DNA from: Candidatus Binatia bacterium
GTDB lineage: Bacteria; Desulfobacterota; Binatia; UBA9968; JAJDTQ01
Assembly (NCBI GenBank): GCA_963666515.2
Contig: OY762897.2
Coordinates: forward strand, 1,888,001 to 1,952,000
Length of the DNA: 64,000 bases
Direction of reading: 5' to 3'
Below are positions 1 through 64,000 of the stretch, in pieces; position 1 is the first letter of the stretch, and each line of letters opens with the position of its first letter. The notes below the pieces were generated by a model. The model had not been told where the DNA came from. It saw nothing but the letters and a program-made list of their open reading frames with translations, and ran no database searches. The translations under genes and the position numbers were made by a program.

Positions 1-780
1 GGGCGGCAAGGTCTCGCCGGACGGCGCCGTGGGCGAACCCTGACGGCCCACGGGCACGAGGCACAAGGCCGCCTCCTTGGCGGGGTCGAGACCCAGCAGG
101 TGGTTCACCGATGCGTCGGCGAACCCCATGACCACGCGGGCGGGGATGTCTCGCGCGGTGGCCGCCGCCAGGAAATTCGCGAGCATGGTGCCGCCGTCCC
201 AGAAACAGTGGCGGTAGGCGCGGTCGCGGTACTTCCAGCTATTGCGCCAGAACGTGGAGGCGAAGACCAGGATGAGCGGGGCATGGGCCACCGCCGGCTC
301 CCCGCCGGCGGCTTCCACCAGCGCCTCCCGGTGGTCGCCCGGCCGCAAGGGGGTCAGGGCGAAGCGTTCGGGCGCGAAATGGTAGACGCCGGCATCGAGA
401 TCGGCCAGCGGCCCGGCGACGACGTAGACGTCGATATGGTAGAGCGCGCCCGTGCACGCGGCCGCCCGGAAGAGCATCTCGCCGCCGAAATAGCGCCGGC
501 GGCGGGTGACGCCGGCGCACAGAAACAGCAGCTCGCCAAGCTCCTGGCGGGTGACCCCACACTCGCCCTGCGGTGCGGACCGAGACAGGGCCGCCAGCGC
601 GGAGACGCGGGACGACCCCAGGTGCTGCTCCAGCGGCAGCGCCTCCAGGTCCTCGTAGACCTTAAAGGGGTGAGGCTGGTTGTCCCAGTCGAGGTAGTGG
701 GGGCCGCTGCGGATGCTGACGAGAGAGTGCTTGGTCCGCTCGTGATAGTCCCGGGCGGATGCGATGTCCTGATTACCCAT
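1..780 (-). CDS. SagB/ThcOx-family dehydrogenase (nitroreductase fold), runs off left edge
   Basis: Not in ORF track because it is open at the edge. Read manually from ATG at 780 (GGAGG upstream): MGNQDIASARDYHERTKHS...LDWDNQPHPFKVY...FRAAACTGALYHIDVYV, matching SagB-type motifs. Confidence 0.85.
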   Translation of the reverse strand, partial: MGNQDIASARDYHERTKHSLVSIRSGPHYLDWDNQPHPFKVYEDLEALPLEQHLGSSRVSALAALSRSAPQGECGVTRQELGELLFLCAGVTRRRRYFGGEMLFRAAACTGALYHIDVYVVAGPLADLDAGVYHFAPERFALTPLRPGDHREALVEAAGGEPAVAHAPLILVFASTFWRNSWKYRDRAYRHCFWDGGTMLANFLAAATARDIPARVVMGFADASVNHLLGLDPAKEAALCLVPVGRQGSPTAPSGETLPP

Positions 781-816
781 GGCGCCTCCGGCCTACGTGA
801 AGGCCCTGGCGGGCCG

Positions 817-1770
817 CTACACGGCGATGTTCCAGAACTGTTTGACCAGAGTCCCCAGGACGTAGGTGACGGCCACGGCGCCGAACACCAGGAGAAGGTT
901 CTGAAGCACCCGCGGGCGAACCTCCATGCCCGACATGACCGACAGCAGCGCGGTCACCAGCACCACCATGCCCCCGCCCACCACGATCGACCACATCGGG
1001 CTGACCGCGCCCAGGAGCACCGGGAAGATGGGGAACATGGCGCCCACGAAGTAGGAGATGCCCACGGCGATGGCGGCCGACAGCGGTCGCGTCTCCTCCG
1101 GCGGCTTCAGCTCGGGGTCGAAGAAGTTGCGCTTGGCGTTCTCGATGCGCTGGACCTCACGCTGGGAACGGGACGAGGCCAGCACCCCTGCGGCCATGGA
1201 GATGGAGCCTGCCACCGCCACCGTGAGGCTCGCCACCACCACGTAGGCGGGATGGCCGAACGAGGCGTAGAAGCCGCTGACGCTGCCCAGCACCTCCACC
1301 AAACCGTCGTTCAGCCCCAGGAAGATGTCGCGCACGCGTTCCGGGTTCATGCGCCTGCCGGTGAGGCCGGCGACGATCTCGTCCTCGTGGCCGAACTCGT
1401 CGCGCAGGATGCCGCGGATGCGCGGACCGTAGGGCGTGTCCTTGTAGCGGTCCCACAGCGCCCAGTACTTCTTGACGCCGTAGATCTCGATGGCTTCCAG
1501 GATGAGGAAGGTCATGGCCACGCCGAAGAAGCGCCGCAAGAGCAGGAGCAGGTTCAGCCGCAGGCGCTGCACCCGGTCCAGCGAGGTGTCCTTGAGGCCG
1601 GCGAAGTCGGCCCAGAAGGCGACGTGGCCCCGCTCCACGGTGACGAGACGGCTCAGGACGTTGTGGACCTCGCCGGTCTCCATCTCGCGGAGCCGCACGT
1701 ACAGGGCCATGTCGAAGGCCTCGTCGCGCGCCACCTTGCGCACCAGCCGGTCGTTTTTCGGTTCCATCAT
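817..1770 (-). CDS. VIT1/CCC1 iron transporter with N-terminal ferritin/rubrerythrin-like domain
   Basis: ExxH motifs (VERGH, DEFGHE) followed by RDIFLGLNDGLVE and AGSISMAAG VIT1 signatures. Start MMEPK overlaps the globin stop (ATGA). Confidence 0.85.
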   Translation of the reverse strand: MMEPKNDRLVRKVARDEAFDMALYVRLREMETGEVHNVLSRLVTVERGHVAFWADFAGLKDTSLDRVQRLRLNLLLLLRRFFGVAMTFLILEAIEIYGVKKYWALWDRYKDTPYGPRIRGILRDEFGHEDEIVAGLTGRRMNPERVRDIFLGLNDGLVEVLGSVSGFYASFGHPAYVVVASLTVAVAGSISMAAGVLASSRSQREVQRIENAKRNFFDPELKPPEETRPLSAAIAVGISYFVGAMFPIFPVLLGAVSPMWSIVVGGGMVVLVTALLSVMSGMEVRPRVLQNLLLVFGAVAVTYVLGTLVKQFWNIAV

Positions 1771-2195
1771 GAAGTATGGGCGAGCGCCTTGCGCTTGGCC
1801 TCGGCGGGGTCGCAGTCGGAGCCGCGGTCGCGAGTGATCAGGGAGCGGAGGCTCTCGGTGTGCTCCAGCCATGCCGCGCGCACGGCCTCGGGCACCTGGA
1901 ACTCGTCGAGGGTCTCGCGCAGGATCTGCAGGCGGCGGGCGAACTGCCCGCCCATGATGGGATGGGGGGCGTGGGCCTGTTCGAGGGGACGGCCCTGGTA
2001 TTCGATGTCCGCGCCGAGCGCGCGCGCGGTGAACTGGAACTCCAGTTCCTTGATGCGGCCGCGGTCGGCGTTGCGGAAGAAGAACCCGATCATGAGGTCG
2101 TCGAATATCCGGTCGACGAAGACATCGATGACCTCACGCAGGCGCTCGGCGCCTATCTCTTCGTAAAGGGAAGGCGTTGCGTCCTCTCCGGGCAC
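1767..2195 (-). CDS. Group I truncated hemoglobin
   Basis: SLYEEIG...FVDRIFDD...FF...LG...YQGRPLEQAHAP. Confidence 0.85.
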   Translation of the reverse strand: MPGEDATPSLYEEIGAERLREVIDVFVDRIFDDLMIGFFFRNADRGRIKELEFQFTARALGADIEYQGRPLEQAHAPHPIMGGQFARRLQILRETLDEFQVPEAVRAAWLEHTESLRSLITRDRGSDCDPAEAKRKALAHTS

Positions 2196-2513
2196 CTACT
2201 CGGAGGGGTTGAGCAGCGCGTCCAACTCGCCCCGCTCGTGCAGCTCGTGGACGATGTCGCAGCCGCCGACGAACTGGCCGTCGATGTAGACCTGCGGGAT
2301 GGTGGGCCACTTCGAGTACTGCTTCACGCCCTCCCGGACCGCCGGGTCCGACAGCACGTCGAAGCTCTCGAACTCCGCGTTGTGGGCGCGCAGGATCTCC
2401 ACCGTGTGGGCGGAGAAACCGCACTGCGGGAAATTCGGCGTCCCCTTCATGAAGACCATCACCCGGTTGTTCTTGACCTGCTCTTCGATCCTGCTGAGTG
2501 CGTCATCCGCCAT
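2196..2513 (-). CDS. grxD: Monothiol glutaredoxin Grx4
   Basis: FMKGTPNFPQCGFS, WPTIPQVYIDG, GGCDI. Confidence 0.95.
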   Translation of the reverse strand: MADDALSRIEEQVKNNRVMVFMKGTPNFPQCGFSAHTVEILRAHNAEFESFDVLSDPAVREGVKQYSKWPTIPQVYIDGQFVGGCDIVHELHERGELDALLNPSE

Positions 2514-2571
2514 GGCTTCACTCCTTCACTGGTTTCGCACCGGCGCCCGCGTCGCGGGCTCGGCCAATGCG

Positions 2572-2880
2572 TCAGACCTCGACCTCGATGTCCGAACCTT
2601 CCACGCGGACGTTGAACGTGTCGACGCCCGTGTCCGCCGGGGGTCCGGAGGCCTCGCCCGTGGTGATGTCGAACATCGCGCCGTGCCACGGGCACTGGAC
2701 GTCGTTGCCCATCACCTCTCCCTCGGACAGAGGCGCGCCGCGATGCGTGCAGAAGTCGTCGATGGCGTAGAAGTTCCCATCCAGGTTGAACAGCGCGACC
2801 CTGCGGCCGTTGACCTCCACCAGCTTGGGCTTGCCGGGTTCCACCTCATCCGTGGTCGCGACCTTGACGTACTCTGCCAT
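2572..2880 (-). CDS. Rieske-type [2Fe-2S] ferredoxin
   Basis: CTH...CPWHGAMFD, 102 aa. Confidence 0.93.
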   Translation of the reverse strand: MAEYVKVATTDEVEPGKPKLVEVNGRRVALFNLDGNFYAIDDFCTHRGAPLSEGEVMGNDVQCPWHGAMFDITTGEASGPPADTGVDTFNVRVEGSDIEVEV

Positions 2881-2892
2881 GCAATCTCTCCC

Positions 2893-3393
2893 TTATCCGC
2901 GGGCCGCTGCCGCCGAGCCCTTGACCAGCCAGCGCTCCCGCATCACCTTGTCCTGAATCCGCAGAAGGCCCTCGGTCAATGCCTCGGGGCGCGGCGGACA
3001 ACCCGGGACGTACACGTCCACGGGCACGATCTTGTCGACGCCCTTGCACACCGAGTAGGCCATCTGGAACAGGCCGCCGCAATTGGAGCAGCTCCCCATG
3101 GAGATGACGTACTTGGGATCGGGCATCTGATCGTAGAGCAGCCGCGTTCGCTTGGCCATCTTGTAGGTCAGCGTCCCGGCCACGATCATCAGGTCCGACT
3201 GGCGCGGCGTCGCCCGCGGCACGCAACCGAAACGGTCCAGGTCCGCGCGCGGCCCGCCCGTCTGCATCAGCTCGATGGCGCAACAGGCCAGCCCGAACAA
3301 CATGTACCACTGGGACGACGCCCTGCCCCAGTTCAACAGATCGTCGACCCGGGTGGTGAAGACCGTCTCGGGAAGACTGTTGGTAATCGGCAT
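2893..3393 (-). CDS. nuoB: NADH-quinone oxidoreductase subunit B-like Fe-S protein (stand-alone)
   Basis: [36 protein letters not shown]. Start taken at MPITNSLPE. Confidence 0.9.
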
Positions 3394-3531
3394 CGGAACC
3401 TCCTGGGTGAAACCGCCGGCGAGATGGCAGTCCTGATGGCGTGTAGCATACAAGCCGCTAGTAAAGATAGACCACCACGATGCGCCTTTCAAGCCCGCGG
3501 ACGGACAGGGCGGACAGGGTGGATTCCGCAA

Positions 3532-3554
3532 GGGCGACCGCGGGTCGCCCCTAC
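3532..3554. repeat. GTAG-type REP-like palindrome (related copy at 42095-42122)
   Basis: gggcgaccgcgggtcgcccctac, whose reverse complement is gtaggggcgacccgcggtcgccc. Confidence 0.6.
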
Positions 3555-3627
3555 ACGTGGTCGCGCCTTGCCGACGACGAGCAGTCCCCCGTTGCTAATT
3601 CCATCCTCGTCCCCTATGAGTGGAACC

Positions 3628-4506
3628 ATGCGGATATGCACCCTCCTGCCGAGCGCGACGGAGATCGCCTTCGCCTTGGGCCTGAGCGACTCGGTGGTGG
3701 CTGTCAGCCACGAATGTGACTTTCCCGCCGCGGCCCGGAAAAAGCCCGTGGTGGTCCGCGGACGCATCGACTCGGACACCTGCACCAGCCGCGAGATCGA
3801 CGCCCAGGTTCAACAGCACATGAGCCGGGGCGAGGGCCTCTACAGCCTGGACCTCGAACTTCTGCGGCAGATCAACCCCGATCTCATCATCACCCAGGGC
3901 CTGTGCGACGTCTGCGCCGTGAGCCGCGACGAGGTCATGACCGCAGCCGGCGCGATGCAACCGCCAGCAAGGGTTCTTTCGCTGTCACCGAGCTCCCTCG
4001 GCGAGGTATTGCGGGACATCGCGCGGGTAGGCGACGCCACCGGAACCTCAAAGCGGGCGGAAACCCTGGTCGAAAGCCTCCGGAAACGCGTGGAGAACGT
4101 CGCCGAGCGGGTTCCGCAACACCGCCCCGGGCCGCGGGTGGCCTGTCTCGAGTGGCTGGATCCCCTGTATGCAGCCGGCCACTGGGTGCCGGAAATGGTG
4201 GAGATGGCAGGCGGAACGGACGTCCTGGCCGCAAAGCACCGGCCCTCGGCCCGGGTGTCCATGGAGACGCTGGCGGAAGCGGCGCCGGAGGTCCTGGTGC
4301 TCATGCCCTGCGGCTTCGACGGGCCCCGTACCCTCAAGGAATGGGAGCCGCTGAAGGACCTCACCGCGTGGCAGGCCATTCCCGCGGTTGCCGACGGCCG
4401 CGTGTTCGCCGTGGACGGCGCCATGTATTTCAACCGTCCCGGACCCCGGCTGGTGGACGGACTGGAGATTCTGGCCCGGCTGATTCATCCGGCGCTGTTC
4501 CAATAG
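3628..4506 (+). CDS. BtuF-like cobalamin/iron-siderophore binding family protein
   Basis: MRICTLLPSATEI, VSHECDFP, LEWLDP, GHWVPEM, YFNRPGPRLVDG; no signal peptide. Confidence 0.85.
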   Translation: MRICTLLPSATEIAFALGLSDSVVAVSHECDFPAAARKKPVVVRGRIDSDTCTSREIDAQVQQHMSRGEGLYSLDLELLRQINPDLIITQGLCDVCAVSRDEVMTAAGAMQPPARVLSLSPSSLGEVLRDIARVGDATGTSKRAETLVESLRKRVENVAERVPQHRPGPRVACLEWLDPLYAAGHWVPEMVEMAGGTDVLAAKHRPSARVSMETLAEAAPEVLVLMPCGFDGPRTLKEWEPLKDLTAWQAIPAVADGRVFAVDGAMYFNRPGPRLVDGLEILARLIHPALFQ

Positions 4507-4580
4507 GAGACCGGCGTCCTCTCTGTCAGCCAACGCATCCTCGGCGACTTCTTTTTGGGGTAACCCTCTTCCTCACTCCT

Positions 4581-4739
4581 TCACATTTTCAACCAAGCAT
4601 CCCACCATGCCCTCATGTTGCGAGCTTTGCGTCGTCTGTCGTACCAACCTAAAGCTTTCTTGGCACCCCATCCCAAAACTCCCAACACTACACCCGTAAT
4701 AACGAGGGTCAATATGGACTCAACCATTGCGTGACGCAT
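4581..4739 (-). CDS. Possible small single-TM protein (52 aa)
   Basis: Manual translation MRHAMVESILTLVITGVVLGVLGWGAKKALGWYDRRRKARNMRAWWDAWLKM; below the ORF-track cutoff. Confidence 0.35.
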   Translation of the reverse strand: MRHAMVESILTLVITGVVLGVLGWGAKKALGWYDRRRKARNMRAWWDAWLKM

Positions 4740-4848
4740 CCTCCGCCCCTGTCATTAACTCCCCGCTCCGGCTTCCTCTCTCTCCGGCCTCCAGCGCGCC
4801 GGGATGGCTTCATTGAACTCCTTTCCATCACTGCTCCTTAATCCGGCC

Positions 4849-5436
4849 TTATGCTTCGTGGCGCTTGTAAGAGCGCCTGATTTTCTCCAGCACCTTCTCG
4901 GTGATTTTGACCTTCAGCTCAGTCAACCGCCGCTCCATTTCCCGGAGGTAAATCCTCCGCGCGAAGCGATCAACCAGGGAATTGACCTCCTTCAAGAGAC
5001 CCTCAACGCGGTCTAGCGCCTCCAAACTAAGCCGGCTGCGCTCGTCAAAAAGCTTCCTGTGCTTCTCGATCAGTTCGGTGGGCGCCGGGGTCGATGACGC
5101 AACCGGGTTTCTTGCGAGGGTTTTCCTCCATTCGGCCATGGCCGCATCCAACGCGGCGGAGGCATCTTCCACCGCCTTGTCTAGTTCTTCGGGGACGGCG
5201 TTCTTCCAATCCTCGTAAGCACGTTGGTACTTGGCGTAAAGGGTCGTTTTCTTCACGCCCTTCCAGGCCATTTGACGGGCTTGTTTCCGGGTCTCTTTGC
5301 TGATTTCCCGGATCGTGATTTCCAGTTCCATCTCTGCCACGAGATCATCGGAACGATTATCTTGGGCCTCGGTGATATTCGGCGTGCCGGCCAGGAAACA
5401 TGTCACGAAAACGGTGGTGAGGAAGCGCTTCAGCAT
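4849..5436 (-). CDS. Secreted helical/coiled-coil hypothetical protein
   Basis: Signal-peptide-like N-terminus (MLKRFLTTVFVTCFLAG...EA|Q); charged helical body. Confidence 0.65.
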   Translation of the reverse strand: MLKRFLTTVFVTCFLAGTPNITEAQDNRSDDLVAEMELEITIREISKETRKQARQMAWKGVKKTTLYAKYQRAYEDWKNAVPEELDKAVEDASAALDAAMAEWRKTLARNPVASSTPAPTELIEKHRKLFDERSRLSLEALDRVEGLLKEVNSLVDRFARRIYLREMERRLTELKVKITEKVLEKIRRSYKRHEA

Positions 5437-5807
5437 GCTGATGTCCTGTCCCTCAAATGAGTTGACTTATTCACGGAATGTTGACTAACCGGTTGAATTA
5501 TAGGGGATTATGGTTTCAGATATCGACACCGGCGGCGGGTTGATCTCAGCCTCGACGTGCTCCGTGACCACGCTGATCGACCTTTTTCCCTTTTATCACT
5601 CAGATTCAGGGCGCGCTAGTCGTACTTCTTGAACCGCTATCGTCGACGGCCTTGCATGCGGCGAGAGACCTCCACTGCTGATCTTGGTCATGCATGCGCT
5701 CGTACACCCTCCGGTCTTCCTCCACCAGATCCGGCAGGCTCTCTTATCAGTCCGCCATCCTGCGTCCCACGCCCTTAAACGCAAGACAAAGAGGCTCCGA
5801 TATGTCC

Positions 5808-5836
5808 TTGACTTCATACTCTGGTGGCATTACCCT
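5808..5836 (+). promoter_or_regulatory. Putative sigma70 promoter of TA operon (near-leaderless)
   Basis: TTGACT-17 bp-TACCCT, about 10 nt before ATG 5847. Confidence 0.45.
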
Positions 5837-5846
5837 CCTTTCGTGA

Positions 5847-6200
5847 ATGAATTGGACTGTCGAGATTGTCGAGGAATTCGAGCCCGAGTTAATGGCCTTA
5901 CCCTTGGAGGTGCGAAGAACCGTCCTCGCCCTGTCGCGTCTGCTGCGGCAGTTCGGGCCACAATTGAGGCGCCCTCGCGTCGACACGCTGAATGGCTCAA
6001 AACACGCAAACATGAAGGAGATGCGGTTCCACGCGGCGGATGGAGAGTGGCGGGTCGCCTTCGCTTTCGATCCCCAGCGCTTGGCCGTCCTGCTGGTCTC
6101 GGGCGACAAGTCGGGTATGAGCGAGAGACGGTTCTACCGTGCGCTGATTCGCAAGGCCGATGAACGCTTCGACCGGCACCTCGCCCGGCTCGCGAAGTAA
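5847..6200 (+). CDS. Type II TA toxin, RelE/HigB (Gp49-like)
   Basis: GPQLRRPRVDTLNGSKHANMKEMR, WRVAFAFDPQR, GDKSG. Confidence 0.9.
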   Translation: MNWTVEIVEEFEPELMALPLEVRRTVLALSRLLRQFGPQLRRPRVDTLNGSKHANMKEMRFHAADGEWRVAFAFDPQRLAVLLVSGDKSGMSERRFYRALIRKADERFDRHLARLAK

Positions 6201-6208
6201 GGGAGATC

Positions 6209-6538
6209 GTGATGGGTCTGAACGTTGAAGACGTGATCGCGGGGCTTGACCCCACTGAACGCCGCAAGGTCGAGGACCTTGCGGCGGTGTTCATCGCCGA
6301 GGAGATGACGCTACGCGAGCTACGCAAGGCCCGCAAGCTCACCCAAGTCAGCGTTGCCCGCGAACTCGGCATCAGCCAGGACGCCGTCTCACGGCTGGAG
6401 CAGCGCAGCGACGTGTTGCTTTCCACGCTGCGCCGGACGGTGGAGGCGATGGGCGGCAGCCTATCGCTCATCGCCCGGTTTCCCGACCGTCCACCGGTCG
6501 AACTCTCCGGCATCGCCGGACGCGAGACAGGCGATTGA
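6209..6538 (+). CDS. XRE-HTH antitoxin (HigA-like), copy 1
   Basis: LRELRKARKLTQVSVARELGISQDAVSRLEQRSD; directly downstream of toxin. Confidence 0.9.
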   Translation: MMGLNVEDVIAGLDPTERRKVEDLAAVFIAEEMTLRELRKARKLTQVSVARELGISQDAVSRLEQRSDVLLSTLRRTVEAMGGSLSLIARFPDRPPVELSGIAGRETGD

Positions 6539-6627
6539 CCCCGGCCCGGCGGGCGCTACGGGGACTTTCTCCAAGGCACCGTGTCGTTGGTCTCATTCCG
6601 TAGCACCCGTGTCGGCTTCTCGCTCAC

Positions 6628-7008
6628 ATGCAATATCTTGAAATCGCCCTGATTGTCTTAGTCATCCTCATTGCCTGCGTGGTGGTGAAGATAGGTATTT
6701 CCTTCGACTTGAACAAATTCCTGGAGCATCGTCACCAACGCAAGGAGGAACAGTTCAAAGAAGAGGTCCGAAGGGTGTGTCCCCATATAACGCCGGTTCC
6801 CGTCGGCCAAGAATGCGAGATGAGACCATCAATGATGCCGCGACCCGGAACATCTCTCTGGATTTGCGAAAGATGCGGATGGCAAACGCGGGACGAGGGT
6901 TTGGTGGACCGGCTACTCGAACAAATGAGAAATGATCCCGACGAACTGATCAAGCGTGAATTGAAAATGCGGCAATTGGCGAAGAAGCGTTCTCGCCGTT
7001 TTCTTTGA
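6628..7008 (+). CDS. Membrane-anchored hypothetical protein with Cys motifs (CPH...CERCG)
   Basis: N-terminal hydrophobic helix, AT-richer codons, lies between the repeats. Confidence 0.65.
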   Translation: MQYLEIALIVLVILIACVVVKIGISFDLNKFLEHRHQRKEEQFKEEVRRVCPHITPVPVGQECEMRPSMMPRPGTSLWICERCGWQTRDEGLVDRLLEQMRNDPDELIKRELKMRQLAKKRSRRFL

Positions 7009-7125
7009 TGGGCGTCATTCCACGAAACTCCTGGATCCCAGCTTGTTGCCCTTCCGCGCGCTCATCCGCAAGGCCGATGAACGCTTCGACCGCCACCTTG
7101 CCCGGCTCGCCGATGAAGGAGGATC

Positions 7126-7455
7126 GTGATGACCGTGAGTCTTGACGAGATGATGGCTGCGCTTGACCCCGAAGAGCGGCGCAAGATCGAGGAGCGGGCG
7201 GCAGAGTTGATCGCCGAGGAGATGACGCTACGCGAGCTACGCAAGGCCCGCAAGCTCACCCAGGTCAGCGTCGCACGCGAACTCGGCATCAGCCAGGACG
7301 CCGTCTCACGGCTGGAGCAGCGCAGCGACGTGTTGCTGTCCACGTTGCGCCGAACGGTGGAGGCGATGGGCGGCAGCCTATCGCTCATCGCCCGGTTTCC
7401 CGACCGTCCTCCGGTCGAACTCTCCGGCATCGCCGGACGCGAGACAGGCGATTGA
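7126..7455 (+). CDS. XRE-HTH antitoxin, copy 2 (orphan; preceded only by toxin 3' remnant)
   Basis: Identical to copy 1 from IAEEMTL to the end; N-terminal ~28 aa diverged; AAGGAGG RBS. Confidence 0.88.
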   Translation: MMTVSLDEMMAALDPEERRKIEERAAELIAEEMTLRELRKARKLTQVSVARELGISQDAVSRLEQRSDVLLSTLRRTVEAMGGSLSLIARFPDRPPVELSGIAGRETGD

Positions 7456-7571
7456 CCCCGGCCCGGCGGGCGCTACGGGGACTTTCTCCGAGGCACCTGC
7501 CATGCGCGCGGGTACGTTTGTTTTGCAGACGAATGAGTGCCTATCTGACCTCCAATAATAATGGTCCTGGG

Positions 7572-8276
7572 TCAGAGGAATACCTCGCTGCCTGCCGCCC
7601 ACTGACTGTGCTTCTCCAGAGCTTTCCGATTGGGACGGTCTGCCCTGTTACGCGGCCTGAATATCCTCTTGCCCCGCAGTTCAGCATACTCCGTCCCTCC
7701 AAGCTTTGTATCGACGATGACAGACATTGACTGGGCGTCAATAGAGATATAACCGCGGTCGAAAAGCGTATGAATATCCGCTCGCAGCAATAGGCCGTTT
7801 GCGACCACATTGGTTCGCTTCCCCATATATGGCTCAATGTGCGCGGCTTCCAAAGCCTCGATCGCGGCACATCCGGTAATGGCGCACCGGCCCTCGTAAG
7901 CTCGTATCAACTTGTTACGGAATTCTGGTTGGCCTTGTCGGCGGACTATGGCCGCGATCGTCCGTTGTCGCGCGTCCTCCTGGCTTGTGGGCTCGAAATC
8001 CTGTTGTTCCGAAGACTCCTGAAATGGTATTCCGTTTGTGAATTCATAGTAGCGCCTAAGGGCAGTAGCGCAATTGTCCACTCTCCTAGTTGTCCCTTCC
8101 GTCTCAAGTCGTGACCGGATGTCTTCCACGTCTTCCAGACAGGATACCGTGGACGGTTCGATCGTGATGCCAAGTTTCCTCGACGCGCTGGAAAGATAGC
8201 TGGGGTAATCCTTGGCGGCGGCCTTCCGCCCCGCGCGCTTCAGATAACGGCTGAATTCTTCCTTGTGCTCAACCAT
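7572..8276 (-). CDS. HNH endonuclease
   Basis: RQGQPEFRNKL, CAITGC, LEAAHI, NGLLLRADIHTLFDRG; GGAGG upstream of ATG 8276. Confidence 0.88.
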   Translation of the reverse strand: MVEHKEEFSRYLKRAGRKAAAKDYPSYLSSASRKLGITIEPSTVSCLEDVEDIRSRLETEGTTRRVDNCATALRRYYEFTNGIPFQESSEQQDFEPTSQEDARQRTIAAIVRRQGQPEFRNKLIRAYEGRCAITGCAAIEALEAAHIEPYMGKRTNVVANGLLLRADIHTLFDRGYISIDAQSMSVIVDTKLGGTEYAELRGKRIFRPRNRADRPNRKALEKHSQWAAGSEVFL

Positions 8277-8419
8277 GTGAATTTCCTCCACAAGAAACTG
8301 ATGGCGTTTGACGGGCTTGTTGCCGGTCCGGTCTTCGGATTCGGCGCCCCGGTTTTTCTACAGGACATCTGCCACGGGAGCTACGTTTACAAAACTGACT
8401 GTGCAAAGTTCATGTGGCA

Positions 8420-8512
8420 GCAGAGACGCTGGCCGAAGAGCATGTCGCCCTCCTCAATGCCAACCTCGCCACCAAGCCGGATATCGCCGCCGTCAAAGCC
8501 GACATCGCCCGG
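8420..8512 (+). pseudogene. Fragment of a DUF1640/CCDC90-like coiled-coil gene
   Basis: Frame reads AETLAEEHVALLNANLATKPDIAAVKADIA (LATKxD motif); no plausible full-length ORF around it. Confidence 0.5.
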
Positions 8513-8579
8513 GAACCTTACTCGACATCTTCCCCTTCTCTTCCTGGATGTCGTGGGCCTGTTGCGATAGGGTGAACCC

Positions 8580-8984
8580 ATGTTCGCGCGACTCCTGCTG
8601 CTGTTCACCGTGGTTCCGCTGGTGGAGCTTTATCTCCTCATCGAGGTGGGCTCGGTCATCGGCGGGCTCAACACCATCCTGCTGGTGCTGGTCACCGGGG
8701 TGGTGGGAGCTTTCCTCGCCAAGCTGGAAGGGCTGCGGACCCTGGGGCAGATCCAGCGGAACCTGAGCCAGGGCATCGTCCCGGCCGAGGAGATGCTGGA
8801 CGGCGTGATCATCCTGGTGGCGGGGCTCCTGCTGATCACTCCCGGAATCCTCACGGATGCCTTCGGCTTCCTGATGCTCATCCCGTTCACCCGCAACGCG
8901 TTCAAGCGCTGGCTGCGGCGGCGCTTCGACCGCGCGAGCGCCCGCGTCCGCATCTACACGCAAGGCGGGCCCGGTCATTTCTGA
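8580..8984 (+). CDS. fxsA: FxsA family membrane protein
   Basis: PLVELYLLIEVG, LLLITPGILTDAFG. Confidence 0.92.
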   Translation: MFARLLLLFTVVPLVELYLLIEVGSVIGGLNTILLVLVTGVVGAFLAKLEGLRTLGQIQRNLSQGIVPAEEMLDGVIILVAGLLLITPGILTDAFGFLMLIPFTRNAFKRWLRRRFDRASARVRIYTQGGPGHF

Positions 8985-10362
8985 CGCTCCCGACGCCGCG
9001 GCGCCCGCAACTCCGGCATCCGACGGCCGGGAGCTGCTGCGACTGGCCGTTCCCGCCTCTCTGGCCATCGCCAGCGAGCCGGTCCTGAACATCGCCGACA
9101 CCGCCATGATCGGCCACCTGGGGGTGGAGCCGCTGGCGGCCAAGGCCATCGCCACGAGCCTCATCGGCGCGGTGATCTGGATCTTCGCCTTCCTGATCTT
9201 CGGCACCACCAGCCTGGTGGCCAGCCAGTACGGCTCCCGCAACTACGCCGCCTGCGGCGAGATCTTCCGGCACGCGCTGGTGCTGGCGGTGGGCGGCGGA
9301 CTGCTGGTGGCGTCCCTCTGCTTCCTGTTCGCCCCGGAACTCTACGCGGTCATGGGCGCGACCCCGGAGGTGGCGGCGCAAGGCATCCCCTACTTCCGCA
9401 TCCGCTGCGCCACCATCCCGATGCTCTTCTCCATCTACGCGGCGGTGGGGTTCCTGCGCGGGATACAGAACACCTTCTCGCCCATGCTGGTGGCGTTCCT
9501 GATGAGCGGCACCAACATCGTCCTGGACTACGCGCTGATCTACGGCGGTTTCGGGTTCCCGGCCCTGGGCCTGCGGGGCGCGGCGGTGGCGTCGGTGGCG
9601 GGCCACGCCCTAGGCATCGCGTTGTATCTGCGGCTGCTGTTCTTCTCGGAGTACACGCGCCTCTATCGGCTGAACAGCCGGCAACTGCGCCTGCGCCGCT
9701 TCCGCAACATCTCCAGGATCGCCGGACACCTGGCGGTGCGGACGGCCGGGCTCCGGCTCTCGCTGGTGTTCGCCACGGCCGTGGTGGCGCGCATGGGACC
9801 GGTCTACCTCGCCGCCTACGAGATCGTCTTTCAACTCTTCATCTTCTGCTCGGACACCGTCGACGGGCTGGCGGTGGCCGGACAGACCCTGGTGGCCCGC
9901 CATCTCGGCGCCGGGGACACACGCCGGGCGAAACGCCTGGGCCGGATGCTGGTGATCTGGGGCTGCGTTGGCGGCGCGGTCTTCGGCCTGGCCTATATTG
10001 CGTTGCAGCAACCGATCCTGGCGCTCTTCACCTCCTCGGCCGCGGTGGCCGAGCTGGCTCGGAGCGAGGCCTTCCTGCTGCTGGTCCTGTTCCAGCCCCT
10101 GAACGGCATCGTGTTCGCCCTGGACGGCTTCATCCTGGGCGCCCACGACACCCGCTTCCTCATGTGGGCCATGCTGGCGGGCGGTCTCCTGCTGTTCTTC
10201 CCTCTGACAGGTCTGGCCTTCTACCTGGGGCTGGGGCTGTTCGGGGTCTGGGCCGGGTTCAGCCTGTTCATGCTTCACCGGCTCGCGGCCAACCTGTGGC
10301 GCCTGTGGAGCGGACGGTGGGAAGGCGCCTTTGCCCGATATCACGCGCCCCGGGGCGGCTGA
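8977..10362 (+). CDS. MATE (DinF-like) efflux transporter; start uncertain, first ATG at 9106
   Basis: Multiple TM segments, GFLRGIQNT, NIVLDYALI, LGLRGAAVAS. Upstream in-frame RELLRLAVP...EPVLNIADTAMIGHLG is the typical MATE TM1. Confidence 0.85.
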   Translation: MSDAPDAAAPATPASDGRELLRLAVPASLAIASEPVLNIADTAMIGHLGVEPLAAKAIATSLIGAVIWIFAFLIFGTTSLVASQYGSRNYAACGEIFRHALVLAVGGGLLVASLCFLFAPELYAVMGATPEVAAQGIPYFRIRCATIPMLFSIYAAVGFLRGIQNTFSPMLVAFLMSGTNIVLDYALIYGGFGFPALGLRGAAVASVAGHALGIALYLRLLFFSEYTRLYRLNSRQLRLRRFRNISRIAGHLAVRTAGLRLSLVFATAVVARMGPVYLAAYEIVFQLFIFCSDTVDGLAVAGQTLVARHLGAGDTRRAKRLGRMLVIWGCVGGAVFGLAYIALQQPILALFTSSAAVAELARSEAFLLLVLFQPLNGIVFALDGFILGAHDTRFLMWAMLAGGLLLFFPLTGLAFYLGLGLFGVWAGFSLFMLHRLAANLWRLWSGRWEGAFARYHAPRGG

Positions 10363-10493
10363 GAGACCGAGCTCTCACTTGCTTTTCCGCCCACGCCGGG
10401 ATATGGATCGGCTGGCTGGAACGCGGGCGCCGCGCCGTAACGCGGCTCGCGTCACCCCCGCAGGGAACCGCACACAAGGAGGAACGCATCACC

Positions 10494-11222
10494 ATGTCGG
10501 ACGTCGCAATCGTAACCGGAGGGGCGGGCGGCCTGGGTTCGTCGGTCTGCGCCGCGCTGGCCGAGGACGGGCTCAAGGTCGTGGTCGCCGACTACAATGG
10601 AGAGGGCGCGCAGGCCCTCGCCGCCAAGCTCAAGTCCGAGGGCCGGGAGGCGCTGGGCGTCGGCGTGGACGTGGGCGACAAGCAGAGCGTCGAGGCCATG
10701 ATCCAAAGCGCAGTGGACGCCTACGGACAGCTCGACCACCAGATCAATTTCGCCGGCCTCATGGGCCGCTTCGCCATCGCGGACATGACCGAGGAGGAGT
10801 GGGACCGGGTGATCCGGGTAAACCTGCGGGGCGTCTTCCTGTGCAGCCAGGCCGCTGCCGCGGCCATGCGGCCGCGCAAGCAGGGGCGCATCCTCAACGT
10901 CGCCTCGGGCCGAGGGGTCGCCGGGGCGCCCTACTCCGCGCACTACTCCGCCTCCAAGGCCGGGGTCATCGCCTTCACCAAGTCCATGGCGGTGGAGGTG
11001 GCGTCGGACAACATCCTGGTGAACAACATCTGTCCAGGACGCACCGAGACGCCCATGGCCCGGGCCGGCTACACCGAGGAGCAGTGGGCGGCCATCAAGG
11101 CGGTGGAGCCTTTGCAGGGCGGGCTCACCCAGAAGGACGAGATCACCGGGCTGGTGCGCTATCTCGTTTCGGACGCGGCGCGCTTCATCACCGGGCAGAC
11201 GTTCCTGCTGCGGACGCCGTAG
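10494..11222 (+). CDS. SDR family oxidoreductase
   Basis: TGGAGGLG, HYSASK; AAGGAGG RBS. Confidence 0.93.
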   Translation: MSDVAIVTGGAGGLGSSVCAALAEDGLKVVVADYNGEGAQALAAKLKSEGREALGVGVDVGDKQSVEAMIQSAVDAYGQLDHQINFAGLMGRFAIADMTEEEWDRVIRVNLRGVFLCSQAAAAAMRPRKQGRILNVASGRGVAGAPYSAHYSASKAGVIAFTKSMAVEVASDNILVNNICPGRTETPMARAGYTEEQWAAIKAVEPLQGGLTQKDEITGLVRYLVSDAARFITGQTFLLRTP

Positions 11223-11245
11223 CGGCGGGCTTTGAGGAAATGCGT

Positions 11246-11281
11246 CCTTCGACTTCGCTTCGCTACGCTCAGGGCGAACGG
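11246..11281. repeat. REP-like element (related inverted copy at 50396-50437)
   Basis: ccttcgacttcgcttcgctacgctcagggcgaacgg versus reverse complement of cccttcgccctgagcgcagcgaggcaaagcgaagtcgaacgg. Confidence 0.65.
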
Positions 11282-11324
11282 TAAGGTGAAACCGTTAACC
11301 GAGGACGCCATTTCAGGAGGTGAC

Positions 11325-12053
11325 ATGTCACAGGTCGTGGTGGTAACCGGCGGCGCCGGGGGCATCGGGTCGGCCATCTGCCGGGCGCTGGCGCAGGACG
11401 GCCACAGCATCGTCGTAGCCGATTTCAACGGCGAGGGGGCGCAGGCTCTGGTAGCGGACATCGGAAAGGACGGCGGCCAAGCGCTGGCCGTGCAGGTGGA
11501 CGTCGGCGACAAGGCCAGCGTGGACGGCATGGTCGCCGCGGCCATCGACAGATACGGCCACATCGACGTGCAACTCAACGCCGCCGGGGTGATCAAGCGC
11601 TGCCCGGTGCTGGAGATGCCGGCGGAGGAATGGGAGCGGGTAATCCGGGTGAACCTCACCGGGCTGTTCCTGTGCTCCCAGGCCGCGGGCAAGCACATGG
11701 CGGAGCGCAAGTCCGGCCGCATCATCAACGTCGCCTCGGGCCGGGGCGTTACCGGTCAGCGGCTGGGCTCCCACTACGCCGCGTCCAAGGGCGGGGTCAT
11801 CACCTTCACCAAGACCCTGGCCATGGAGCTGGCGCCCTACAACGTCACCGCCAACGCCATCGGACCCGGCGCCACCGAGACCGACATGGCCCGGGCGGGC
11901 ATGTCGGAAGAGCAGTGGACCCTGAAACAGTCCACCTCGCCGCTCATGGGCGGCTTCACGCAGAAGGACGAGATCACCGGCCTGATCCGCTACCTGATAT
12001 CCGACGCCGCGCGCTACATCTCGGGCCAGCTCTTCCTCCTGCGCACCGCGTAG
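11325..12053 (+). CDS. SDR family oxidoreductase (tandem paralog)
   Basis: [14 protein letters not shown]; shares [16 protein letters not shown]-terminus with the preceding gene. Confidence 0.93.
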
Positions 12054-12098
12054 CGCCGGCGTCCTTTCCGGGGCGGCACTGAACGGAGACCGGAGGCC

Positions 12099-13778
12099 AT
12101 GCACACCGAGAAAGCCATGCGGGCCGTTTACACCATCCTGATGGTGGTCATCGGCTTCGTCATTCTCGTCCCGGTGCTGGCGCTGGTCTTCGGGAGCTTC
12201 TGGTCGTCCTCGCCGGTGGCCGCGGGGCACGTCACCCTGGACAACTGGCTCCGGGCGCTGAACATCAGCATCCCCACCGACCTGCCCACGCTGGTCTTCA
12301 ACTCGCTGGTGTTCGCCTTTGTGATGGCCGCCATCTCGGTGGTGCTGGGCGTCGCCATGGCGTTCCTGGTGGTGCGCACCGACATGCCCTACGGCAACGT
12401 CTTCGCCAAGCTGGGAATCGTGCCCCGGGCGTTTCCGGTAATCATCGCCGCGCTTGCCTGGATCCTGCTCCTGAGCCCGCGCATCGGCGTCCTCAACGTC
12501 CTGTTCCGGGAGTTCTTCGGCACCAACCTGTTCAACCTCTACTCGTTTCCGGGGATGATCTTCATCATGGTGCTCTACGAGTCACCGATCGTGTTCCTCA
12601 TCGCCCTGAACGCGTTCCGGCTCATGGACCCATCGCTCGAAGAGCAGTCCATTGCCTGCGGCAACACGGTGATGGGGACGTTGCGCCGGGTGACCCTGCC
12701 GGTGCTGCGTCCGTTGATCCTGTCCTCGTTCCTGCTGGTGTTCGTCATCGGGCTGATCACCCTGGAGGTGCCGATCCTCATCGGCGCGCCCGGCGGCATC
12801 TTCGTGTTCACCTCCGCCATCTTCAACATCATCGCCTCGGACTACCAGTCGCTGATCTACTACAACACCGCCGCGGCGCTGGCCATGATGGTGATCCCCC
12901 TGAGCCTGGGCTCGCTGTTCCTCTACCGCCACTTGGTCAGGCAGGCGGAAAGCTTCGTCACCGTCACCGGCAAGGCCCGGCCGGAGAACGTCCACCACCT
13001 GGGCCGGTGGCGCTACGTGGCCTTCGTGTGCGCCTCGCTGTACTTCGGCGTGGTGATCGTGCTGCCGGCCGTGGTGATCGTGCTGCTCTCCTTCTCTCAG
13101 TTCGTGGCCACTCCGAGCCTGAGCGTGCTCACGCAGCTCACCCTCAACCACTGGAATGCCGCCCTGCAGGACGCGGTTTTCTGGCGCGCGCTGGGCAATA
13201 CGATGCTTCTGTGCTTCGCCGCGGCCACCGCCACCGTCACCATCGCCCTGGGGGTCGGCTACCTGCTGGTGCGCAGCGGCGTCAAGCTCAAGGGACCCAT
13301 CGAGGCCGCCACCATGCTGCCGCTGGCCTTCCCCGGCACCATCCTGGCGGTGGGCTTCGTGTGGGCCTATATCCGGACCCCCGTTTACGGCACCCTGTGG
13401 ATCCTGCTGCTCTACTTCATCGGCAACTACCTGCCGTTCGCGCTGCGGACCCTGAGCCCGTTCCTGTTCCAGTTCCACAAGGAGTTCGAGGAAGCCTCAT
13501 GGACATCGGGCGCCAGCGCCCTGGGCACCATCACCCGCATCGTCATCCCGTTCCTGCGGGGCGGCATCTTCTCCGTGTGGGTGCTGCTCTTCCAGATCTA
13601 CCTGCGGGAGTTCGCCGGCGCCGTCATCCTGTTCACCTACGGCAACGAGGTGCTCTCCACCCTGCTCTTCCAGCGCGCCTTCGACGAGGGCCAGTTCGGC
13701 ATCGGCGCCGTCATCGGCGTGCTGATGCTGGCGCTGTCACTTGGGCTGCACCTGCTGGTGTCGCGGCGGGAGACGTAG
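12099..13778 (+). CDS. ABC transporter permease, FbpB/ThiP-type (two TM modules)
   Basis: EAA-like loops DPSLEEQS..CG and FEEASWTSGA. Confidence 0.9.
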   Translation: MHTEKAMRAVYTILMVVIGFVILVPVLALVFGSFWSSSPVAAGHVTLDNWLRALNISIPTDLPTLVFNSLVFAFVMAAISVVLGVAMAFLVVRTDMPYGNVFAKLGIVPRAFPVIIAALAWILLLSPRIGVLNVLFREFFGTNLFNLYSFPGMIFIMVLYESPIVFLIALNAFRLMDPSLEEQSIACGNTVMGTLRRVTLPVLRPLILSSFLLVFVIGLITLEVPILIGAPGGIFVFTSAIFNIIASDYQSLIYYNTAAALAMMVIPLSLGSLFLYRHLVRQAESFVTVTGKARPENVHHLGRWRYVAFVCASLYFGVVIVLPAVVIVLLSFSQFVATPSLSVLTQLTLNHWNAALQDAVFWRALGNTMLLCFAAATATVTIALGVGYLLVRSGVKLKGPIEAATMLPLAFPGTILAVGFVWAYIRTPVYGTLWILLLYFIGNYLPFALRTLSPFLFQFHKEFEEASWTSGASALGTITRIVIPFLRGGIFSVWVLLFQIYLREFAGAVILFTYGNEVLSTLLFQRAFDEGQFGIGAVIGVLMLALSLGLHLLVSRRET

Positions 13779-13837
13779 CCGGTTCCTCGCCTCCCTTCCC
13801 GCGATCGAGGATCGTGGGTATTTTCTGGTTGACCTTG

Positions 13838-13880
13838 AAATACTCATGAGTATTTTATGGTATGGCAGAAAATACTCATG
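13838..13880. promoter_or_regulatory. Perfect 18-bp palindrome plus repeated half-site upstream of hicBA
   Basis: aaatactcatgagtattt (13838-13855); aaaatactcatg (13869-13880); TTGACC at 13829. Confidence 0.6.
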
Positions 13881-13912
13881 GAGTCACCGATAGGGCCGGC
13901 AGGAGAAATGGC

Positions 13913-14176
13913 ATGGATCTCTACAGGCTGCGAGCAGTCCTGCGAGAACCCTCGGACGAAACCGAGGGCAAGTACTTAGCCGAAATACCTGATCTTCCCG
14001 GCTGCCGGGCGTGGGGCGACACTTCCGCGCAGGCGCTGGAAAGCCTTCAGAGCGTTGCGTCAGCGTTCATCGCGTCTTACCGTGACCGAGGCGATCCTCT
14101 TCCGCCCAAAGTAGCGGCGGCCATCGTCGACACCAGTGAGCATCGGGGCTTCAGTGAAGTCATGGTCGCAGTTTGA
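13913..14176 (+). CDS. hicB: HicB family antitoxin (short, no evident DNA-binding domain)
   Basis: YLAEIPDLPGCRAWGDT; AGGAG RBS. Confidence 0.88.
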   Translation: MDLYRLRAVLREPSDETEGKYLAEIPDLPGCRAWGDTSAQALESLQSVASAFIASYRDRGDPLPPKVAAAIVDTSEHRGFSEVMVAV

Positions 14177-14382
14177 GGTACAGGGAACTCACACGCAGGC
14201 TGCGCAGACTCGGATGTGAGCTGGACAGACGCGCCCGTGGCGACCATGAAATCTGGATCCGTCCATCGACGGGCGGCAGGACAACCATTCCCAACTGGGG
14301 CAACCGTGACCTGAAAACGGGCACGGTGGGAACCATCCTGCGAGACCTTGGGGTCACACGCCAGGAGTTCGAACGCGCGTAG
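14173..14382 (+). CDS. hicA: HicA family toxin
   Basis: RLRRLGC...GDHEIW...DLKTGTVGTILRDLG; TTG start overlaps hicB stop. Confidence 0.88.
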   Translation: MRYRELTRRLRRLGCELDRRARGDHEIWIRPSTGGRTTIPNWGNRDLKTGTVGTILRDLGVTRQEFERA

Positions 14383-14469
14383 ATGAATTGAATCCCTTGG
14401 CGTCGTGATCGCACGCATCGCCCCTGGATTCCAGCTTTCTGCGAGAATGACTTTCCTGACGATAGGCGT

Positions 14470-15570
14470 CTACACCCGCGCCGCCACCCAGTCGTGCATG
14501 AAGGGGAAGATCTCGGCGTGGTTGTCGTAGGAGCAGTGGACGGCGCCGGGCTCACCCGAGCGGAGGAAGCGTAGCTCCTTCTCGCACTTGGCTTCTTCGT
14601 AGGTCTGGTGGACGCAGCGGGGGTCGGTGATGACGTCGTCCTCGCCGTGGAGGATCAGCAGCGGGCATTCGACCTTTTCGATGCTGCCGGCGAGGGTGAA
14701 CTGGCTCAGGCGGTGGCGGACCTCGTCTTCGGTGGTTGACCCGGTGATCCAGCGGAACTGTCCTCTCAGGGGCTCGTAGAACTCGTAGATGTCGCGGTAG
14801 CAGTCGTAGGGTCCGAAGTGGGAGACGCAGCACTTGACGCGTTTCTCGTAGGCTGCGGCACGGGTCACGTAGTAGCCGCCCATGCTCATGCCCATGAGGG
14901 CGACGCGGTTCATGTCCACGTCGCCGCGGGTTTCGAGGTAGTCCACCATGGCCGTTATCGGCCGCTCGAAGTCGGGGATGGCCAAGCTGTTGCGCAGCCG
15001 GAGCATGCCGCCGCGTCCGGGTCCGTCCACGATGAGCAGGGCGAGGCCCCGCTTGGCCGCCTCGGGGCCGCCGACGAAGTAGACCTCCTCCGCGGTGGAA
15101 TCGGCGCCCCCGGTGAAGATCAGCACCGGCGGCTTCTCGCCGGCAGAGGCCTGGGCGTGGAAGAAATAGCCGGGCATGGAGGTGTCCTCGTAGGGCACCT
15201 CGACACGCTCGATGTCGGGCGACAACTCCGCGGCGGCGTGGAAGCTCTCAGCGGACTTGCGGTAGGTGGGGACCTTCCTGTCGTCGGTGAACGGCAGGAG
15301 GAACTCGGCGACCCGGTAGTAGTTGGCGGCGCGGAAGAAGGCCTTGCGCGCGCTTTCGGGACGGCCGCCGGCCTGTTGCTCCCGGCCGTGGGCGGCGACC
15401 CGGTCTGCGGTCTCACGCCACTCGGCGTGCCAGCTCTCGGTGTCGCCGGGCTTGATTCGCTGAACGGTGCGGTGGATCTCGTTGAACTCGCCGCCGCCGT
15501 AGTAGCTTTCGGCCAGCAGCCGGATGCACGCGAAGGACCAGCTTCGGTTCCCGGGGAAGAATTCGAACAT
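14470..15570 (-). CDS. Alpha/beta hydrolase (2,6-dihydroxy-pseudo-oxynicotine hydrolase/FrsA-like)
   Basis: RAANYYRVAEF, GGADSTAEE, GMSMGGYY, LILHGEDD, GAVHC. Confidence 0.87.
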   Translation of the reverse strand: MFEFFPGNRSWSFACIRLLAESYYGGGEFNEIHRTVQRIKPGDTESWHAEWRETADRVAAHGREQQAGGRPESARKAFFRAANYYRVAEFLLPFTDDRKVPTYRKSAESFHAAAELSPDIERVEVPYEDTSMPGYFFHAQASAGEKPPVLIFTGGADSTAEEVYFVGGPEAAKRGLALLIVDGPGRGGMLRLRNSLAIPDFERPITAMVDYLETRGDVDMNRVALMGMSMGGYYVTRAAAYEKRVKCCVSHFGPYDCYRDIYEFYEPLRGQFRWITGSTTEDEVRHRLSQFTLAGSIEKVECPLLILHGEDDVITDPRCVHQTYEEAKCEKELRFLRSGEPGAVHCSYDNHAEIFPFMHDWVAARV

Positions 15571-15605
15571 GGCCCTTCGCGTCGTTCCGGCGCTGCCCTT
15601 TCAGG

Positions 15606-16646
15606 CTACTGGTAGAGCGCCTGAATGCGCTTCGTCCACGCGTCCTTGTTGTTGCTCACCTCGTGGGCGATGATCTCCGGCGCCTTGGCGAAGAACTTGA
15701 CGCCCTTGAGCTCCTCGATGAGGGATCCCCTCGGCTTCATGGTGCTGTCGGCCGGGATCAGACCCTCGGCGACAAAGTGCTTCTGTCCCTCGGCGCTGAT
15801 GCAGAACTCCATGAACAGCTTGGCGGCGTTGGGGTGAGGCGCCTTCCCGTGGATCGCCAGCATGTTGGGCCACCAGATGGCCGGCTCCCGGAACGTGGAG
15901 TAGCCGAGCCCGGGATAGCTCCGGCCGAAGGTGAACGGCGTGTACGGCAGGGTGAAGATTCCCAGCGGGAACTCCTTGAGCCCCACCGCCTGGTGGAGCG
16001 GCCCCCACTTGGGCTCGTAGCGCCCCACGTTGACCTTGAACGCCTTCCAGAAGTTGGCCCACTTCTCCTCGTTGCCGCCGAACCATGCCTGCAACGACGC
16101 GATGTGAACGAGGTAGTTGGACCCCAGCCACGGCGTGCGCGAGATGATCTTGCCCTTGTACTTGGGCTTGATCAACTCCTGGATGCTGCGCGGCGCCTGC
16201 TCCGGCGGGATCAGATCCTTGTTGTAGGACGCGCCCACCACGTGGATGAAGATCGGCACCAGGTTCCAGTCCTTCGGCAACGCCTCCATGTGATGCGCGA
16301 CCTTCTCGTAGCCGGCGGGCTTGTAGCTCTGTGTCAGGTGGTTGAGTCCGCTCAACGGACCGGGGGAGGCGCCGAACATGTCGATGGCCGCTATCCCCGC
16401 CTGGGATTCCTGGCTCACCGTACGGAGAACGCCGGGCGCGCCCACGTAAGTGCCTTCCACCGTGATGCCGTACTTCTTCTGGAAGGATTCGGCAGCCTTC
16501 CGGAAGCTGGAGAACGTGATCAGCCGCAGCTTGCCTTCCTTCTTGGCCGCGGCTATCAACTCCGCGCTCGACGCCAGCGCTATGCCGGAGAGGCAGAGGA
16601 CAAGGCCGAGTGACAGCGCCATCGCCTTCGTGATCGTGCTTCGCAT
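15606..16646 (-). CDS. ABC substrate-binding protein (Fbp/SBP_bac_6-like)
   Basis: Signal peptide, LIAAAKKEGKL, APHPNAAKLFMEF; GGGAGG RBS. Confidence 0.9.
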   Translation of the reverse strand: MRSTITKAMALSLGLVLCLSGIALASSAELIAAAKKEGKLRLITFSSFRKAAESFQKKYGITVEGTYVGAPGVLRTVSQESQAGIAAIDMFGASPGPLSGLNHLTQSYKPAGYEKVAHHMEALPKDWNLVPIFIHVVGASYNKDLIPPEQAPRSIQELIKPKYKGKIISRTPWLGSNYLVHIASLQAWFGGNEEKWANFWKAFKVNVGRYEPKWGPLHQAVGLKEFPLGIFTLPYTPFTFGRSYPGLGYSTFREPAIWWPNMLAIHGKAPHPNAAKLFMEFCISAEGQKHFVAEGLIPADSTMKPRGSLIEELKGVKFFAKAPEIIAHEVSNNKDAWTKRIQALYQ

Positions 16647-16726
16647 GAGAACCTCCCTTAGAGATCGAGATTTGTCGCCCACACTATAAATCCACGCGGT
16701 GGGCGTCAAGGCCCAACCCCGCTCCT

Positions 16727-16756
16727 CCTGGATTCCGGGTCAAGCCCGGAATGACG
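16727..16756. repeat. REP-like palindrome, CTGGATTCC..GGAATGACG family
   Basis: cctggattccgggtcaagcccggaatgacg; relatives at 14423-14451, 20454-20482, 51338-51366, 51410-51438. Confidence 0.8.
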
Positions 16757-16796
16757 AATTTGGCGAGCCCACCGGCCTGTCCACCGCGTCAGCGAG

Positions 16797-17681
16797 CTAC
16801 GACACGAACGCCGTAGACAGGTCCACTCGCCCCTCCAGCCGTCCGGTCTCGATGAGCATCTCCATGGTGGCTTCCGCTTCCTTGCGCTCGGTGTCGGTGA
16901 AGGTGAACTCGATCTTGGGGTAGCCGGCGGAGGCCAGGATGTCCTGCTTGTCGCCGCCGTACTTCGCGATAAAGCGGTCGGCCACCTCTTCGAGATTGGC
17001 GTCGCTGTAGGCGATGGACTTGCGGCAGGCGTCGAGGATCTGGCCGGCGAACTCGGGGTGTTCCTGCAAAAGGTCCTCGCGGGTGGCGAGCATGTGCTTG
17101 ATGATCTCAGGAAGGCCGTGGAGGCCGCGCCAAGCGTCGCCGTCGGTGTAGAGGCAGCGGACGTCCGGGTCCTTCTCGCCGTGCCAGAAGATCTGGTCGA
17201 TGAGCGTCACGGCGTCGGCCTTGCGTTCCTTGAGGATCGAAAGCAGTTCCTCCTGGGGATGGGACTCCCAGCGGATGGTGGAGTCGTCCACCTTGTAGTG
17301 CTTGCGCAGAAGGAAGCAATGCATGGCATGGGGGTCGGAGTGGTGGCTGGCGATGAGCCGCCCCTCCAGGTCCTTGGGGGTCTGCACCGGTCCGTCCTTG
17401 AGCACGAAGACGCCGTTGCCCTTGGCGGTGGACTTCCACTCGGTGGAGAGGCCGACGATGGGTGCCCCGCCGAGCTTCCGCTTCAGGAAGTTGGGCAGAT
17501 AGATGTTGGCGAACGCCACCTCGCCCCGGATCAGCACTTCCTCCAGCTCGTGGCTAGGCGGGTCGGCGACCTCGATGACCTTGAGGTCGAAACCCTCGGG
17601 CTTCACGATGCCCTCGGCGAGGGCGTAATAGGTGCGGAACATGCAGAAACGGTTGCGGTAGTGTGCGAGTGTCAGTTCCAT
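16797..17681 (-). CDS. Periplasmic-binding-fold protein (NMT1/SsuA-like), no signal peptide
   Basis: GVFVLKDGPVQTPKDLEGRLIA, ADAVTLID. Confidence 0.7.
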   Translation of the reverse strand: MELTLAHYRNRFCMFRTYYALAEGIVKPEGFDLKVIEVADPPSHELEEVLIRGEVAFANIYLPNFLKRKLGGAPIVGLSTEWKSTAKGNGVFVLKDGPVQTPKDLEGRLIASHHSDPHAMHCFLLRKHYKVDDSTIRWESHPQEELLSILKERKADAVTLIDQIFWHGEKDPDVRCLYTDGDAWRGLHGLPEIIKHMLATREDLLQEHPEFAGQILDACRKSIAYSDANLEEVADRFIAKYGGDKQDILASAGYPKIEFTFTDTERKEAEATMEMLIETGRLEGRVDLSTAFVS

Positions 17682-17782
17682 GGGGACTCCTTGCCGGGAC
17701 GCGCGCACGCGCCTCCGGCTTCAACGGAAGCGGGCGGCCCGTGCATGACGCGCGGCCGCCCGCTCTTGCCGTGCGGTTCCGG

Positions 17783-19021
17783 TCAGTCCAGGCCGAGCTC
17801 CGCCCGGGTCTTGCTGCAGATATCGAGCGCCGCCAGAGCGTAGGCACTGCTGCAACGCTCCATGTTCCTGATGCCCACGCCCCGGCGGGTGCCGGAGGGC
17901 CGGTCCCACTCAGCGCCGGTCTCCTGCTCGTCCGGGTCAACCAAGTGGGTGCCGAAGCCGGCGCCGTAGGTGATCACCGACACGCCGTACTGGTTGATGC
18001 GCGAGCCGTCCGAGGTGATGCCGTAGCGCACCGGCTCGGAGAACTCCATGGCGCTACCGTTGACCTCCTGGTGGGCCGCTCCCATGGCCTTGACCACGTA
18101 GTCGGTATCGGGGATCTCGTAGCCGCCGGTGGAGAGGTAGAGCTTCACACGGGTGTCGATGTCCCCTTCCTTCTCGGCAACCGCGGCGGCGACCTTCTCC
18201 AGCTCCCGCTGGATCTTCATGGTGGGAACGTCGGGCAGCGTCTTGACGATGACGTAGATCTTGCACACCGGGTTGGTGCCGGGCTTGAAGGGGTTGCCGC
18301 CGTCGATGGCGCCGATCTGCACGGTGGGGAGCATGAACGGGTGCGGGAACATTTTCTGGTAGTCGGCTTCCCACGCCTGGATCCCCTTGCATACCTCGAA
18401 CGCCTTCATGACGAAGGTCTTGGCCGGCCCCTCCACGGTCACCTCGGCCCACACCAGGCCGGCGTTGCCGATCTGCATACGCAGGCCGGTGGGCTCGCCG
18501 ATGATGCACATGTCCGCGGTGACGCCGTGGTCCATGAGGTAACGGGCGCCCACTCCGGCGCCCCGGTAGCTCTTGCCGTGGAACCGGTTGACCTGGGCCT
18601 TCTCGATCTCGCCCACCACCCCCGAGATGATGATGTCGCCCTTGAGTTCCGCCCCGGCCTTGACGAGCATGTCCACCGCGGTGATGTAGCAGGGGAACGC
18701 GCACTTCATGTTCACCAGGCCGCGGCCGTAAACCCGGTCTTCGGTCACGCGGGTTGGCTCGGGGTTGTCGAAGTGGTCCATGTGGCCGTTGAACATCAGC
18801 GCCGGCCCGCCACCCGACCCGCGCAGCGTGCCGATGACGTTTTTCCGTCCCTCCTCCACCTCCTGGTATTCCACCTCCATGCCCAGGCGCTCGAACTCGC
18901 GTCCCAGGTACTCCGCCACCGGGATTTCCTCGCCGGTGATCGTGACGATGTCGGCGAGGTCCCGGGTCATCTCCACCAGATGGGCGCGGTCGAGTTGCGC
19001 CAACACTTGCTTGCTGTCCAT
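17783..19021 (-). CDS. M20/ArgE-DapE family metallo-amidohydrolase
   Basis: LMFNGHMD, YGRGLVNMK, VVGEIE, IIGEPT. Confidence 0.88.
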   Translation of the reverse strand: MDSKQVLAQLDRAHLVEMTRDLADIVTITGEEIPVAEYLGREFERLGMEVEYQEVEEGRKNVIGTLRGSGGGPALMFNGHMDHFDNPEPTRVTEDRVYGRGLVNMKCAFPCYITAVDMLVKAGAELKGDIIISGVVGEIEKAQVNRFHGKSYRGAGVGARYLMDHGVTADMCIIGEPTGLRMQIGNAGLVWAEVTVEGPAKTFVMKAFEVCKGIQAWEADYQKMFPHPFMLPTVQIGAIDGGNPFKPGTNPVCKIYVIVKTLPDVPTMKIQRELEKVAAAVAEKEGDIDTRVKLYLSTGGYEIPDTDYVVKAMGAAHQEVNGSAMEFSEPVRYGITSDGSRINQYGVSVITYGAGFGTHLVDPDEQETGAEWDRPSGTRRGVGIRNMERCSSAYALAALDICSKTRAELGLD

Positions 19022-19035
19022 TTGATCGAACCTCC

Positions 19036-19431
19036 TTAATCTTTCTCATGCCTTAGTGACAGAGAGTTAATACAATACCTCAGATATGTCGGCGACGGAC
19101 CGTCGTCGAAAACGTGCCCCAGGTGGGCGTCGCAGACACGGCAGAGCACTTCCACCCGGCGCATGCCGTAGGAACGGTCTTCCTTGGTGGCGACGTTCTC
19201 CTCGTCCACCGGCGCCCAGAAGCTGGGCCAGCCGGTGCCCGACTCGAACTTGGTGGCGGCGTCGAACAGGTCCGCGCCACAGCAGACGCAACGGTAGATC
19301 CCGGGCTCCTTGGAAGCGTGGTATTTGCCCGTGAACGGGCGCTCGGTGGCCTGCTTCCGCGTCACCAGGAACTCTTCGTCGGTGAGCTGCTGGCGCCACT
19401 CTTCATCGGTCTTGACGACTTTGTCCTTCAT
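19036..19431 (-). CDS. msrB: Methionine-R-sulfoxide reductase
   Basis: [38 protein letters not shown]. Confidence 0.97.
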
Positions 19432-19499
19432 CGAACGCGACCTCCGAGCCCTTACATATAGGCGTTTGACGGAAAGAAAGCGAATCCGCCCCCGCCGCC

Positions 19500-20387
19500 T
19501 CACTTCACGATCAGCAGGGCCGTGCCCAGCACGATGGTCAGGGCGCCCGCCGCCACCTTCCAGTTGACCGACTCGTGGGCCTGCAGGAAGAGCCACGACA
19601 CCAGCAGCACGAACAGCGGCCGGGACTGCGCGATGGGCTGCACCACCACCACCGGTGCGTACTTGAGCGCGAAATAGCCGCAGGTGGTGCCGATGGCGGA
19701 CACCAGCCCCACCAGCCAGATGTAGCGCCAATGCCGCGGGGTCCAGTCGGCGACGCTGCGCAGCGGCCGGTTCCAGATGGCGGGCAGGAAGCTCGGCAGC
19801 GCGATGAGGCTGGCGTAGAAATTGGCGCCCAGGGGCGACGAGAACTCGTGCACCACCACCCGGGTCAGGGCCGCGGAGACGGCCATGGCAAGGGCGCTGC
19901 CCAGCGCGAAGGCCATGCCGGCGACGTAGCGGGTCCACGTCTGGCCGGCGGCGCCTTGGGCGCGGCTCATGGCTACCAGCACGCAGCCGCCCACCACCAG
20001 GACGGCCCCGGCCGTCAGGAGATACGTCAGGTTCTCCGCAAGGAAGAACACGCCGATGAACATGGCGAAGAACACGTTGGTGGCGCTGAAGCTGCTGGAC
20101 CGGGCGGCGCCGATGTACTTGATGGCGGTGAACAGGGTGGTGCGGCCCACGGTGATGCGGAGGATCCCGGCCAGCCCGATCATGAACAGCGGCCATCCCC
20201 AACCCGGGAAGCCCGCGTGGAGGTCGCCGTTCAACAGAGCGGCGACGGTCAGCACCGCCAAGCCGGTGAACGCCGTGGCCGCGGTGCCCAGCACCGGATC
20301 GATGTCGTGGGTGGCCATGCGGCCGAAAATGTCCCGCAACGCCAGGAAGAACGCGGTGCCCAAGGCGTAGACGATGGCGATGTCCAT
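19500..20387 (-). CDS. DMT/EamA family transporter
   Basis: About 10 hydrophobic segments in two repeats; start MDIAIV. Confidence 0.85.
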
Positions 20388-20453
20388 GACGGTTAGATGT
20401 AGCACGCCGGGGCGGATTCGTAACCACGGCGAGGCCGACCCTGCCCCGCCCCT

Positions 20454-20482
20454 CCTGGATTCCGGCTTTCGCCGGAATGACG
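20454..20482. repeat. REP-like palindrome
   Basis: cctggattccggctttcgccggaatgacg, identical to 51410-51438. Confidence 0.85.
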
Positions 20483-20561
20483 GAGAGGGGGAATCACGGT
20501 TGATCGACACAACCGAAACGGCTATACCCCTCCAAACTCAAACCTGCCGCAGGGAGCCGCC

Positions 20562-21023
20562 ATGAACTTCGAGGGCACTATTAACGTAGAACATCCGCGA
20601 GATGCCGTGTGGGACTTCGTGCTGGACATCGACAAGTTCTCGGGCTGCATGCCGGGTCTCGATTCCATCGACAAGATCGACGACACCACCTTCGACGGCG
20701 TCATCAGCGCCAAGGTGGGACCCATGTCGGGCAAGTTCAACTTCCGCTCCACCATCACCGACAGCAATCCCAAGGAAGCCCTCACCGTGAAGATCGAGGG
20801 CAACGACTCCGTCACCAAGAGCACGGTGGTGGCGGGCGTGGACGCGCGCATGGAAGAGCCTCGCGAGAACTGCACCGAGCTCGTGTACAAGGCGCAGGTG
20901 GAGATCAAGGGGCGGCTGGCCATCGTCGGCGACATGATCCTGCGCGCCACCACTTCGCTCATCCTGGAAGAGTTCCGCAAGCGCTTGAGCAAGGCGCTGG
21001 ACGACGAGGCCGCCAAGGCCTGA
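20562..21023 (+). CDS. CoxG/SRPBCC family protein
   Basis: PRDAVWDFVLD, CMPG, AKVGPMSGKF, GRLAIVG. Confidence 0.85.
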   Translation: MNFEGTINVEHPRDAVWDFVLDIDKFSGCMPGLDSIDKIDDTTFDGVISAKVGPMSGKFNFRSTITDSNPKEALTVKIEGNDSVTKSTVVAGVDARMEEPRENCTELVYKAQVEIKGRLAIVGDMILRATTSLILEEFRKRLSKALDDEAAKA

Positions 21024-21056
21024 AGCGGACGACACCACAACGAAAGGGCATCTCGC

Positions 21057-22574
21057 ATGGCCGACCACTACGACGTCATCATCATCGGCGGAGGCTCCGC
21101 GGGCTGCGCCGCGGCCAGCCGCCTCTCCGAGGACCCGGGGCGCAAGGTGTTGCTGCTGGAGGCGGGGCCGGACCCGCAACCCATTCCCGAGATGGTGGCC
21201 GAAGCCCAGAACCAAGTGCGGCTGCTGCTGGAGACCGACTATCTGGCCATGTACCCCAGCCCTCGCGACCTCGACGGCAGCATCTGCTACAAGCTCGCCG
21301 GCCGGATCATGGGCGGCGGCTCGTCGGTGAACGTCATGGCCGCGCCCCGGCCCATGAAGGCCGACATGGACAACTGGGTAGCCGCCGGCAACCCGGACTG
21401 GTCCTGGGAGAAGGTGCTACCGGTGCTCAAGCGGCTGGAATCCGACCAGGACTTCCCGGACAGCCCGCTCCACGGCAACGACGGCCCGCTCTACGTGAAG
21501 CGCCCGTTCACCTTCGACACCCCCGGCACGGCCGACCCCGTCCAGGCGTTCATCGAGGCCGGCCAGCAGAAGGGCCTGCCGCTCCTGGAGGACACCAACA
21601 TTCCCGACCCCGAGGGCGTGGGGCACCCGCCCTTCAGCATCAAGGACGGCAAGCGCCAGTCCACGGTGGTGGCGTACCTGGACCCGGCGCGCGGACGCGA
21701 CAACCTCACCATCGTCGCCGAGGCCCAGGTCCAGAAGCTGGACATCGAAGGCAACCGGGTGACCGGCGTGAGCTACGAGAAGAACGGCCGCCAGGAGACC
21801 GTTTCCGGCAACCAGGTGGTGGTGAGCGCCGGGGTCTACTACTCCGCCCAGCTCCTCATGCTGTCGGGCATCGGCCGCGCCGAGGACTTGAAGAAGGTGG
21901 GCATCGAGGTGGTCAGGGACATGCCCGGCGTGGGCCGGAACTACCAGGACCACGCGGTGGTGTTCATGACCTTCGAGTGCAAGGAGGAGTTCGACGCCGA
22001 CTGGATCATCCCGCGCATCCGCTACATCTACAAGAGCCATGCGGACCGAGACTGCTCCAACTTCCACATCTCGCTACGGCCGCCGACCCAGATCGAGGGC
22101 ATCAAGCCCACCATCCCGCTGTCGGCGTCGCTGCTGGAGCAGATGAACCGCGGCCGCCTCTACCTCCAGAGCAGCGACCCACGGGAGTTCCCGGTGATCG
22201 AATCCGCCATGCTGGAGCACCAGCAGGACATCGACTCCATGACCAGGGCCATGGAGTTCATCAAGGAGATCACCGAGACCCCGCCCATGCGTGAGCTTTA
22301 CGGCGATTTGCTCACCCCCGGTCCCGGCGAGGACTGGGTGAAGTTCGCCAAGGCCACCTACGACAGCTACCACCACGGCGTCGGCACCTGCCTCATGGCG
22401 CCTGCGTCCAACCCCGAGGCGGTGGTGGATCAGACCCTCAAGGTGCACGGCATGGACAACCTCTGGGTCGCCGACGCCTCCATCATGCCCACGGTGGTGC
22501 ACGCCAACACCAACGTCACCTGCATCATGATCGGCGAGCGCGTGTCGGATTTTGTGAAGGCGGCGGGCGGGTAG
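21057..22574 (+). CDS. GMC family oxidoreductase (choline dehydrogenase-like)
   Basis: GGGSAG, GRIMGGGSSVN, GVGRNYQDH, YHHGVGTC, ADASIMP, ANTN. Confidence 0.93.
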   Translation: MADHYDVIIIGGGSAGCAAASRLSEDPGRKVLLLEAGPDPQPIPEMVAEAQNQVRLLLETDYLAMYPSPRDLDGSICYKLAGRIMGGGSSVNVMAAPRPMKADMDNWVAAGNPDWSWEKVLPVLKRLESDQDFPDSPLHGNDGPLYVKRPFTFDTPGTADPVQAFIEAGQQKGLPLLEDTNIPDPEGVGHPPFSIKDGKRQSTVVAYLDPARGRDNLTIVAEAQVQKLDIEGNRVTGVSYEKNGRQETVSGNQVVVSAGVYYSAQLLMLSGIGRAEDLKKVGIEVVRDMPGVGRNYQDHAVVFMTFECKEEFDADWIIPRIRYIYKSHADRDCSNFHISLRPPTQIEGIKPTIPLSASLLEQMNRGRLYLQSSDPREFPVIESAMLEHQQDIDSMTRAMEFIKEITETPPMRELYGDLLTPGPGEDWVKFAKATYDSYHHGVGTCLMAPASNPEAVVDQTLKVHGMDNLWVADASIMPTVVHANTNVTCIMIGERVSDFVKAAGG

Positions 22575-22575
22575 C

Positions 22576-24261
22576 TCAGTCTCTCGTCAGCCTGCGATAC
22601 CGCATGCGGTGGGGCTGGTCGGCTTCCTTGCCGAGGCGCCGGCGGCGGTCCGTCTCGTAGTCACTGTAGTTCCCCTCGAACCAGACCACTTGGCTGTCGC
22701 CCTCGAAAGCCAGGATGTGGGTGGCGATGCGGTCCAGGAACCAGCGGTCGTGGCTCACCACGACGCACGATCCCCCGAACTCCACCAGCCCATCTTCCAG
22801 CGCCCGCATGGTGTTGACGTCGAGGTCGTTGGTAGGCTCGTCCAGCAATAACAGATTGGCCTCTTCCTTGAGCATCCGGGCCAAGTGAACGCGGTTGCGC
22901 TCGCCGCCCGAAAGGTCGCCGACCTTCTTCTGCTGGTCCTGTCCCGAAAAATTGAACCGCCCCACGTAGGCGCGGGAGTTGACTTCGCGCTTGCCCAGCA
23001 GGATCTGGTCCTGGCCGTCCGATATCGCTTCCCACACCGTGTGCTCGTCGTTCAGCGTGCGGCTCTGGTCCACGTAGCCGACCCTGACCGTCTCGCCGAT
23101 GCGGAACGAGCCGGACCGGCATTCCAGGCCGCCGGTGACGATGCGCAGCAGCGTAGTCTTGCCCGAACCGTTGGGGCCGATGACGCCGACGATGGCGCCG
23201 GGCGGCATGATGAAGCTCAGATCCTCGAACAGGAGGCGGTCGCCGAACCCGTGGGTGAGGCTGTCCGCCTGGAGCACCACGTCGCCCAGGCGCGGCCCCG
23301 GCGGGATGTAGATCTCCAGGTCCTCCTGCGCGCCCTCCTGCTCCTGGCCCAGCATCTGCTCGTAGCGCGTCAACCGCGCCTTGCCCTTGGCCTGGCGCGC
23401 CCGGGGCGACATGCGTATCCATTCCAGCTCCCGCTCCAGGGTCTTGCGGCGCCGGGTCGCGGTCTTCTCCTCCTTCTCCAGGCGCGCCTGCTTCTGCTCC
23501 AGCCACGAGGAGTAGTTGCCCTCGAAGGGGATGCCGTGGCCCCGGTCCAGTTCCAGGATCCATCCGGCGACGTTGTCCAGGAAATAGCGGTCGTGGGTCA
23601 CGGCGATGACCGTGCCCTCGTAGCGCGCCAGGTGCTGCTCCAGCCACTGCACGGATTCCGCGTCCAGGTGGTTGGTGGGCTCGTCCAGCAGCAGGATGTC
23701 CGGCTCCTGGATCAGCAGCCGGCACAGCGCCACGCGCCGGCGCTCGCCTCCGGAGAGCACGTCCACCTTCGTCTCCGGCGGCGGACAGCGGAGCGCGTCC
23801 ATGGCCACCTCCAGTTGGCTCTCCAGCTCCCAGCCGTTGCCCGCCTCGATTTCATCCTGGAGCTTCGCCTGCTGCTCCAGCAGCGCGTCCATGTCGTCCG
23901 CGCTCATCTCCTCCGCGAACCGGGCGCTGACGGCCTCGTATTCCGCCAGCAACCCCATCATCCGGGAGCAGCCCTCCTCCACCACTTCCTTGACGGTCTT
24001 GTCGGCATCCATCTGCGGTTCCTGCTCCAGCAAACCCACGGAGTAGCCCTTGGAGAACGTGATCTCTCCCAGGTACTCCTGTTCCACCCCGGCGATGATC
24101 CGGAGCAGCGTGCTCTTGCCCGACCCGTTGAGGCCCAGCACCCCGATCTTGGCGCCGTAGAAGAACGACAGGTAGATGTCCTTCAGCACCTGCCGCTTGG
24201 GAGGATGGACCTTGCCCACCCCGATGAGCGAGAAAATCACCTGCCTGTCGTCGTTGCTCAT
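22576..24261 (-). CDS. ettA: Energy-dependent translational throttle ABC-F protein
   Basis: LSFFYGAKIGVLGLNGSGKS; two ABC domains; ELEWIRMSPRARQAKGKAR linker. Confidence 0.96.
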   Translation of the reverse strand: MSNDDRQVIFSLIGVGKVHPPKRQVLKDIYLSFFYGAKIGVLGLNGSGKSTLLRIIAGVEQEYLGEITFSKGYSVGLLEQEPQMDADKTVKEVVEEGCSRMMGLLAEYEAVSARFAEEMSADDMDALLEQQAKLQDEIEAGNGWELESQLEVAMDALRCPPPETKVDVLSGGERRRVALCRLLIQEPDILLLDEPTNHLDAESVQWLEQHLARYEGTVIAVTHDRYFLDNVAGWILELDRGHGIPFEGNYSSWLEQKQARLEKEEKTATRRRKTLERELEWIRMSPRARQAKGKARLTRYEQMLGQEQEGAQEDLEIYIPPGPRLGDVVLQADSLTHGFGDRLLFEDLSFIMPPGAIVGVIGPNGSGKTTLLRIVTGGLECRSGSFRIGETVRVGYVDQSRTLNDEHTVWEAISDGQDQILLGKREVNSRAYVGRFNFSGQDQQKKVGDLSGGERNRVHLARMLKEEANLLLLDEPTNDLDVNTMRALEDGLVEFGGSCVVVSHDRWFLDRIATHILAFEGDSQVVWFEGNYSDYETDRRRRLGKEADQPHRMRYRRLTRD

Positions 24262-24342
24262 GAATCCTCCCGCCGCCGGGTTTGCAGACCCCCGCCGGCA
24301 ACCTTACTATACTATTGCCCCGGAAAGCCGCGGAGCCGCAAC

Positions 24343-24984
24343 ATGATCACCTACCCGCTGCCGCCGCAAGCCTTCGCCCGCATCGACGAGTCGCCGGACG
24401 AGGAATTCTACCAGGAGCCCCGCCTGGTGACCCATATCGACGAGCGCGCGATCGCCGCGGTCACCCGACTCTACCGGGAAACCCTGCCGGCCGGAGGCGC
24501 GGTCCTGGACCTGATGAGCAGTTGGATCAGCCACCTGCCGCCGGAGATGAGCTTCAGGAGAGTCGTGGGGCTGGGCATGAACGAGCAGGAGCTTCGGGCC
24601 AATCCCCGCCTCCACGCCTGCACGGTCCACAACCTCAACGACGACCCCTCCCTGCCCTACGCCGGCGGCGAGTTCGACGCCGCCTGCATCTGCGTCTCCG
24701 TGGACTACCTGGTGAAGCCGGTGCAGGTGATCCGCGACATCGGGCGCGTGCTGACGCCGGGCGGCCCGCTGGTCATCACCTTCTCCAACCGCTGCTTCCC
24801 CACCAAGGCCGTGGCCATCTGGAATCGCCTGACGGGCGCGGGACAGCAGCAGCTCGTGGAATCCTACCTTACCGAGGCCGGCAATTGGGACAACGTGCGA
24901 TCGCTCACGCCCGTCCCGGAGGACTTCCGGGGAGACCCCCTTTTCGCCGTGCTCGGAAACCGCGCCCACGACGCCACCGGCTGA
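24343..24984 (+). CDS. Class I SAM-dependent methyltransferase
   Basis: FYQEPRLVTHID, LDLMSSWISHLP, FSNRCFPTKA. Confidence 0.88.
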   Translation: MITYPLPPQAFARIDESPDEEFYQEPRLVTHIDERAIAAVTRLYRETLPAGGAVLDLMSSWISHLPPEMSFRRVVGLGMNEQELRANPRLHACTVHNLNDDPSLPYAGGEFDAACICVSVDYLVKPVQVIRDIGRVLTPGGPLVITFSNRCFPTKAVAIWNRLTGAGQQQLVESYLTEAGNWDNVRSLTPVPEDFRGDPLFAVLGNRAHDATG

Positions 24985-24999
24985 CAAGGAGCCCGCGGA

Positions 25000-25027
25000 G
25001 TCGGGTTACGCCTTCGCCCAACCCGAC
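25000..25027. repeat. Palindrome between convergent genes (REP-like or terminator)
   Basis: gtcgggtt-acgccttcgccc-aacccgac. Confidence 0.5.
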
Positions 25028-25038
25028 CCGCCTGCCGC

Positions 25039-25626
25039 CTAGCGCCGGCGATCGCGGTGCGCCCGGCGACGGTGGTCCGACCGGTGATGGTGGTGCGATC
25101 GGTGGCGATGATGCAACCGCTGGCGATGGTGACGCCGGTGACGGTCGATCTTGTGGCGGTGACGGCCGAACTCGTAGAACAGGTGCAGAGACACCGGCGG
25201 GTAGTACCAATAGGAACCATAGTAGGGGTGATGGCGCCAAGGGTCATCATGCCGGCGGGTGTAGACCGGCTTTGGCGCCACCGGTCGGAGCCAGACCCCG
25301 GCCGCCGTGCGGCAGCGCGTGCTCCTGGCCTCGGCCTCCCTGCCGTCGATGGTGAGTTCGCGTTCGAACTTGCGGCAGTCCTGGCCCGCGGAATTGCGGT
25401 ATGTAAGCGTCGGCGTGACGCGGCCGTGGTGGCCGGTCGCCGGGTTCTCCCATAACTCGGCCTGGCCGGTCCTGTTGAACTCGAGGGCGTTCTGAACAGC
25501 CTGTTCCTGGCGCCGTCGGTCGCCATCGGACAACAGCGCATCGGGCGACGGCGCGGCCGCCTGCGCCGGGGCCATCCACAGCGCCAGCGCAACCAGGACC
25601 GGAAACGCGATGAGAGATCGTTTCAT
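25039..25626 (-). CDS. RT0821/Lpp0805 (17 kDa antigen-like) surface protein with His/Arg-rich tail
   Basis: Signal peptide, QNALE, WENPATG, CRKF...CRTAAGVW. Confidence 0.8.
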   Translation of the reverse strand: MKRSLIAFPVLVALALWMAPAQAAAPSPDALLSDGDRRRQEQAVQNALEFNRTGQAELWENPATGHHGRVTPTLTYRNSAGQDCRKFERELTIDGREAEARSTRCRTAAGVWLRPVAPKPVYTRRHDDPWRHHPYYGSYWYYPPVSLHLFYEFGRHRHKIDRHRRHHRQRLHHRHRSHHHHRSDHRRRAHRDRRR

Positions 25627-25726
25627 GAGACTACCCCAATCAAGAGAGTCCGCCGATACTGCGTCAAAGTATACTCCCCGGCAGGCACGTCCACAATCGG
25701 CCTGACCTGACTCGGTCTGGCCGACG

Positions 25727-25975
25727 TTAGCGCCCCTCCCGCTCCATGGCCGCCAGCCGCTCCCGCGCCTTGGCCGCGAAGGAGCTATCCGGATGGTCGC
25801 GGAGGATACGGTTGTAGAGCTTGCGCGCGTGCTCCTTGTTGTTCTGGACCTCTTCGAACTGCGCGGTCTCGAACATCTCTTCCGCACCGTCGCCGCAGCC
25901 CACCAGGGGCAGCGCCAACAGCACTCCCAGCGCAACCGCGACCGACATCCTTCGAACCGCTTCAAGCCTCGACAT
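25727..25975 (-). CDS. Small lipoprotein with TPR-like helix pair
   Basis: Lipobox LVGC; ARKLYNRILRDHPDSSFAAKARERL. Confidence 0.75.
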   Translation of the reverse strand: MSRLEAVRRMSVAVALGVLLALPLVGCGDGAEEMFETAQFEEVQNNKEHARKLYNRILRDHPDSSFAAKARERLAAMEREGR

Positions 25976-26121
25976 TATGAATGAACCCCCAGCCACGTGA
26001 TCCAAGCGATGAAAAATAGTCAGAGTTTCCTAATTTGACAGGAACACGCGATTGTGGCGAACTGAACGCCGCATCGCGCATCCATTCATCATGAGCCGGA
26101 CCCGCAAGCCTGGAGGGTAAC

Positions 26122-27195
26122 ATGCCGATCATCGACGCCGACGCCCACGTGGTGGAAATAGACGAGACCTGGGAGTATCTCGCTCCCTCCGAGCGGGAAT
26201 ACAAGCCCGGCGTGGTCTACGAGAGGCTGGAGAACGGCGAGACCCTCAAGTACTGGGTCATCGGCGGCAACAAGGTGGGCACGCCGTGGCCGGGCGGCGG
26301 GGCTCGGAGCGACGCCATCACCGGCACCTTCATCGGCAACGTGCCGCTGGACCTCAAGGCCAAGTACATGCTCGACGTGGACGCGCGGGTGGCGCACATG
26401 GACGAGCTGGGCACCGACGTACAGGTGCTGTTCCCGACCCTGTGGGTGCACCCGCTGACGGACCGGCCGGCGGTGGAGAACGCGCTGTGCTGGAGCTACA
26501 ACCGCTGGCTGGCCGACATCCATTCGCGCGGGCACGGCCGCTTCCGCTGGGCCTGCGTGGCGTCGCTGAGCGACATCCCGGAGGCGCGGCGGCAGATGCG
26601 CTTCGCCCGGGACCACGGCGCGGTGGCGGTGAACATCTCGGGGCTGGACTACCGCAACCGGCTCATCAACGACCCCGACTTCTTCCCGCTCTACGAAGAG
26701 GCCAGCGACCTCGACATGCCCGTGTGCATCCACTCGGGCACCAACAGCCCGGACATGGACCGGGTGTGGGGCAGGCCCCTGTGCGGCTACCAGCGCAACA
26801 AGTTCGTGGGCCTCGGCGCGTTCCACCTGCTGATCATGTCGAACCTCCCCGACCGATTCCCCAAGCTGCGCTGGGGCATCATCGAGCTGAGCGCGGGCTG
26901 GCTGCCCTACCTCATCAACGACCTGCGGCGCCGCGTGGAACGGCGCGGCGGCAAGCTCAAGGAGCGCATCCTCGCCGACAACAACATCTGGGTCGCCGCC
27001 CAGATGAACGACGACCTGGAGCACGTCATCAAGTACGTGGGCGACGACCGCCTGGTGATGGGCACCGACTACGGCCACGCCGACTCCTCCACCGAGATCC
27101 ACGCCCTGCAACTGCTTCAGCGGCACGAGTTCCTCTCCCCGGAGAGCGTCTCGCGCATTCTCTACGACAACCCGGTGGAGCTGTACGCGCTGTAG
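26122..27195 (+). CDS. Amidohydrolase_2 family protein
   Basis: IIDADAHVVE, MDELGTDVQVLFPT, CIHSG, GTDYGHAD. Confidence 0.92.
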   Translation: MPIIDADAHVVEIDETWEYLAPSEREYKPGVVYERLENGETLKYWVIGGNKVGTPWPGGGARSDAITGTFIGNVPLDLKAKYMLDVDARVAHMDELGTDVQVLFPTLWVHPLTDRPAVENALCWSYNRWLADIHSRGHGRFRWACVASLSDIPEARRQMRFARDHGAVAVNISGLDYRNRLINDPDFFPLYEEASDLDMPVCIHSGTNSPDMDRVWGRPLCGYQRNKFVGLGAFHLLIMSNLPDRFPKLRWGIIELSAGWLPYLINDLRRRVERRGGKLKERILADNNIWVAAQMNDDLEHVIKYVGDDRLVMGTDYGHADSSTEIHALQLLQRHEFLSPESVSRILYDNPVELYAL

Positions 27196-27234
27196 CGCAC
27201 CGTGAAGCGACCCGAGGCTTCAGGAGCACACCCC

Positions 27235-29466
27235 ATGGCAGACACCCCCGAGCTCGATCCCGTCAAGTACGAGATGTTCCTGCACCGCCTGTGGGCCATC
27301 GGCGAGGAGGGGCGCTCGTCCATCCAGAAGGTGACGGCCTCGCCCATCGTGGCCCAGGGCGGTGAGTGCATGGCGTCGTTCTACACGGCCGAGGGCGAGA
27401 TGATCCTGGCCTGCTCGGGGCACCTGCGGTTCGCCGCCGCCACCTCGGACGCCATCAAGAAGGTCATCGAGTGGTACGGCGAGAGCCCGGGCTTCTTCGA
27501 CGGCGACCAGCTCTTCTTCAACGACCCCTACATCGCCGGCGCCCACACCTACGACATGCTGATCATGAAGCCCATCTTCCATGACGGCGCGCTCACCAAC
27601 TGGATCGCGTCGAGCATCCACACCGCGGACACGGGCGGCTCCATGCGCGGCGTGGCCACGGAGATCTACCACGAGGGCATCCGCATCCAGGGCGCCAAGG
27701 TGGTGGAGAAAGGCGAGTTCCGCGAGGACGCCTTCCGCTGCCTGACGCAACAGTGCCGCGACCCGGAGTACGTGGGACAGGACATCCGCTCGCAGATCGC
27801 GTCCAACAACGTGTGCGCCCGGGGCTTCCTGGAGTTGGTGGAGAAGTTCGGCCGGGACTTCATCGACCAGGCGGGACGCAAGGTCATCGAGGACTCCGAG
27901 CGCATGGCGCGGGCGCGGCTGCGGGACCTGCCGGACGGCAACTGGACCTCGGTGATCCCCGGCACCGCCTGGGACCGCAAGGGCGGCGGAGTGAAGCCCT
28001 ACCACGTGGTGTGCCGGCTGGAGAAGAAGGGCGAGGACATGCACCTCGACTTCAGCGGCACCAGCGGCCAGATGAACGACATGTCCAACTCCACGCTGGC
28101 CGGCACCATGGCGCAACTGGCGGTGGCGCTGACCGACTTCCTGTTCTGGGACGTGCCCTGGAGCGACGGCAAGTTCAAGCCCATCTCCGTCACCATCCCC
28201 GAGGGCAGCATCCTCAACTGCCGCTTTCCCGCGGCCTGCGGCAACGCGCCCGCGGTGGGGGTGACGGCCAAGGTGGCGCTCCACGACTGCATCTCGCGCA
28301 TGCTCTACAGCGGCGGCAGCGACGACATCAACGCGGCCTGGCAGGGCATCTGGTACGGCGGCGGGCCGCTGGCCTTCTACGGCGGCCACAACCGCGAGGG
28401 GCTGGTGACGGCACAGGGGCTTTACGACGGCCACGGCGCCGGCTTCGGCGCCACGCCCACGCGGGACGGCGTCCCGTGCGGCGGCAACATGAACATACCC
28501 GGAGGCGGCGTCAGCGACATCGAGCGCATCGAGATGCAGTACCCGTTCATCTACTTCACCCGCAACAACCACATCGACGGCGGCGGCGCCGGCATGAACG
28601 CCGGCGGCACCGGCAGCTACCGCATCTACATGATCTTCGGCACCCGGGACTGCAGCGTGAACTACCCGCCCTACGGCTGCATGCCCGAGGGCGCGGGCCT
28701 GTTCGGCGGATACCCCACCGGCATCGGCGGCATCCGCGCGGTGTTCCACACCGACGGCGCCGCGCTGATGGAACGGCTGCGCGCGGGCGACTATCCCCTC
28801 CGGCCGGCGCAACTGGAGAGCGAGGGCTGGGGCGCGCTGGCCCATCCGGAGCATATCCAGGGACGCGTGCCGCTGCCGGAGCACTGCATCGTGGCCGACT
28901 TCGTGGGCGGCGGCGGCGGATTCGGCGACCCGCTGGAGCGCGACCCGGAGAAGGTCCGGCGCGACATCGGCGTCCGCGTCACCTCGCGGCGCATCGCCGA
29001 GGAAGTATTCGGGGTGGTGGTGACGGCCGACGGCGCGGTGGACGCCGAGGCCACCGCGGGCCGGCGGGAGGCGATCCGTGCCGAGCGCCTGGCACAGGGC
29101 GCGCCCCTGGCCGGCGCCACCAGCGCGGCGCCCAACGGAAGCCAAACCGCGGACGCGGGCGCCGACGCACTACGCTTCCATCCATGCATGGCCATCGCCC
29201 GCGAGGACGGCCGGCAAGTGATCCGCTGCACCCGCTGCGGCCACCGCTACTGCGAGGCCCACGACAACTACAAGCGCTACGCCCTCAGACGAAAGCGCGA
29301 CCTCGAGGAACTGTCCGGCCAAAAGATGCCGTCCGGCGAGCCCTACATCGCCAGCTTCATCGAGTACTACTGCCCCGGCTGCGCGGCCATGCTCCAGGTG
29401 GACACGTTCTGCCCCGAGCTGGACGACGAGAACGCGCCGGTGCGGGACTTCGGGCTGGAAGGGTAG
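27235..29466 (+). CDS. Hydantoinase B/oxoprolinase fused to acetone-carboxylase gamma-like Zn domain
   Basis: NDPYIAGAH..D, HTADTGG, EIYHEG, GGGGFGDPLERDP; C-terminal CTRCGH...NYK...EYYCPGC. Confidence 0.88.
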   Translation: MADTPELDPVKYEMFLHRLWAIGEEGRSSIQKVTASPIVAQGGECMASFYTAEGEMILACSGHLRFAAATSDAIKKVIEWYGESPGFFDGDQLFFNDPYIAGAHTYDMLIMKPIFHDGALTNWIASSIHTADTGGSMRGVATEIYHEGIRIQGAKVVEKGEFREDAFRCLTQQCRDPEYVGQDIRSQIASNNVCARGFLELVEKFGRDFIDQAGRKVIEDSERMARARLRDLPDGNWTSVIPGTAWDRKGGGVKPYHVVCRLEKKGEDMHLDFSGTSGQMNDMSNSTLAGTMAQLAVALTDFLFWDVPWSDGKFKPISVTIPEGSILNCRFPAACGNAPAVGVTAKVALHDCISRMLYSGGSDDINAAWQGIWYGGGPLAFYGGHNREGLVTAQGLYDGHGAGFGATPTRDGVPCGGNMNIPGGGVSDIERIEMQYPFIYFTRNNHIDGGGAGMNAGGTGSYRIYMIFGTRDCSVNYPPYGCMPEGAGLFGGYPTGIGGIRAVFHTDGAALMERLRAGDYPLRPAQLESEGWGALAHPEHIQGRVPLPEHCIVADFVGGGGGFGDPLERDPEKVRRDIGVRVTSRRIAEEVFGVVVTADGAVDAEATAGRREAIRAERLAQGAPLAGATSAAPNGSQTADAGADALRFHPCMAIAREDGRQVIRCTRCGHRYCEAHDNYKRYALRRKRDLEELSGQKMPSGEPYIASFIEYYCPGCAAMLQVDTFCPELDDENAPVRDFGLEG

Positions 29467-29651
29467 CCATCAAAAGCCGCCCGCTTCCGCGTCCTCCCAC
29501 AAGCGGTTGACCCCGTTCTCCGTCGATCATCCAGCCGCCCTCCACGGTCATGGCGTGGCAGTCCTTGCATTTTGGACATGTTTTTGCCATCTTATATTCA
29601 TATTTTAGCCACACATTGGCGGATTCTTTCGCCCGTGTTACAGCGGTCATC

Positions 29652-30629
29652 ATGGCCAAAGCACAGAAACTCGCACAGATTCGCCACGCCGCGGAACTCT
29701 ACTACGAGCAGGACCTGGGGCAGCAGGACATCTCGAAGATTCTGGGATGCTCGCTGTCCACGGTTTCCCGGCTCCTCGCGGAGGCCCGTGACCTGGGAGT
29801 CGTCGAGTTCAAGATACGGCGGCCCGCAGAAAACATCCCCGAGCTGGCGGTGGAGCTTCGCCAGCGCTTCCACCTGCGCGACGCCATCGTGGCGCCTGGC
29901 GGGAGCACCGAAAAGCTCAATTTCCGCAACGTGGGCATCGCTACCACGGAGTTCCTGACCGGCGTCATCGACGACCGCATGAAGGTGGGGATCACCTGGG
30001 GCAGGACGCTGACAGAGGTGTTGCGGGTGATGGAGCCGCGAGCCTTCGACGGCGTGGAGGTCGTGCAGATATCCGGGTCGCTGGAGTCGAGCGCTTCGGA
30101 AGAGTGCGGCCCGAAGACGGCCATCCGTCTGGCGGAGATCCTGCACGCATCCTGCCATCTGATTCCCGCGCCCGCCCTGGCCGATTCGAGGGAGGCGCGG
30201 GACCTGTTCCTGCGCCAACTCCAGATCCGCCGCGCCATCGACCGCGCCGCCGATGTCGACGTCATCATCCAGGGGATCGGGACGCTGTCGTCCGGCCAGT
30301 GCGGCCTGCAAAAGGCCGGCTACATCACCGAGGAACAGCGCAAAGCTGCGGTGGCCCGGGGCGCCGTGGGCCACGTGTTCGCGCGCATGATCGACATCCA
30401 CGGGCGCGAGGTCGGCGACTGCTCCGACCGCGTCATCGGCATCCCGTTGGAACGGATGCGCAACGCGCTCTGGTCCATCGGCGTCAGCGCGTCGCCGGAC
30501 AAGGCGCCCGCGGTCCTCGGCGCTCTGCGCGGCGGCTACCTCAACGCCGTGGTGATCGAAGAGGAAACCGCGCGAGAAGTGTTGAAGATGGCCGGAGCCA
30601 AGCCGGCGCGTGCCGGCGCCGCGGCCTAG
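29652..30629 (+). CDS. SorC/DeoR/LsrR sugar-binding transcriptional regulator
   Basis: AELYYEQDLGQQDI..VSRLLAEAR HTH, GITWGRT, GALRGG. Confidence 0.92.
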   Translation: MAKAQKLAQIRHAAELYYEQDLGQQDISKILGCSLSTVSRLLAEARDLGVVEFKIRRPAENIPELAVELRQRFHLRDAIVAPGGSTEKLNFRNVGIATTEFLTGVIDDRMKVGITWGRTLTEVLRVMEPRAFDGVEVVQISGSLESSASEECGPKTAIRLAEILHASCHLIPAPALADSREARDLFLRQLQIRRAIDRAADVDVIIQGIGTLSSGQCGLQKAGYITEEQRKAAVARGAVGHVFARMIDIHGREVGDCSDRVIGIPLERMRNALWSIGVSASPDKAPAVLGALRGGYLNAVVIEEETAREVLKMAGAKPARAGAAA

Positions 30630-30636
30630 AGGGACG

Positions 30637-31452
30637 TCAGGCCGAAGCCTCCTTCAGGAATTCCACCGCCTTGCGGTCGTAGACCTCGCCGGCGTCCCAC
30701 ATGAGCATGTGGCAAGCCTTGTCGATGATCTCCAGCCGGAGATCGGGCATCATCTCCTTGAGCTTGGCGCATTTCTCGGCCGCCTGGTTGCGGTCCTGCT
30801 TGCCGTAGAGCAGCAGCATGGGCGGCTTCACTTCCACGAGCCGCTCCCATAGCCGCGGCCCCTCCCGCTTGGGCTCCACCACCCGCTGCCGTTCCAGGAA
30901 CGTTTCGAGGTTCCTGCCCACGCTCATGCTGTGGCGCTTCTCCAGCACCTCCGGAGTGATCAGCTCCTTATGGTAAAGGTTCGACTCCAGGAGCTTGCGG
31001 CTGTCCTCAAGGGTCGGCGGCGCGTCGGTGCTCTCGGCGCTGGCGTGAGCCGGCGGCGGAAAATCCGGCAGTCCCTGCAGCAGGCTGCCGCTGCACACCA
31101 CCAGCACCTTGGCGACCCGGCCCGGGTGATCCAGGGCCGTCTGCACCACGATGCCGCCGGCCTGGGAGTGGCCGATGAGGGCGGCCTCGTCGGCGCCGAT
31201 GGCGCTCATGAACTCCGGCAGGAACCGGGTCCGGTAGGCCAGCGTGTAGTCCTCTGACGCATCGGACAGTCCGAACCCCGGCTGGTCGTAAGCCACCGCC
31301 CGGAACCCGGCGTCCGCCAGCGGCCCCAAGTGTCGCTCGAACACGTCCGCGGACGAGCCCAGCGAGGCGCCGTGCAGCATGATCACCGGCATCCCCGATC
31401 CTTCTTCCAGGTAACGAATCTTGAGACCGTCTACCGTGACTTCGCGTTCCAT
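30637..31452 (-). CDS. Alpha/beta hydrolase (MhpC-like)
   Basis: MLHGA, DQPGFGLS, GHSQAG, GKQD, ACH. Confidence 0.9.
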   Translation of the reverse strand: MEREVTVDGLKIRYLEEGSGMPVIMLHGASLGSSADVFERHLGPLADAGFRAVAYDQPGFGLSDASEDYTLAYRTRFLPEFMSAIGADEAALIGHSQAGGIVVQTALDHPGRVAKVLVVCSGSLLQGLPDFPPPAHASAESTDAPPTLEDSRKLLESNLYHKELITPEVLEKRHSMSVGRNLETFLERQRVVEPKREGPRLWERLVEVKPPMLLLYGKQDRNQAAEKCAKLKEMMPDLRLEIIDKACHMLMWDAGEVYDRKAVEFLKEASA

Positions 31453-31486
31453 AAGCCTGTCCTCCATTGACGACGCAATATCATAC

Positions 31487-31894
31487 TTACTCAAGCTCAT
31501 GCGCGGCGGCCGCAAGCGGGTGACCGAGAAGACGCCTGTCCACAGTGAGCAGCCTGAGACCTTCCTCCTGAGCCTGGACGAGCAGCAACTCGTCGAACGG
31601 GTCCTTGTGATCGAGCGGCGTCTCAAGCCCGCGCGCGGCATGGCGGATGGTCATGGGCAGAAACGTCACCTCTTGATCTTCAAGAGCGGCCACCACGTCG
31701 TCCGGAGAGAAACGGCTCTTGCGCGCACCCGACGGGTGGCGGGCATTGTGCTTGAGCCGCATTTCCCAAATCGAGACTGCGCTCACAAAAAGCTCCGCGT
31801 CGCGTGCCGTCAAAATCCGGCGCTCCGATTCCAGCAACTTTCCCGGCCGGTCCATGAAGTCGAACAGGTAGGACGTATCGAGAAGGACGCGCAT
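31487..31894 (-). CDS. VapC/PIN toxin
   Basis: LLDTS, SAVSIWE, HKDPFDELL. Confidence 0.9.
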   Translation of the reverse strand: MRVLLDTSYLFDFMDRPGKLLESERRILTARDAELFVSAVSIWEMRLKHNARHPSGARKSRFSPDDVVAALEDQEVTFLPMTIRHAARGLETPLDHKDPFDELLLVQAQEEGLRLLTVDRRLLGHPLAAAAHELE

Positions 31895-31905
31895 TGCCGA
31901 CCCGG

Positions 31906-32166
31906 CTATTCCTCATCGAGGCCGAGCACGCGGCGGCTGAAGGCGGGGTCGTTGAATTCCTCCGGCCAGCCTTCCCCGTCGCCCTCGATGCCGAGCCGGC
32001 GGCGCGCCGCTTCCAGCCTGTTGAAGTCTATGCCGCCACGCCGGTCGCAACGCACCAGTTCGGCGGCCGGCTGGCCGTGCCTGGTGATGATGACGCGCTC
32101 GCCGTTGCGGGCGGCAGCGACCAGTTCGGAGAGTCGTGCTTTCGCGTCGCGTATGGCAAGTTCCAT
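31906..32166 (-). CDS. Phd/YefM family antitoxin
   Basis: IRDAKARLSELV, GERVIITRHGQPAAELV. Confidence 0.9.
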   Translation of the reverse strand: MELAIRDAKARLSELVAAARNGERVIITRHGQPAAELVRCDRRGGIDFNRLEAARRRLGIEGDGEGWPEEFNDPAFSRRVLGLDEE

Positions 32167-32282
32167 GACTGCTCGCCCCGATTCCATTTTGCTTCCGCCA
32201 GTATGCCCGTGTAGGAGTGCTACATTCAAGACCATACTGTGACTACATCGGGTGCCCCGGTATGGGCCGGAAGGAGACGACG

Positions 32283-33041
32283 ATGAAGTGGCGCTAGTTG
32301 TTGCTTGGCTTGATGTTGCCGGCGTTGACGGGATTCTGGTGGGGCAGCTCCGGGTGGGACTTTCGGCGGTCGCTCCCGGCAGGAGCGAAGGAACACGGCC
32401 ATCAGACGGTGTCGGCGCCCGGCCATCCCGTGCGGTACGGGAACAACTCGGAGCGGTTCGAGGTGAGGCCCGGGGACTGCTCATCCAGCCCTGGAGGATG
32501 GGACGACTGCACGAACGATCGGGAGCGGGCCGAACTGATCCAGGAAGAGCCGCGGCAGCAGGAGGGCGACGAGTACTGGTACCGGTGGTCGATCTTTCTG
32601 CCGGAGGGCCACACCAACATCTACCCCGTCAAGCTGGCCTACGGGCAGTTCCATCAGAAACGGTGCAGGGTCGCCTTCATGTTCCAGGAATTCGGCGGCG
32701 GCTACCACCTGAACATCCAGCCCGTGATCGCGGGGTTCAACGACGACCGCCCGCTCCTGTCTGCGGCCGAGTTCGTGGGAAAGTGGAACGACATCGTCGT
32801 GCATGCGCGGTGGACGAAGCTGGACGACGGCTGGTTCAAGGTTTGGGCCAACGGCAAGCAGAAGGTCGACTACAAGGGGCACACCATGACCTGCGACACG
32901 GTCTACTTCAAGTACGGCGTCTACAGGTCGTTCATTTCAAGGAACGCCGAGCTGGCCGGCAAGGTCGCGACCATCTCCTACTTCGACGGGGTGGTGCGTT
33001 CCCGGTCGGGAGAAGGCATATTCGATCCCTTGCCGGAGTAG
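32283..33041 (+). CDS. Polysaccharide-lyase-like (heparin lyase I-type) secreted protein; in-frame TAG at codon 5
   Basis: RFEVRPGDC, DRERAEL, WYRWSIFLP, GQFHQ, YFKYGVYR. AAGGAG + ATG AAG TGG CGC TAG TTG is in frame with ORF 32298-33041. Confidence 0.75.
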
Positions 33042-33245
33042 GCCCAAGGTTTCCCCTATCGCGCGGAATGACCCCAGACGCTGAAGATTGGACTATGGAG
33101 GCGCGACACGATAAGATTTAAGGCTGCCACGGAGACCGCGACACAAGCTTGCCGAGACGGCCGCCCGATCTGTCCAATGGAAGGGCTTTGTGGCGCGGAA
33201 TACCGTGCATGCCTTGCCCGATAGCCAAGAACAACGGAGGCATAC

Positions 33246-33494
33246 ATGGCAACGGAACCCGAACTGCTTGAGCGCATTACAGTGCGCACGGAAGTCTTCG
33301 GCGGCAAACCCATCATTCGCGACCTGCGCATCGCGGTGGAGCACATCCTGGGAATGCTGGCGGCCGGCGATACCACCGAGACTATTCTCAAGGAATATCC
33401 GCTTCTGGAGCCTGAAGACATCCAGGCATGCCTGCTCTTTGCCCACCGCTCACTCATGGGCGACCAAGTGCATGAACGTGTGCCGGTCCGTTGA
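33246..33494 (+). CDS. DUF433 antitoxin
   Basis: GGKPIIRDLRIAV, EYPLLEPEDIQACL. Confidence 0.92.
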   Translation: MATEPELLERITVRTEVFGGKPIIRDLRIAVEHILGMLAAGDTTETILKEYPLLEPEDIQACLLFAHRSLMGDQVHERVPVR

Positions 33495-33886
33495 CCATCG
33501 TGAAGTTTCTTCTTGACGTTTGCGCATCATCCCGAAGCCTGCACGGAATGTTGACCGGCCTTGGCCACGACGTGCTTTCAAGCCTGGAACGGGACCCGCG
33601 CGCCACGGATGAAACGGTGCTCGCCCTGGCAAACGATGAACAACGGGTGCTCATTACCGAAGACAAGGACTTTGGTGAGCTGGTCTTTGTGCGTCACTTG
33701 CCACATCCGTGCATCATACGTTTCGTTGACATGCCGGTTGCGGAAAAGGTAACCGCCATGCGCGAATTGATCGAACGACATGCGGACGCGATGCGGGAAG
33801 ACACTTTGATCGTGGTGACACGGACACGTGTACGGATACGTCATCGACAACCCGATGAGCGAACTCGCCGACACGGTCGCCCATGA
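33491..33886 (+). CDS. DUF5615 PIN-like toxin
   Basis: KFLLD, GHDV, ATDETVL, RVLITEDKDFGELVF. Confidence 0.9.
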   Translation: MTIVKFLLDVCASSRSLHGMLTGLGHDVLSSLERDPRATDETVLALANDEQRVLITEDKDFGELVFVRHLPHPCIIRFVDMPVAEKVTAMRELIERHADAMREDTLIVVTRTRVRIRHRQPDERTRRHGRP

Positions 33887-33937
33887 CGACCTCACGGCAA
33901 CTAATCGCCGTCGCCGCAGCCCAGGCGGAGGATAGCT

Positions 33938-34330
33938 ATGACCGACTTCCGTGTAACCGATGAAATGTTGACAAAACTGAGAAAAAAACTCGAACTGAAA
34001 AGATTGAGGTCCGTACATCCATACGTCGTGGATCTGATCCGTGTTCTATGGCCGCACGGAGCAGAAGGTATGGAGAGACAGAAGGTGCTTGATTCACTTG
34101 AGCGACAGCGAGAAAGAGAAGGCTTGCCCGTCCCCTACAAATTCCAGGAGACGGTCCAATCCAGCTATCAGGCGCATTGCGTGGGTTACAGCGCCTTTGA
34201 AAAAAGCAAATTGACGGATTCGGAAGCTCCGTTCTTTTCACCGGGGGGCAAAGGCTCTGGAATATGGGCGGTTGACCGAGATAGGGCGCTTACGTGGTTG
34301 AAAAAAAAGGACTTCGAGGTCCAGTCGTGA
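33938..34330 (+). CDS. Hypothetical protein (AT-richer; possible winged-helix domain)
   Basis: GGAGG RBS, 130-aa ORF ending FFSPGGKGSGIWAV. Confidence 0.65.
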   Translation: MTDFRVTDEMLTKLRKKLELKRLRSVHPYVVDLIRVLWPHGAEGMERQKVLDSLERQREREGLPVPYKFQETVQSSYQAHCVGYSAFEKSKLTDSEAPFFSPGGKGSGIWAVDRDRALTWLKKKDFEVQS

Positions 34331-34389
34331 AGGAACGCTGACGGCCACGGGAGGCTCTTTCCCACCCATATCATTAGTGAGGGACGCAA

Positions 34390-34935
34390 TCAGATCACCT
34401 CTACCAACACTCCCTCCGGCGGCAGCAACGCATCGCACATCGAGGCATCGAGTCCACACGCCTGGCCCAAGGCAGATAAGACCAGGTCGGCGACCACGCG
34501 TTCCTCGCCCTCACGGCTTCGGGCGTTCTTTTCCAAAGTGACGGAGCGCACCTCCACGGTGGGGCCGCGGCACACCGCCACATGGGCGCGATGCTCGCCC
34601 TTCCTCGGTCGGTCCGTGACCAGCGCGGCGGTGCAGGCGATGCCCAGCACCGGCACGTCCTCGCTCGGCCTGAGCGCCAGCGCCCGCTCCTGGGCCTTCC
34701 GCGCCAGTGCTGCTGCGGTCTCCGCCGACGCCGCCTGCTCCGGCTCGTGACCCAGGAACTCGCGCATCGAACGGTCGCCGTAGGGCACCAGGGCTTCCAG
34801 CACCGTGCGGGAGGCTCCCGGTACGGCGAACAGGTCCGCCAATGCCTGGGCGCCGCCTCCGGTCACCACCAGCACGGCCATGTACGGGCTCCGGTGAATG
34901 GCTGCGATGAAATCGGTGAGGGAGGGGGCTGCCAT
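34390..34935 (-). CDS. CinA-like domain protein
   Basis: VTGGG, VPGASRTVLEA..PY, TAALVTDRPRKGEHRAH. Confidence 0.75.
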   Translation of the reverse strand: MAAPSLTDFIAAIHRSPYMAVLVVTGGGAQALADLFAVPGASRTVLEALVPYGDRSMREFLGHEPEQAASAETAAALARKAQERALALRPSEDVPVLGIACTAALVTDRPRKGEHRAHVAVCRGPTVEVRSVTLEKNARSREGEERVVADLVLSALGQACGLDASMCDALLPPEGVLVEVI

Positions 34936-34954
34936 GCCGGTCCAACGAATCCAG

Positions 34955-36121
34955 TCAGATCACGCCGCGCTCACGCAGGCTGCGGACCGCTTCGCCGTCG
35001 TAGCCCAATCCTAGCAGGACCTCGTCGGTGTTCTCCCCTACCAGCGGCGCCGGGCGGACGAAGCGCGGCGGCGTGTCCGACAGGTTCACGCTGCTGCCGA
35101 TGAGCCGGGTGGCGCCTCGTTCGGGATGATGGATCTCGCGGGGCAGTCCAAGGTGCCGGACCTGGGGGTCTTCGAAGACCTCCTCCGCGGCGTAGATGGG
35201 GGCGTGGCTCAGGTCTTCCCGGCCCAGGCGCTCCAGCCAGTCGGCCCGGGGCGCGCTGCCGAAATTCTCGCGCAGGATGCCCATCAGGTCGTCGTGGTGG
35301 GCGGCGCGGTCCTCGTAGGTGGCGAAGCGCGGGTCATCGAGCAGGTCGGCACGGTCGATGACCCGGATCAGGGCTTCCCAGGATCGGCGGTGGGTGGCCA
35401 AGTGCACGAGCAACGGACGCCCGTCCCCCGCCGGCAGCAAGAACAGCCGACCGCGCTGGAAGTTCTTGGGGGTCACGGCCTTGCCGCCGTTCAGGAACTC
35501 GGCGAAGTGCGACTCGATGAAGCCCATGCTCGCCTGCAATAGCGATGCGTCCACGAACTGTCCGGCGCCGGTGCGCTCGCGCGCCGCCAGCGCGGCCAGG
35601 ACGCCGTAGGCCGCGAACACGCCGGTGACGTGAGCGGTGATGGAGAGGCCGCCCATCTTTGGATCGCCCGGGTCGGTGAGCAGGCTCAGCATGCCGCTGA
35701 CCGCCTGGCCGATGGACTCGAAGCCCGGGCGGTCCTCGTACGGCCCGTCCTGGCCGAAGGCGGTGACCGAGCAGTGGATGAGCCGGGGGTTGCGCTGCCG
35801 CAGTTCGTCGTAGTCCAGCCCCAGGGACTTGCGCGTTCCCGGCCGGAAGCTCTCGATGAGGATGTCCGCCGATTCCAACATCCGGTGGAGAATGTCACGG
35901 GCCTCGGCTTCCCGCAGGTTGAGCGTCACGCTCTTCTTGTTGCGGTTGAGCACCCTGAAGACCGGGCTGTAGCTGTCACGTCCCCGGGCCGGATCGCCGG
36001 TGCCCGGAAGCTCCACCTTGATGACCTCGCAGCCCAGGTCGCCCAGCAGGCTCCCGGCGTAGGGGCCGGCCACGTGCCCGCTCGCGTCGATGGCGACCGT
36101 ACCGTCCAAGGCGCCGGTCAT
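34955..36121 (-). CDS. Family III CoA-transferase (CaiB/BaiF)
   Basis: AGPY..LGDLGCEVIKVE, NRNKKSVTLNL, ESFRPG, APLVGENT. Confidence 0.93.
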   Translation of the reverse strand: MTGALDGTVAIDASGHVAGPYAGSLLGDLGCEVIKVELPGTGDPARGRDSYSPVFRVLNRNKKSVTLNLREAEARDILHRMLESADILIESFRPGTRKSLGLDYDELRQRNPRLIHCSVTAFGQDGPYEDRPGFESIGQAVSGMLSLLTDPGDPKMGGLSITAHVTGVFAAYGVLAALAARERTGAGQFVDASLLQASMGFIESHFAEFLNGGKAVTPKNFQRGRLFLLPAGDGRPLLVHLATHRRSWEALIRVIDRADLLDDPRFATYEDRAAHHDDLMGILRENFGSAPRADWLERLGREDLSHAPIYAAEEVFEDPQVRHLGLPREIHHPERGATRLIGSSVNLSDTPPRFVRPAPLVGENTDEVLLGLGYDGEAVRSLRERGVI

Positions 36122-36164
36122 GCCGTGCTACCGCCGAACGGGAATTTGCGTACGGAACCGGACA

Positions 36165-36380
36165 TCAGAACGGATTGTTGAAGAAAGGTTTCCCCTCCCG
36201 CACCCGGAAGATGCCGACGAAGCCCAGGAGCCCGCCGAGGAAACCGCCGAGAAAGACGACCGTGGCCACGAAGTCGGTCATGTAACTGGGCGCAAGGACC
36301 GCGTACACCACTGCCCGGGCTACCAATCCGACCACGAGGGCGACCACCAGACCGATGGCTGTGAGGGTCCTGTATTTCAT
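36165..36380 (-). CDS. Small two-TM membrane protein
   Basis: MKYRTLTAIGLVVALVVG...; GGAGG upstream. Confidence 0.6.
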   Translation of the reverse strand: MKYRTLTAIGLVVALVVGLVARAVVYAVLAPSYMTDFVATVVFLGGFLGGLLGFVGIFRVREGKPFFNNPF

Positions 36381-36535
36381 CGATTCGCATCCTCCCGCGA
36401 CCCGTCCCGTGCCGTCCAAGGCAATGTTGACAGCGGTTGCAGGATTGCATACCCTCCTTAGCCGTTGCAAGCTGGCCGTTGTCCCGGATACGACTCGTAC
36501 CGTCCACGGGATGACCGTGATGGAGGATGCCCGAC

Positions 36536-37147
36536 ATGGAAACCCAGACGCCCAACGCCCTGGAGCGGTTCATCGAGAAGACCCGTGCGCTGTTCGCCGC
36601 GGAACCCGACCTGGAGAAGCGCTGGACCGCGTTGGAGCCGGTCCTGGCCGAGTTGCTGGCGGACCCCGACGTGCTGGAGGCGTCCAGGTCGTGGCCCGAC
36701 TGCGTGCCGCGGGACGGACGCGCCGAGAACCTGCTGTTCTACGAGGACCCGGACTATGGTTTCGCCGTCAACGGCCTGACCAAGGGCAACGCCCGCCAGG
36801 GCGGCCGCGCCCGCATCCACGACCACGCGCACATCTACACCCTCTACGGCGTCCTGGACGGCCACGAACGCATCGAGCGCTACGACCGGCTCGACGACCG
36901 CTCAAAGCCGGACTACGCGGAGATCCGCTTGGCCAGCGACAAGCACGTCGGTCCGGGCGAGATCGACCTGGTGCAGCCCTACGAGGTGCATACCGAGACC
37001 ACCGTGGGCGAGCGGACCGTGGCCGTCATCATCCGCAGCCAGAAGGGCGGCAGCTTCAACCAGGGCCGCTACAAGCACGAGACCAACGAATATTACGAAA
37101 GCCTGGGCCCGCGTCAGACGCCGGTGGAGATGCTGCCCGGTACGTGA
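36536..37147 (+). CDS. Cysteine-dioxygenase-like cupin
   Basis: LLFYEDPDYGF, IHDH, YGVLDG.E, EVH (3-His pattern). Confidence 0.75.
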   Translation: METQTPNALERFIEKTRALFAAEPDLEKRWTALEPVLAELLADPDVLEASRSWPDCVPRDGRAENLLFYEDPDYGFAVNGLTKGNARQGGRARIHDHAHIYTLYGVLDGHERIERYDRLDDRSKPDYAEIRLASDKHVGPGEIDLVQPYEVHTETTVGERTVAVIIRSQKGGSFNQGRYKHETNEYYESLGPRQTPVEMLPGT

Positions 37148-37150
37148 CGC

Positions 37151-38899
37151 ATGGACGCCATCAAGCTCGAAGTCATCTACAACGCCACCAACCAGATTGC
37201 GTACGAGCTGACGCAGAAGCTCATGCGCAACGGCTATTCGTCCATCGTCAAGGAGAGCCAGGACCTGGCCCTGAGCATCTGCGACAGTCAGGGGCGCAAC
37301 GTCGGGCAGTACTCGCCCAACCCGGTGGGGCTGGGGGTGGTCGGCTCCCAGCTCAAGGGTATTCTCCAGGACTTCGCCGGCGCCATCGGCGAGGGCGACA
37401 CCTTCATCCTGAACCATCCCTACCGCTACTGCCAGAACCACCCCAGCGACGTTACGCTGATCTCGCCGGTGTTCCATAAGGGACAGCTCATGGCCTTTGT
37501 CGGCAACACCGCCCACAAGCCGGACATCGGCGGCAAGGTGCCGGGCACCAACGCGGGCGACGCCACCGAGGTGTTCCAGGAGGGGCTGCTGATACCGCCC
37601 CTGAAGCTCTACGAGGGGGGCGTTCTCAACGAGGCGGTGCAGCAGCTCATCTGCGCCAACACCCGCACCCCGGAGGTCACCTGGGGGGACATCCGCGCGC
37701 AGGTAACGTCCAATCTTCACGGCATCGACCGGCTCACCGCGCTGGCGGACCGCTTCGGGCTGGACGACGTGCTCGCCTGCTGGGAGGAGCGCATCGCCAT
37801 CACCGAGCGGGAGCTGCGCTCGCGCATCGCCGCCATGCCGCCGGGAACCTACGGCCCGGTCACCGACTACATCGACGATGACGGCGTGGAGCTGGACAAG
37901 CCGCTGGAGGTCACGGCCACGCTGCACGTGCGCGGCGACGAGTTGGAGTTCGAGTTCGCCTCGGCGAAGCAGTCGCGCGGGCCGCTGAACCTCCGGCCCT
38001 GCGTGGTGCGGGCGGTGGCCGAGTACTGCGTGCAGGCCGCCATCGGGCCGGACCTGCCCAAGAACCAGGGCTGCTCCGCGCCCATCCGCATCACCCTCCC
38101 CGCCCCCGGACACCTGCTGAACCCCGAGTTCCCGGCGCCGGTGAACATGTACGCCACCACCTGCCACCGGCTGGCGCCGGTGATCATGATGGTCTTGGCG
38201 CAGGCCCTGCCGGAGCGGGTGGCCGCGCCCCAGAGCAGCTCGGGCGGCGCGGTGTCGTTCAACGGTGTGGAGCCGGACGGCGGGCGGCGCTACTCGCAGT
38301 ACGAGATCCTGTGGGGCGGCTACGGCGCCCGCCCCGGCAAGGACGGCGTCAGCGGCAGCGCCGCGGACATCAGCAACGTCATGAGCACGCCGGTGGAGGC
38401 GCTGGAAAACGAGTTCCCGGTGCGGATGCAGTGCTTCGAGGTGAACCCCGACTCCGCGGGCGCGGGGCAATACCGCGGCGGCCTGGGCATCCGGCGCGGC
38501 TGGCAGGTGTTGAACGACGACGTGACCCTGAACCTGCGCCTGGACCGCTTCAGGTTCTCCTCGCCGGGCCTGTTCGGCGCACGCCCCAGCGCACCGGCGC
38601 GCTGCACCCTCAATCCGGGCACCGGCGACGCCCGCGCACTCCACTCCAAGACGGCCAACATCCCCATGTCCAGGGGCGACACGCTGTTGCTGGAGTTGGG
38701 TGGCGGCGGGGGTTGGGGCGACCCTCTGGCGCGGGAGCCGGAGCGCGTGCTCGATGACGTGCGCAACGGTTACGTGTCGCTGGCGGCGGCGCGGGATGTG
38801 TACGGCGTGGTCATCGACCCCGAGACACTGAGCATCGATTCAGCGGCCACACGCCGACAACGCGAGGACATCAGGAACCGTGCTGCGCATCGGCATTGA
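37151..38899 (+). CDS. Hydantoinase B/oxoprolinase
   Basis: NHPY...HPSD, HKPDIGGKVPG, EVFQEG, GGGGWGDP. Confidence 0.93.
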   Translation: MDAIKLEVIYNATNQIAYELTQKLMRNGYSSIVKESQDLALSICDSQGRNVGQYSPNPVGLGVVGSQLKGILQDFAGAIGEGDTFILNHPYRYCQNHPSDVTLISPVFHKGQLMAFVGNTAHKPDIGGKVPGTNAGDATEVFQEGLLIPPLKLYEGGVLNEAVQQLICANTRTPEVTWGDIRAQVTSNLHGIDRLTALADRFGLDDVLACWEERIAITERELRSRIAAMPPGTYGPVTDYIDDDGVELDKPLEVTATLHVRGDELEFEFASAKQSRGPLNLRPCVVRAVAEYCVQAAIGPDLPKNQGCSAPIRITLPAPGHLLNPEFPAPVNMYATTCHRLAPVIMMVLAQALPERVAAPQSSSGGAVSFNGVEPDGGRRYSQYEILWGGYGARPGKDGVSGSAADISNVMSTPVEALENEFPVRMQCFEVNPDSAGAGQYRGGLGIRRGWQVLNDDVTLNLRLDRFRFSSPGLFGARPSAPARCTLNPGTGDARALHSKTANIPMSRGDTLLLELGGGGGWGDPLAREPERVLDDVRNGYVSLAAARDVYGVVIDPETLSIDSAATRRQREDIRNRAAHRH

Positions 38900-40904
38900 C
38901 ACCGGCGGCACGTTCACCGACCTGAGCGTGTTCGACGAGGACGACGGGCGCGTCTGCCTGACGCACAAGCTGCCGTCACGTCCGCAGAACCCCACCGAGG
39001 CCATAGCCGCGGGCCTGCGCGAGATCACCGCCCGGCTGCCGGACAAGGCCCGCTATGTCCTCCACGGCACCACCATCGGCCTCAACACGCTGCTGGAGGG
39101 CCGCGAGCCGCCGCCGGGGCTCCTGGTCACCGAAGGGTTCCGCGACATCCTGGAGCTGGACCGCCAGTGGCGCGGCGACCAGGTGTACAACCTGTTCTTC
39201 GACCGCCCGCGGCAGCTCGTGCCCCGGCGCCTGATCCGGCCGGTGCGGGAGCGCGTGGACTCCCGCGGCCGGGAGGTGCTTCCGCTGGATGCCGAACAGG
39301 CCCGCGCCGCGGTCAGGGAACTCCTGGACTCGGGGGTGCGTTCGGTGGCCGTGAGCCTGCTGTTCTCGTTCGCCAACCCGGACCACGAACGAAAGCTCCG
39401 GGCGATCCTGGAAGAGATGGCCCCGGACGTCTACGTCACGCTGTCGTCGGAGGTGGACCCGCAGTTCCGGGAGTTCGAGCGCACCAGCACCGCGGTGGTC
39501 AACGCGTTCATCGGCCCGCGCGTCAGCGGCTACGTGGGCACCATCGAAGCCGCGGTCCACGAGCTGATGGAAGGCGCCCGGGTGCTGATCATGCAGTCCA
39601 ACGGCGGCGTGGCCACGCCCGCGGTGATCGCCCGGGCGCCGGTGCAGACGCTCATGTCGGGTCCGGTGGCCGGCGTGGTCGGGACCCGGCGGCTGTGCCG
39701 GGAGATCGGCCGCGAGAACGCTATTTCCCTCGACATCGGCGGCACGAGCTGCGACATGTCGGTGATCCCCGGCGAGCTTCTGACCGCGCCCCAGAGCAAG
39801 GTGGCGGGCTATACGGTGCGGGCCGCCACCGTGGACATCGAGACCATCGGCAGCGGCGGCGGCAGCATCGCCCGGGTGGAGTCGGGCCGCCTCCTCAAGG
39901 TGGGGCCGCAGAGCGCCGGCGCAGTGCCCGGGCCGGCCTGCTACGGCGCCGGCGACCAGCCTACCCTCACCGACGCGCTGGTGGTGCTGGGCCACCTCAA
40001 CCGGGAAGCGCTGCTGGACGGCGCCATGCCCATCGACGCCGGGGCCGCACGCAGCGCCATCGCCGGCAGCGTCGCCGGGCCGCTGGACATGACGCCGGAG
40101 CGGGCCGCCGCGGGCATCGTCGAGGTGCTGGCCGCGCAGGTGGCCATGTCCATGCGCTCGGTCACCATCGAAAAGGGTTACGACCCCAGGGACTTCATCC
40201 TGGCGGCCTACGGCGGCGCCGGGCCCACGGTGGCCTGCCCCATCGCCCGGGAGCTGGATATCCCGCAGATCTGCATCCCGCAGGACCCGGGCAACTTCTG
40301 CGCCGCGGGGATGCTGCTCACCGACCTAGTCCGCAGCTACTCCCTCACCCGCATCGGTCCGCTGGACGAGACCCCGGAGAGCGCCATCCGGGAAGCGCTG
40401 GAGGAACTCCGCGAGCGGGGCGTGCGGGAACTGGAAGAGCAGGGCGTGACCCCGGACCGCATCGAAACCGAGTACTTCCTCGACATGCGCTATCCCGGCC
40501 AGTCCTACGAGGTCACGGTGCCGGCCGGCGGCGCCTCCAGGGAAGAACTCACCCGGCGCTTCCACGAGGCCCACGGGCGGCTGTTCGGCCACACCGCGGA
40601 GGAAGAGTCCATGGAGATCGTCAACTACCGCGCGCGCTGCACCGGCCGCCTGCCCAAGATGACCTTTGGCGCCCCCCCTTCGGCCAACGGCCCGGCTCGG
40701 CCCGAGAGCCGGCGGTCCGCGCTCTTCCCGGGCGCTGACGCTCCGTTCGACGCACCCGTCTACCGCCGCGCCGGCCTTGCCCCCGGCTTCCGCATCCCCG
40801 GACCGGCCATCGTCGAGGAATACACCTCCACCACCGTCGTCTACCCCTCCTTCGAGCTGTCCGTGGACCCTCGCGGCAACCTCAGGCTGCAAAGCACGGC
40901 ATAG
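38880..40904 (+). CDS. Hydantoinase A/oxoprolinase (ATP-binding subunit)
   Basis: IGIDTGGTFTD, SGPVAG, DIGGTSCD, GSGGGS, PGPACYG. Confidence 0.94.
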   Translation: MLRIGIDTGGTFTDLSVFDEDDGRVCLTHKLPSRPQNPTEAIAAGLREITARLPDKARYVLHGTTIGLNTLLEGREPPPGLLVTEGFRDILELDRQWRGDQVYNLFFDRPRQLVPRRLIRPVRERVDSRGREVLPLDAEQARAAVRELLDSGVRSVAVSLLFSFANPDHERKLRAILEEMAPDVYVTLSSEVDPQFREFERTSTAVVNAFIGPRVSGYVGTIEAAVHELMEGARVLIMQSNGGVATPAVIARAPVQTLMSGPVAGVVGTRRLCREIGRENAISLDIGGTSCDMSVIPGELLTAPQSKVAGYTVRAATVDIETIGSGGGSIARVESGRLLKVGPQSAGAVPGPACYGAGDQPTLTDALVVLGHLNREALLDGAMPIDAGAARSAIAGSVAGPLDMTPERAAAGIVEVLAAQVAMSMRSVTIEKGYDPRDFILAAYGGAGPTVACPIARELDIPQICIPQDPGNFCAAGMLLTDLVRSYSLTRIGPLDETPESAIREALEELRERGVRELEEQGVTPDRIETEYFLDMRYPGQSYEVTVPAGGASREELTRRFHEAHGRLFGHTAEEESMEIVNYRARCTGRLPKMTFGAPPSANGPARPESRRSALFPGADAPFDAPVYRRAGLAPGFRIPGPAIVEEYTSTTVVYPSFELSVDPRGNLRLQSTA

Positions 40905-40907
40905 TCG

Positions 40908-41162
40908 TCAATAATGATAGCGGCACTGTGCGATCATCACCGACTCGCCTTCCACCTTGTAGACGAGACGATGCTCGCCATTGATGCGGCGTGACCAGTA
41001 GCCGGTCAAGCCGTGTTTCAGAGGTTCGGGCGCTCCGATGCCTTCAAAGGGTGAGCGGAGAATGTCTCGGATCAGGAGATTGACCCGGTTGAGCAGCTTC
41101 CGGTCCGTCTTCTGCCAGTGGAGGTAGTCGTCCCACGCATCCTGGGAGAAGATCAGCCTCAC
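40908..41162 (-). CDS. yoeB: Txe/YoeB toxin
   Basis: AWDDYLHWQ, PFEGIGAPEPLKH, WSRRINGEHRLVY, CRYHY. Confidence 0.94.
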   Translation of the reverse strand: MRLIFSQDAWDDYLHWQKTDRKLLNRVNLLIRDILRSPFEGIGAPEPLKHGLTGYWSRRINGEHRLVYKVEGESVMIAQCRYHY

Positions 41163-41410
41163 ACGACGAGGTCTCGCACCGTACCGGCGCCGGACTCGAG
41201 TTCGACAATGGACCGCAGGAGCCTGCGCGCGTTTCTTGGGCTGTGGAGAAGGTACGCGGTCTCCTCCAACGCGTGATAGTCCTCCAGCGACATCATCACC
41301 ACGGAGCGGTTGTTCTTTCGAGTGATCACCACCGGCGCATGGTCGTCGCAGACCTTCTCCATGGTCTTGGCGAGCCGTGCCCGGGCGTCGGAGTATGAAA
41401 TCGTATCCAT
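41159..41410 (-). CDS. yefM: YefM antitoxin
   Basis: SYSDARARLA, PVVITR, ETAYLLHSPRNARRL. Confidence 0.94.
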   Translation of the reverse strand: MDTISYSDARARLAKTMEKVCDDHAPVVITRKNNRSVVMMSLEDYHALEETAYLLHSPRNARRLLRSIVELESGAGTVRDLVV

Positions 41411-41419
41411 GCCGCCTCC

Positions 41420-41440
41420 TTGTACTGGAAATTGTACAAT
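41420..41440. promoter_or_regulatory. YefM-type operator
   Basis: TGTAC (41421) and palindromic attgtacaat (41431-41440), cores 12 bp apart. Confidence 0.7.
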
Positions 41441-41484
41441 CGCGACGAGCCGATGGCAAACAACCGGTTAGCCCTGCGGCCGGA

Positions 41485-42042
41485 TCACGCGAACTGGATC
41501 ATGTCGAGCCCCGTGAACCGCATGCGGTCGGCGGCGCCCGCGGGGATCACGGTGAGCTGGTGGATGGCGTACTCGTGCTCGTACGTGCTCTTGGCGTTGA
41601 CGCCGTCCAGCGGGATGATCACGTTGTAGCGATGGACCCGGGCGGCGGCGGTGGCGGTGTAGAGCACGGCGACGTTGGTCAGGGAGCCGGTCACGATGAG
41701 GTTCTCGGTGCCTGCTTCGCTCAGGATGGCCTGGAGGTCGCCGCCGGCAAACTTGTCGAAGGCGTCGGGATGGAGTACGGGCTCGGTTTCTCTGCGCTTG
41801 AGAGGCGCCGCCACCTCGCCCATGGGCGTGCCCTTGAACTGCAACGAGACGGTGAAAACCACGGGGACCGAAGCCTCCCGGACCCGCTCCAGGAATCCGC
41901 CCAGGGGCTCCATCAACTGCGAGCAGACCTCCTCCGGGTCATGGCACCGGGCGTTCAGGTCGAGCACCACCACCGCGGTCTTGGCCGCGTCCAGCGAGAT
42001 GTCTTTCGGTTCAGGTCGGTTAGGACCGGTGGTTTCGGTCAT
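41485..42042 (-). CDS. Isochorismatase/cysteine-hydrolase family protein (catalytic Cys absent)
   Basis: TAVVVLDL, PVVF, LIVTGSLTNVAVLYTA. Confidence 0.8.
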   Translation of the reverse strand: MTETTGPNRPEPKDISLDAAKTAVVVLDLNARCHDPEEVCSQLMEPLGGFLERVREASVPVVFTVSLQFKGTPMGEVAAPLKRRETEPVLHPDAFDKFAGGDLQAILSEAGTENLIVTGSLTNVAVLYTATAAARVHRYNVIIPLDGVNAKSTYEHEYAIHQLTVIPAGAADRMRFTGLDMIQFA

Positions 42043-42128
42043 CGGAATCCCTCCGTTGTTTCCTGCCATTGCTGCGCCGGGCGTTGGTTCTCCCGCAGGG
42101 GCGACCCGCGGTCGCCCCCTGCAGGGTT

Positions 42129-43982
42129 TCACCGCAACGTGCGCCCCTGGTCCATCAGCCGGTTCCGGCGGATACGATCTCGCAACTCTTGCGTCGCGGC
42201 CTCATCCACTTCCAGGCTTTCCGCTTCCATCGCCACGCCGTAGATCTCTTCCGCTGTGGCCGTGGAGATGCGCCCGTTCAGCAGGCTCTCCGCCACGGCT
42301 TCCGGCTCCCGGTCCAGCGGGTCGCCGTAGCCGCCGCCGCTGCCCAGACGGAGGTAGAGTACGTCGTCCTTGCCGATCTCGAACTCGCAGTAGGGCAGCA
42401 GCCTTCTTTCGCCTTCGAGCGCGGCGAGGTCGTCTATGCAGCGGCGGTCCGCCAGCAGCTCGTTCACCCGGGTCCCTTCCAGCAGCACCAGCAGGCTGGG
42501 AGCGCCGGGGTGGCCGCCGAACATGCCGACCCCGGAGTTCCTGAGGCCGGCCACGCCGAAGGCCACGCCCCGGATCTTCTCCTCGGGCGCGTCGTGGAGC
42601 TTTACGGTGGCCTCCACGCCCACGCCGCCGGCGAACTTTCCGGCGCCGCCGCCGTCCGTGAGGTGGCGCCGGTAGAGGTACATGAGCGGGAAGTTCAGTT
42701 CCAGCCACTCGACGTTGTGGCAGGTGAGGTAGCCGCCGGAATCGATGCCGTCGCCGTGGGGGCTGGCGCCGGAGCCGCTCAGTTCCAGCAGCGTGGAGAC
42801 GTAGAAGCGGCCGTGCTGGTTCACGCCGGCGTGGCGCACGACCCGGAACCCCAGGGTCAGCGCGGTCACCTCGTCCTTCCAGGTCTCGCTGCCCGCCAGC
42901 ATCTGCGCCAGCACCGAGGCGGACACGTAGGAGACGGTCTTGAGGCCGGAGGTGGTGTTCATGGACACGGGCCCCGGGTACTGCACGTTCACCACGGTGC
43001 CTTCCGGGGCGATGACCTCGATGGGTCCGAAGGCGCCGTGGTTCTTGGGCAGGTCGTAGCCCAGGGCGGTGAGCACCGACTCGAAGCAGCCGCCGAAGGT
43101 GGCGTGGTACGGCAGGTTGATTCCCTGGCGCGCCTGCGGGTCGCTGCCGGTGAAGTCGAAGGTCAGGCGGTCGCCGCGCTTGCGCAGCTCCACGCACACC
43201 CGGCGGGTCTCGTTGGCGGCGATGGTGCCCTCGTCGATCCAGGTGCCGTCGGGGATCTCCCGGAGCCGCTTCGCCAGTATCTCGCGCGAGTAGCGGATCA
43301 TCTCCGCGGACACCGCGGTGATCAGCTCGGGTCCGTACTGCGCGAACATCTCCTCCATGCGCGAGCGGGCCACGTTGTTGGCCGCCAGCTCGCACTTGAG
43401 GTCCAACCCCACCAGCACCGGCTGCCGGGTCATGTTGACGAGGGTGTCGAAGACGTCCTGCCGCATCCGGCCCCGCTCCACCAGCTTGAGGCCGGGTATC
43501 CTGAGCCCCTCGTGGCAGATCTCGGTGGCGCCGGGCGAGTTGCCGCCGGGCGACATGGCGCCGATGTCCATCACGTGGACGAACGTGGCGCTCCACGCCA
43601 TCAGCCGGTCCTCGTGGTGGACCGGCGCGATCATGTAGATGTCGGACTGGTGGATGGCGGCGAGGTAGGGGTCGTTCAGCAGGAAGACGTCGCCCGGGTG
43701 GATGCCGCCGTCCCCCTCGAAGCGCTCGATGATCCGCTTGACCGCGAAGCCGGCGCAGGCGGCGTGCCGGATCATGGACTCCCCCACCGAAAGCACGTCG
43801 CCGTTGGCCATGTACAGCGACGCCATGTAGTCGTGCAACTGGGTGGTGTTGACCGTGCCGCCGACGCGCTCCAGGGTGGCGCCCATCTCGCGGGTGATCT
43901 CGTGCAGACGGTGCGAGAGGATCTCGAAGGTGACGGGGTCCACCTGCCGGCTCGTCGTGTCTCCGTTCGTCGTATCCATCAC
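42129..43982 (-). CDS. Hydantoinase B/oxoprolinase
   Basis: DPVTFEIL, NDPYLAAIHQSD, HVMDIG, GGGYGDPLDR. Confidence 0.93.
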   Translation of the reverse strand: MMDTTNGDTTSRQVDPVTFEILSHRLHEITREMGATLERVGGTVNTTQLHDYMASLYMANGDVLSVGESMIRHAACAGFAVKRIIERFEGDGGIHPGDVFLLNDPYLAAIHQSDIYMIAPVHHEDRLMAWSATFVHVMDIGAMSPGGNSPGATEICHEGLRIPGLKLVERGRMRQDVFDTLVNMTRQPVLVGLDLKCELAANNVARSRMEEMFAQYGPELITAVSAEMIRYSREILAKRLREIPDGTWIDEGTIAANETRRVCVELRKRGDRLTFDFTGSDPQARQGINLPYHATFGGCFESVLTALGYDLPKNHGAFGPIEVIAPEGTVVNVQYPGPVSMNTTSGLKTVSYVSASVLAQMLAGSETWKDEVTALTLGFRVVRHAGVNQHGRFYVSTLLELSGSGASPHGDGIDSGGYLTCHNVEWLELNFPLMYLYRRHLTDGGGAGKFAGGVGVEATVKLHDAPEEKIRGVAFGVAGLRNSGVGMFGGHPGAPSLLVLLEGTRVNELLADRRCIDDLAALEGERRLLPYCEFEIGKDDVLYLRLGSGGGYGDPLDREPEAVAESLLNGRISTATAEEIYGVAMEAESLEVDEAATQELRDRIRRNRLMDQGRTLR

Positions 43983-44033
43983 TGCCCGGCCTCGTGTAAA
44001 CCCTTCCGGTTGGATGCGTCCTGGAACCGTCGC

Positions 44034-46166
44034 TCAGGAACCGGCGGCGTTGTCCTCCACGAATATCCTGATGTTGCGGAACCCGTCGATCTCGGCCCGG
44101 TCCCGCGGGTTCACCACCACCGTCGTCACGGGCGTCTCGATCACCGCCGGGCCGGACAGCTCCATGCCCGGCGTCATGCGCCGGAAATCGTAGACGGCGG
44201 TGGGAGCGAACTCCCCCAGTTCCTCGAAGAAAACGCTTCGCTCCGTCTTCCGGGCCTGGTCCGCAGTCGCCCCGGCCGCGGGTTCCTCCCGGATGCGGGG
44301 CTTGGCCAGCAAACCCGTCGCGGTGACCCGGAACGTCAGGATCTCCTTGCCCGCCTCCCGGTAGCCCGACCCCTTGCCGTACGCCTTCTCATACGCCTCG
44401 TCGAAGTCCGCGTAAAGCCGTTCCAGGTCCGCCTCCGTGAGCGGCGCCGTGCCCGGAGACAGCGGCACGTTCAACTCGTGGACCTGGTAGCGGTAGCGCA
44501 TGTCCACGCTTCGCGTGATCGCCGTGTCCGCCGGGGCGAATCCGGCAGCGCCCAGGGCGTCCTCCGCCCTCCGGATCAGCTCGGCGAAGTTCTCGTTGAC
44601 GCGGCCGGGGTCCGCCGGCACCTGAATGTGATCGGACTTGCCGTACTCGTGCACCACGTCGGAGCTGATGAGGCCGGTGGCGCCGTGCACCGAGGCGGTG
44701 AGCGGGATCACCACCTGCCGGACTCCCAGGTCCGCGGCATAGCGTCCGGCGTGCATCGGACCGGCGCCGCCGAAGGCGAACAGCACGAACGCCCGCGGGT
44801 CGTGGCCCTTCTCCACCGTGGCCCGGCGGATGAGGTCGCTCATGTGCGCGTTGGAGATGCGGTAGATACCCAGGGCGGCCTCGGACTCGCTCATGCCCAG
44901 GGGCTCCGCGATCCGTTGCCTGACCGCCCGGAGCGCGGCGTCGCGGTCGAGCCGCATCCGCCCGCCCAGGAAATAATCGGGGTTGAGGTAGCCGAGGATG
45001 AGGTCGGCGTCCGAGACCGTGGGCTCGGTTCCGCCGAGGCCGTAGCACACCGGACCGGGGCTCGCGCCCGCGCCCTCCGGCCCCACCTTGAGCAGCCCGG
45101 TCTCCGGTTCGATCCAGGCCATGCTGCCGCCTCCCGCGCCCACGGACTCCACCCAGATCTTGGGCGCCAGCACCCGGTGGCGTAGCACCACCGGCGTGTA
45201 GTCGCGCTCGACGCGCCCGTCCCGGACCACCCCCACCTTGAAGGTGGTGCCGCCCATGTCCGTGGCCAGGATGTTGCGCTCGCCGATCATCTCGCCCAGG
45301 AACCGCGTCCCCGCCACCCCGGAGGCCGGGCCGGACTCGATGGTGCCGACGGCGTTCCGGCAGGTGGCCTCGATGTCGAGCACGCCGCCGTAGGCCTGCA
45401 TGATCATCGGCGGCTTGGCCAACCCCTTGGCCCGCAGCACCTGATCGAGATTCACCAGGTAGCTCGATATCCGCGGGCCGATGTAGGCGTTGAACACCGT
45501 GGTGGCGGTGCGCTCGTACTCGCCCACGAAAGGAGCGGCCGCACTCGAAAGGGTTACGTAGACGCCGGGATGACGGCGCCGCAGGATGGCGGCCACCGCC
45601 TGCTCGTGGGCGTCGTTGGTCACGGACCATAACAGGCACACGGCCACGGACTCGACGCCGCGCGCGGCCAGATCGTCCAGGGCGCCTGCCGCCTGCTCCT
45701 CGTCGAGGGGCACGGTGACCGCGCCCTTGTAGTCCACGCGCTCGTTCACCTCGGCAACCAACGACCGGGGCACGAAGGGCTCGGGCTTCCGCAGCCACGC
45801 CAGCCGGCCCGCCTCCGCCTCGGTGAGTCCGTCCGTGACCTTGCCGCGCATCATGAGCAGGGTATCGGGGAAGCCGCGAGTGGTAACCAAGCCGGTGCGG
45901 GGACCGGAGCGGGTGATCAGGGTGTTCTCGCCGATGGTGCAGGCATGAAAGAAAAGACGGGTGCGCCGGAGCAGTTCTTCCTCGTCGCCGAGACCGATGT
46001 TCCGCGCCGCGTCCCGCACCGCCCCGGCGGCGCCGGCGGAGTAGTCCGGAGGCGTGGAAAGCGACTTGCCCACGACCATCTCGCCCTGGTCGTCGACCAC
46101 GACGCAGTCGGTGAAGGTGCCGCCGATGTCCACGCCGACCAGGTAACGGCCTCGCGAATCACTCAT
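44034..46166 (-). CDS. Hydantoinase A/oxoprolinase
   Basis: VGVDIGGTFTD, SGPASG, DMGGTTF, GAGGGS, PGPVCYG. Confidence 0.94.
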   Translation of the reverse strand: MSDSRGRYLVGVDIGGTFTDCVVVDDQGEMVVGKSLSTPPDYSAGAAGAVRDAARNIGLGDEEELLRRTRLFFHACTIGENTLITRSGPRTGLVTTRGFPDTLLMMRGKVTDGLTEAEAGRLAWLRKPEPFVPRSLVAEVNERVDYKGAVTVPLDEEQAAGALDDLAARGVESVAVCLLWSVTNDAHEQAVAAILRRRHPGVYVTLSSAAAPFVGEYERTATTVFNAYIGPRISSYLVNLDQVLRAKGLAKPPMIMQAYGGVLDIEATCRNAVGTIESGPASGVAGTRFLGEMIGERNILATDMGGTTFKVGVVRDGRVERDYTPVVLRHRVLAPKIWVESVGAGGGSMAWIEPETGLLKVGPEGAGASPGPVCYGLGGTEPTVSDADLILGYLNPDYFLGGRMRLDRDAALRAVRQRIAEPLGMSESEAALGIYRISNAHMSDLIRRATVEKGHDPRAFVLFAFGGAGPMHAGRYAADLGVRQVVIPLTASVHGATGLISSDVVHEYGKSDHIQVPADPGRVNENFAELIRRAEDALGAAGFAPADTAITRSVDMRYRYQVHELNVPLSPGTAPLTEADLERLYADFDEAYEKAYGKGSGYREAGKEILTFRVTATGLLAKPRIREEPAAGATADQARKTERSVFFEELGEFAPTAVYDFRRMTPGMELSGPAVIETPVTTVVVNPRDRAEIDGFRNIRIFVEDNAAGS

Positions 46167-46184
46167 AACCATCTGATCTTTCAG

Positions 46185-46213
46185 TTGACACGTGGTGGCG
46201 GCAATAGTAGATT
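46185..46213 (+). promoter_or_regulatory. Near-consensus sigma70 promoter
   Basis: TTGACA (46185-46190)-17 bp-TAGATT (46208-46213). Confidence 0.75.
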
Positions 46214-46219
46214 TCACCC

Positions 46220-46277
46220 ACTAACTTGCTAACCCCCCCCGGGATCGAGCCGGAAACGGCCCCCGGGGGTTTTTTTT
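46220..46277 (+). ncRNA. Putative structured leader/small RNA ending in an intrinsic-terminator-like hairpin and U8
   Basis: cccccggg (46236-43) pairs with cccggggg (46262-69), enclosing gccg-GAAA-cggc; T8 at 46270-77; ATG follows at 46287. Confidence 0.55.
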
Positions 46278-46286
46278 GAGTTTCCT

Positions 46287-46913
46287 ATGGCACTGGAGCG
46301 CGCAGTCCTCTTCATCGACGGAAGCAACTTCTACCATGCCGCCAGGCACATCGGAATCTCCACCGGAGATGTTGACTATCAGAAATTGGCCAACAACCTG
46401 ATTTTGAACCGGGAACTGGCCGGTATCCGATACTATGTGGGGCAGGTTTCCGGTGATCTCTCCCGCCGTTCGTCTCAACAAAAGTTTCTGAGCAGGATAC
46501 AGGGCCAGGGTGTGACGGTTGTCAAGGGCCGAATCGAGCGCAAAATGGTCCGCCCGGAAGACAATCCTTTGATTGGAAAGCTGAAGGACGTGGTCGCCGC
46601 CCACAAAGCGGACCTCGGCGGTCCGATTCTCCTCGAACTTGAAGCCTTGTGCAAAATGTCACTCCCTCAGTACACCGAGAAGAGAGTCGATGTTTCCATC
46701 GCAGTGGACATGGTGACAATGGCGTACGGCGGGCAATATGATGTCGCGTATCTTCTCTCGGCGGACGGAGATTTCGTCCCGGCAGTCGAGGCCGTCAAGA
46801 AGTCGGGCAAAAAGGTGTTCGCCGCCTCGCCCAGCTCTGGTTACGAGCTTACGAGAGTCGTCGATAAGTTCATCCGCCTGAGGAAGGACTGGTTTTTGGG
46901 CTTGTCCGCATAG
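46287..46913 (+). CDS. NYN (LabA/DUF88, PIN-fold) ribonuclease
   Basis: LFIDGSNFY, EKRVDVSIAVDM, LLSADGDFVPAV; acidic catalytic residues intact. Confidence 0.92.
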   Translation: MALERAVLFIDGSNFYHAARHIGISTGDVDYQKLANNLILNRELAGIRYYVGQVSGDLSRRSSQQKFLSRIQGQGVTVVKGRIERKMVRPEDNPLIGKLKDVVAAHKADLGGPILLELEALCKMSLPQYTEKRVDVSIAVDMVTMAYGGQYDVAYLLSADGDFVPAVEAVKKSGKKVFAASPSSGYELTRVVDKFIRLRKDWFLGLSA

Positions 46914-47304
46914 ACAGCCTCATCGTTTGGCACACAGGGTGGCCGGCTAGGTAGTGGCCACAACCGGAAGTTTTCACCCGACATCGCCGACTCCTGGAAG
47001 GGATCGGCTATGTACCGCCGGCAGAAATCGAAGACTTGTACTATCAGCAGTGCAAGGAGTCACCCATGGTGGCCTGACTCACCAAAATCCGTCTCCGGTA
47101 AACCCGGGACGGTTCAGTCGAAGTATCCACACAGGAACAGGATGTAGCGCCCCCGCTCCTGTCCCTATGCCCACGCGAGGGTCAAGGACAAACGGCGTTT
47201 TCCGGTTGACAATGTTCCCGCACTTTCATTAGGTTCAGCACCTATCCGGCTTCGGCCGAGGCATCAACCGGTCGGGGAATGCCCCGGCAAAGGAGGGTAC
47301 ACGG

Positions 47305-48300
47305 ATGAAGAAAATCATGCTTGGGGCGTTCGCTGCGGCGTTTGCCCTGTTTGTTGTGGCCGCATCCGCGCAGGCGGCGGTCACGATAAAGGTCAGCACC
47401 TGCCTGGCCAAGACCCACGACCAGGTGGAGACGTACTTCCAGGCGTTCCACGACAAGTTCAACGAAGTCGCCAAGGGCGAGGCCAAGCTCCACTACGTGG
47501 GCGGCCCGGAAGTGTCGCCGCGGCAGAAGCAGGGTCCGGCGCTCAAGCGGGGCTTGGTGGACATGATCTTCTGCCCCATGGGCTATTACGAGGGAATGGT
47601 GGCGGAAGCCGGCCTGACCTCGGTGACCAACCTGTCCACCAAGGAGCTCCGGGACAACGGCGCCATCGACCAGCTCCAGCCGGTGTGGGCGAAGAAGTTC
47701 AACGGACGGATCCTGGGCTGGTGCTGCTACGGCGTCGACTTCCACATCTATACGACGTTCAAGCCCAAGGAGAGCACCAAGACCGGCCTCGACCTGTCGG
47801 GGCGCAAGATGCGCTCCACCGCCACGTACAGAGTGTTCTTCAGCGTCATGAACGCCATTCCCGTCACCATGGCTCCCGCGGAGATGTACACCGGTCTGCA
47901 GCGGGGCGTGGTGCAGGGGCTCGCATGGCCCGAAGGAGCGCTGGCCAAGTACGGCGTCCAGAAGTTCCTCAAGTACCGCGTTTACCCGGGCTTCTATCGC
48001 AGCGGCTCCATGGTCGTGATCAACCTGGACAAGTGGAAATCCCTGCCCAAGTCCGTGCAGGACAAGCTCACCCAGACAGGTCTCGCGTTCGAGCAGGGCA
48101 GCGAGCCGATACTCCGCGCGAAGGCCGACGCCGACAACAAGAAGCTGTGGGCTTCGGGCCTTCAGAAGTACGAACTCAAGGGCGAGGCGCGGAAGGCCTA
48201 TCTGCGCACCGTCTACGAGCTCGCATGGGAGGCCCGGTCGAAGAACAACTTCACGGTGCCGTTCGCGAAGCTGAAGGAGAAGATGTACCGCGCGCCGTGA
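47305..48300 (+). CDS. dctP: TRAP transporter solute-binding subunit
   Basis: Signal peptide, GGPEV, DLSGRKMR, EMYTGLQRGVVQG, NLDKWKSLP; candidate promoter TTGACA at 47206. Confidence 0.9.
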   Translation: MKKIMLGAFAAAFALFVVAASAQAAVTIKVSTCLAKTHDQVETYFQAFHDKFNEVAKGEAKLHYVGGPEVSPRQKQGPALKRGLVDMIFCPMGYYEGMVAEAGLTSVTNLSTKELRDNGAIDQLQPVWAKKFNGRILGWCCYGVDFHIYTTFKPKESTKTGLDLSGRKMRSTATYRVFFSVMNAIPVTMAPAEMYTGLQRGVVQGLAWPEGALAKYGVQKFLKYRVYPGFYRSGSMVVINLDKWKSLPKSVQDKLTQTGLAFEQGSEPILRAKADADNKKLWASGLQKYELKGEARKAYLRTVYELAWEARSKNNFTVPFAKLKEKMYRAP

Positions 48301-48318
48301 GGGCCGCGTCAAAACAGT

Positions 48319-48360
48319 GAAAACGCCCCCGATCCGGAGTGCTGGATCGGGGGCGTTTTC
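48319..48360. terminator. Bidirectional intrinsic terminator
   Basis: gaaaacgcccccgatcc / ggatcgggggcgttttc 17-bp stem between convergent genes. Confidence 0.88.
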
Positions 48361-48384
48361 TTTCCAGGGGCCGGAACGCAGTCT

Positions 48385-49695
48385 TCAATCCATCAGATTG
48401 GGAAGCCACAGCGCCAGCCCGGGTTCCCAGATCAGGATGAGGATCAGGATCAGGTCGCAGATCAGGAACGGGATCGCCGCGTTGGCCACCTGCAGCAGCG
48501 TGGTGCCCCGTGGCGCCACTCCGAGCATCACGTAGAGCAACAATCCGAAGGGGGGCGTCGTGCCCGCCATCTCCAGCGTCATCAGCACGAACAGCCCGAA
48601 CCAGATCAGGTCGAAGCCCAGGGCCTCGGCCAGGGGGAAGAAGATGGGCACGGTGATGAGCATCATGGAGGTGGCGTCCATGAACATGCCCAGCACGATG
48701 AGGATCAGGAACATGACCGCGAGCACCACCAGGCGGGACACCTCGAAGCTGGTGGCCCATTCCAGCATGCCGGCGGTGGCGCCCGAGTAGGCCAGGAGCT
48801 GACTGAACACGGTCGAGTTCATGATGATGAGGAACACCATGCCGGCCACCCGCACAGTGCCCGACAGGGAGGTGCGGATGGCCTCCCACTTGAGCACGCG
48901 GAAGGCCACTGCCAGGATGGCCACGCCCAACACACCGCAGGCCGCGGACTCCGTGGGTGTGGCGATGCCCAGGATGATGAAGCCGATGACCATGAAGATC
49001 ACGAGGCTCACCGGCAGGATGTTGAAGGTGATGTACTTGATCTTGTGCGCCCAACTGGTGGGCGGCACGTCATAGGCCGGCGCCCCCGCGGGGTTGATGA
49101 TGATCTGCAGGTACAACATGCCGGCGTAAAGCATGGCCAGCACGAAACCCGGCAGGAACCCCGCGATCAGGAGACGGCCCACGTCGATGTTGGCGACGCT
49201 CGCCAGCAGCACGGCCAGCGCCGAGGGCGGGATGATCATGGCCAGGCCGCCGGTGCCCAGGATAGGCCCCATGGACATGCGCCAGTTGTAGCCCCGCCGC
49301 TGCATCTCCGGCACCAGCAACGATCCCAGCATGGCGGTATTGGCCATGGAGGAGCCGGTAAGAGTCGAGAAGATCGTCCCGCCGGCTACCGTCAGGTAGC
49401 AGAGCCGGCCCCGCAGCTTGCCGAACAGCGAATCGAGCCCATCGAAAACGCGTATGGCCAGGCCCGTGTGAAAGAACAGCGCGCCCATGAGGATGAACAT
49501 GGGCACGGGACCCAGGGTGAACCGGGTGATCAGCACGGTGGAATTGTCCGCCACCTGGATGAAGCCGTGCACGCCGGCAAAGATGAAGATGCCGATGAAG
49601 TTCGTGGTGATGAAGGCGAAGGCCACGGGGACCCCGATGGCCATCAGACAGACGACCATGCCCACCAGGAGAGCGAATGCCCAATACCATTCCAT
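48385..49695 (-). CDS. dctM: TRAP large permease
   Basis: GVPVAFA, PMFILMG, GSSMA, IIPPS, TPTESA, TPPFG. Confidence 0.93.
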   Translation of the reverse strand: MEWYWAFALLVGMVVCLMAIGVPVAFAFITTNFIGIFIFAGVHGFIQVADNSTVLITRFTLGPVPMFILMGALFFHTGLAIRVFDGLDSLFGKLRGRLCYLTVAGGTIFSTLTGSSMANTAMLGSLLVPEMQRRGYNWRMSMGPILGTGGLAMIIPPSALAVLLASVANIDVGRLLIAGFLPGFVLAMLYAGMLYLQIIINPAGAPAYDVPPTSWAHKIKYITFNILPVSLVIFMVIGFIILGIATPTESAACGVLGVAILAVAFRVLKWEAIRTSLSGTVRVAGMVFLIIMNSTVFSQLLAYSGATAGMLEWATSFEVSRLVVLAVMFLILIVLGMFMDATSMMLITVPIFFPLAEALGFDLIWFGLFVLMTLEMAGTTPPFGLLLYVMLGVAPRGTTLLQVANAAIPFLICDLILILILIWEPGLALWLPNLMD

Positions 49696-50207
49696 CACAC
49701 GTTCTCCCGCACCTCGGTGCGCGAGGTGTACATGGTATCGACCCCCACCAGAAACCGGAGGAATTCGATGGCGATCATCGTGAACGACACCGGCATGGGC
49801 GCCAGGAGCATCCAGAGCGGTTGGGCTTCGCCCCGGTAATCCAGCTCGCCCGAGAGGTACGCGGCGATGGTGAGGTCCGTGGAGTAGTAGATGAAGAAGA
49901 GGCAGCAGACGATGCAGATGACGTAGACGAGCTTCGCCAGCACGTACTGCACGGTCAGGGGCAGGAGCGACACGAGGGAGTCCACGAACACGTGGCCCTT
50001 CATGCGCACCAGCCATGGCGCCCCCAGCATGGTGAACCACAGGAGACCGTACTCCACCACGCCCAGGGTGTACGCGGACGGTTGGAACTTCAGGAGACGC
50101 ACGAATACGTCGATCACGATGAGCAGGAAGATCAGGAAGATGACGATCTCCGCACCCATCTTGAACAGGTCCAGGAGCTTTTCGTAAGCCCGCGATATTC
50201 TTTGCAT
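49695..50207 (-). CDS. dctQ: TRAP small permease
   Basis: Four TM segments, DVFVR, GHVFVD. Confidence 0.88.
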   Translation of the reverse strand: MQRISRAYEKLLDLFKMGAEIVIFLIFLLIVIDVFVRLLKFQPSAYTLGVVEYGLLWFTMLGAPWLVRMKGHVFVDSLVSLLPLTVQYVLAKLVYVICIVCCLFFIYYSTDLTIAAYLSGELDYRGEAQPLWMLLAPMPVSFTMIAIEFLRFLVGVDTMYTSRTEVRENV

Positions 50208-50479
50208 CCTCCCTCCACAACGCTGTTCACGGAACCCTTGTTCAACCCACCGTGGCGGAAATCCTCTGCTTTTATCGCCTTGTTCCCCGGCTGTCAAAGA
50301 CGTTTGCGGGGAAATGCGCCTTTGTTGACGAAAAACGTTGCGCGGTGGTACCACCCTGGAAGAAACTGATCGACCGCGGTCGCGGCGGGATGGCGCCCTT
50401 CGCCCTGAGCGCAGCGAGGCAAAGCGAAGTCGAACGGCGTCATCTTCCCTCCGCGCCCGGACGCCTTTGGAGGTATACC

Positions 50480-51310
50480 GTGAAGATACTGGTGACCGGA
50501 GGATTGGGAAAAGTCGGCGGGCCGGTGGTGGAGGAGCTGCTGGGCGGCGGACACGAGGTCACGGTGCTGGACCGTCTGCCCGGTCCCAGGGACGGCGGCG
50601 GCGCCAAGTACCTGGTGGGCGAGGTGCAGGATCTCGGTCAGATGATGGAAGCGGCCGCGGGGTCCGACGCCATCGTCCATCTCGCCGCGGTCCACAATCC
50701 CTACGTCGCCACCACCGGGGTCGTCTTCGAGACCAACGTCACCGGCACGTTCAACGCGCACCACGCGGCGTTCCGGCTGGGCATCCCGCGGGTGGTCTCC
50801 ACCAGCAGCAACGCCGCGGTGGGATGGGCCTACAGCGAAGGGACCTTCCTTCCCGACTACCTGCCCATCGACGAGGAGCACTCGTTGAGGCCCATCGACC
50901 CCTACGGGCTGTCGAAACAGGTGGGCGAGACCATCGCCCACTCCTACGCCCGCAAGGGCGTGGAAGCGGTGGTGATCCGCCCCAGCGGCGTGGTGACGCC
51001 GGACGCCCTCGACGAGATCCGCCGCAACGGCGGCCGAGAGCCCGGGGAGTGGCGCGAGTACAGCTACATCGACGTGCGCGACCTGGCCGTGGCCTTCCGG
51101 CTGGCCGTGGAGAAGCCGCTGCCCGGCGGCACGGTCATGTTCGTCGTAGCCGACGACAGCACCGTGGCCGAGCCGCTGTGCGACCTCCTGCCGCGCCTCA
51201 ACCCCGCCATCGGCGACCGCGCCCGTGCGCTCACCGGCACCCGGGCCGTCTTCACCAACGACCGGGCGAAGGAACTGATGGGATGGAAACCGGCGCACAC
51301 ATGGCGGTAG
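50480..51310 (+). CDS. NAD-dependent epimerase/dehydratase (extended SDR)
   Basis: ILVTGGLGKVG, HLAA, YGLSK. Confidence 0.9.
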   Translation: MKILVTGGLGKVGGPVVEELLGGGHEVTVLDRLPGPRDGGGAKYLVGEVQDLGQMMEAAAGSDAIVHLAAVHNPYVATTGVVFETNVTGTFNAHHAAFRLGIPRVVSTSSNAAVGWAYSEGTFLPDYLPIDEEHSLRPIDPYGLSKQVGETIAHSYARKGVEAVVIRPSGVVTPDALDEIRRNGGREPGEWREYSYIDVRDLAVAFRLAVEKPLPGGTVMFVVADDSTVAEPLCDLLPRLNPAIGDRARALTGTRAVFTNDRAKELMGWKPAHTWR

Positions 51311-51315
51311 CCGCC

Positions 51316-51443
51316 CGAATCGTCATTCCGGCCCCTCCGTCATTCCGGCGAAAGCCGGAATCCAGGGGGTGGGGAGGGGCAGACGGGAGTGATTCCCTGC
51401 CCCACCCGTCCTGGATTCCGGCTTTCGCCGGAATGACGATTCG
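51316..51443. repeat. Inverted REP doublet (REPIN-like)
   Basis: cgtcattccggcgaaagccggaatccagg (51338-66) and its exact reverse complement (51410-38), partly self-complementary spacer, extra partial copy at 51321. Confidence 0.85.
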
Positions 51444-51547
51444 AGGCGTCCCTGCCATTCCGTATCCAATCGCAGTATTGACACGACCTGTTTCGCGGGC
51501 ATGACGGAGGACGGGAATGACAGAGACCGGCGTGGGGAGATGCAGGC

Positions 51548-52777
51548 ATGGGAACGCTGACCGCGCGTGACCTCGCCCGCGTGGGCCGCGGCACGCCCGC
51601 CGGCGAGTGGTTCCGGCGCTACTGGATGGTGGCGGCGCGCAGCGACGACCTGCGGGACATTCCGGCGCGGGTGCGCATCCTCGGCGAGAACCTGGTGCTG
51701 TTCCGGGACGGCGCGGGCCGCCTGGGGCTCCTGGGCCTTCACTGCCCCCACCGCGGCACCTCCCTGGAGTACGGCGACGTGGGGCCCGCGGGGCTGCGCT
51801 GCCCGTACCACGGCTGGCTCTTCGACGTCGCCGGCGCGTGCCTGGAGCAGCCGGCGGAGCCGCCGGGCAGCACGTTCCACGAGAAGGTGCGCCACCTCTC
51901 CTACCCGGTGCGGGAGCTGGGCGGGCTGATCTTCGCCTACCTCGGGCCGCCGGACCGAGAGCCGCCGCTGCCGCAATACGCGCCCCTGGCGGAGCCCGGC
52001 GGACAGCGGCGCATCGAGACGGCGCGCCATTACGACTACAACTGGTACAACTTCATCGAGAACGGCGCCGATCCCGCCCACTTCTCCACCCTGCACCTCT
52101 CCGACCCGGACGACGGCACTTGGCGGAGCTGGTTCTTCAACGCCAGGGACGTGCCGCCGTTCGACGCCGTGGAGACCGGCTACGGCATGAAGGTGGTGTC
52201 GCGGAAACCCGCGGCCGAGCCGGGCATGAGCTACGTGGACGAGAAGAGCTACGCGCTCCCCAGCGTCATGCAGATCGGCGACACCGAATTCACCCACTTC
52301 AAGGAACCAAAGGAGGCTCTGGCCCGGGGCTCCCGCAACGCCCACTGGATGTTCGTCACACCGGACGACGACGACCACTTCACCCTGTACACGGTGGACC
52401 ACTACACCGGCCCGGACCCGGATTTCATGACCAGGCTCGCACCGTCGCGGCGACCCGTCGCCACCGCGGAAAAACCCGATCACGACAACCGTCCGCTGTC
52501 GCCGTACCGGGGCAGCGTCCGCCTGGAGGACATCATGACCCAGTCCACCCAGGGGAACGTGGCCGCCCGCGAGGAACGCTTGGCGGCCTCCGACAAAGGC
52601 ATCATCCTCCAGCGCCGCCTCATCCTGAACGCCATCGACCGGGTGCGGCGAGGTCTGCGGCCCCAAGGCGTGCTTGCGCCGGAGGACGCTGACAGGCTCA
52701 TGTGCATGGATTCGTTCACCGGCATCCGGGCGGACCCGCCAGCGCCGGATGGCGATACCGCTACGGCATCCGATTGA
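51548..52777 (+). CDS. Rieske non-heme iron oxygenase alpha subunit (phthalate 4,5-dioxygenase-like)
   Basis: CPHRG, CPYHGW, ENGADPAHFSTLH, EDI, ERLAASDKGI. Confidence 0.92.
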   Translation: MGTLTARDLARVGRGTPAGEWFRRYWMVAARSDDLRDIPARVRILGENLVLFRDGAGRLGLLGLHCPHRGTSLEYGDVGPAGLRCPYHGWLFDVAGACLEQPAEPPGSTFHEKVRHLSYPVRELGGLIFAYLGPPDREPPLPQYAPLAEPGGQRRIETARHYDYNWYNFIENGADPAHFSTLHLSDPDDGTWRSWFFNARDVPPFDAVETGYGMKVVSRKPAAEPGMSYVDEKSYALPSVMQIGDTEFTHFKEPKEALARGSRNAHWMFVTPDDDDHFTLYTVDHYTGPDPDFMTRLAPSRRPVATAEKPDHDNRPLSPYRGSVRLEDIMTQSTQGNVAAREERLAASDKGIILQRRLILNAIDRVRRGLRPQGVLAPEDADRLMCMDSFTGIRADPPAPDGDTATASD

Positions 52778-52847
52778 TCCGCCTCGGGTTCAGCCCCCGG
52801 CACGGACCCGGCGCCTGACACCGCCCTCGCAGAAAAAAGGAGTTGTC

Positions 52848-53390
52848 ATGTTCCCACACCTCACCCGCTTCAATCTGCAAAACTGGATCGACGAGAACCG
52901 CGCCGACTGGGGCCGGCGGCGGGTCATCTGGGAGGACTCGGACTTCATCGTCTTCGTGACACGCGGTCCCAACACCCGCACCGACTTCCACATCAACCCC
53001 GGAGACGAGATCTTCTACCAACTCGAAGGCGAGCTGAACCTCCACTACCTGACCCCGGAGCACGAGCCGGAGGTCGCCGTCCTCCAGGAGGGCGAAATGT
53101 TCCTGCTGCCCGCGCTGGTGCCCCACTCGCCGCGGCGGGAGGACGGCTCCTATACCCTGGTGGTGGAACGGGTGCGGCGGCCGGACGAAACCGACCGCTT
53201 CATCTGGGTGTGCGGAAAGTGCGCCCACACGCTCTACGAGGCCACGGCCCGGTTCAATGAACCCGCGGACACGGTGCAGAAGGCCTACGAGGCCATGGCC
53301 GCGGACGAGTCCCTGCGCCACTGCTCCCAATGCGGAAACACCGAAGCTCCGGTCCGAAGCGAAGGGCCGGCGTTCGTCTGGAAGGGTTAG
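52848..53390 (+). CDS. nbaC: 3-hydroxyanthranilate 3,4-dioxygenase-like cupin
   Basis: GPNTRTDFHINPGDEIFYQLEG, PHSPRR, CGKC...CSQCG rubredoxin-like site. Confidence 0.88.
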   Translation: MFPHLTRFNLQNWIDENRADWGRRRVIWEDSDFIVFVTRGPNTRTDFHINPGDEIFYQLEGELNLHYLTPEHEPEVAVLQEGEMFLLPALVPHSPRREDGSYTLVVERVRRPDETDRFIWVCGKCAHTLYEATARFNEPADTVQKAYEAMAADESLRHCSQCGNTEAPVRSEGPAFVWKG

Positions 53391-53419
53391 CCGAACGGCA
53401 GCACACCGGAGGTCATGCC

Positions 53420-54466
53420 ATGGCCGTCATCGACGCCGATTGCCACGTCATCGAGTGCGAGGAAACCTGGGAGTACATGGAGGGCGAGGACCGGCGCTAC
53501 AAGCCCCGCATCCTGGAGGCCGCGGACCAGTCGGACCCGCTCCGCCGAAACGACTTCTGGCTCTTCGACAGCAACCTGGAGCCCAAGCGGGCGTTTCCGG
53601 CCGTCACCTCCGGCACGAGTCCGGAGTCGTCGGAGTTGCGGGACGTGGAGGCGCGGCTCAAGCACATGGACGAGTTGGGAACCGACATCCAGGTGCTCTA
53701 CCCCACTACCCTGCTGGGCCTCGCCACCTTAGCCCGCCCGCGCACCCAGATCGCCATGTGCCGCGCCTACAACCGCTGGATGGGCGACATCTGGCGCCGG
53801 GGCGAGGGACGGCTGCGCTGGGTGGCGACGCTGCCGCTGGAAACCATGGACGTGGCCCTGGAGGAGCTCCGTTTCAGCCGTGACAACGGCGCCTGCGGCT
53901 TCCTGCTGCAGGGCCTCATGGGCGAGCGCGTGCCCATCGACGAGTACTACTTCCCGGTCTACGCCGAGGCCAGCCGCCTGGACATGGCGGTGTGCATCCA
54001 CTCGGGACTCGTGAACCACGCCCTGAGCGGCATCTTCCACTCCCGCGCCACCGCGCTGTGGATGGCCAAGGTGCCCATCATCACCGCCTTCCACGCGCTG
54101 GTGCTGAGCCGCGTCCCGGACCGCTTCCCGGATCTCCGCTGGGGCTTCCTCGAAGCCGCCGCCTCCTGGGTCCCCTACGTCATCACCGACCTGGGCGCCC
54201 GCCTCGACCGCACCGGCACCCGCAAGCTCGACGAGAACGTCCTGCGCCGGAACCGCTTCTATGTCGCCTGCCAGACCGAGGAGGACCTGCCCTACATCCT
54301 GCAGCACGCCGGCGAGGACCACATCGTCATCGGCTCCGACTACGGCCACGCTGACACCTCCAGCCAACTGGAGGCGCTCAAGATTCTGCAGGGGAATGAA
54401 TCGGTGAGCACAGATGCCCGCCGCAAGATCGTGGACGACAACGCCAGGGCGCTGTACGGGCTGTAG
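53420..54466 (+). CDS. Amidohydrolase_2 family protein
   Basis: IDADCHVIE, MDELGTDIQVLYPT, GSDYGHAD; paralog of 26122-27195. Confidence 0.92.
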   Translation: MAVIDADCHVIECEETWEYMEGEDRRYKPRILEAADQSDPLRRNDFWLFDSNLEPKRAFPAVTSGTSPESSELRDVEARLKHMDELGTDIQVLYPTTLLGLATLARPRTQIAMCRAYNRWMGDIWRRGEGRLRWVATLPLETMDVALEELRFSRDNGACGFLLQGLMGERVPIDEYYFPVYAEASRLDMAVCIHSGLVNHALSGIFHSRATALWMAKVPIITAFHALVLSRVPDRFPDLRWGFLEAAASWVPYVITDLGARLDRTGTRKLDENVLRRNRFYVACQTEEDLPYILQHAGEDHIVIGSDYGHADTSSQLEALKILQGNESVSTDARRKIVDDNARALYGL

Positions 54467-54511
54467 GGCGTATATGTGGCCGCGCGACTCCCGGACCAAG
54501 GGTCCGCGCTC

Positions 54512-55033
54512 TCATTCAGTTTTCGGAGCGGGCGGCTTTTCGTGGGGTTCGACCGCTTGTACACGCGGTCCCAACGAAAGCGCGGTCAATATCAGGTTCA
54601 TGTTGGCCGCCATGTCGTCGAACCTCTGGTTGATGCGACTCTCCAACTGGACAAACCGGTTGTCCATCTGGATGAACCGGCCATCGACCTGCCTGAACCG
54701 GTCGTCGATCTGCTTGAAGCGCTCGTCAACCTGCGCGAACCGGTCGTCCACCTGCTTGAACCGGTCATCAACCTGCGCGAAGCGCTCGTCCACCTGCTTG
54801 AAGCGGTCGTCGATCCGCGCGAAGCGGCGGTCCAGCCGATTCTCCATCCGGTCCAGCCGGCCGATGATCTCCCCGTACAGGTTCTCGTAGTTGTCGACCC
54901 GCCCGTCCAACCGGTTGATCTCGGGCCTGACCTGGGCGTGGATGGCCCACTGAGCGGCCGCCGCAAGTGTCGTCACCAGCATCACCGCAGCGACCATCAC
55001 TCCCGCATATTCCTTCAGTTTTTCCACCGCCAC
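54512..55033 (-). CDS. Membrane-anchored coiled-coil protein with 8 D(D/E)RFxQV-type heptads (copy 1)
   Basis: N-terminal TM, 21-nt tandem repeats, GGAGG RBS, candidate promoter TTGACC-16-TATCAT. Confidence 0.8.
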   Translation of the reverse strand: MAVEKLKEYAGVMVAAVMLVTTLAAAAQWAIHAQVRPEINRLDGRVDNYENLYGEIIGRLDRMENRLDRRFARIDDRFKQVDERFAQVDDRFKQVDDRFAQVDERFKQIDDRFRQVDGRFIQMDNRFVQLESRINQRFDDMAANMNLILTALSLGPRVQAVEPHEKPPAPKTE

Positions 55034-55349
55034 CGTGCCTCCGTTTCACGTATGATAGTATATACAATCGGCCGGTCAAGCCATTTCCTTAGCTGGAAAT
55101 GGCCTTGTTGCCCCCCTCCGCCCGGCCCTGGCTCCGGCCTTCCTCCCGGCCCTTTACGCATCCCAGTACCGAATACGGGTCTCATCGCGGCTCAGCCGTA
55201 CATGGATCGATGGTCTCAACGCCGGTATTGCAGAACTCTCCCGTGTTTTCGCGTCACGATGGCGAGATCGCGACATGCTGCGGCTCCAGCGAGAAAGGCG
55301 GCCGGAACATGATCGTCCCCGGCGCTCTCGTCCCCTACCAGCGCTGTAG

Positions 55350-56085
55350 CGCGGGCGCGACTTCCGACGAGGTGACGGCCATGCCGCTGGCGCCGTCCTC
55401 GTTCGGCACGAACACGATCGCCGACTATCGCTTCGCGCAGAACGTCGCGCTCACCACGGTGACCCTGCCGAAGGCAACCGGCGGGCTCGCGCCGCCGGCG
55501 TATTCCCTGGCCAAGACCACCGGCAGCCCGGCGGTGCCGCCGGGGCTCACGTTCACCGCGTCGTCGCGGCAGCTCTCCGGCACCCCGACGACGCTGCAGA
55601 CCGCTACGGAGTACACCTACACCGTCACCGACAGCTCAACGCCCGCCAACACCGCGACGCTGACCTTCGACATCGCAGTGGAGCCGGAAAGCATGCCGTC
55701 GCTGGGGGCCGTGACGGACCGGAGCTTCTACCAAGGGAGCGCCATCGCCGACGTGGTGCTACCGGCGGCGACGGGCGGCAACGCGCCGCTCATCTACACG
55801 CTGGCGAAGACCACCGCCACCCAATCGGCCGCGGAATACACCTACACAACACCGCCCACACCGCCAACGCCGGCGCTGACCGGCGGGCGGCGCTCGAGGC
55901 GACCGTGACCCTCGACGCAGCAAGAGCAGCGACCCCGAGAAGCAGATCCTCACCTTCGCTTGGATCCAGACCGGCACGCCGGCGGTGACGCTTTCCAGCG
56001 CGACCGCGGCGAGGCGCACCTTCAGCGCGCCGGCGGTGGCCGCGGACGTGACCCTGACCTCAGCCCCATCATGACCGCCGGCCGT
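55350..56085 (+). pseudogene. Collapsed, frameshifted copy of the giant Ig-repeat gene
   Basis: Collinear patches match about 60632-61085, 61375-61670 (with gaps) and 63180-63300; no signal peptide. Confidence 0.85.
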
Positions 56086-56348
56086 CACCGCGATGGTGAT
56101 ATCGGGGAAACCTGGCGACTGACCAGCCGCCTAGCCTTGTACAGGGTGCGGTTTGTTCCTACAATAGCCTTGGCAGCGTCGTGTAAGTTGCAGATTCAAG
56201 AAAAGAAACTCGCCGTTGAAAGACGGGGACAAAACTTCTCCGCCGGCAAGTTCGTGGTTGGCGTGAAACCTTCAAGGATCGTAACCAGCTGATTTGACTA
56301 TGAAATGTGTTGGACACTACTGATAGGATATTATAGGATATACATTGT

Positions 56349-57476
56349 TCAAAATCGTCGCCGTCCTTCTTGGAGGAACTCGAGAAACTCTGATTGCTTG
56401 TACCTTCCTTCCTCGACTTGTGTCTGGAACTCTTCGAAAGCGTCCAACAATTTCGGATTTCTGATTATCGATGCCTTCTTCCTCCTAAACGCCCTTCTCC
56501 ATTCTCTGGCACTGAACTTGACGGTCAAAAATGTTAGTGACAGGTCCGTATTGATAGCAACCCTCGATGACCGAACGATCTCTCGCTGTTTACCTTCTAA
56601 AGATCGGTCTGTCGCAACCACCTGAAGGTCCGACCTCATTTTACTTCTAAAGTTCTTTGCTTTCTCGTGTAATATTGCCACGTCGAGAGGTGTGTCCCGA
56701 AAATAAATGTTTTCCGATGCCGAGCAAAACTGGAGTATATTCAATTGCTCCGCGTCACGGCTACGATCAATGTAAACTGTTTTGTTATTGTCATCGCCTA
56801 CCCGGTAAACATCCTCGTCGTAAAGCACGATCATATGTCGTGGGTCAATTGGCAGAAAAATTTGTAGTCCCTTCGCTGCTAAACCAGTATTGCTTCCATA
56901 TCTTCGAAAAGACATGAGTTGATTGTAAAATATTACTGGATTGTCTGAGGTTACAAAATCCGTAACCGTCTTGTTAAGCAATACTTTACACGTCAAGTCA
57001 AAAAGAAGCGGATAAAGGGGAATTACGCTGGAAAGTGCCCTCAGACCCGGTTCCTCGAAGCCGATTCGGAAGGCGTTCATATCTATCCCCTGAGGTATCC
57101 TCGAATCCTTTACCAAGTATTTCGCCAGCTTATCCGTCACGTCTTCTAGTTCATCCGCCATATGTGACGTCCGACCATGTTGCGTCAAGATAGAAAAAAC
57201 GAGAAGCTGATGCTCTTCAGAGCCGAAAGAAGGCGGGACAGACGTTTCTCCTATTGAGCGCAGCACCTGCGCGGCGTCACCTTCCATTGTTGACAGTGCT
57301 TGCTCGACAATAGGGTCCTTGCCGTAGAAATAATCTCCATAACATTGGTTCTTGAGATTAGCGTTACAAATACTGATCCTCCGGTTGATATTCCAAATGT
57401 TTATGCTTCTACGATCTTTCGAGAATCGTCTTAGATAGAAACGCGGTACAAAATGTTGTCGCTTGTTTTGCGGCAC
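56349..57476 (-). CDS. DUF4238 domain protein
   Basis: QHFVPRFYLRRF, FVTSDNPV, IFLPIDP; low GC; GGAGG + GTG at 57476. Confidence 0.85.
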   Translation of the reverse strand: MPQNKRQHFVPRFYLRRFSKDRRSINIWNINRRISICNANLKNQCYGDYFYGKDPIVEQALSTMEGDAAQVLRSIGETSVPPSFGSEEHQLLVFSILTQHGRTSHMADELEDVTDKLAKYLVKDSRIPQGIDMNAFRIGFEEPGLRALSSVIPLYPLLFDLTCKVLLNKTVTDFVTSDNPVIFYNQLMSFRRYGSNTGLAAKGLQIFLPIDPRHMIVLYDEDVYRVGDDNNKTVYIDRSRDAEQLNILQFCSASENIYFRDTPLDVAILHEKAKNFRSKMRSDLQVVATDRSLEGKQREIVRSSRVAINTDLSLTFLTVKFSAREWRRAFRRKKASIIRNPKLLDAFEEFQTQVEEGRYKQSEFLEFLQEGRRRF

Positions 57477-57806
57477 TGACCTGCCTCCCAAGATGTCCTC
57501 GCCGATAATTTGCTGGGTTTTCGCTGTGCTTCGCCACGGACTCCGTCGGTCAGTCCACTTTCTTCGGAATAGCGCCTTTCCACACACGTGTACGTGCGGC
57601 GTTGAAGAAGGCTGCGCGACTCTGCCGAAATGGGGTTGAAAGACCTTAGTTTCAGCGGGAAAGGAGAAACGCCACCATGGGAGAGGATAGGAAAGAAAGG
57701 GATGGGAGTCCAGTGTTTGTGGACGAATTGAGCGAGATGCTGAGGGCCGGGCACAGCTGAACCCGCCGGGTTTATTTACCGAACACGCTACTGTACCCAA
57801 TAGGTG

Positions 57807-58259
57807 TCATCGCGACCTTTCCAGCGCGGCAACCCCGTCAAAGGGATCGATGGCGGGGATGCCAAGCGGCGTGAAGTGGCGTAGGTTACGGGTCAGAATG
57901 GTCAAATTGCGGCTGCCGGCCGTCGCCGCGATGGCGATATCGGCGAAACCGGGCGATTGACCAGCCGCCCGGGCCTTGTCCGAAAGCTCACCCGCCAGAC
58001 CTGCGGCGGCGACATCAAATGGCAGAACCCGTGAACCGTAGAGATGGAGCACGGTCTTGAGCCAGTTACCGAGATCGTCAGCTCGGGATTGCGAGCGTGT
58101 GCGCCGCACTTTGGCAATACCATCGGATATCTCGGCCACTGTGACCACCGAGAGAAACAGATCATCCGAATGAGAGTCCATCCAGCCCATCAGGTATTCC
58201 GGTCGCTCACGACGACCCGGAGAGGCGATTGAGACCACGTTGGTATCGATCAGATACAC
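57807..58259 (-). CDS. VapC/PIN toxin
   Basis: YLIDTNVVS, SVVTVAEI, DIAIAATA, LTRNLRHF. Confidence 0.93.
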   Translation of the reverse strand: MYLIDTNVVSIASPGRRERPEYLMGWMDSHSDDLFLSVVTVAEISDGIAKVRRTRSQSRADDLGNWLKTVLHLYGSRVLPFDVAAAGLAGELSDKARAAGQSPGFADIAIAATAGSRNLTILTRNLRHFTPLGIPAIDPFDGVAALERSR

Positions 58260-58267
58260 TCTTGCCT

Positions 58268-58510
58268 CTACAGTTCGGTGTCACGTAGTGGGCTCGTATC
58301 GCGCGGTGTCAGGTCTCCGTCCTCGACCGGCGCGGAAAGGAGCAGCCGGCCGAACGACGGCACACTGCGAAGTCGGTCCCACTCCTCGATTCCAAGCAAC
58401 ACGGCTCGTGGCTTTCCATGCCGCGTAATGACGGCGGTCTCCCCTTCCGCCGCCCCCTCTACCAAGGCCGAAAGCTGGGCCTTCGCGTCTCGCAACTGAA
58501 TCTGCCGCAT
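58268..58510 (-). CDS. Phd/YefM family antitoxin
   Basis: LRDAKAQLSALV, VITRHGKPRAVL. Confidence 0.92.
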   Translation of the reverse strand: MRQIQLRDAKAQLSALVEGAAEGETAVITRHGKPRAVLLGIEEWDRLRSVPSFGRLLLSAPVEDGDLTPRDTSPLRDTEL

Positions 58511-58571
58511 GACGACCCTCCAAAGAACTACTGTAGTCCGAATAGCTCAGAAATCAAGAAGACACAAGGTC

Positions 58572-58676
58572 ACCGTCATCGGCTCCGACTACGGCCACGC
58601 CGACACCTCCAGCCGATTGGATGCGCTCAAGATTCTGCAAGGGAATGAATCGGTGATCACAGATGCCCGCCGCAAA
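58572..58676 (+). pseudogene. Duplicated 3' fragment of amidohydrolase
   Basis: VIGSDYGHADTSSRLDALKILQGNESVITDARRK, near-identical to 54323-54427. Confidence 0.88.
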
Positions 58677-58688
58677 GGGGCTGCGCTC

Positions 58689-59126
58689 TCATTCAGCTTG
58701 CGGAGCGGGCGGCTTTTCATGAGGTTCGACCGCTGGTACATGCGGTCCCAACGAAAGTGCGGTCAATATCAGGTTCATGTTGGCCGCCATGTCGTCGAAC
58801 CTCTGGTTGATGCGACTCTCCAACTGGACAAACCGGTTGTCCATCTGGATGAACCGGTCATCGACCTGCGCGAAGCGGTCGTCCACCTGCTTGAAGCGCT
58901 CGTCGATCCGCGCGAAGCGGCGGTCCAGCCGACTTTCCATCCGGTCCAGCCGGCCGATGATCTCCCCGTACAGATTCTCGTAGTTGTCGACCCGCCCGTC
59001 CAGCCGGTTGATCTCCGGCCTCACCTGGGCGTGGATGGCCCACTGTACGGCCGCAGCAAGTGTCGTCACCAGCATCACCGCGGCCACCATCACTCCCGCA
59101 TATTCCTTCAGTTTTTCCACCGCCAC
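58689..59126 (-). CDS. Membrane-anchored coiled-coil protein with 4 heptads (copy 2)
   Basis: Near-identical to 54512-55033 but 28 aa (4x7) shorter. Confidence 0.8.
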   Translation of the reverse strand: MAVEKLKEYAGVMVAAVMLVTTLAAAVQWAIHAQVRPEINRLDGRVDNYENLYGEIIGRLDRMESRLDRRFARIDERFKQVDDRFAQVDDRFIQMDNRFVQLESRINQRFDDMAANMNLILTALSLGPHVPAVEPHEKPPAPQAE

Positions 59127-59620
59127 CGTGCCTCCGTTTCAGCATGATAGTATATGCAATCGGCCGGTCAAGCCATTTCCTTAGCTGGAAATGGCCGACG
59201 AACCGGACGGTGATGCTGGAGTTCATGTCAGCGGCCTCCTGCTGAGCGTCGAGTATTTGACAGTCCTCCCCGGCGCTCTCGTACAGTCCCCCTCTCGACC
59301 CATCAGGCACCCTTTCCCGGAGCCCTGTCCCTGACCCTTCTCGGGATTTTCCCTTTCGAGAAACCATCCCTGAATCGGGCACTCGTCTTTCTCCATGAAG
59401 GCTCAATGTGTCCAAGCAAGCGCCTCCACTCCGAGACTGTCCCTACTTATGAAAATAATCCCTGAATTTCGTGCTTTTTTTCATTTCAAGAAGGCTTTAA
59501 TATGTCCGAATGACTGCACCAATTCGCCAGAATCGACGCCTGCTCGTGGGACACGTCGCCGGAAGCCTGTCCGATTAGTCGCATCGTAGCGAGAGGCAGA
59601 GAACCGAAGGTCCTTCGTCC

Positions 59621-62600
59621 ATGGCCAAGGCTGACCGGCTTGTCGTGGTTTGGGCGCTCCTGGCACTGCTTGCCGGGCTGTCGGGGCTCGCCGGGCCCGC
59701 GGCGGCGCAGCAGCGGAGTATCGATGTGTCCTGGCCGGAACACGCCAACTACGTGTCAGTGCACGGCCAGAACAACTACCTCGTGTCGCTCACCAGTGCG
59801 CCGACCGCCGATGTGACGGTCACAATCACCAAGGGCTTATGCTTTCCGACCCAGGGTGCGGCCGACGAGTTCAGCGTGAGCCCGACTTCGCTGACCTTCA
59901 CCAGCTCGAACTGGAGCTCGCCGCAGACCGTGTGGGTCTCCGGCGAAGACGTCTTGAACGAGGCCTGCGGGTTCGCCCACACGGCGACCAGCGACGACAC
60001 CGGCTACGACGAGCTGGTCCACACGCACTACGTCCTGGGCGTTGCCGCACTCTCAAAAATAATGCTGATCCCGACTCTCCGGGCAAGGGGGCTGCTCACG
60101 GGTGAGGGCGGCACCGGAGCCAAGCTGGGCATCTGGCTCACGAACAGGCCGAGCGACACGGTGACGGTGACGGTGTCGCGAACCAAGGGGGACTCGGACA
60201 TCACCGTCAGCCCGAGTTCGGTGACCTTCCCCGTCTCCAACTGGTCGACAATCCGAGAGGTGACGTTCAGCGCCCGGGAGGACGAGGACGCGCTGGCCGG
60301 TCAAACCCACTTCCAGGCCGTGGCGAGCGGCGGCGGCTATAGCGTAACGGAGAAATTCAGGGTCGACGAAGCAGACGACGACATCCCGCTCGGGAAGCCC
60401 AAGAACCTGACCGCGACCGGGGGCGACGGCTCGGCCACCCTGAGCTGGAGGGCTGTCGTTACCAGCAAATCTGTGGTCTACAAGTACCAGTACCAGTACA
60501 AGACCACCGGCGCCTGGGGCGCCTGGACGGACGTCACCGGCAGCCTCACCGGCGCCACCCTCAGCTACAAGGTAACCGGCCTCACCAACGGGACGCTCCA
60601 CACCTTCAGGGTCCGGGCCCACAACGACGTCGCAGGCGCCGCTTCGGACGAGGCGACGGCCACGCCGCTGGCGCCGCTCTCGTTCGGCACGAACACGATC
60701 CCGGACTACAGCCTCGCGCAGAGCCAGGCCATCACCACGGTCACCCTGCCCGAGGCAACCGGCGGTCTCGCGCCGCTCACTTATTCCCTGGCCAAGACCA
60801 GCGGCAGCCCGACGCTGCCGCCGGGGCTCACGTTCACCGCAGCGTCGCGGCAGCTCTCCGGCACCCCCACGACGCTGCAGACCGCGGCGGAGTACACCTA
60901 CACCGTCACCGACAGCGCAACGCCCGCCAACACCGCGACGCTGACCTTCGACATCGCGGTCACCACGGACAGCGCGCCGTCGCTGGGGGCCGTGACGGAC
61001 CGGAGCTTCCACCAGGCGAGCGCCATCGGCGACGTGGTGCTGCCCGCGGCGACCGGCGGCAACGGGCCGCTCACCTACACCCTGGCGCGCACCAGCGGAT
61101 CGCCGGCGCTGCCGCCGGGGCTCAGCTTCGACGGGGCGACGCACACCCTCTCCGGCACCCCGACCGGCACCCAGTCGGCGGTCGGCTACACCTACACCGT
61201 CACCGACAGCGACGGTGACGCGGCCACCGCGACCTTCAACATCACGGTCACCCAGGACAACCAGCCGTCGTTCGGCGACCAGACCGTGGCGGACCAGACC
61301 TGGTACAAGGACATCGCGACCGCCACCGTGACGCTGCCGCAGGCCACCGGCGGCGACACGCCGCTCACCTACACGCTGGCGAAGACCACCGGCACGCCCG
61401 CCCTGCCGCCCGGCGTCAGCTTCGCCGCGGCGAGCCGGCAGCTCACCGGCACGCCCACGGCCACCCAGTCGGCCGCGGGCTACACCTACACCGTCACCGA
61501 CCACGACGGCGACACCGCGACGCTGACCTTCGACATCGGGATCGGCGTCAACACCGCCCCCACCGCCACCGCCGGCGCGGACCGGCGGGCGGCGCTCGGG
61601 GCGACCGTGACCCTCGACGGCAGCAAGAGCAGCGACCCCGAGAAGCAGACCCTCACCTTCGCCTGGACCCACAGCGGCGGCTCGCCCAGCGTCGCCCTGA
61701 CCGGGGCGGACACCGCCAGCCCGAGCTTCACCGCGCCCGCCAGCCTGTCGAGCGAAGCCGACCTCACCTTCACCTTGACGGTCACCGACCCGGGCGGCCT
61801 GACCGCGACCGACACGGTGACCGTCACCGTGGCCACCGCAACGACCAACCGGACGCCGACGGCCAACGCGGGCGCCGACCGCGACGTGCGGGAGGGCGCG
61901 ACGGTCACCCTCGACGGCAGCAAGAGCAGCGACCCGGAGCACGAGACCCTGACCTACGCCTGGGCCCAGAAGGTCCAGGCGCCCATCCCCATCGACCCGC
62001 AACAGCCGCCCGACCTGACGCCGCCGGTCACCCCCACCGTCACCCTGACCGGGGCGACCACCGCCAAGCCCACCTTCACCGCCCCGGAGGTGAGCGGCGA
62101 CACGCCCATCACGTTCACCCTCAAGGTGACCGACGCCAGCAACAACGAGTCCACGGCGGACGAGGTGACGATCACGGTCAAGAACAACAACCAGCCCGCG
62201 GCCAACGCCGGCGCCGACCAGACCGTGTCCGAGGGCGCGAGCGTGACCCTCGACGGCAGCGCCAGCAACGACCTCGACTCCGGCGACACCCTGACCTACG
62301 CCTGGTCCCAGACCGCCGGCACGCCGGACGTGACCCTGACCGGGGCGACCACCGCCAAGCCCACCTTCACCGCGCCGTCCCAGCTCGCGGCGAACGCGTC
62401 TCTGACCTTCACCCTGACGGTCAGCGACGGGCTCAAGACTGACACGGACACGGTCACGGTCACGGTCACCGCGGGGGCGAACGACGCGCCCACGGCGAAC
62501 GCCGGAGCCGACCAGACGGTGGGGGACGGCGCCGTGGTGACCCTCGACGGCAGCGGCAGCAGCGATCCGGAGAAGCAGACGCTGACCTACGCCTGGTCCC

Positions 62601-64000
62601 AGACCGCCGGGACCACGGTGACCCTCAGCAGCGCGACGATCGCGAAGCCGGTCTTCACCGCGCCGGGGGGCCTGTCGAACGACGCCACGCTGACCTTCAG
62701 CCTGACCGTGACCGACCCGGGCGGCCTGGCGTCGTCCGCGGACACGGTGACGATCACCGTGCAGGCGAACACCGCGCCCACCGCCGACGCCGGGAGCGAC
62801 CGCTACGCCGCGGAGGGCGCCACAGTGACCCTCGACGGCAGCGCCAGCACCGACGCGGAGAGCCGGACCCTGACCTACGCCTGGTCCCACAGCGCGGGCT
62901 CGCCCGCGGTGACGCTGACCGGACCGGCCACCGCAAGCCCGAGCTTCACCGCGCCCACCGGCCTCACCCAGGACGCGGCCCTCACCTTCACCCTGACGGT
63001 GACCGACGAGCGCGGCCTGACCGCGACGGACACGGTGGTGGTGACGGTGGCGACCGCGGCGAACAACCAAGCCCCGACCGCCAACGCGGGCGCCGACCAG
63101 ACGATCTCGGAAAGCCTCACCGTGACCCTCGACGGCAGCGCCAGCACCGACCGCGAGGGCGAGGCCCTGGCTTGGGCATGGACCCAGACCGGCACGCCGG
63201 CGGTGACGCTTTCCAGCGCCACCGCGGCGAAGCCCACCTTCACCGCGCCCGCGGTGGCGACCGATACGACCCTGACCTTCAGCCTGACCGTGACCGCGGG
63301 CGGCAAGACCTCGGCCGCGGACACGGTGACGGTGACGGTCAAGGACAACGCGGCCCCGACCGCCAACGCCGGCGCCGACCAGACCGTGTTCGAGAACACG
63401 ACGGCGACCCTCGACGGCAGTGCCAGCACCGACCCGGAGAGCCAGACCCTGACGTACGTCTGGACCCAGATCGGCACGCCGCCGGTGACCCTCTCCAGCG
63501 CGACCGCGGCAAGCCCGACCTTCACCGCGCCCGCGGTCGAGGGCGACACGCCCCTCACCTTCAGCCTGACCGTGACGGACTCGCTGGGCCTCCCCTCCGC
63601 CGCGGACACGGTGACGGTGACGGTGGCCAACAACACCGCGCCGACCGCAAACGCCGGCGCCGACCAGACGGTCACGGAAGGGGTGACGGTGACCCTCGAC
63701 GGCAGCGCCAGCAGCGACGCCGAGAGCAGCACGCTGACGTACGCTTGGTCCCAGACCTCGGGGCCGACGGCGACGCTATCGAGCGCGTCGGCGGCGAGGC
63801 CCACCTTCGCCGCCCCGGCAGTGGCGTCGAACACGGACCTCGTCTTCAGCCTGACCGTGACCGACCCAGGCGGGCTCGTCTCCACCGCGGACACGGTGAC
63901 GATCACCGTAGGCAACAACACCGCTCCGGTGGCCAACGCGGGCGCGGACCGGACCGTCGCCGAGAGCGCCGCGGTGACCCTCGACGGCAGCGCCAGCAGC
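59621..64000 (+). CDS. Giant secreted Ig-like repeat protein/adhesin (two Calx-beta-like, FN3, 3 putative-Ig, at least 9 PKD-like repeats); runs off right edge
   Basis: Not in ORF track because it is open at the edge. ATG 59621 MAKADRLVVVWALLALLAGLSGLAGPAAA|Q; LTFTSSNW; TFRVRAHN; LPPGLTF..RQLSGTPT; repeated PTANAGADQTV..VTLDGS.S.D; frame spot-checked at several points up to 64000. Confidence 0.9.
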   Translation, partial: MAKADRLVVVWALLALLAGLSGLAGPAAAQQRSIDVSWPEHANYVSVHGQNNYLVSLTSAPTADVTVTITKGLCFPTQGAADEFSVSPTSLTFTSSNWSSPQTVWVSGEDVLNEACGFAHTATSDDTGYDELVHTHYVLGVAALSKIMLIPTLRARGLLTGEGGTGAKLGIWLTNRPSDTVTVTVSRTKGDSDITVSPSSVTFPVSNWSTIREVTFSAREDEDALAGQTHFQAVASGGGYSVTEKFRVDEADDDIPLGKPKNLTATGGDGSATLSWRAVVTSKSVVYKYQYQYKTTGAWGAWTDVTGSLTGATLSYKVTGLTNGTLHTFRVRAHNDVAGAASDEATATPLAPLSFGTNTIPDYSLAQSQAITTVTLPEATGGLAPLTYSLAKTSGSPTLPPGLTFTAASRQLSGTPTTLQTAAEYTYTVTDSATPANTATLTFDIAVTTDSAPSLGAVTDRSFHQASAIGDVVLPAATGGNGPLTYTLARTSGSPALPPGLSFDGATHTLSGTPTGTQSAVGYTYTVTDSDGDAATATFNITVTQDNQPSFGDQTVADQTWYKDIATATVTLPQATGGDTPLTYTLAKTTGTPALPPGVSFAAASRQLTGTPTATQSAAGYTYTVTDHDGDTATLTFDIGIGVNTAPTATAGADRRAALGATVTLDGSKSSDPEKQTLTFAWTHSGGSPSVALTGADTASPSFTAPASLSSEADLTFTLTVTDPGGLTATDTVTVTVATATTNRTPTANAGADRDVREGATVTLDGSKSSDPEHETLTYAWAQKVQAPIPIDPQQPPDLTPPVTPTVTLTGATTAKPTFTAPEVSGDTPITFTLKVTDASNNESTADEVTITVKNNNQPAANAGADQTVSEGASVTLDGSASNDLDSGDTLTYAWSQTAGTPDVTLTGATTAKPTFTAPSQLAANASLTFTLTVSDGLKTDTDTVTVTVTAGANDAPTANAGADQTVGDGAVVTLDGSGSSDPEKQTLTYAWSQTAGTTVTLSSATIAKPVFTAPGGLSNDATLTFSLTVTDPGGLASSADTVTITVQANTAPTADAGSDRYAAEGATVTLDGSASTDAESRTLTYAWSHSAGSPAVTLTGPATASPSFTAPTGLTQDAALTFTLTVTDERGLTATDTVVVTVATAANNQAPTANAGADQTISESLTVTLDGSASTDREGEALAWAWTQTGTPAVTLSSATAAKPTFTAPAVATDTTLTFSLTVTAGGKTSAADTVTVTVKDNAAPTANAGADQTVFENTTATLDGSASTDPESQTLTYVWTQIGTPPVTLSSATAASPTFTAPAVEGDTPLTFSLTVTDSLGLPSAADTVTVTVANNTAPTANAGADQTVTEGVTVTLDGSASSDAESSTLTYAWSQTSGPTATLSSASAARPTFAAPAVASNTDLVFSLTVTDPGGLVSTADTVTITVGNNTAPVANAGADRTVAESAAVTLDGSASS

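Follow-up and report, generated by a model that had tools for sequence, protein, structure and literature searches.

A promoter, a predicted small RNA that ends in a terminator hairpin, and a gene for an NYN-family nuclease lie one after another on the + strand of the window (the whole 64-kb stretch of DNA analyzed here). The features are as follows.

46185..46213, + strand: sigma-70-type promoter (TTGACA at 46185-46190, a 17-nt spacer, and TAGATT at 46208-46213), agreeing with the consensus at 10 of 12 positions
46220..46277, + strand: predicted small RNA or leader of ~58 nt, with a single-stranded 5' part followed by the terminator hairpin and U8
46229..46233, + strand: CUAAC, unpaired, with Y-U-N-A-Y as the consensus of the family; it immediately precedes a C-run and is conserved in alignments A2, A4, and A6
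46236..46269, + strand: hairpin, identified by folding and covariation
46270..46277, + strand: U8 tract, the tail of the predicted intrinsic terminator
46287..46913, + strand: gene for an NYN (LabA-like, PF01936) nuclease of 208 aa (Pfam NYN, E = 1.1e-23)

A first-pass annotation, made by inspection of the DNA, had described a TTGACA-17-TAGATT promoter with a start near 46220, a structured 58-nt leader, and an intact solo NYN gene, and all of these elements were recovered. Conservation with the closest loci begins at 46185, the first base of the -35 box, and the promoter position predicts a transcription start at ~46220. A consensus scan of the region from 44000 to 49000 returned three promoter-like sites, compared with 0.7 +/- 0.8 in shuffled sequences. 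Folding reproduced the proposed architecture of the leader, namely, an 8-bp GC-rich outer stem (46236-46243 with 46262-46269), an asymmetric internal loop (AUCGA at 46244-46248 versus C46261), and an inner GCCG/CGGC stem (46249-46252 with 46257-46260) capped by a GAAA loop (46253-46256). The hairpin by itself has a predicted folding energy of -24.8 kcal/mol and, being stable, GC rich, and followed directly 3' by U8 on the transcribed strand, is a predicted intrinsic terminator; a terminator scan picked up just a 5-bp sub-hairpin at this site. When an 81-nt stretch was folded as a single sequence, the result was only modestly better than chance (z = -1.89; 5 of 200 shuffles were equally good). 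The covariance model R1 matched positions 46229-46277 with 60.8 bits (E = 1.2e-12), which was its single match in the whole window, and a second model, R2, matched positions 46180-46277 (E = 0.0076). No tandem repeats were detected in the window between 45900 and 47400.

The YUNAY element is conserved at any distance from the promoter (alignments A2, A4, and A6) and is a putative cleavage or recognition site. Its UAA was considered as the stop codon of a leader peptide, an idea rejected on account of the variants CUUAC, UUCAU, UUUAU, and UUACC, which contain no stop. A riboswitch or other ligand-sensing attenuator was also rejected, as only ~16 nt separate the predicted start from the stem and the extra sequence in relatives contains no more than one simple tetraloop hairpin.

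The NYN gene starts at an ATG at 46287, the earliest possible start in its frame, which lies 9 nt past the U-tract and has no clear Shine-Dalgarno sequence, as the first-pass annotation had noted. NYN was the sole Pfam domain found in the protein (84.8 bits versus a gathering cutoff of 24.2), and the Abi_2 domain was not found in it by Pfam. The best structural matches of an AlphaFold2 model (pLDDT, 89.8) in Foldseek were 2qip (E = 3e-9; TM score of 0.75 on the target) and the MARF1 NYN domains 5yaa and 6fdl; the window protein carries an insertion that is not present in 2qip. In a 32-member alignment, the active-site acid D11 is conserved at 90% or more, and E131, D135, D141, D160, and D162 show no variation, which agrees with the earlier description of an intact set of acidic residues. 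Membership in PF01936 is thus borne out by score, fold, and conserved acidic residues. The subfamily, which is here defined by its upstream RNA, is small, with 86 representatives at E <= 1e-30 among 8,760 NYN-like matches. No relative of the window protein was found in phage genomes.

The limits of the unit were apparent from comparison with its closest loci (L001, L002, and L015), for which blastn matches extend from 46185 to 46908-46953 only. The GC content of the cassette is 0.53 to 0.57, compared with 0.67 to 0.72 in the upstream flank. Its neighbors in the window are metabolic rather than defense genes: the upstream one is a divergent gene for hydantoinase A, and a gene for DctP (a TRAP-transporter protein) begins 390 nt downstream. 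Because the upstream gene is divergent, the hairpin was rejected as its terminator, which disposes of the objection, raised in the first-pass annotation itself, that the hairpin merely ends an unrelated transcript. No neighboring gene is conserved either; among 2,589 flanking open reading frames (ORFs) of 81 cassettes, the most frequent family occurred in 6 of 81 and was an antisense ORF artifact. A conserved protein partner was accordingly rejected, in line with the earlier statement that no protein antitoxin is adjacent. Conservation from the -35 box to the NYN stop codon, together with the lack of a conserved neighbor, indicates that the unit consists of the promoter, the RNA, and the NYN gene. 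Judged from these comparisons, the cassette of ~730 bp appears to be self-contained and is clearly mobile.

Recurrence and covariation of the RNA upstream of NYN genes

From 124 confirmed relatives we fetched 80 related loci, which span more than 10 phyla and make up 81 cassettes with the window. The first-pass annotation had named the alignment of regions upstream of NYN homologs as a check on its proposal, and this alignment returned a hairpin and U-tract on the same strand ahead of the NYN homolog in 80 of 80 related loci; the refuting outcome that it had specified, homologs lacking a conserved upstream structure, was thus not observed. The hairpin occurs in two sequence variants (A and B), both with covarying base pairs. 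Its retention upstream of all 80 related NYN loci indicates that the feature is not due to chance. The order of promoter, RNA, terminator, and NYN gene is kept in all 81 cassettes, and the U-tract ends 4 to 60 nt before the NYN start in most loci. Of 88 motif instances, 83 have five or more T residues among the 8 nt that follow the stem. In the 115 nt that precede the motif, 37 of 71 loci have a promoter-like site, compared with 41 of 1,620 random windows.

Detection of the RNA depended on the pattern or model used. A strict text pattern for the hairpin matched in 34 of 80 loci and misses variant B, which was recovered by eye and then by model R2. With R1, + strand matches at most 400 nt upstream of the NYN gene were obtained for 71 of 81 sources at E <= 1; nine of the 10 sources beyond those 71 have the variant B motif, and the other (L030) has an R1 match 725 nt upstream. 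R2 matched 42 of 42 variant B loci at E <= 3.7e-7. At E <= 0.01, all 59 R2 matches in the 834,928 nt searched on both strands fell on the strand of the NYN gene, and 58 of them were directly upstream of it. The sole exception was an orphan copy in L068, located between AbiEi genes with no NYN gene after it.

Covariation was evaluated separately for the two variants. For variant A (45 distinct sequences), 97.0% of the cells pair, compared with 34 to 65% in slid controls. Changes on both sides occur in 7 of 13 pairs (22 cells), and 0 of 500 shuffles reached the observed values, counts that are not to be read as probabilities, the alignment (A5) having been fitted to the model and the sequences being related. 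The outer stem is nearly invariant, with three of its eight pairs never varying, and covariation is seen in the inner stem, which differs in length and sequence among relatives. RNAalifold applied to the MAFFT alignment A2 had returned only the invariant outer stem (seven pairs, 0 compensatory changes) because MAFFT placed the inner stems of different length classes one column out of register; the model-based alignment A5 was therefore used in place of A2. For variant B, RNAalifold on a plain MAFFT alignment gave two hairpins, in which 10 of the 16 pairs show compensatory changes. Many relatives carry an additional 5' hairpin (P1), with an RNA of 80 to 90 nt. The G-U pairs and the much weaker scores of the minus strand indicate that the structure is strand specific and hence belongs to an RNA. 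Internal loops are clade specific, and mismatches are conserved in the RNA family. The 41-nt core is kept without change in L003 and L005, while the DNA of their cassettes is 71 to 73% identical.

Extra copies of the RNA exist in several relatives. RNA arrays are limited to some of them (L043, L026, L031, L036, and L023). L026 contains five units with a period of 118 nt, each after a TTGACA element that was seen by eye and not called by the scan criteria; the promoters of the extra copies in L031, L032, and L053 were likewise identified by eye only, having failed the scan criteria. In L023 (3 of 3 copies) and L035 (2 of 2 copies), a promoter-like site is located 6 to 7 nt before the motif. L043 has 4.1 tandem units of 74 nt behind one promoter; its 16-nt spacers are too short to hold separate promoters for the units, and the 3' arm of the last unit is weakened. 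RNA copies also occur downstream of the NYN gene (L032, L035, and L053), and those of L035 are found on both sides of it. Seven genomes have two cassettes each, and in four of these genomes, one RNA is of variant A and the other of variant B.

Candidate modes of action

We favor the reading that the unit is a two-part, horizontally moving, self-contained module in which a small structured RNA gene is followed by an NYN-family ribonuclease gene, a reading for which the case is about evenly poised. That it acts as a terminator-gated, RNA-partnered NYN RNase module, similar in its action to type III toxin-antitoxin (TA) systems and distinct from ToxIN, CptIN, TenpIN, and AbiF, has in our judgment an even chance of being correct. 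Under this model, the constitutive-looking sigma-70 promoter would start transcription near 46220, and the very stable, irregular GC hairpin with its U8 would end most transcripts as an RNA of ~50 to 58 nt, as should be the case where a stable hairpin is followed by such a tract. With the NYN start 9 nt past the U-tract, a separate promoter for the gene would not fit, so that the nuclease needs read-through; it would be made only from a minority of read-through transcripts, and the RNA would always be in large excess. The RNA would be a specific partner of the NYN protein, either an inhibitor (antitoxin), a preferred substrate, or a regulator, as in type III TA systems. A role as partner is suggested by an RNA sequence that is kept more strongly than that of the protein, by the clade-specific loops and conserved mismatches, and by the extra copies. 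Loss of the RNA supply or forced read-through of the terminator would then free or induce the nuclease, which may be toxic and may serve in phage defense.

The best-surviving alternative, which we regard as somewhat unlikely, is a purely cis-acting leader, that is, a terminator attenuator, perhaps with feedback through binding or cleavage of its own 5' leader by NYN, and with a terminated RNA that is inert in trans. A potentially harmful RNase would thereby be held at a very low level, with no toxin-antitoxin relationship. RNases that are autoregulated via hairpins in their own mRNAs include RNase E and Regnase-1, and the very stable hairpin, with a U-tract so near the NYN start in most loci that read-through is required, is what such a leader would look like. 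The four promoterless units stacked in L043, the last with its weakened 3' arm, could simply pile up terminators to silence NYN. However, this alternative does not account for RNA copies with promoter-like sites of their own (L023 and L035, and by eye only L026), for copies downstream of NYN, or for the orphan that lacks an NYN gene, and a terminator alone fails to explain YUNAY, the clade-specific loops, the conserved mismatches, and the 5' hairpin P1. The extra copies, several of them with their own promoter, and the orphan favor a small RNA gene over a leader acting only in cis, and to this extent the comparisons point toward the discrete small RNA that the first-pass annotation had suggested.

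A base-pairing regulatory small RNA (sRNA), with a C-rich/YUNAY region that targets other mRNAs and with NYN as a co-transferred helper nuclease or passenger, is improbable. The build of the RNA is the classical one for such regulators (an own promoter, an optional 5' hairpin, a single-stranded stretch, and a Rho-independent terminator), multiple and orphan copies exist, and there is a weak Rfam resemblance to NsiR1, an sRNA whose genes are tandemly repeated. Against it stands the location of all but one of the R2 matches directly upstream of NYN, in many phyla and with no other shared gene, whereas one would expect a chromosomal target to stay behind when the cassette moves; the conserved C-run, moreover, is mostly buried in the stem. 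Nor does the RNA show special complementarity to the NYN mRNA, as 74 of 200 shuffled versions pair equally well, a result that removes a type I-like antisense mechanism and neither helps nor hurts a mechanism based on binding.

It is highly improbable that the GC palindrome is a DNA-level element (a recombination or insertion site, an operator, or a mobile-cassette repeat) rather than a functional RNA. The nearly invariant CCCGGG palindromes in the outer arms, the mobility and low GC content of the cassette, and the copies flanking NYN on both sides in L035 are compatible with an element of this kind. Its orientation relative to NYN is nevertheless fixed (59 of 59 R2 matches on the + strand), its T-tract is one-sided, its G-U pairs would turn into A-C mismatches if read from the opposite strand, its inner stem covaries while varying in length and sequence, and a promoter lies directly upstream. 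A chance juxtaposition of a fortuitous promoter with the terminator of an unrelated transcript, for which one might cite the random matches that simple consensus scans yield and the modest z-score of the single-sequence fold, has practically no probability, since the divergent upstream gene leaves no transcript for the hairpin to end and the same arrangement in 81 of 81 cassettes already refutes it.

Returning to the RNA-partnered nuclease module, we tentatively extend it, with appreciably less than even confidence, to an undescribed and widely transferred family of RNA-protein TA or abortive-infection systems. In such a family, a terminator-embedded sRNA would be both the gate and a specific NYN antitoxin or processed substrate, the RNA variants would be specific to their respective NYN clades, and two cassettes would thereby be able to coexist per genome. 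If this is true, RNA-antitoxin systems would have a second major fold among their toxins, that of the NYN/LabA-like proteins of "function unknown." Bacterial LabA-like NYN proteins number in the thousands. With a conserved, covarying RNA that accompanies a single NYN subfamily in more than 10 phyla, this subfamily gains a concrete, testable partner, and the module, at ~730 bp, is small enough to be easily tested in Escherichia coli.

Relation to known systems

The RNA family is absent from Rfam 15. The Rfam scan, another check put forward in the first-pass annotation, returned no family at threshold for window positions 45500 to 47600; the best match was NsiR1 (22.6 bits versus a cutoff of 39; E = 0.14). 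Among 14 related loci searched whole, the only Rfam 15 match was a tRNA elsewhere in the sequence, and the upstream region of L046 gave nothing below E = 0.4. Like NsiR1 (Rfam RF02399), the RNA is short and combines a small hairpin on the 5' side with a linker and a terminator rich in C and G. Identity with NsiR1 or Thr_leader was rejected, the weak matches to both resting on the terminators, and the window RNA is not a member of NsiR1.

No description of an NYN-associated RNA was found in the literature searched, and "NYN" has 0 occurrences in the main text of the large structured-RNA surveys among the papers listed. The window protein shares with the LabA-like NYN proteins (PF01936; PDB 2qip) its domain family, fold, and acidic active-site residues. 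The passages on this group (NYN.COG1432) in Matelska et al. (2017; PMC5499597) list its function as unknown and mention no associated RNA.

Among named candidates, the window protein comes nearest to HEC-09, which PADLOC lists as a candidate single-gene NYN defense protein. The match to the HEC-09 profile (E = 4.6e-23) is partial and falls into two stretches, the best at profile positions 94 to 169 of 203, whereas an E. coli plasmid NYN protein matches positions 2 to 203 of 203 (5.1e-49). Unlike HEC-09, the window gene is not embedded in Hma or another defense system. On small plasmids of E. coli and Klebsiella, the region upstream of the gene for a full-length HEC-09 member is highly structured (z = -5.4) and ends in a terminator ~17 nt before the start codon. 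The same layout with an unrelated RNA recurs at distant plasmid NYN genes (the HEC-09-type genes of E. coli and Klebsiella and a gene of Carboxydocella), whose leaders gave no match to R1 or R2; by these comparisons, the plasmid leaders are analogous, not homologous, to the window RNA. Distant solo NYN genes, among them the HEC-09 candidates of small enterobacterial plasmids, may follow the same logic with unrelated RNAs. According to the passages on HEC-09 in Payne et al. (bioRxiv 10.1101/2024.01.29.577857), which mention no RNA, each candidate in the screen was cloned with its putative native promoter region, and HEC-09 gave no protection against any phage tested. Since the native promoter region was included, a gene under tight termination and RNA buffering may not have been expressed in that screen, which could bear on the apparent inactivity of HEC-09 if the RNA neutralizes the nuclease.

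Another parallel in organization is AbiF/RCd22, in which, according to a recent preprint, the expression and activity of a toxic RNase-type protein are restrained by a conserved structured upstream RNA that acts in cis and in trans via direct RNA-protein contact (bioRxiv 10.1101/2025.04.15.648962). Both systems encode a conserved structured RNA just upstream of the gene for an RNase-type protein. They differ in that the AbiF protein is of the Abi_2/HEPN type rather than NYN and its RNA contains two "abiF motifs" unrelated to the window hairpin; AbiF is, moreover, backed by experiment, whereas the window module is known from sequence alone.

Type III TA systems (ToxIN, CptIN, and TenpIN) consist of a promoter, a noncoding RNA, a Rho-independent terminator, and an endoribonuclease gene, and their RNA is made in excess of the nuclease. 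The antitoxin RNA is an array of 36- to 45-nt repeats ahead of a separate terminator. The module described here has the same gene order, no protein antitoxin, and evidence of mobility, and its terminator suggests a comparable excess of RNA; tandem RNA arrays occur in some relatives (74 nt by 4.1 in L043 and 118 nt by 5 in L026). It differs in its NYN fold, which by Pfam and structural matches is that of a PIN-like metal-dependent nuclease and not of the ToxN/AbiQ type, and in that the window and most loci have just one hairpin unit, which doubles as the terminator. The type III-like reading of the first-pass annotation therefore holds for the layout of promoter, RNA, terminator, and solo NYN gene and does not hold for a ToxN-type toxin or a tandem repeat array in the window, so that "type III-like" denotes a possible mode of action and not a family. 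If the RNA neutralizes the nuclease, the PIN-like/NYN fold would join those of ToxN and AbiF among the folds used by RNA-antitoxin (type III-like) systems.

The promoter, RNA, and NYN gene in the window

The first-pass annotation described a promoter, a structured RNA with a U8 tract, and an NYN gene in this order, and the arrangement was borne out by the promoter consensus match, the fold, and the Pfam assignment.

Features of the cassette and its flanking genes
Upstream neighbor, divergent: hydantoinase A gene
46185-46190 and 46208-46213, + strand: promoter, TTGACA and TAGATT with a 17-nt spacer (10 of 12 consensus positions)
46229-46233, + strand: CUAAC, in a short unpaired stretch 5' of the hairpin
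46236-46243 pairing with 46262-46269, + strand: outer stem of 8 C/G base pairs (predicted fold)
46270-46277, + strand: U8, directly 3' of the hairpin
46287 (earliest possible start codon, 9 nt past U8), + strand: NYN ORF, 208 amino acids (Pfam NYN, E = 1.1e-23)
Downstream, starting 390 nt past the NYN stop: gene for a DctP TRAP solute-binding protein

Transcription is predicted to start at about position 46220; positions 44000 to 49000 contain three promoter-like sites, versus 0.7 ± 0.8 in shuffled sequences. Within the outer stem lie an asymmetric internal loop and a GCCG/CGGC inner stem with a GAAA loop, and the isolated hairpin has a folding energy of -24.8 kcal/mol. No family in Rfam 15 matched the RNA. 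On its own, the fold is unremarkable (z = -1.89; 5 of 200 shuffles were equally good); the argument is carried by cross-genome comparison.

The noncoding stretch of approximately 390 nt that separates NYN from DctP (46914-47304) has a lower GC content (0.57 to 0.59) and, by eye, contains a TTGACA element upstream of DctP, at about 47206. Past 46953, this stretch is conserved in none of the fetched loci. The terminator scan also picked up a 17-bp GC-rich hairpin with 11 G-C pairs (48319-48360) on the minus strand, just past the DctP stop, as a terminator-like element.

The NYN protein scored 84.8 bits against the Pfam NYN model (cutoff, 24.2). A word-indexed search yielded 271 homologs at an E value of ≤1e-3 out of 604 candidates, and in a 32-member alignment E131, D135, D141, D160, and D162 were invariant and D11 nearly so. 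The AlphaFold2 model (pLDDT, 89.8; pTM, 0.75) best matched the LabA-like structure 2qip (E = 3e-9; TM score of 0.75 on the target), followed by the MARF1 NYN domains 5yaa and 6fdl; the protein has about 45 more residues than these chains. In NCBIfam, TIGR00288 was the sole match and fell below threshold. When 1.84 billion representatives were searched with a profile, 8,760 matched at E ≤ 1e-3 and just 86 at E ≤ 1e-30, which marks a small, distinct NYN subfamily.

Conservation of the RNA and boundaries of the unit

A single scan of genome contigs, with the alignment of NYN proteins as query, yielded 124 confirmed relatives, the best 80 of which were kept as loci (L001 to L080); the window brings the number of sources to 81. 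Judged from record titles, the loci span Thermodesulfobacteriota, Binatia, Gammaproteobacteria, Nitrospirales, Dehalococcoidia, Myxococcota, Acidobacteriota, Gemmatimonadota, Planctomycetota, Eisenbacteria, Fermentibacteria-type lineages, and further groups. Many cassette-carrying genomes bear names suggestive of sponge-associated lineages (Poriferihabitaceae, Spongiihabitans, Binatia, Nitrospirales, Marinacidobacterium, and Azotimanducaceae).

Inspection of the 130 nt 5' of each NYN gene revealed repeated recurrence of the window's hairpin. Variant A (L001 to L037, L053, and the window) consists of YUAAC, a C-run, GGG, a 5' internal loop of 4 to 5 nt, an inner hairpin that varies, a single nucleotide, CCCGGGGG, and finally the U-tract. 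Variant B (the remaining 42 loci) consists of a 5' hairpin with a tetraloop (P1), UUNAU, CCCCCGG(G/U)G-UCU, a hairpin that likewise varies, ACA-CGCCGGGG, and again a U-tract. R1, a covariance model seeded with ten variant-A copies, gave 100 matches at E ≤ 1 in 822,503 nt, and 71 of the 81 sources had a plus-strand match within 400 nt upstream of their NYN match. Nine of the other ten carry variant B, as judged by eye and by pattern, and the tenth, L030, has its R1 match 725 nt upstream. The variant-B model, R2, was built with an RNAalifold structure from 35 of 40 extracted regions (five near-duplicates were dropped); it found all 42 variant-B loci (E ≤ 3.7e-7) and the window itself (E = 0.0076). 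All 59 R2 matches at E ≤ 0.01 lay on the NYN strand (834,928 nt, both strands searched).

In the 48 best variant-A matches (45 distinct sequences), 97.0% of cells held standard pairs, versus 34 to 65% when the 3' partner was slid by 1 to 3 columns as a control. Two-sided changes affected 7 of 13 pairs (22 cells), a level reached by 0 of 500 shuffles, a count qualified by the fitting of the alignment to the model and by the relatedness of the sequences. Three of the eight outer-stem pairs did not vary, and an initial RNAalifold run, which used a plain MAFFT alignment, recovered the outer stem alone, with zero compensatory change. For variant B, a plain MAFFT alignment was enough for RNAalifold to recover both P1 and P2, and 10 of the 16 pairs show compensatory changes; this comparative evidence for the predicted structure is model independent. 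The first-pass annotation had named a conserved structure upstream of NYN homologs as a test of its reading, and such a structure, with compensatory changes, is present. G-U pairs in both variants and the far weaker R1 scores on the minus strand (16 to 19 versus 50 to 76 bits) show that it is the transcribed strand that adopts the predicted structure; in 83 of 88 instances, the stem is followed by at least five T residues. The RNA sequence is more tightly constrained than the gene: a 41-nt RNA core is identical between L003 and L005, despite cassette DNA that is 71 to 73% identical.

In a blastn comparison of the 10 kb around the gene with all loci, L001, L002, and L015 were closest (84 to 85% identity). 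Similarity to them begins exactly at the -35 box (46185) and stops at 46908 to 46953, in agreement with the unit originally proposed (46185-46913). The cassette has a GC content of 0.53 to 0.57, versus 0.67 to 0.72 in the upstream flank. Clustering of 2,589 flanking ORFs from the 81 cassettes gave no neighbor family present in more than six, the top cluster being an antisense ORF that overlaps NYN. Judged from these limits, the GC content, and the absence of a common neighbor, the mobile, conserved unit is the promoter, RNA, and NYN gene. In 37 of 71 loci, a promoter-like site falls in the 115 nt 5' of the motif, compared with 41 of 1,620 random windows. The -10 box lies either 6 to 16 nt or 22 to 39 nt from the motif, and loci with the longer spacing have the P1 hairpin. 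A Mutator-family transposase gene (L032, 6599-7861; Pfam, 1.2e-62) about 0.7 kb past the second RNA copy of that locus fits a mobile context.

Additional RNA copies and possible modes of action

In most loci, the NYN gene starts 4 to 60 nt past a strong predicted terminator, leaving no room for a promoter between them. By this anatomy, production of the nuclease requires read-through of the predicted terminator, and the terminated RNA should be the major product.

Several loci argue that the RNA is more than a leader. L026 has five RNA units with a 118-nt period (4291-4816), the last 184 nt before the NYN gene, with a TTGACA element ahead of each unit as judged by eye (a strict scan called none). 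Promoter-like sites lie 6 to 7 nt 5' of the motif in all three copies of L023 and both copies of L035, and a copy lies downstream of NYN in L032, L035, and L053. The sole R2 match of the 59 not directly 5' of an NYN gene is an orphan variant-B copy (L068, 1866-1945; E = 2.4e-14) with no NYN gene after it, which sits between two AbiEi-family genes 3 kb from that locus's NYN cassette. In L043, 4.1 tandem copies of a 74-nt unit (4667-4968; 99% matches) follow a single promoter, the last unit being degenerate, its 3' arm weakened. Two cassettes apiece occur in seven genomes, four of which combine one of variant A with one of variant B.

The irregular, sequence-conserved helix and YUNAY could together provide a surface for specific protein recognition, NYN itself being the simplest candidate, and the RNA may either check the nuclease as an antitoxin or serve as its preferred substrate. 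A serious rival, albeit one that we consider less likely, is an attenuator acting only in cis, which accounts for L043 but leaves unexplained the orphan copy and those copies that lie downstream of NYN or have promoters of their own. An antisense mechanism is unsupported, as 74 of 200 shuffles pair as well.

Distant NYN genes and relation to known systems

Distant plasmid NYN genes, with 26 to 30% identity, share this layout but have unrelated RNAs, and neither R1 nor R2 matched their leaders.

Leaders of distant plasmid NYN genes
L081, 1290-1485 (E. coli pHFQ5, NZ_AP023432.1): HEC-09-type NYN leader, layout as in the window
L082, 310-640 (Klebsiella plasmid, NZ_CP113195.1): HEC-09-type NYN leader, layout as in the window
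L083, 1280-1510 (Carboxydocella plasmid, CP028515.1): LabA/DUF88 gene leader, TTGACA-17-TATAAT promoter

The NYN proteins of pHFQ5 and the Klebsiella plasmid are full-length members of the PADLOC candidate HEC-09 (5.1e-49). The 196 nt 5' of this gene are highly structured (z = -5.4), with a terminator at their 3' end, about 17 nt from the ATG; the gene upstream of the structured region is divergent, and the RNAI of the replicon lies elsewhere (L081, 2257-2356). In L083, about 130 nt with several hairpins come after the promoter, and a terminator and then a Shine-Dalgarno sequence precede the GTG start, a third, unrelated case of the order promoter, structured RNA, terminator, and NYN. In a Thiothrix plasmid (L084, 1139-2154; NZ_CP072795.1), a distant NYN gene has, in place of an RNA leader, an overlapping 120-amino-acid ORF in front of it; this ORF has a helix-turn-helix domain (HTH_5, 9.8e-5) and may encode a partner protein or a regulator for that branch.

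The window protein matched HEC-09 partially (4.6e-23) and "NYN, LabA-like" at 1.6e-11 in PADLOC, and is a relative, not a clear member, of HEC-09. HEC-09 is described as an NYN protein with MARF1-like aspartates that protected against none of the phages tested, and the available part of that report mentions no RNA (bioRxiv 10.1101/2024.01.29.577857). In the accessible portion of a PIN-superfamily classification, LabA-like NYN proteins are of unknown function (PMC5499597). A CRISPR-associated NYN protein, according to the part of the source available, is a Mn-dependent, sequence-nonspecific single-stranded RNase, a finding in favor of RNase chemistry in this fold. A literature search, covering the main text of structured-RNA survey papers, found no NYN-associated RNA.

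The first-pass annotation read the cassette as type III-like, a reading supported in part: its structural and comparative predictions stood, and the function that it proposed is putative. In its mode of working, the module would resemble type III toxin-antitoxin systems and AbiF/RCd22 (bioRxiv 10.1101/2025.04.15.648962). It nevertheless belongs to neither: the fold of its putative toxin, NYN, differs from theirs and, unlike type III systems, the window has no repeat array. The RNA makes up a family absent from Rfam 15, and the cassette is a candidate RNA-partnered RNase module, in which an NYN nuclease and a terminator-embedded RNA are putative partners.
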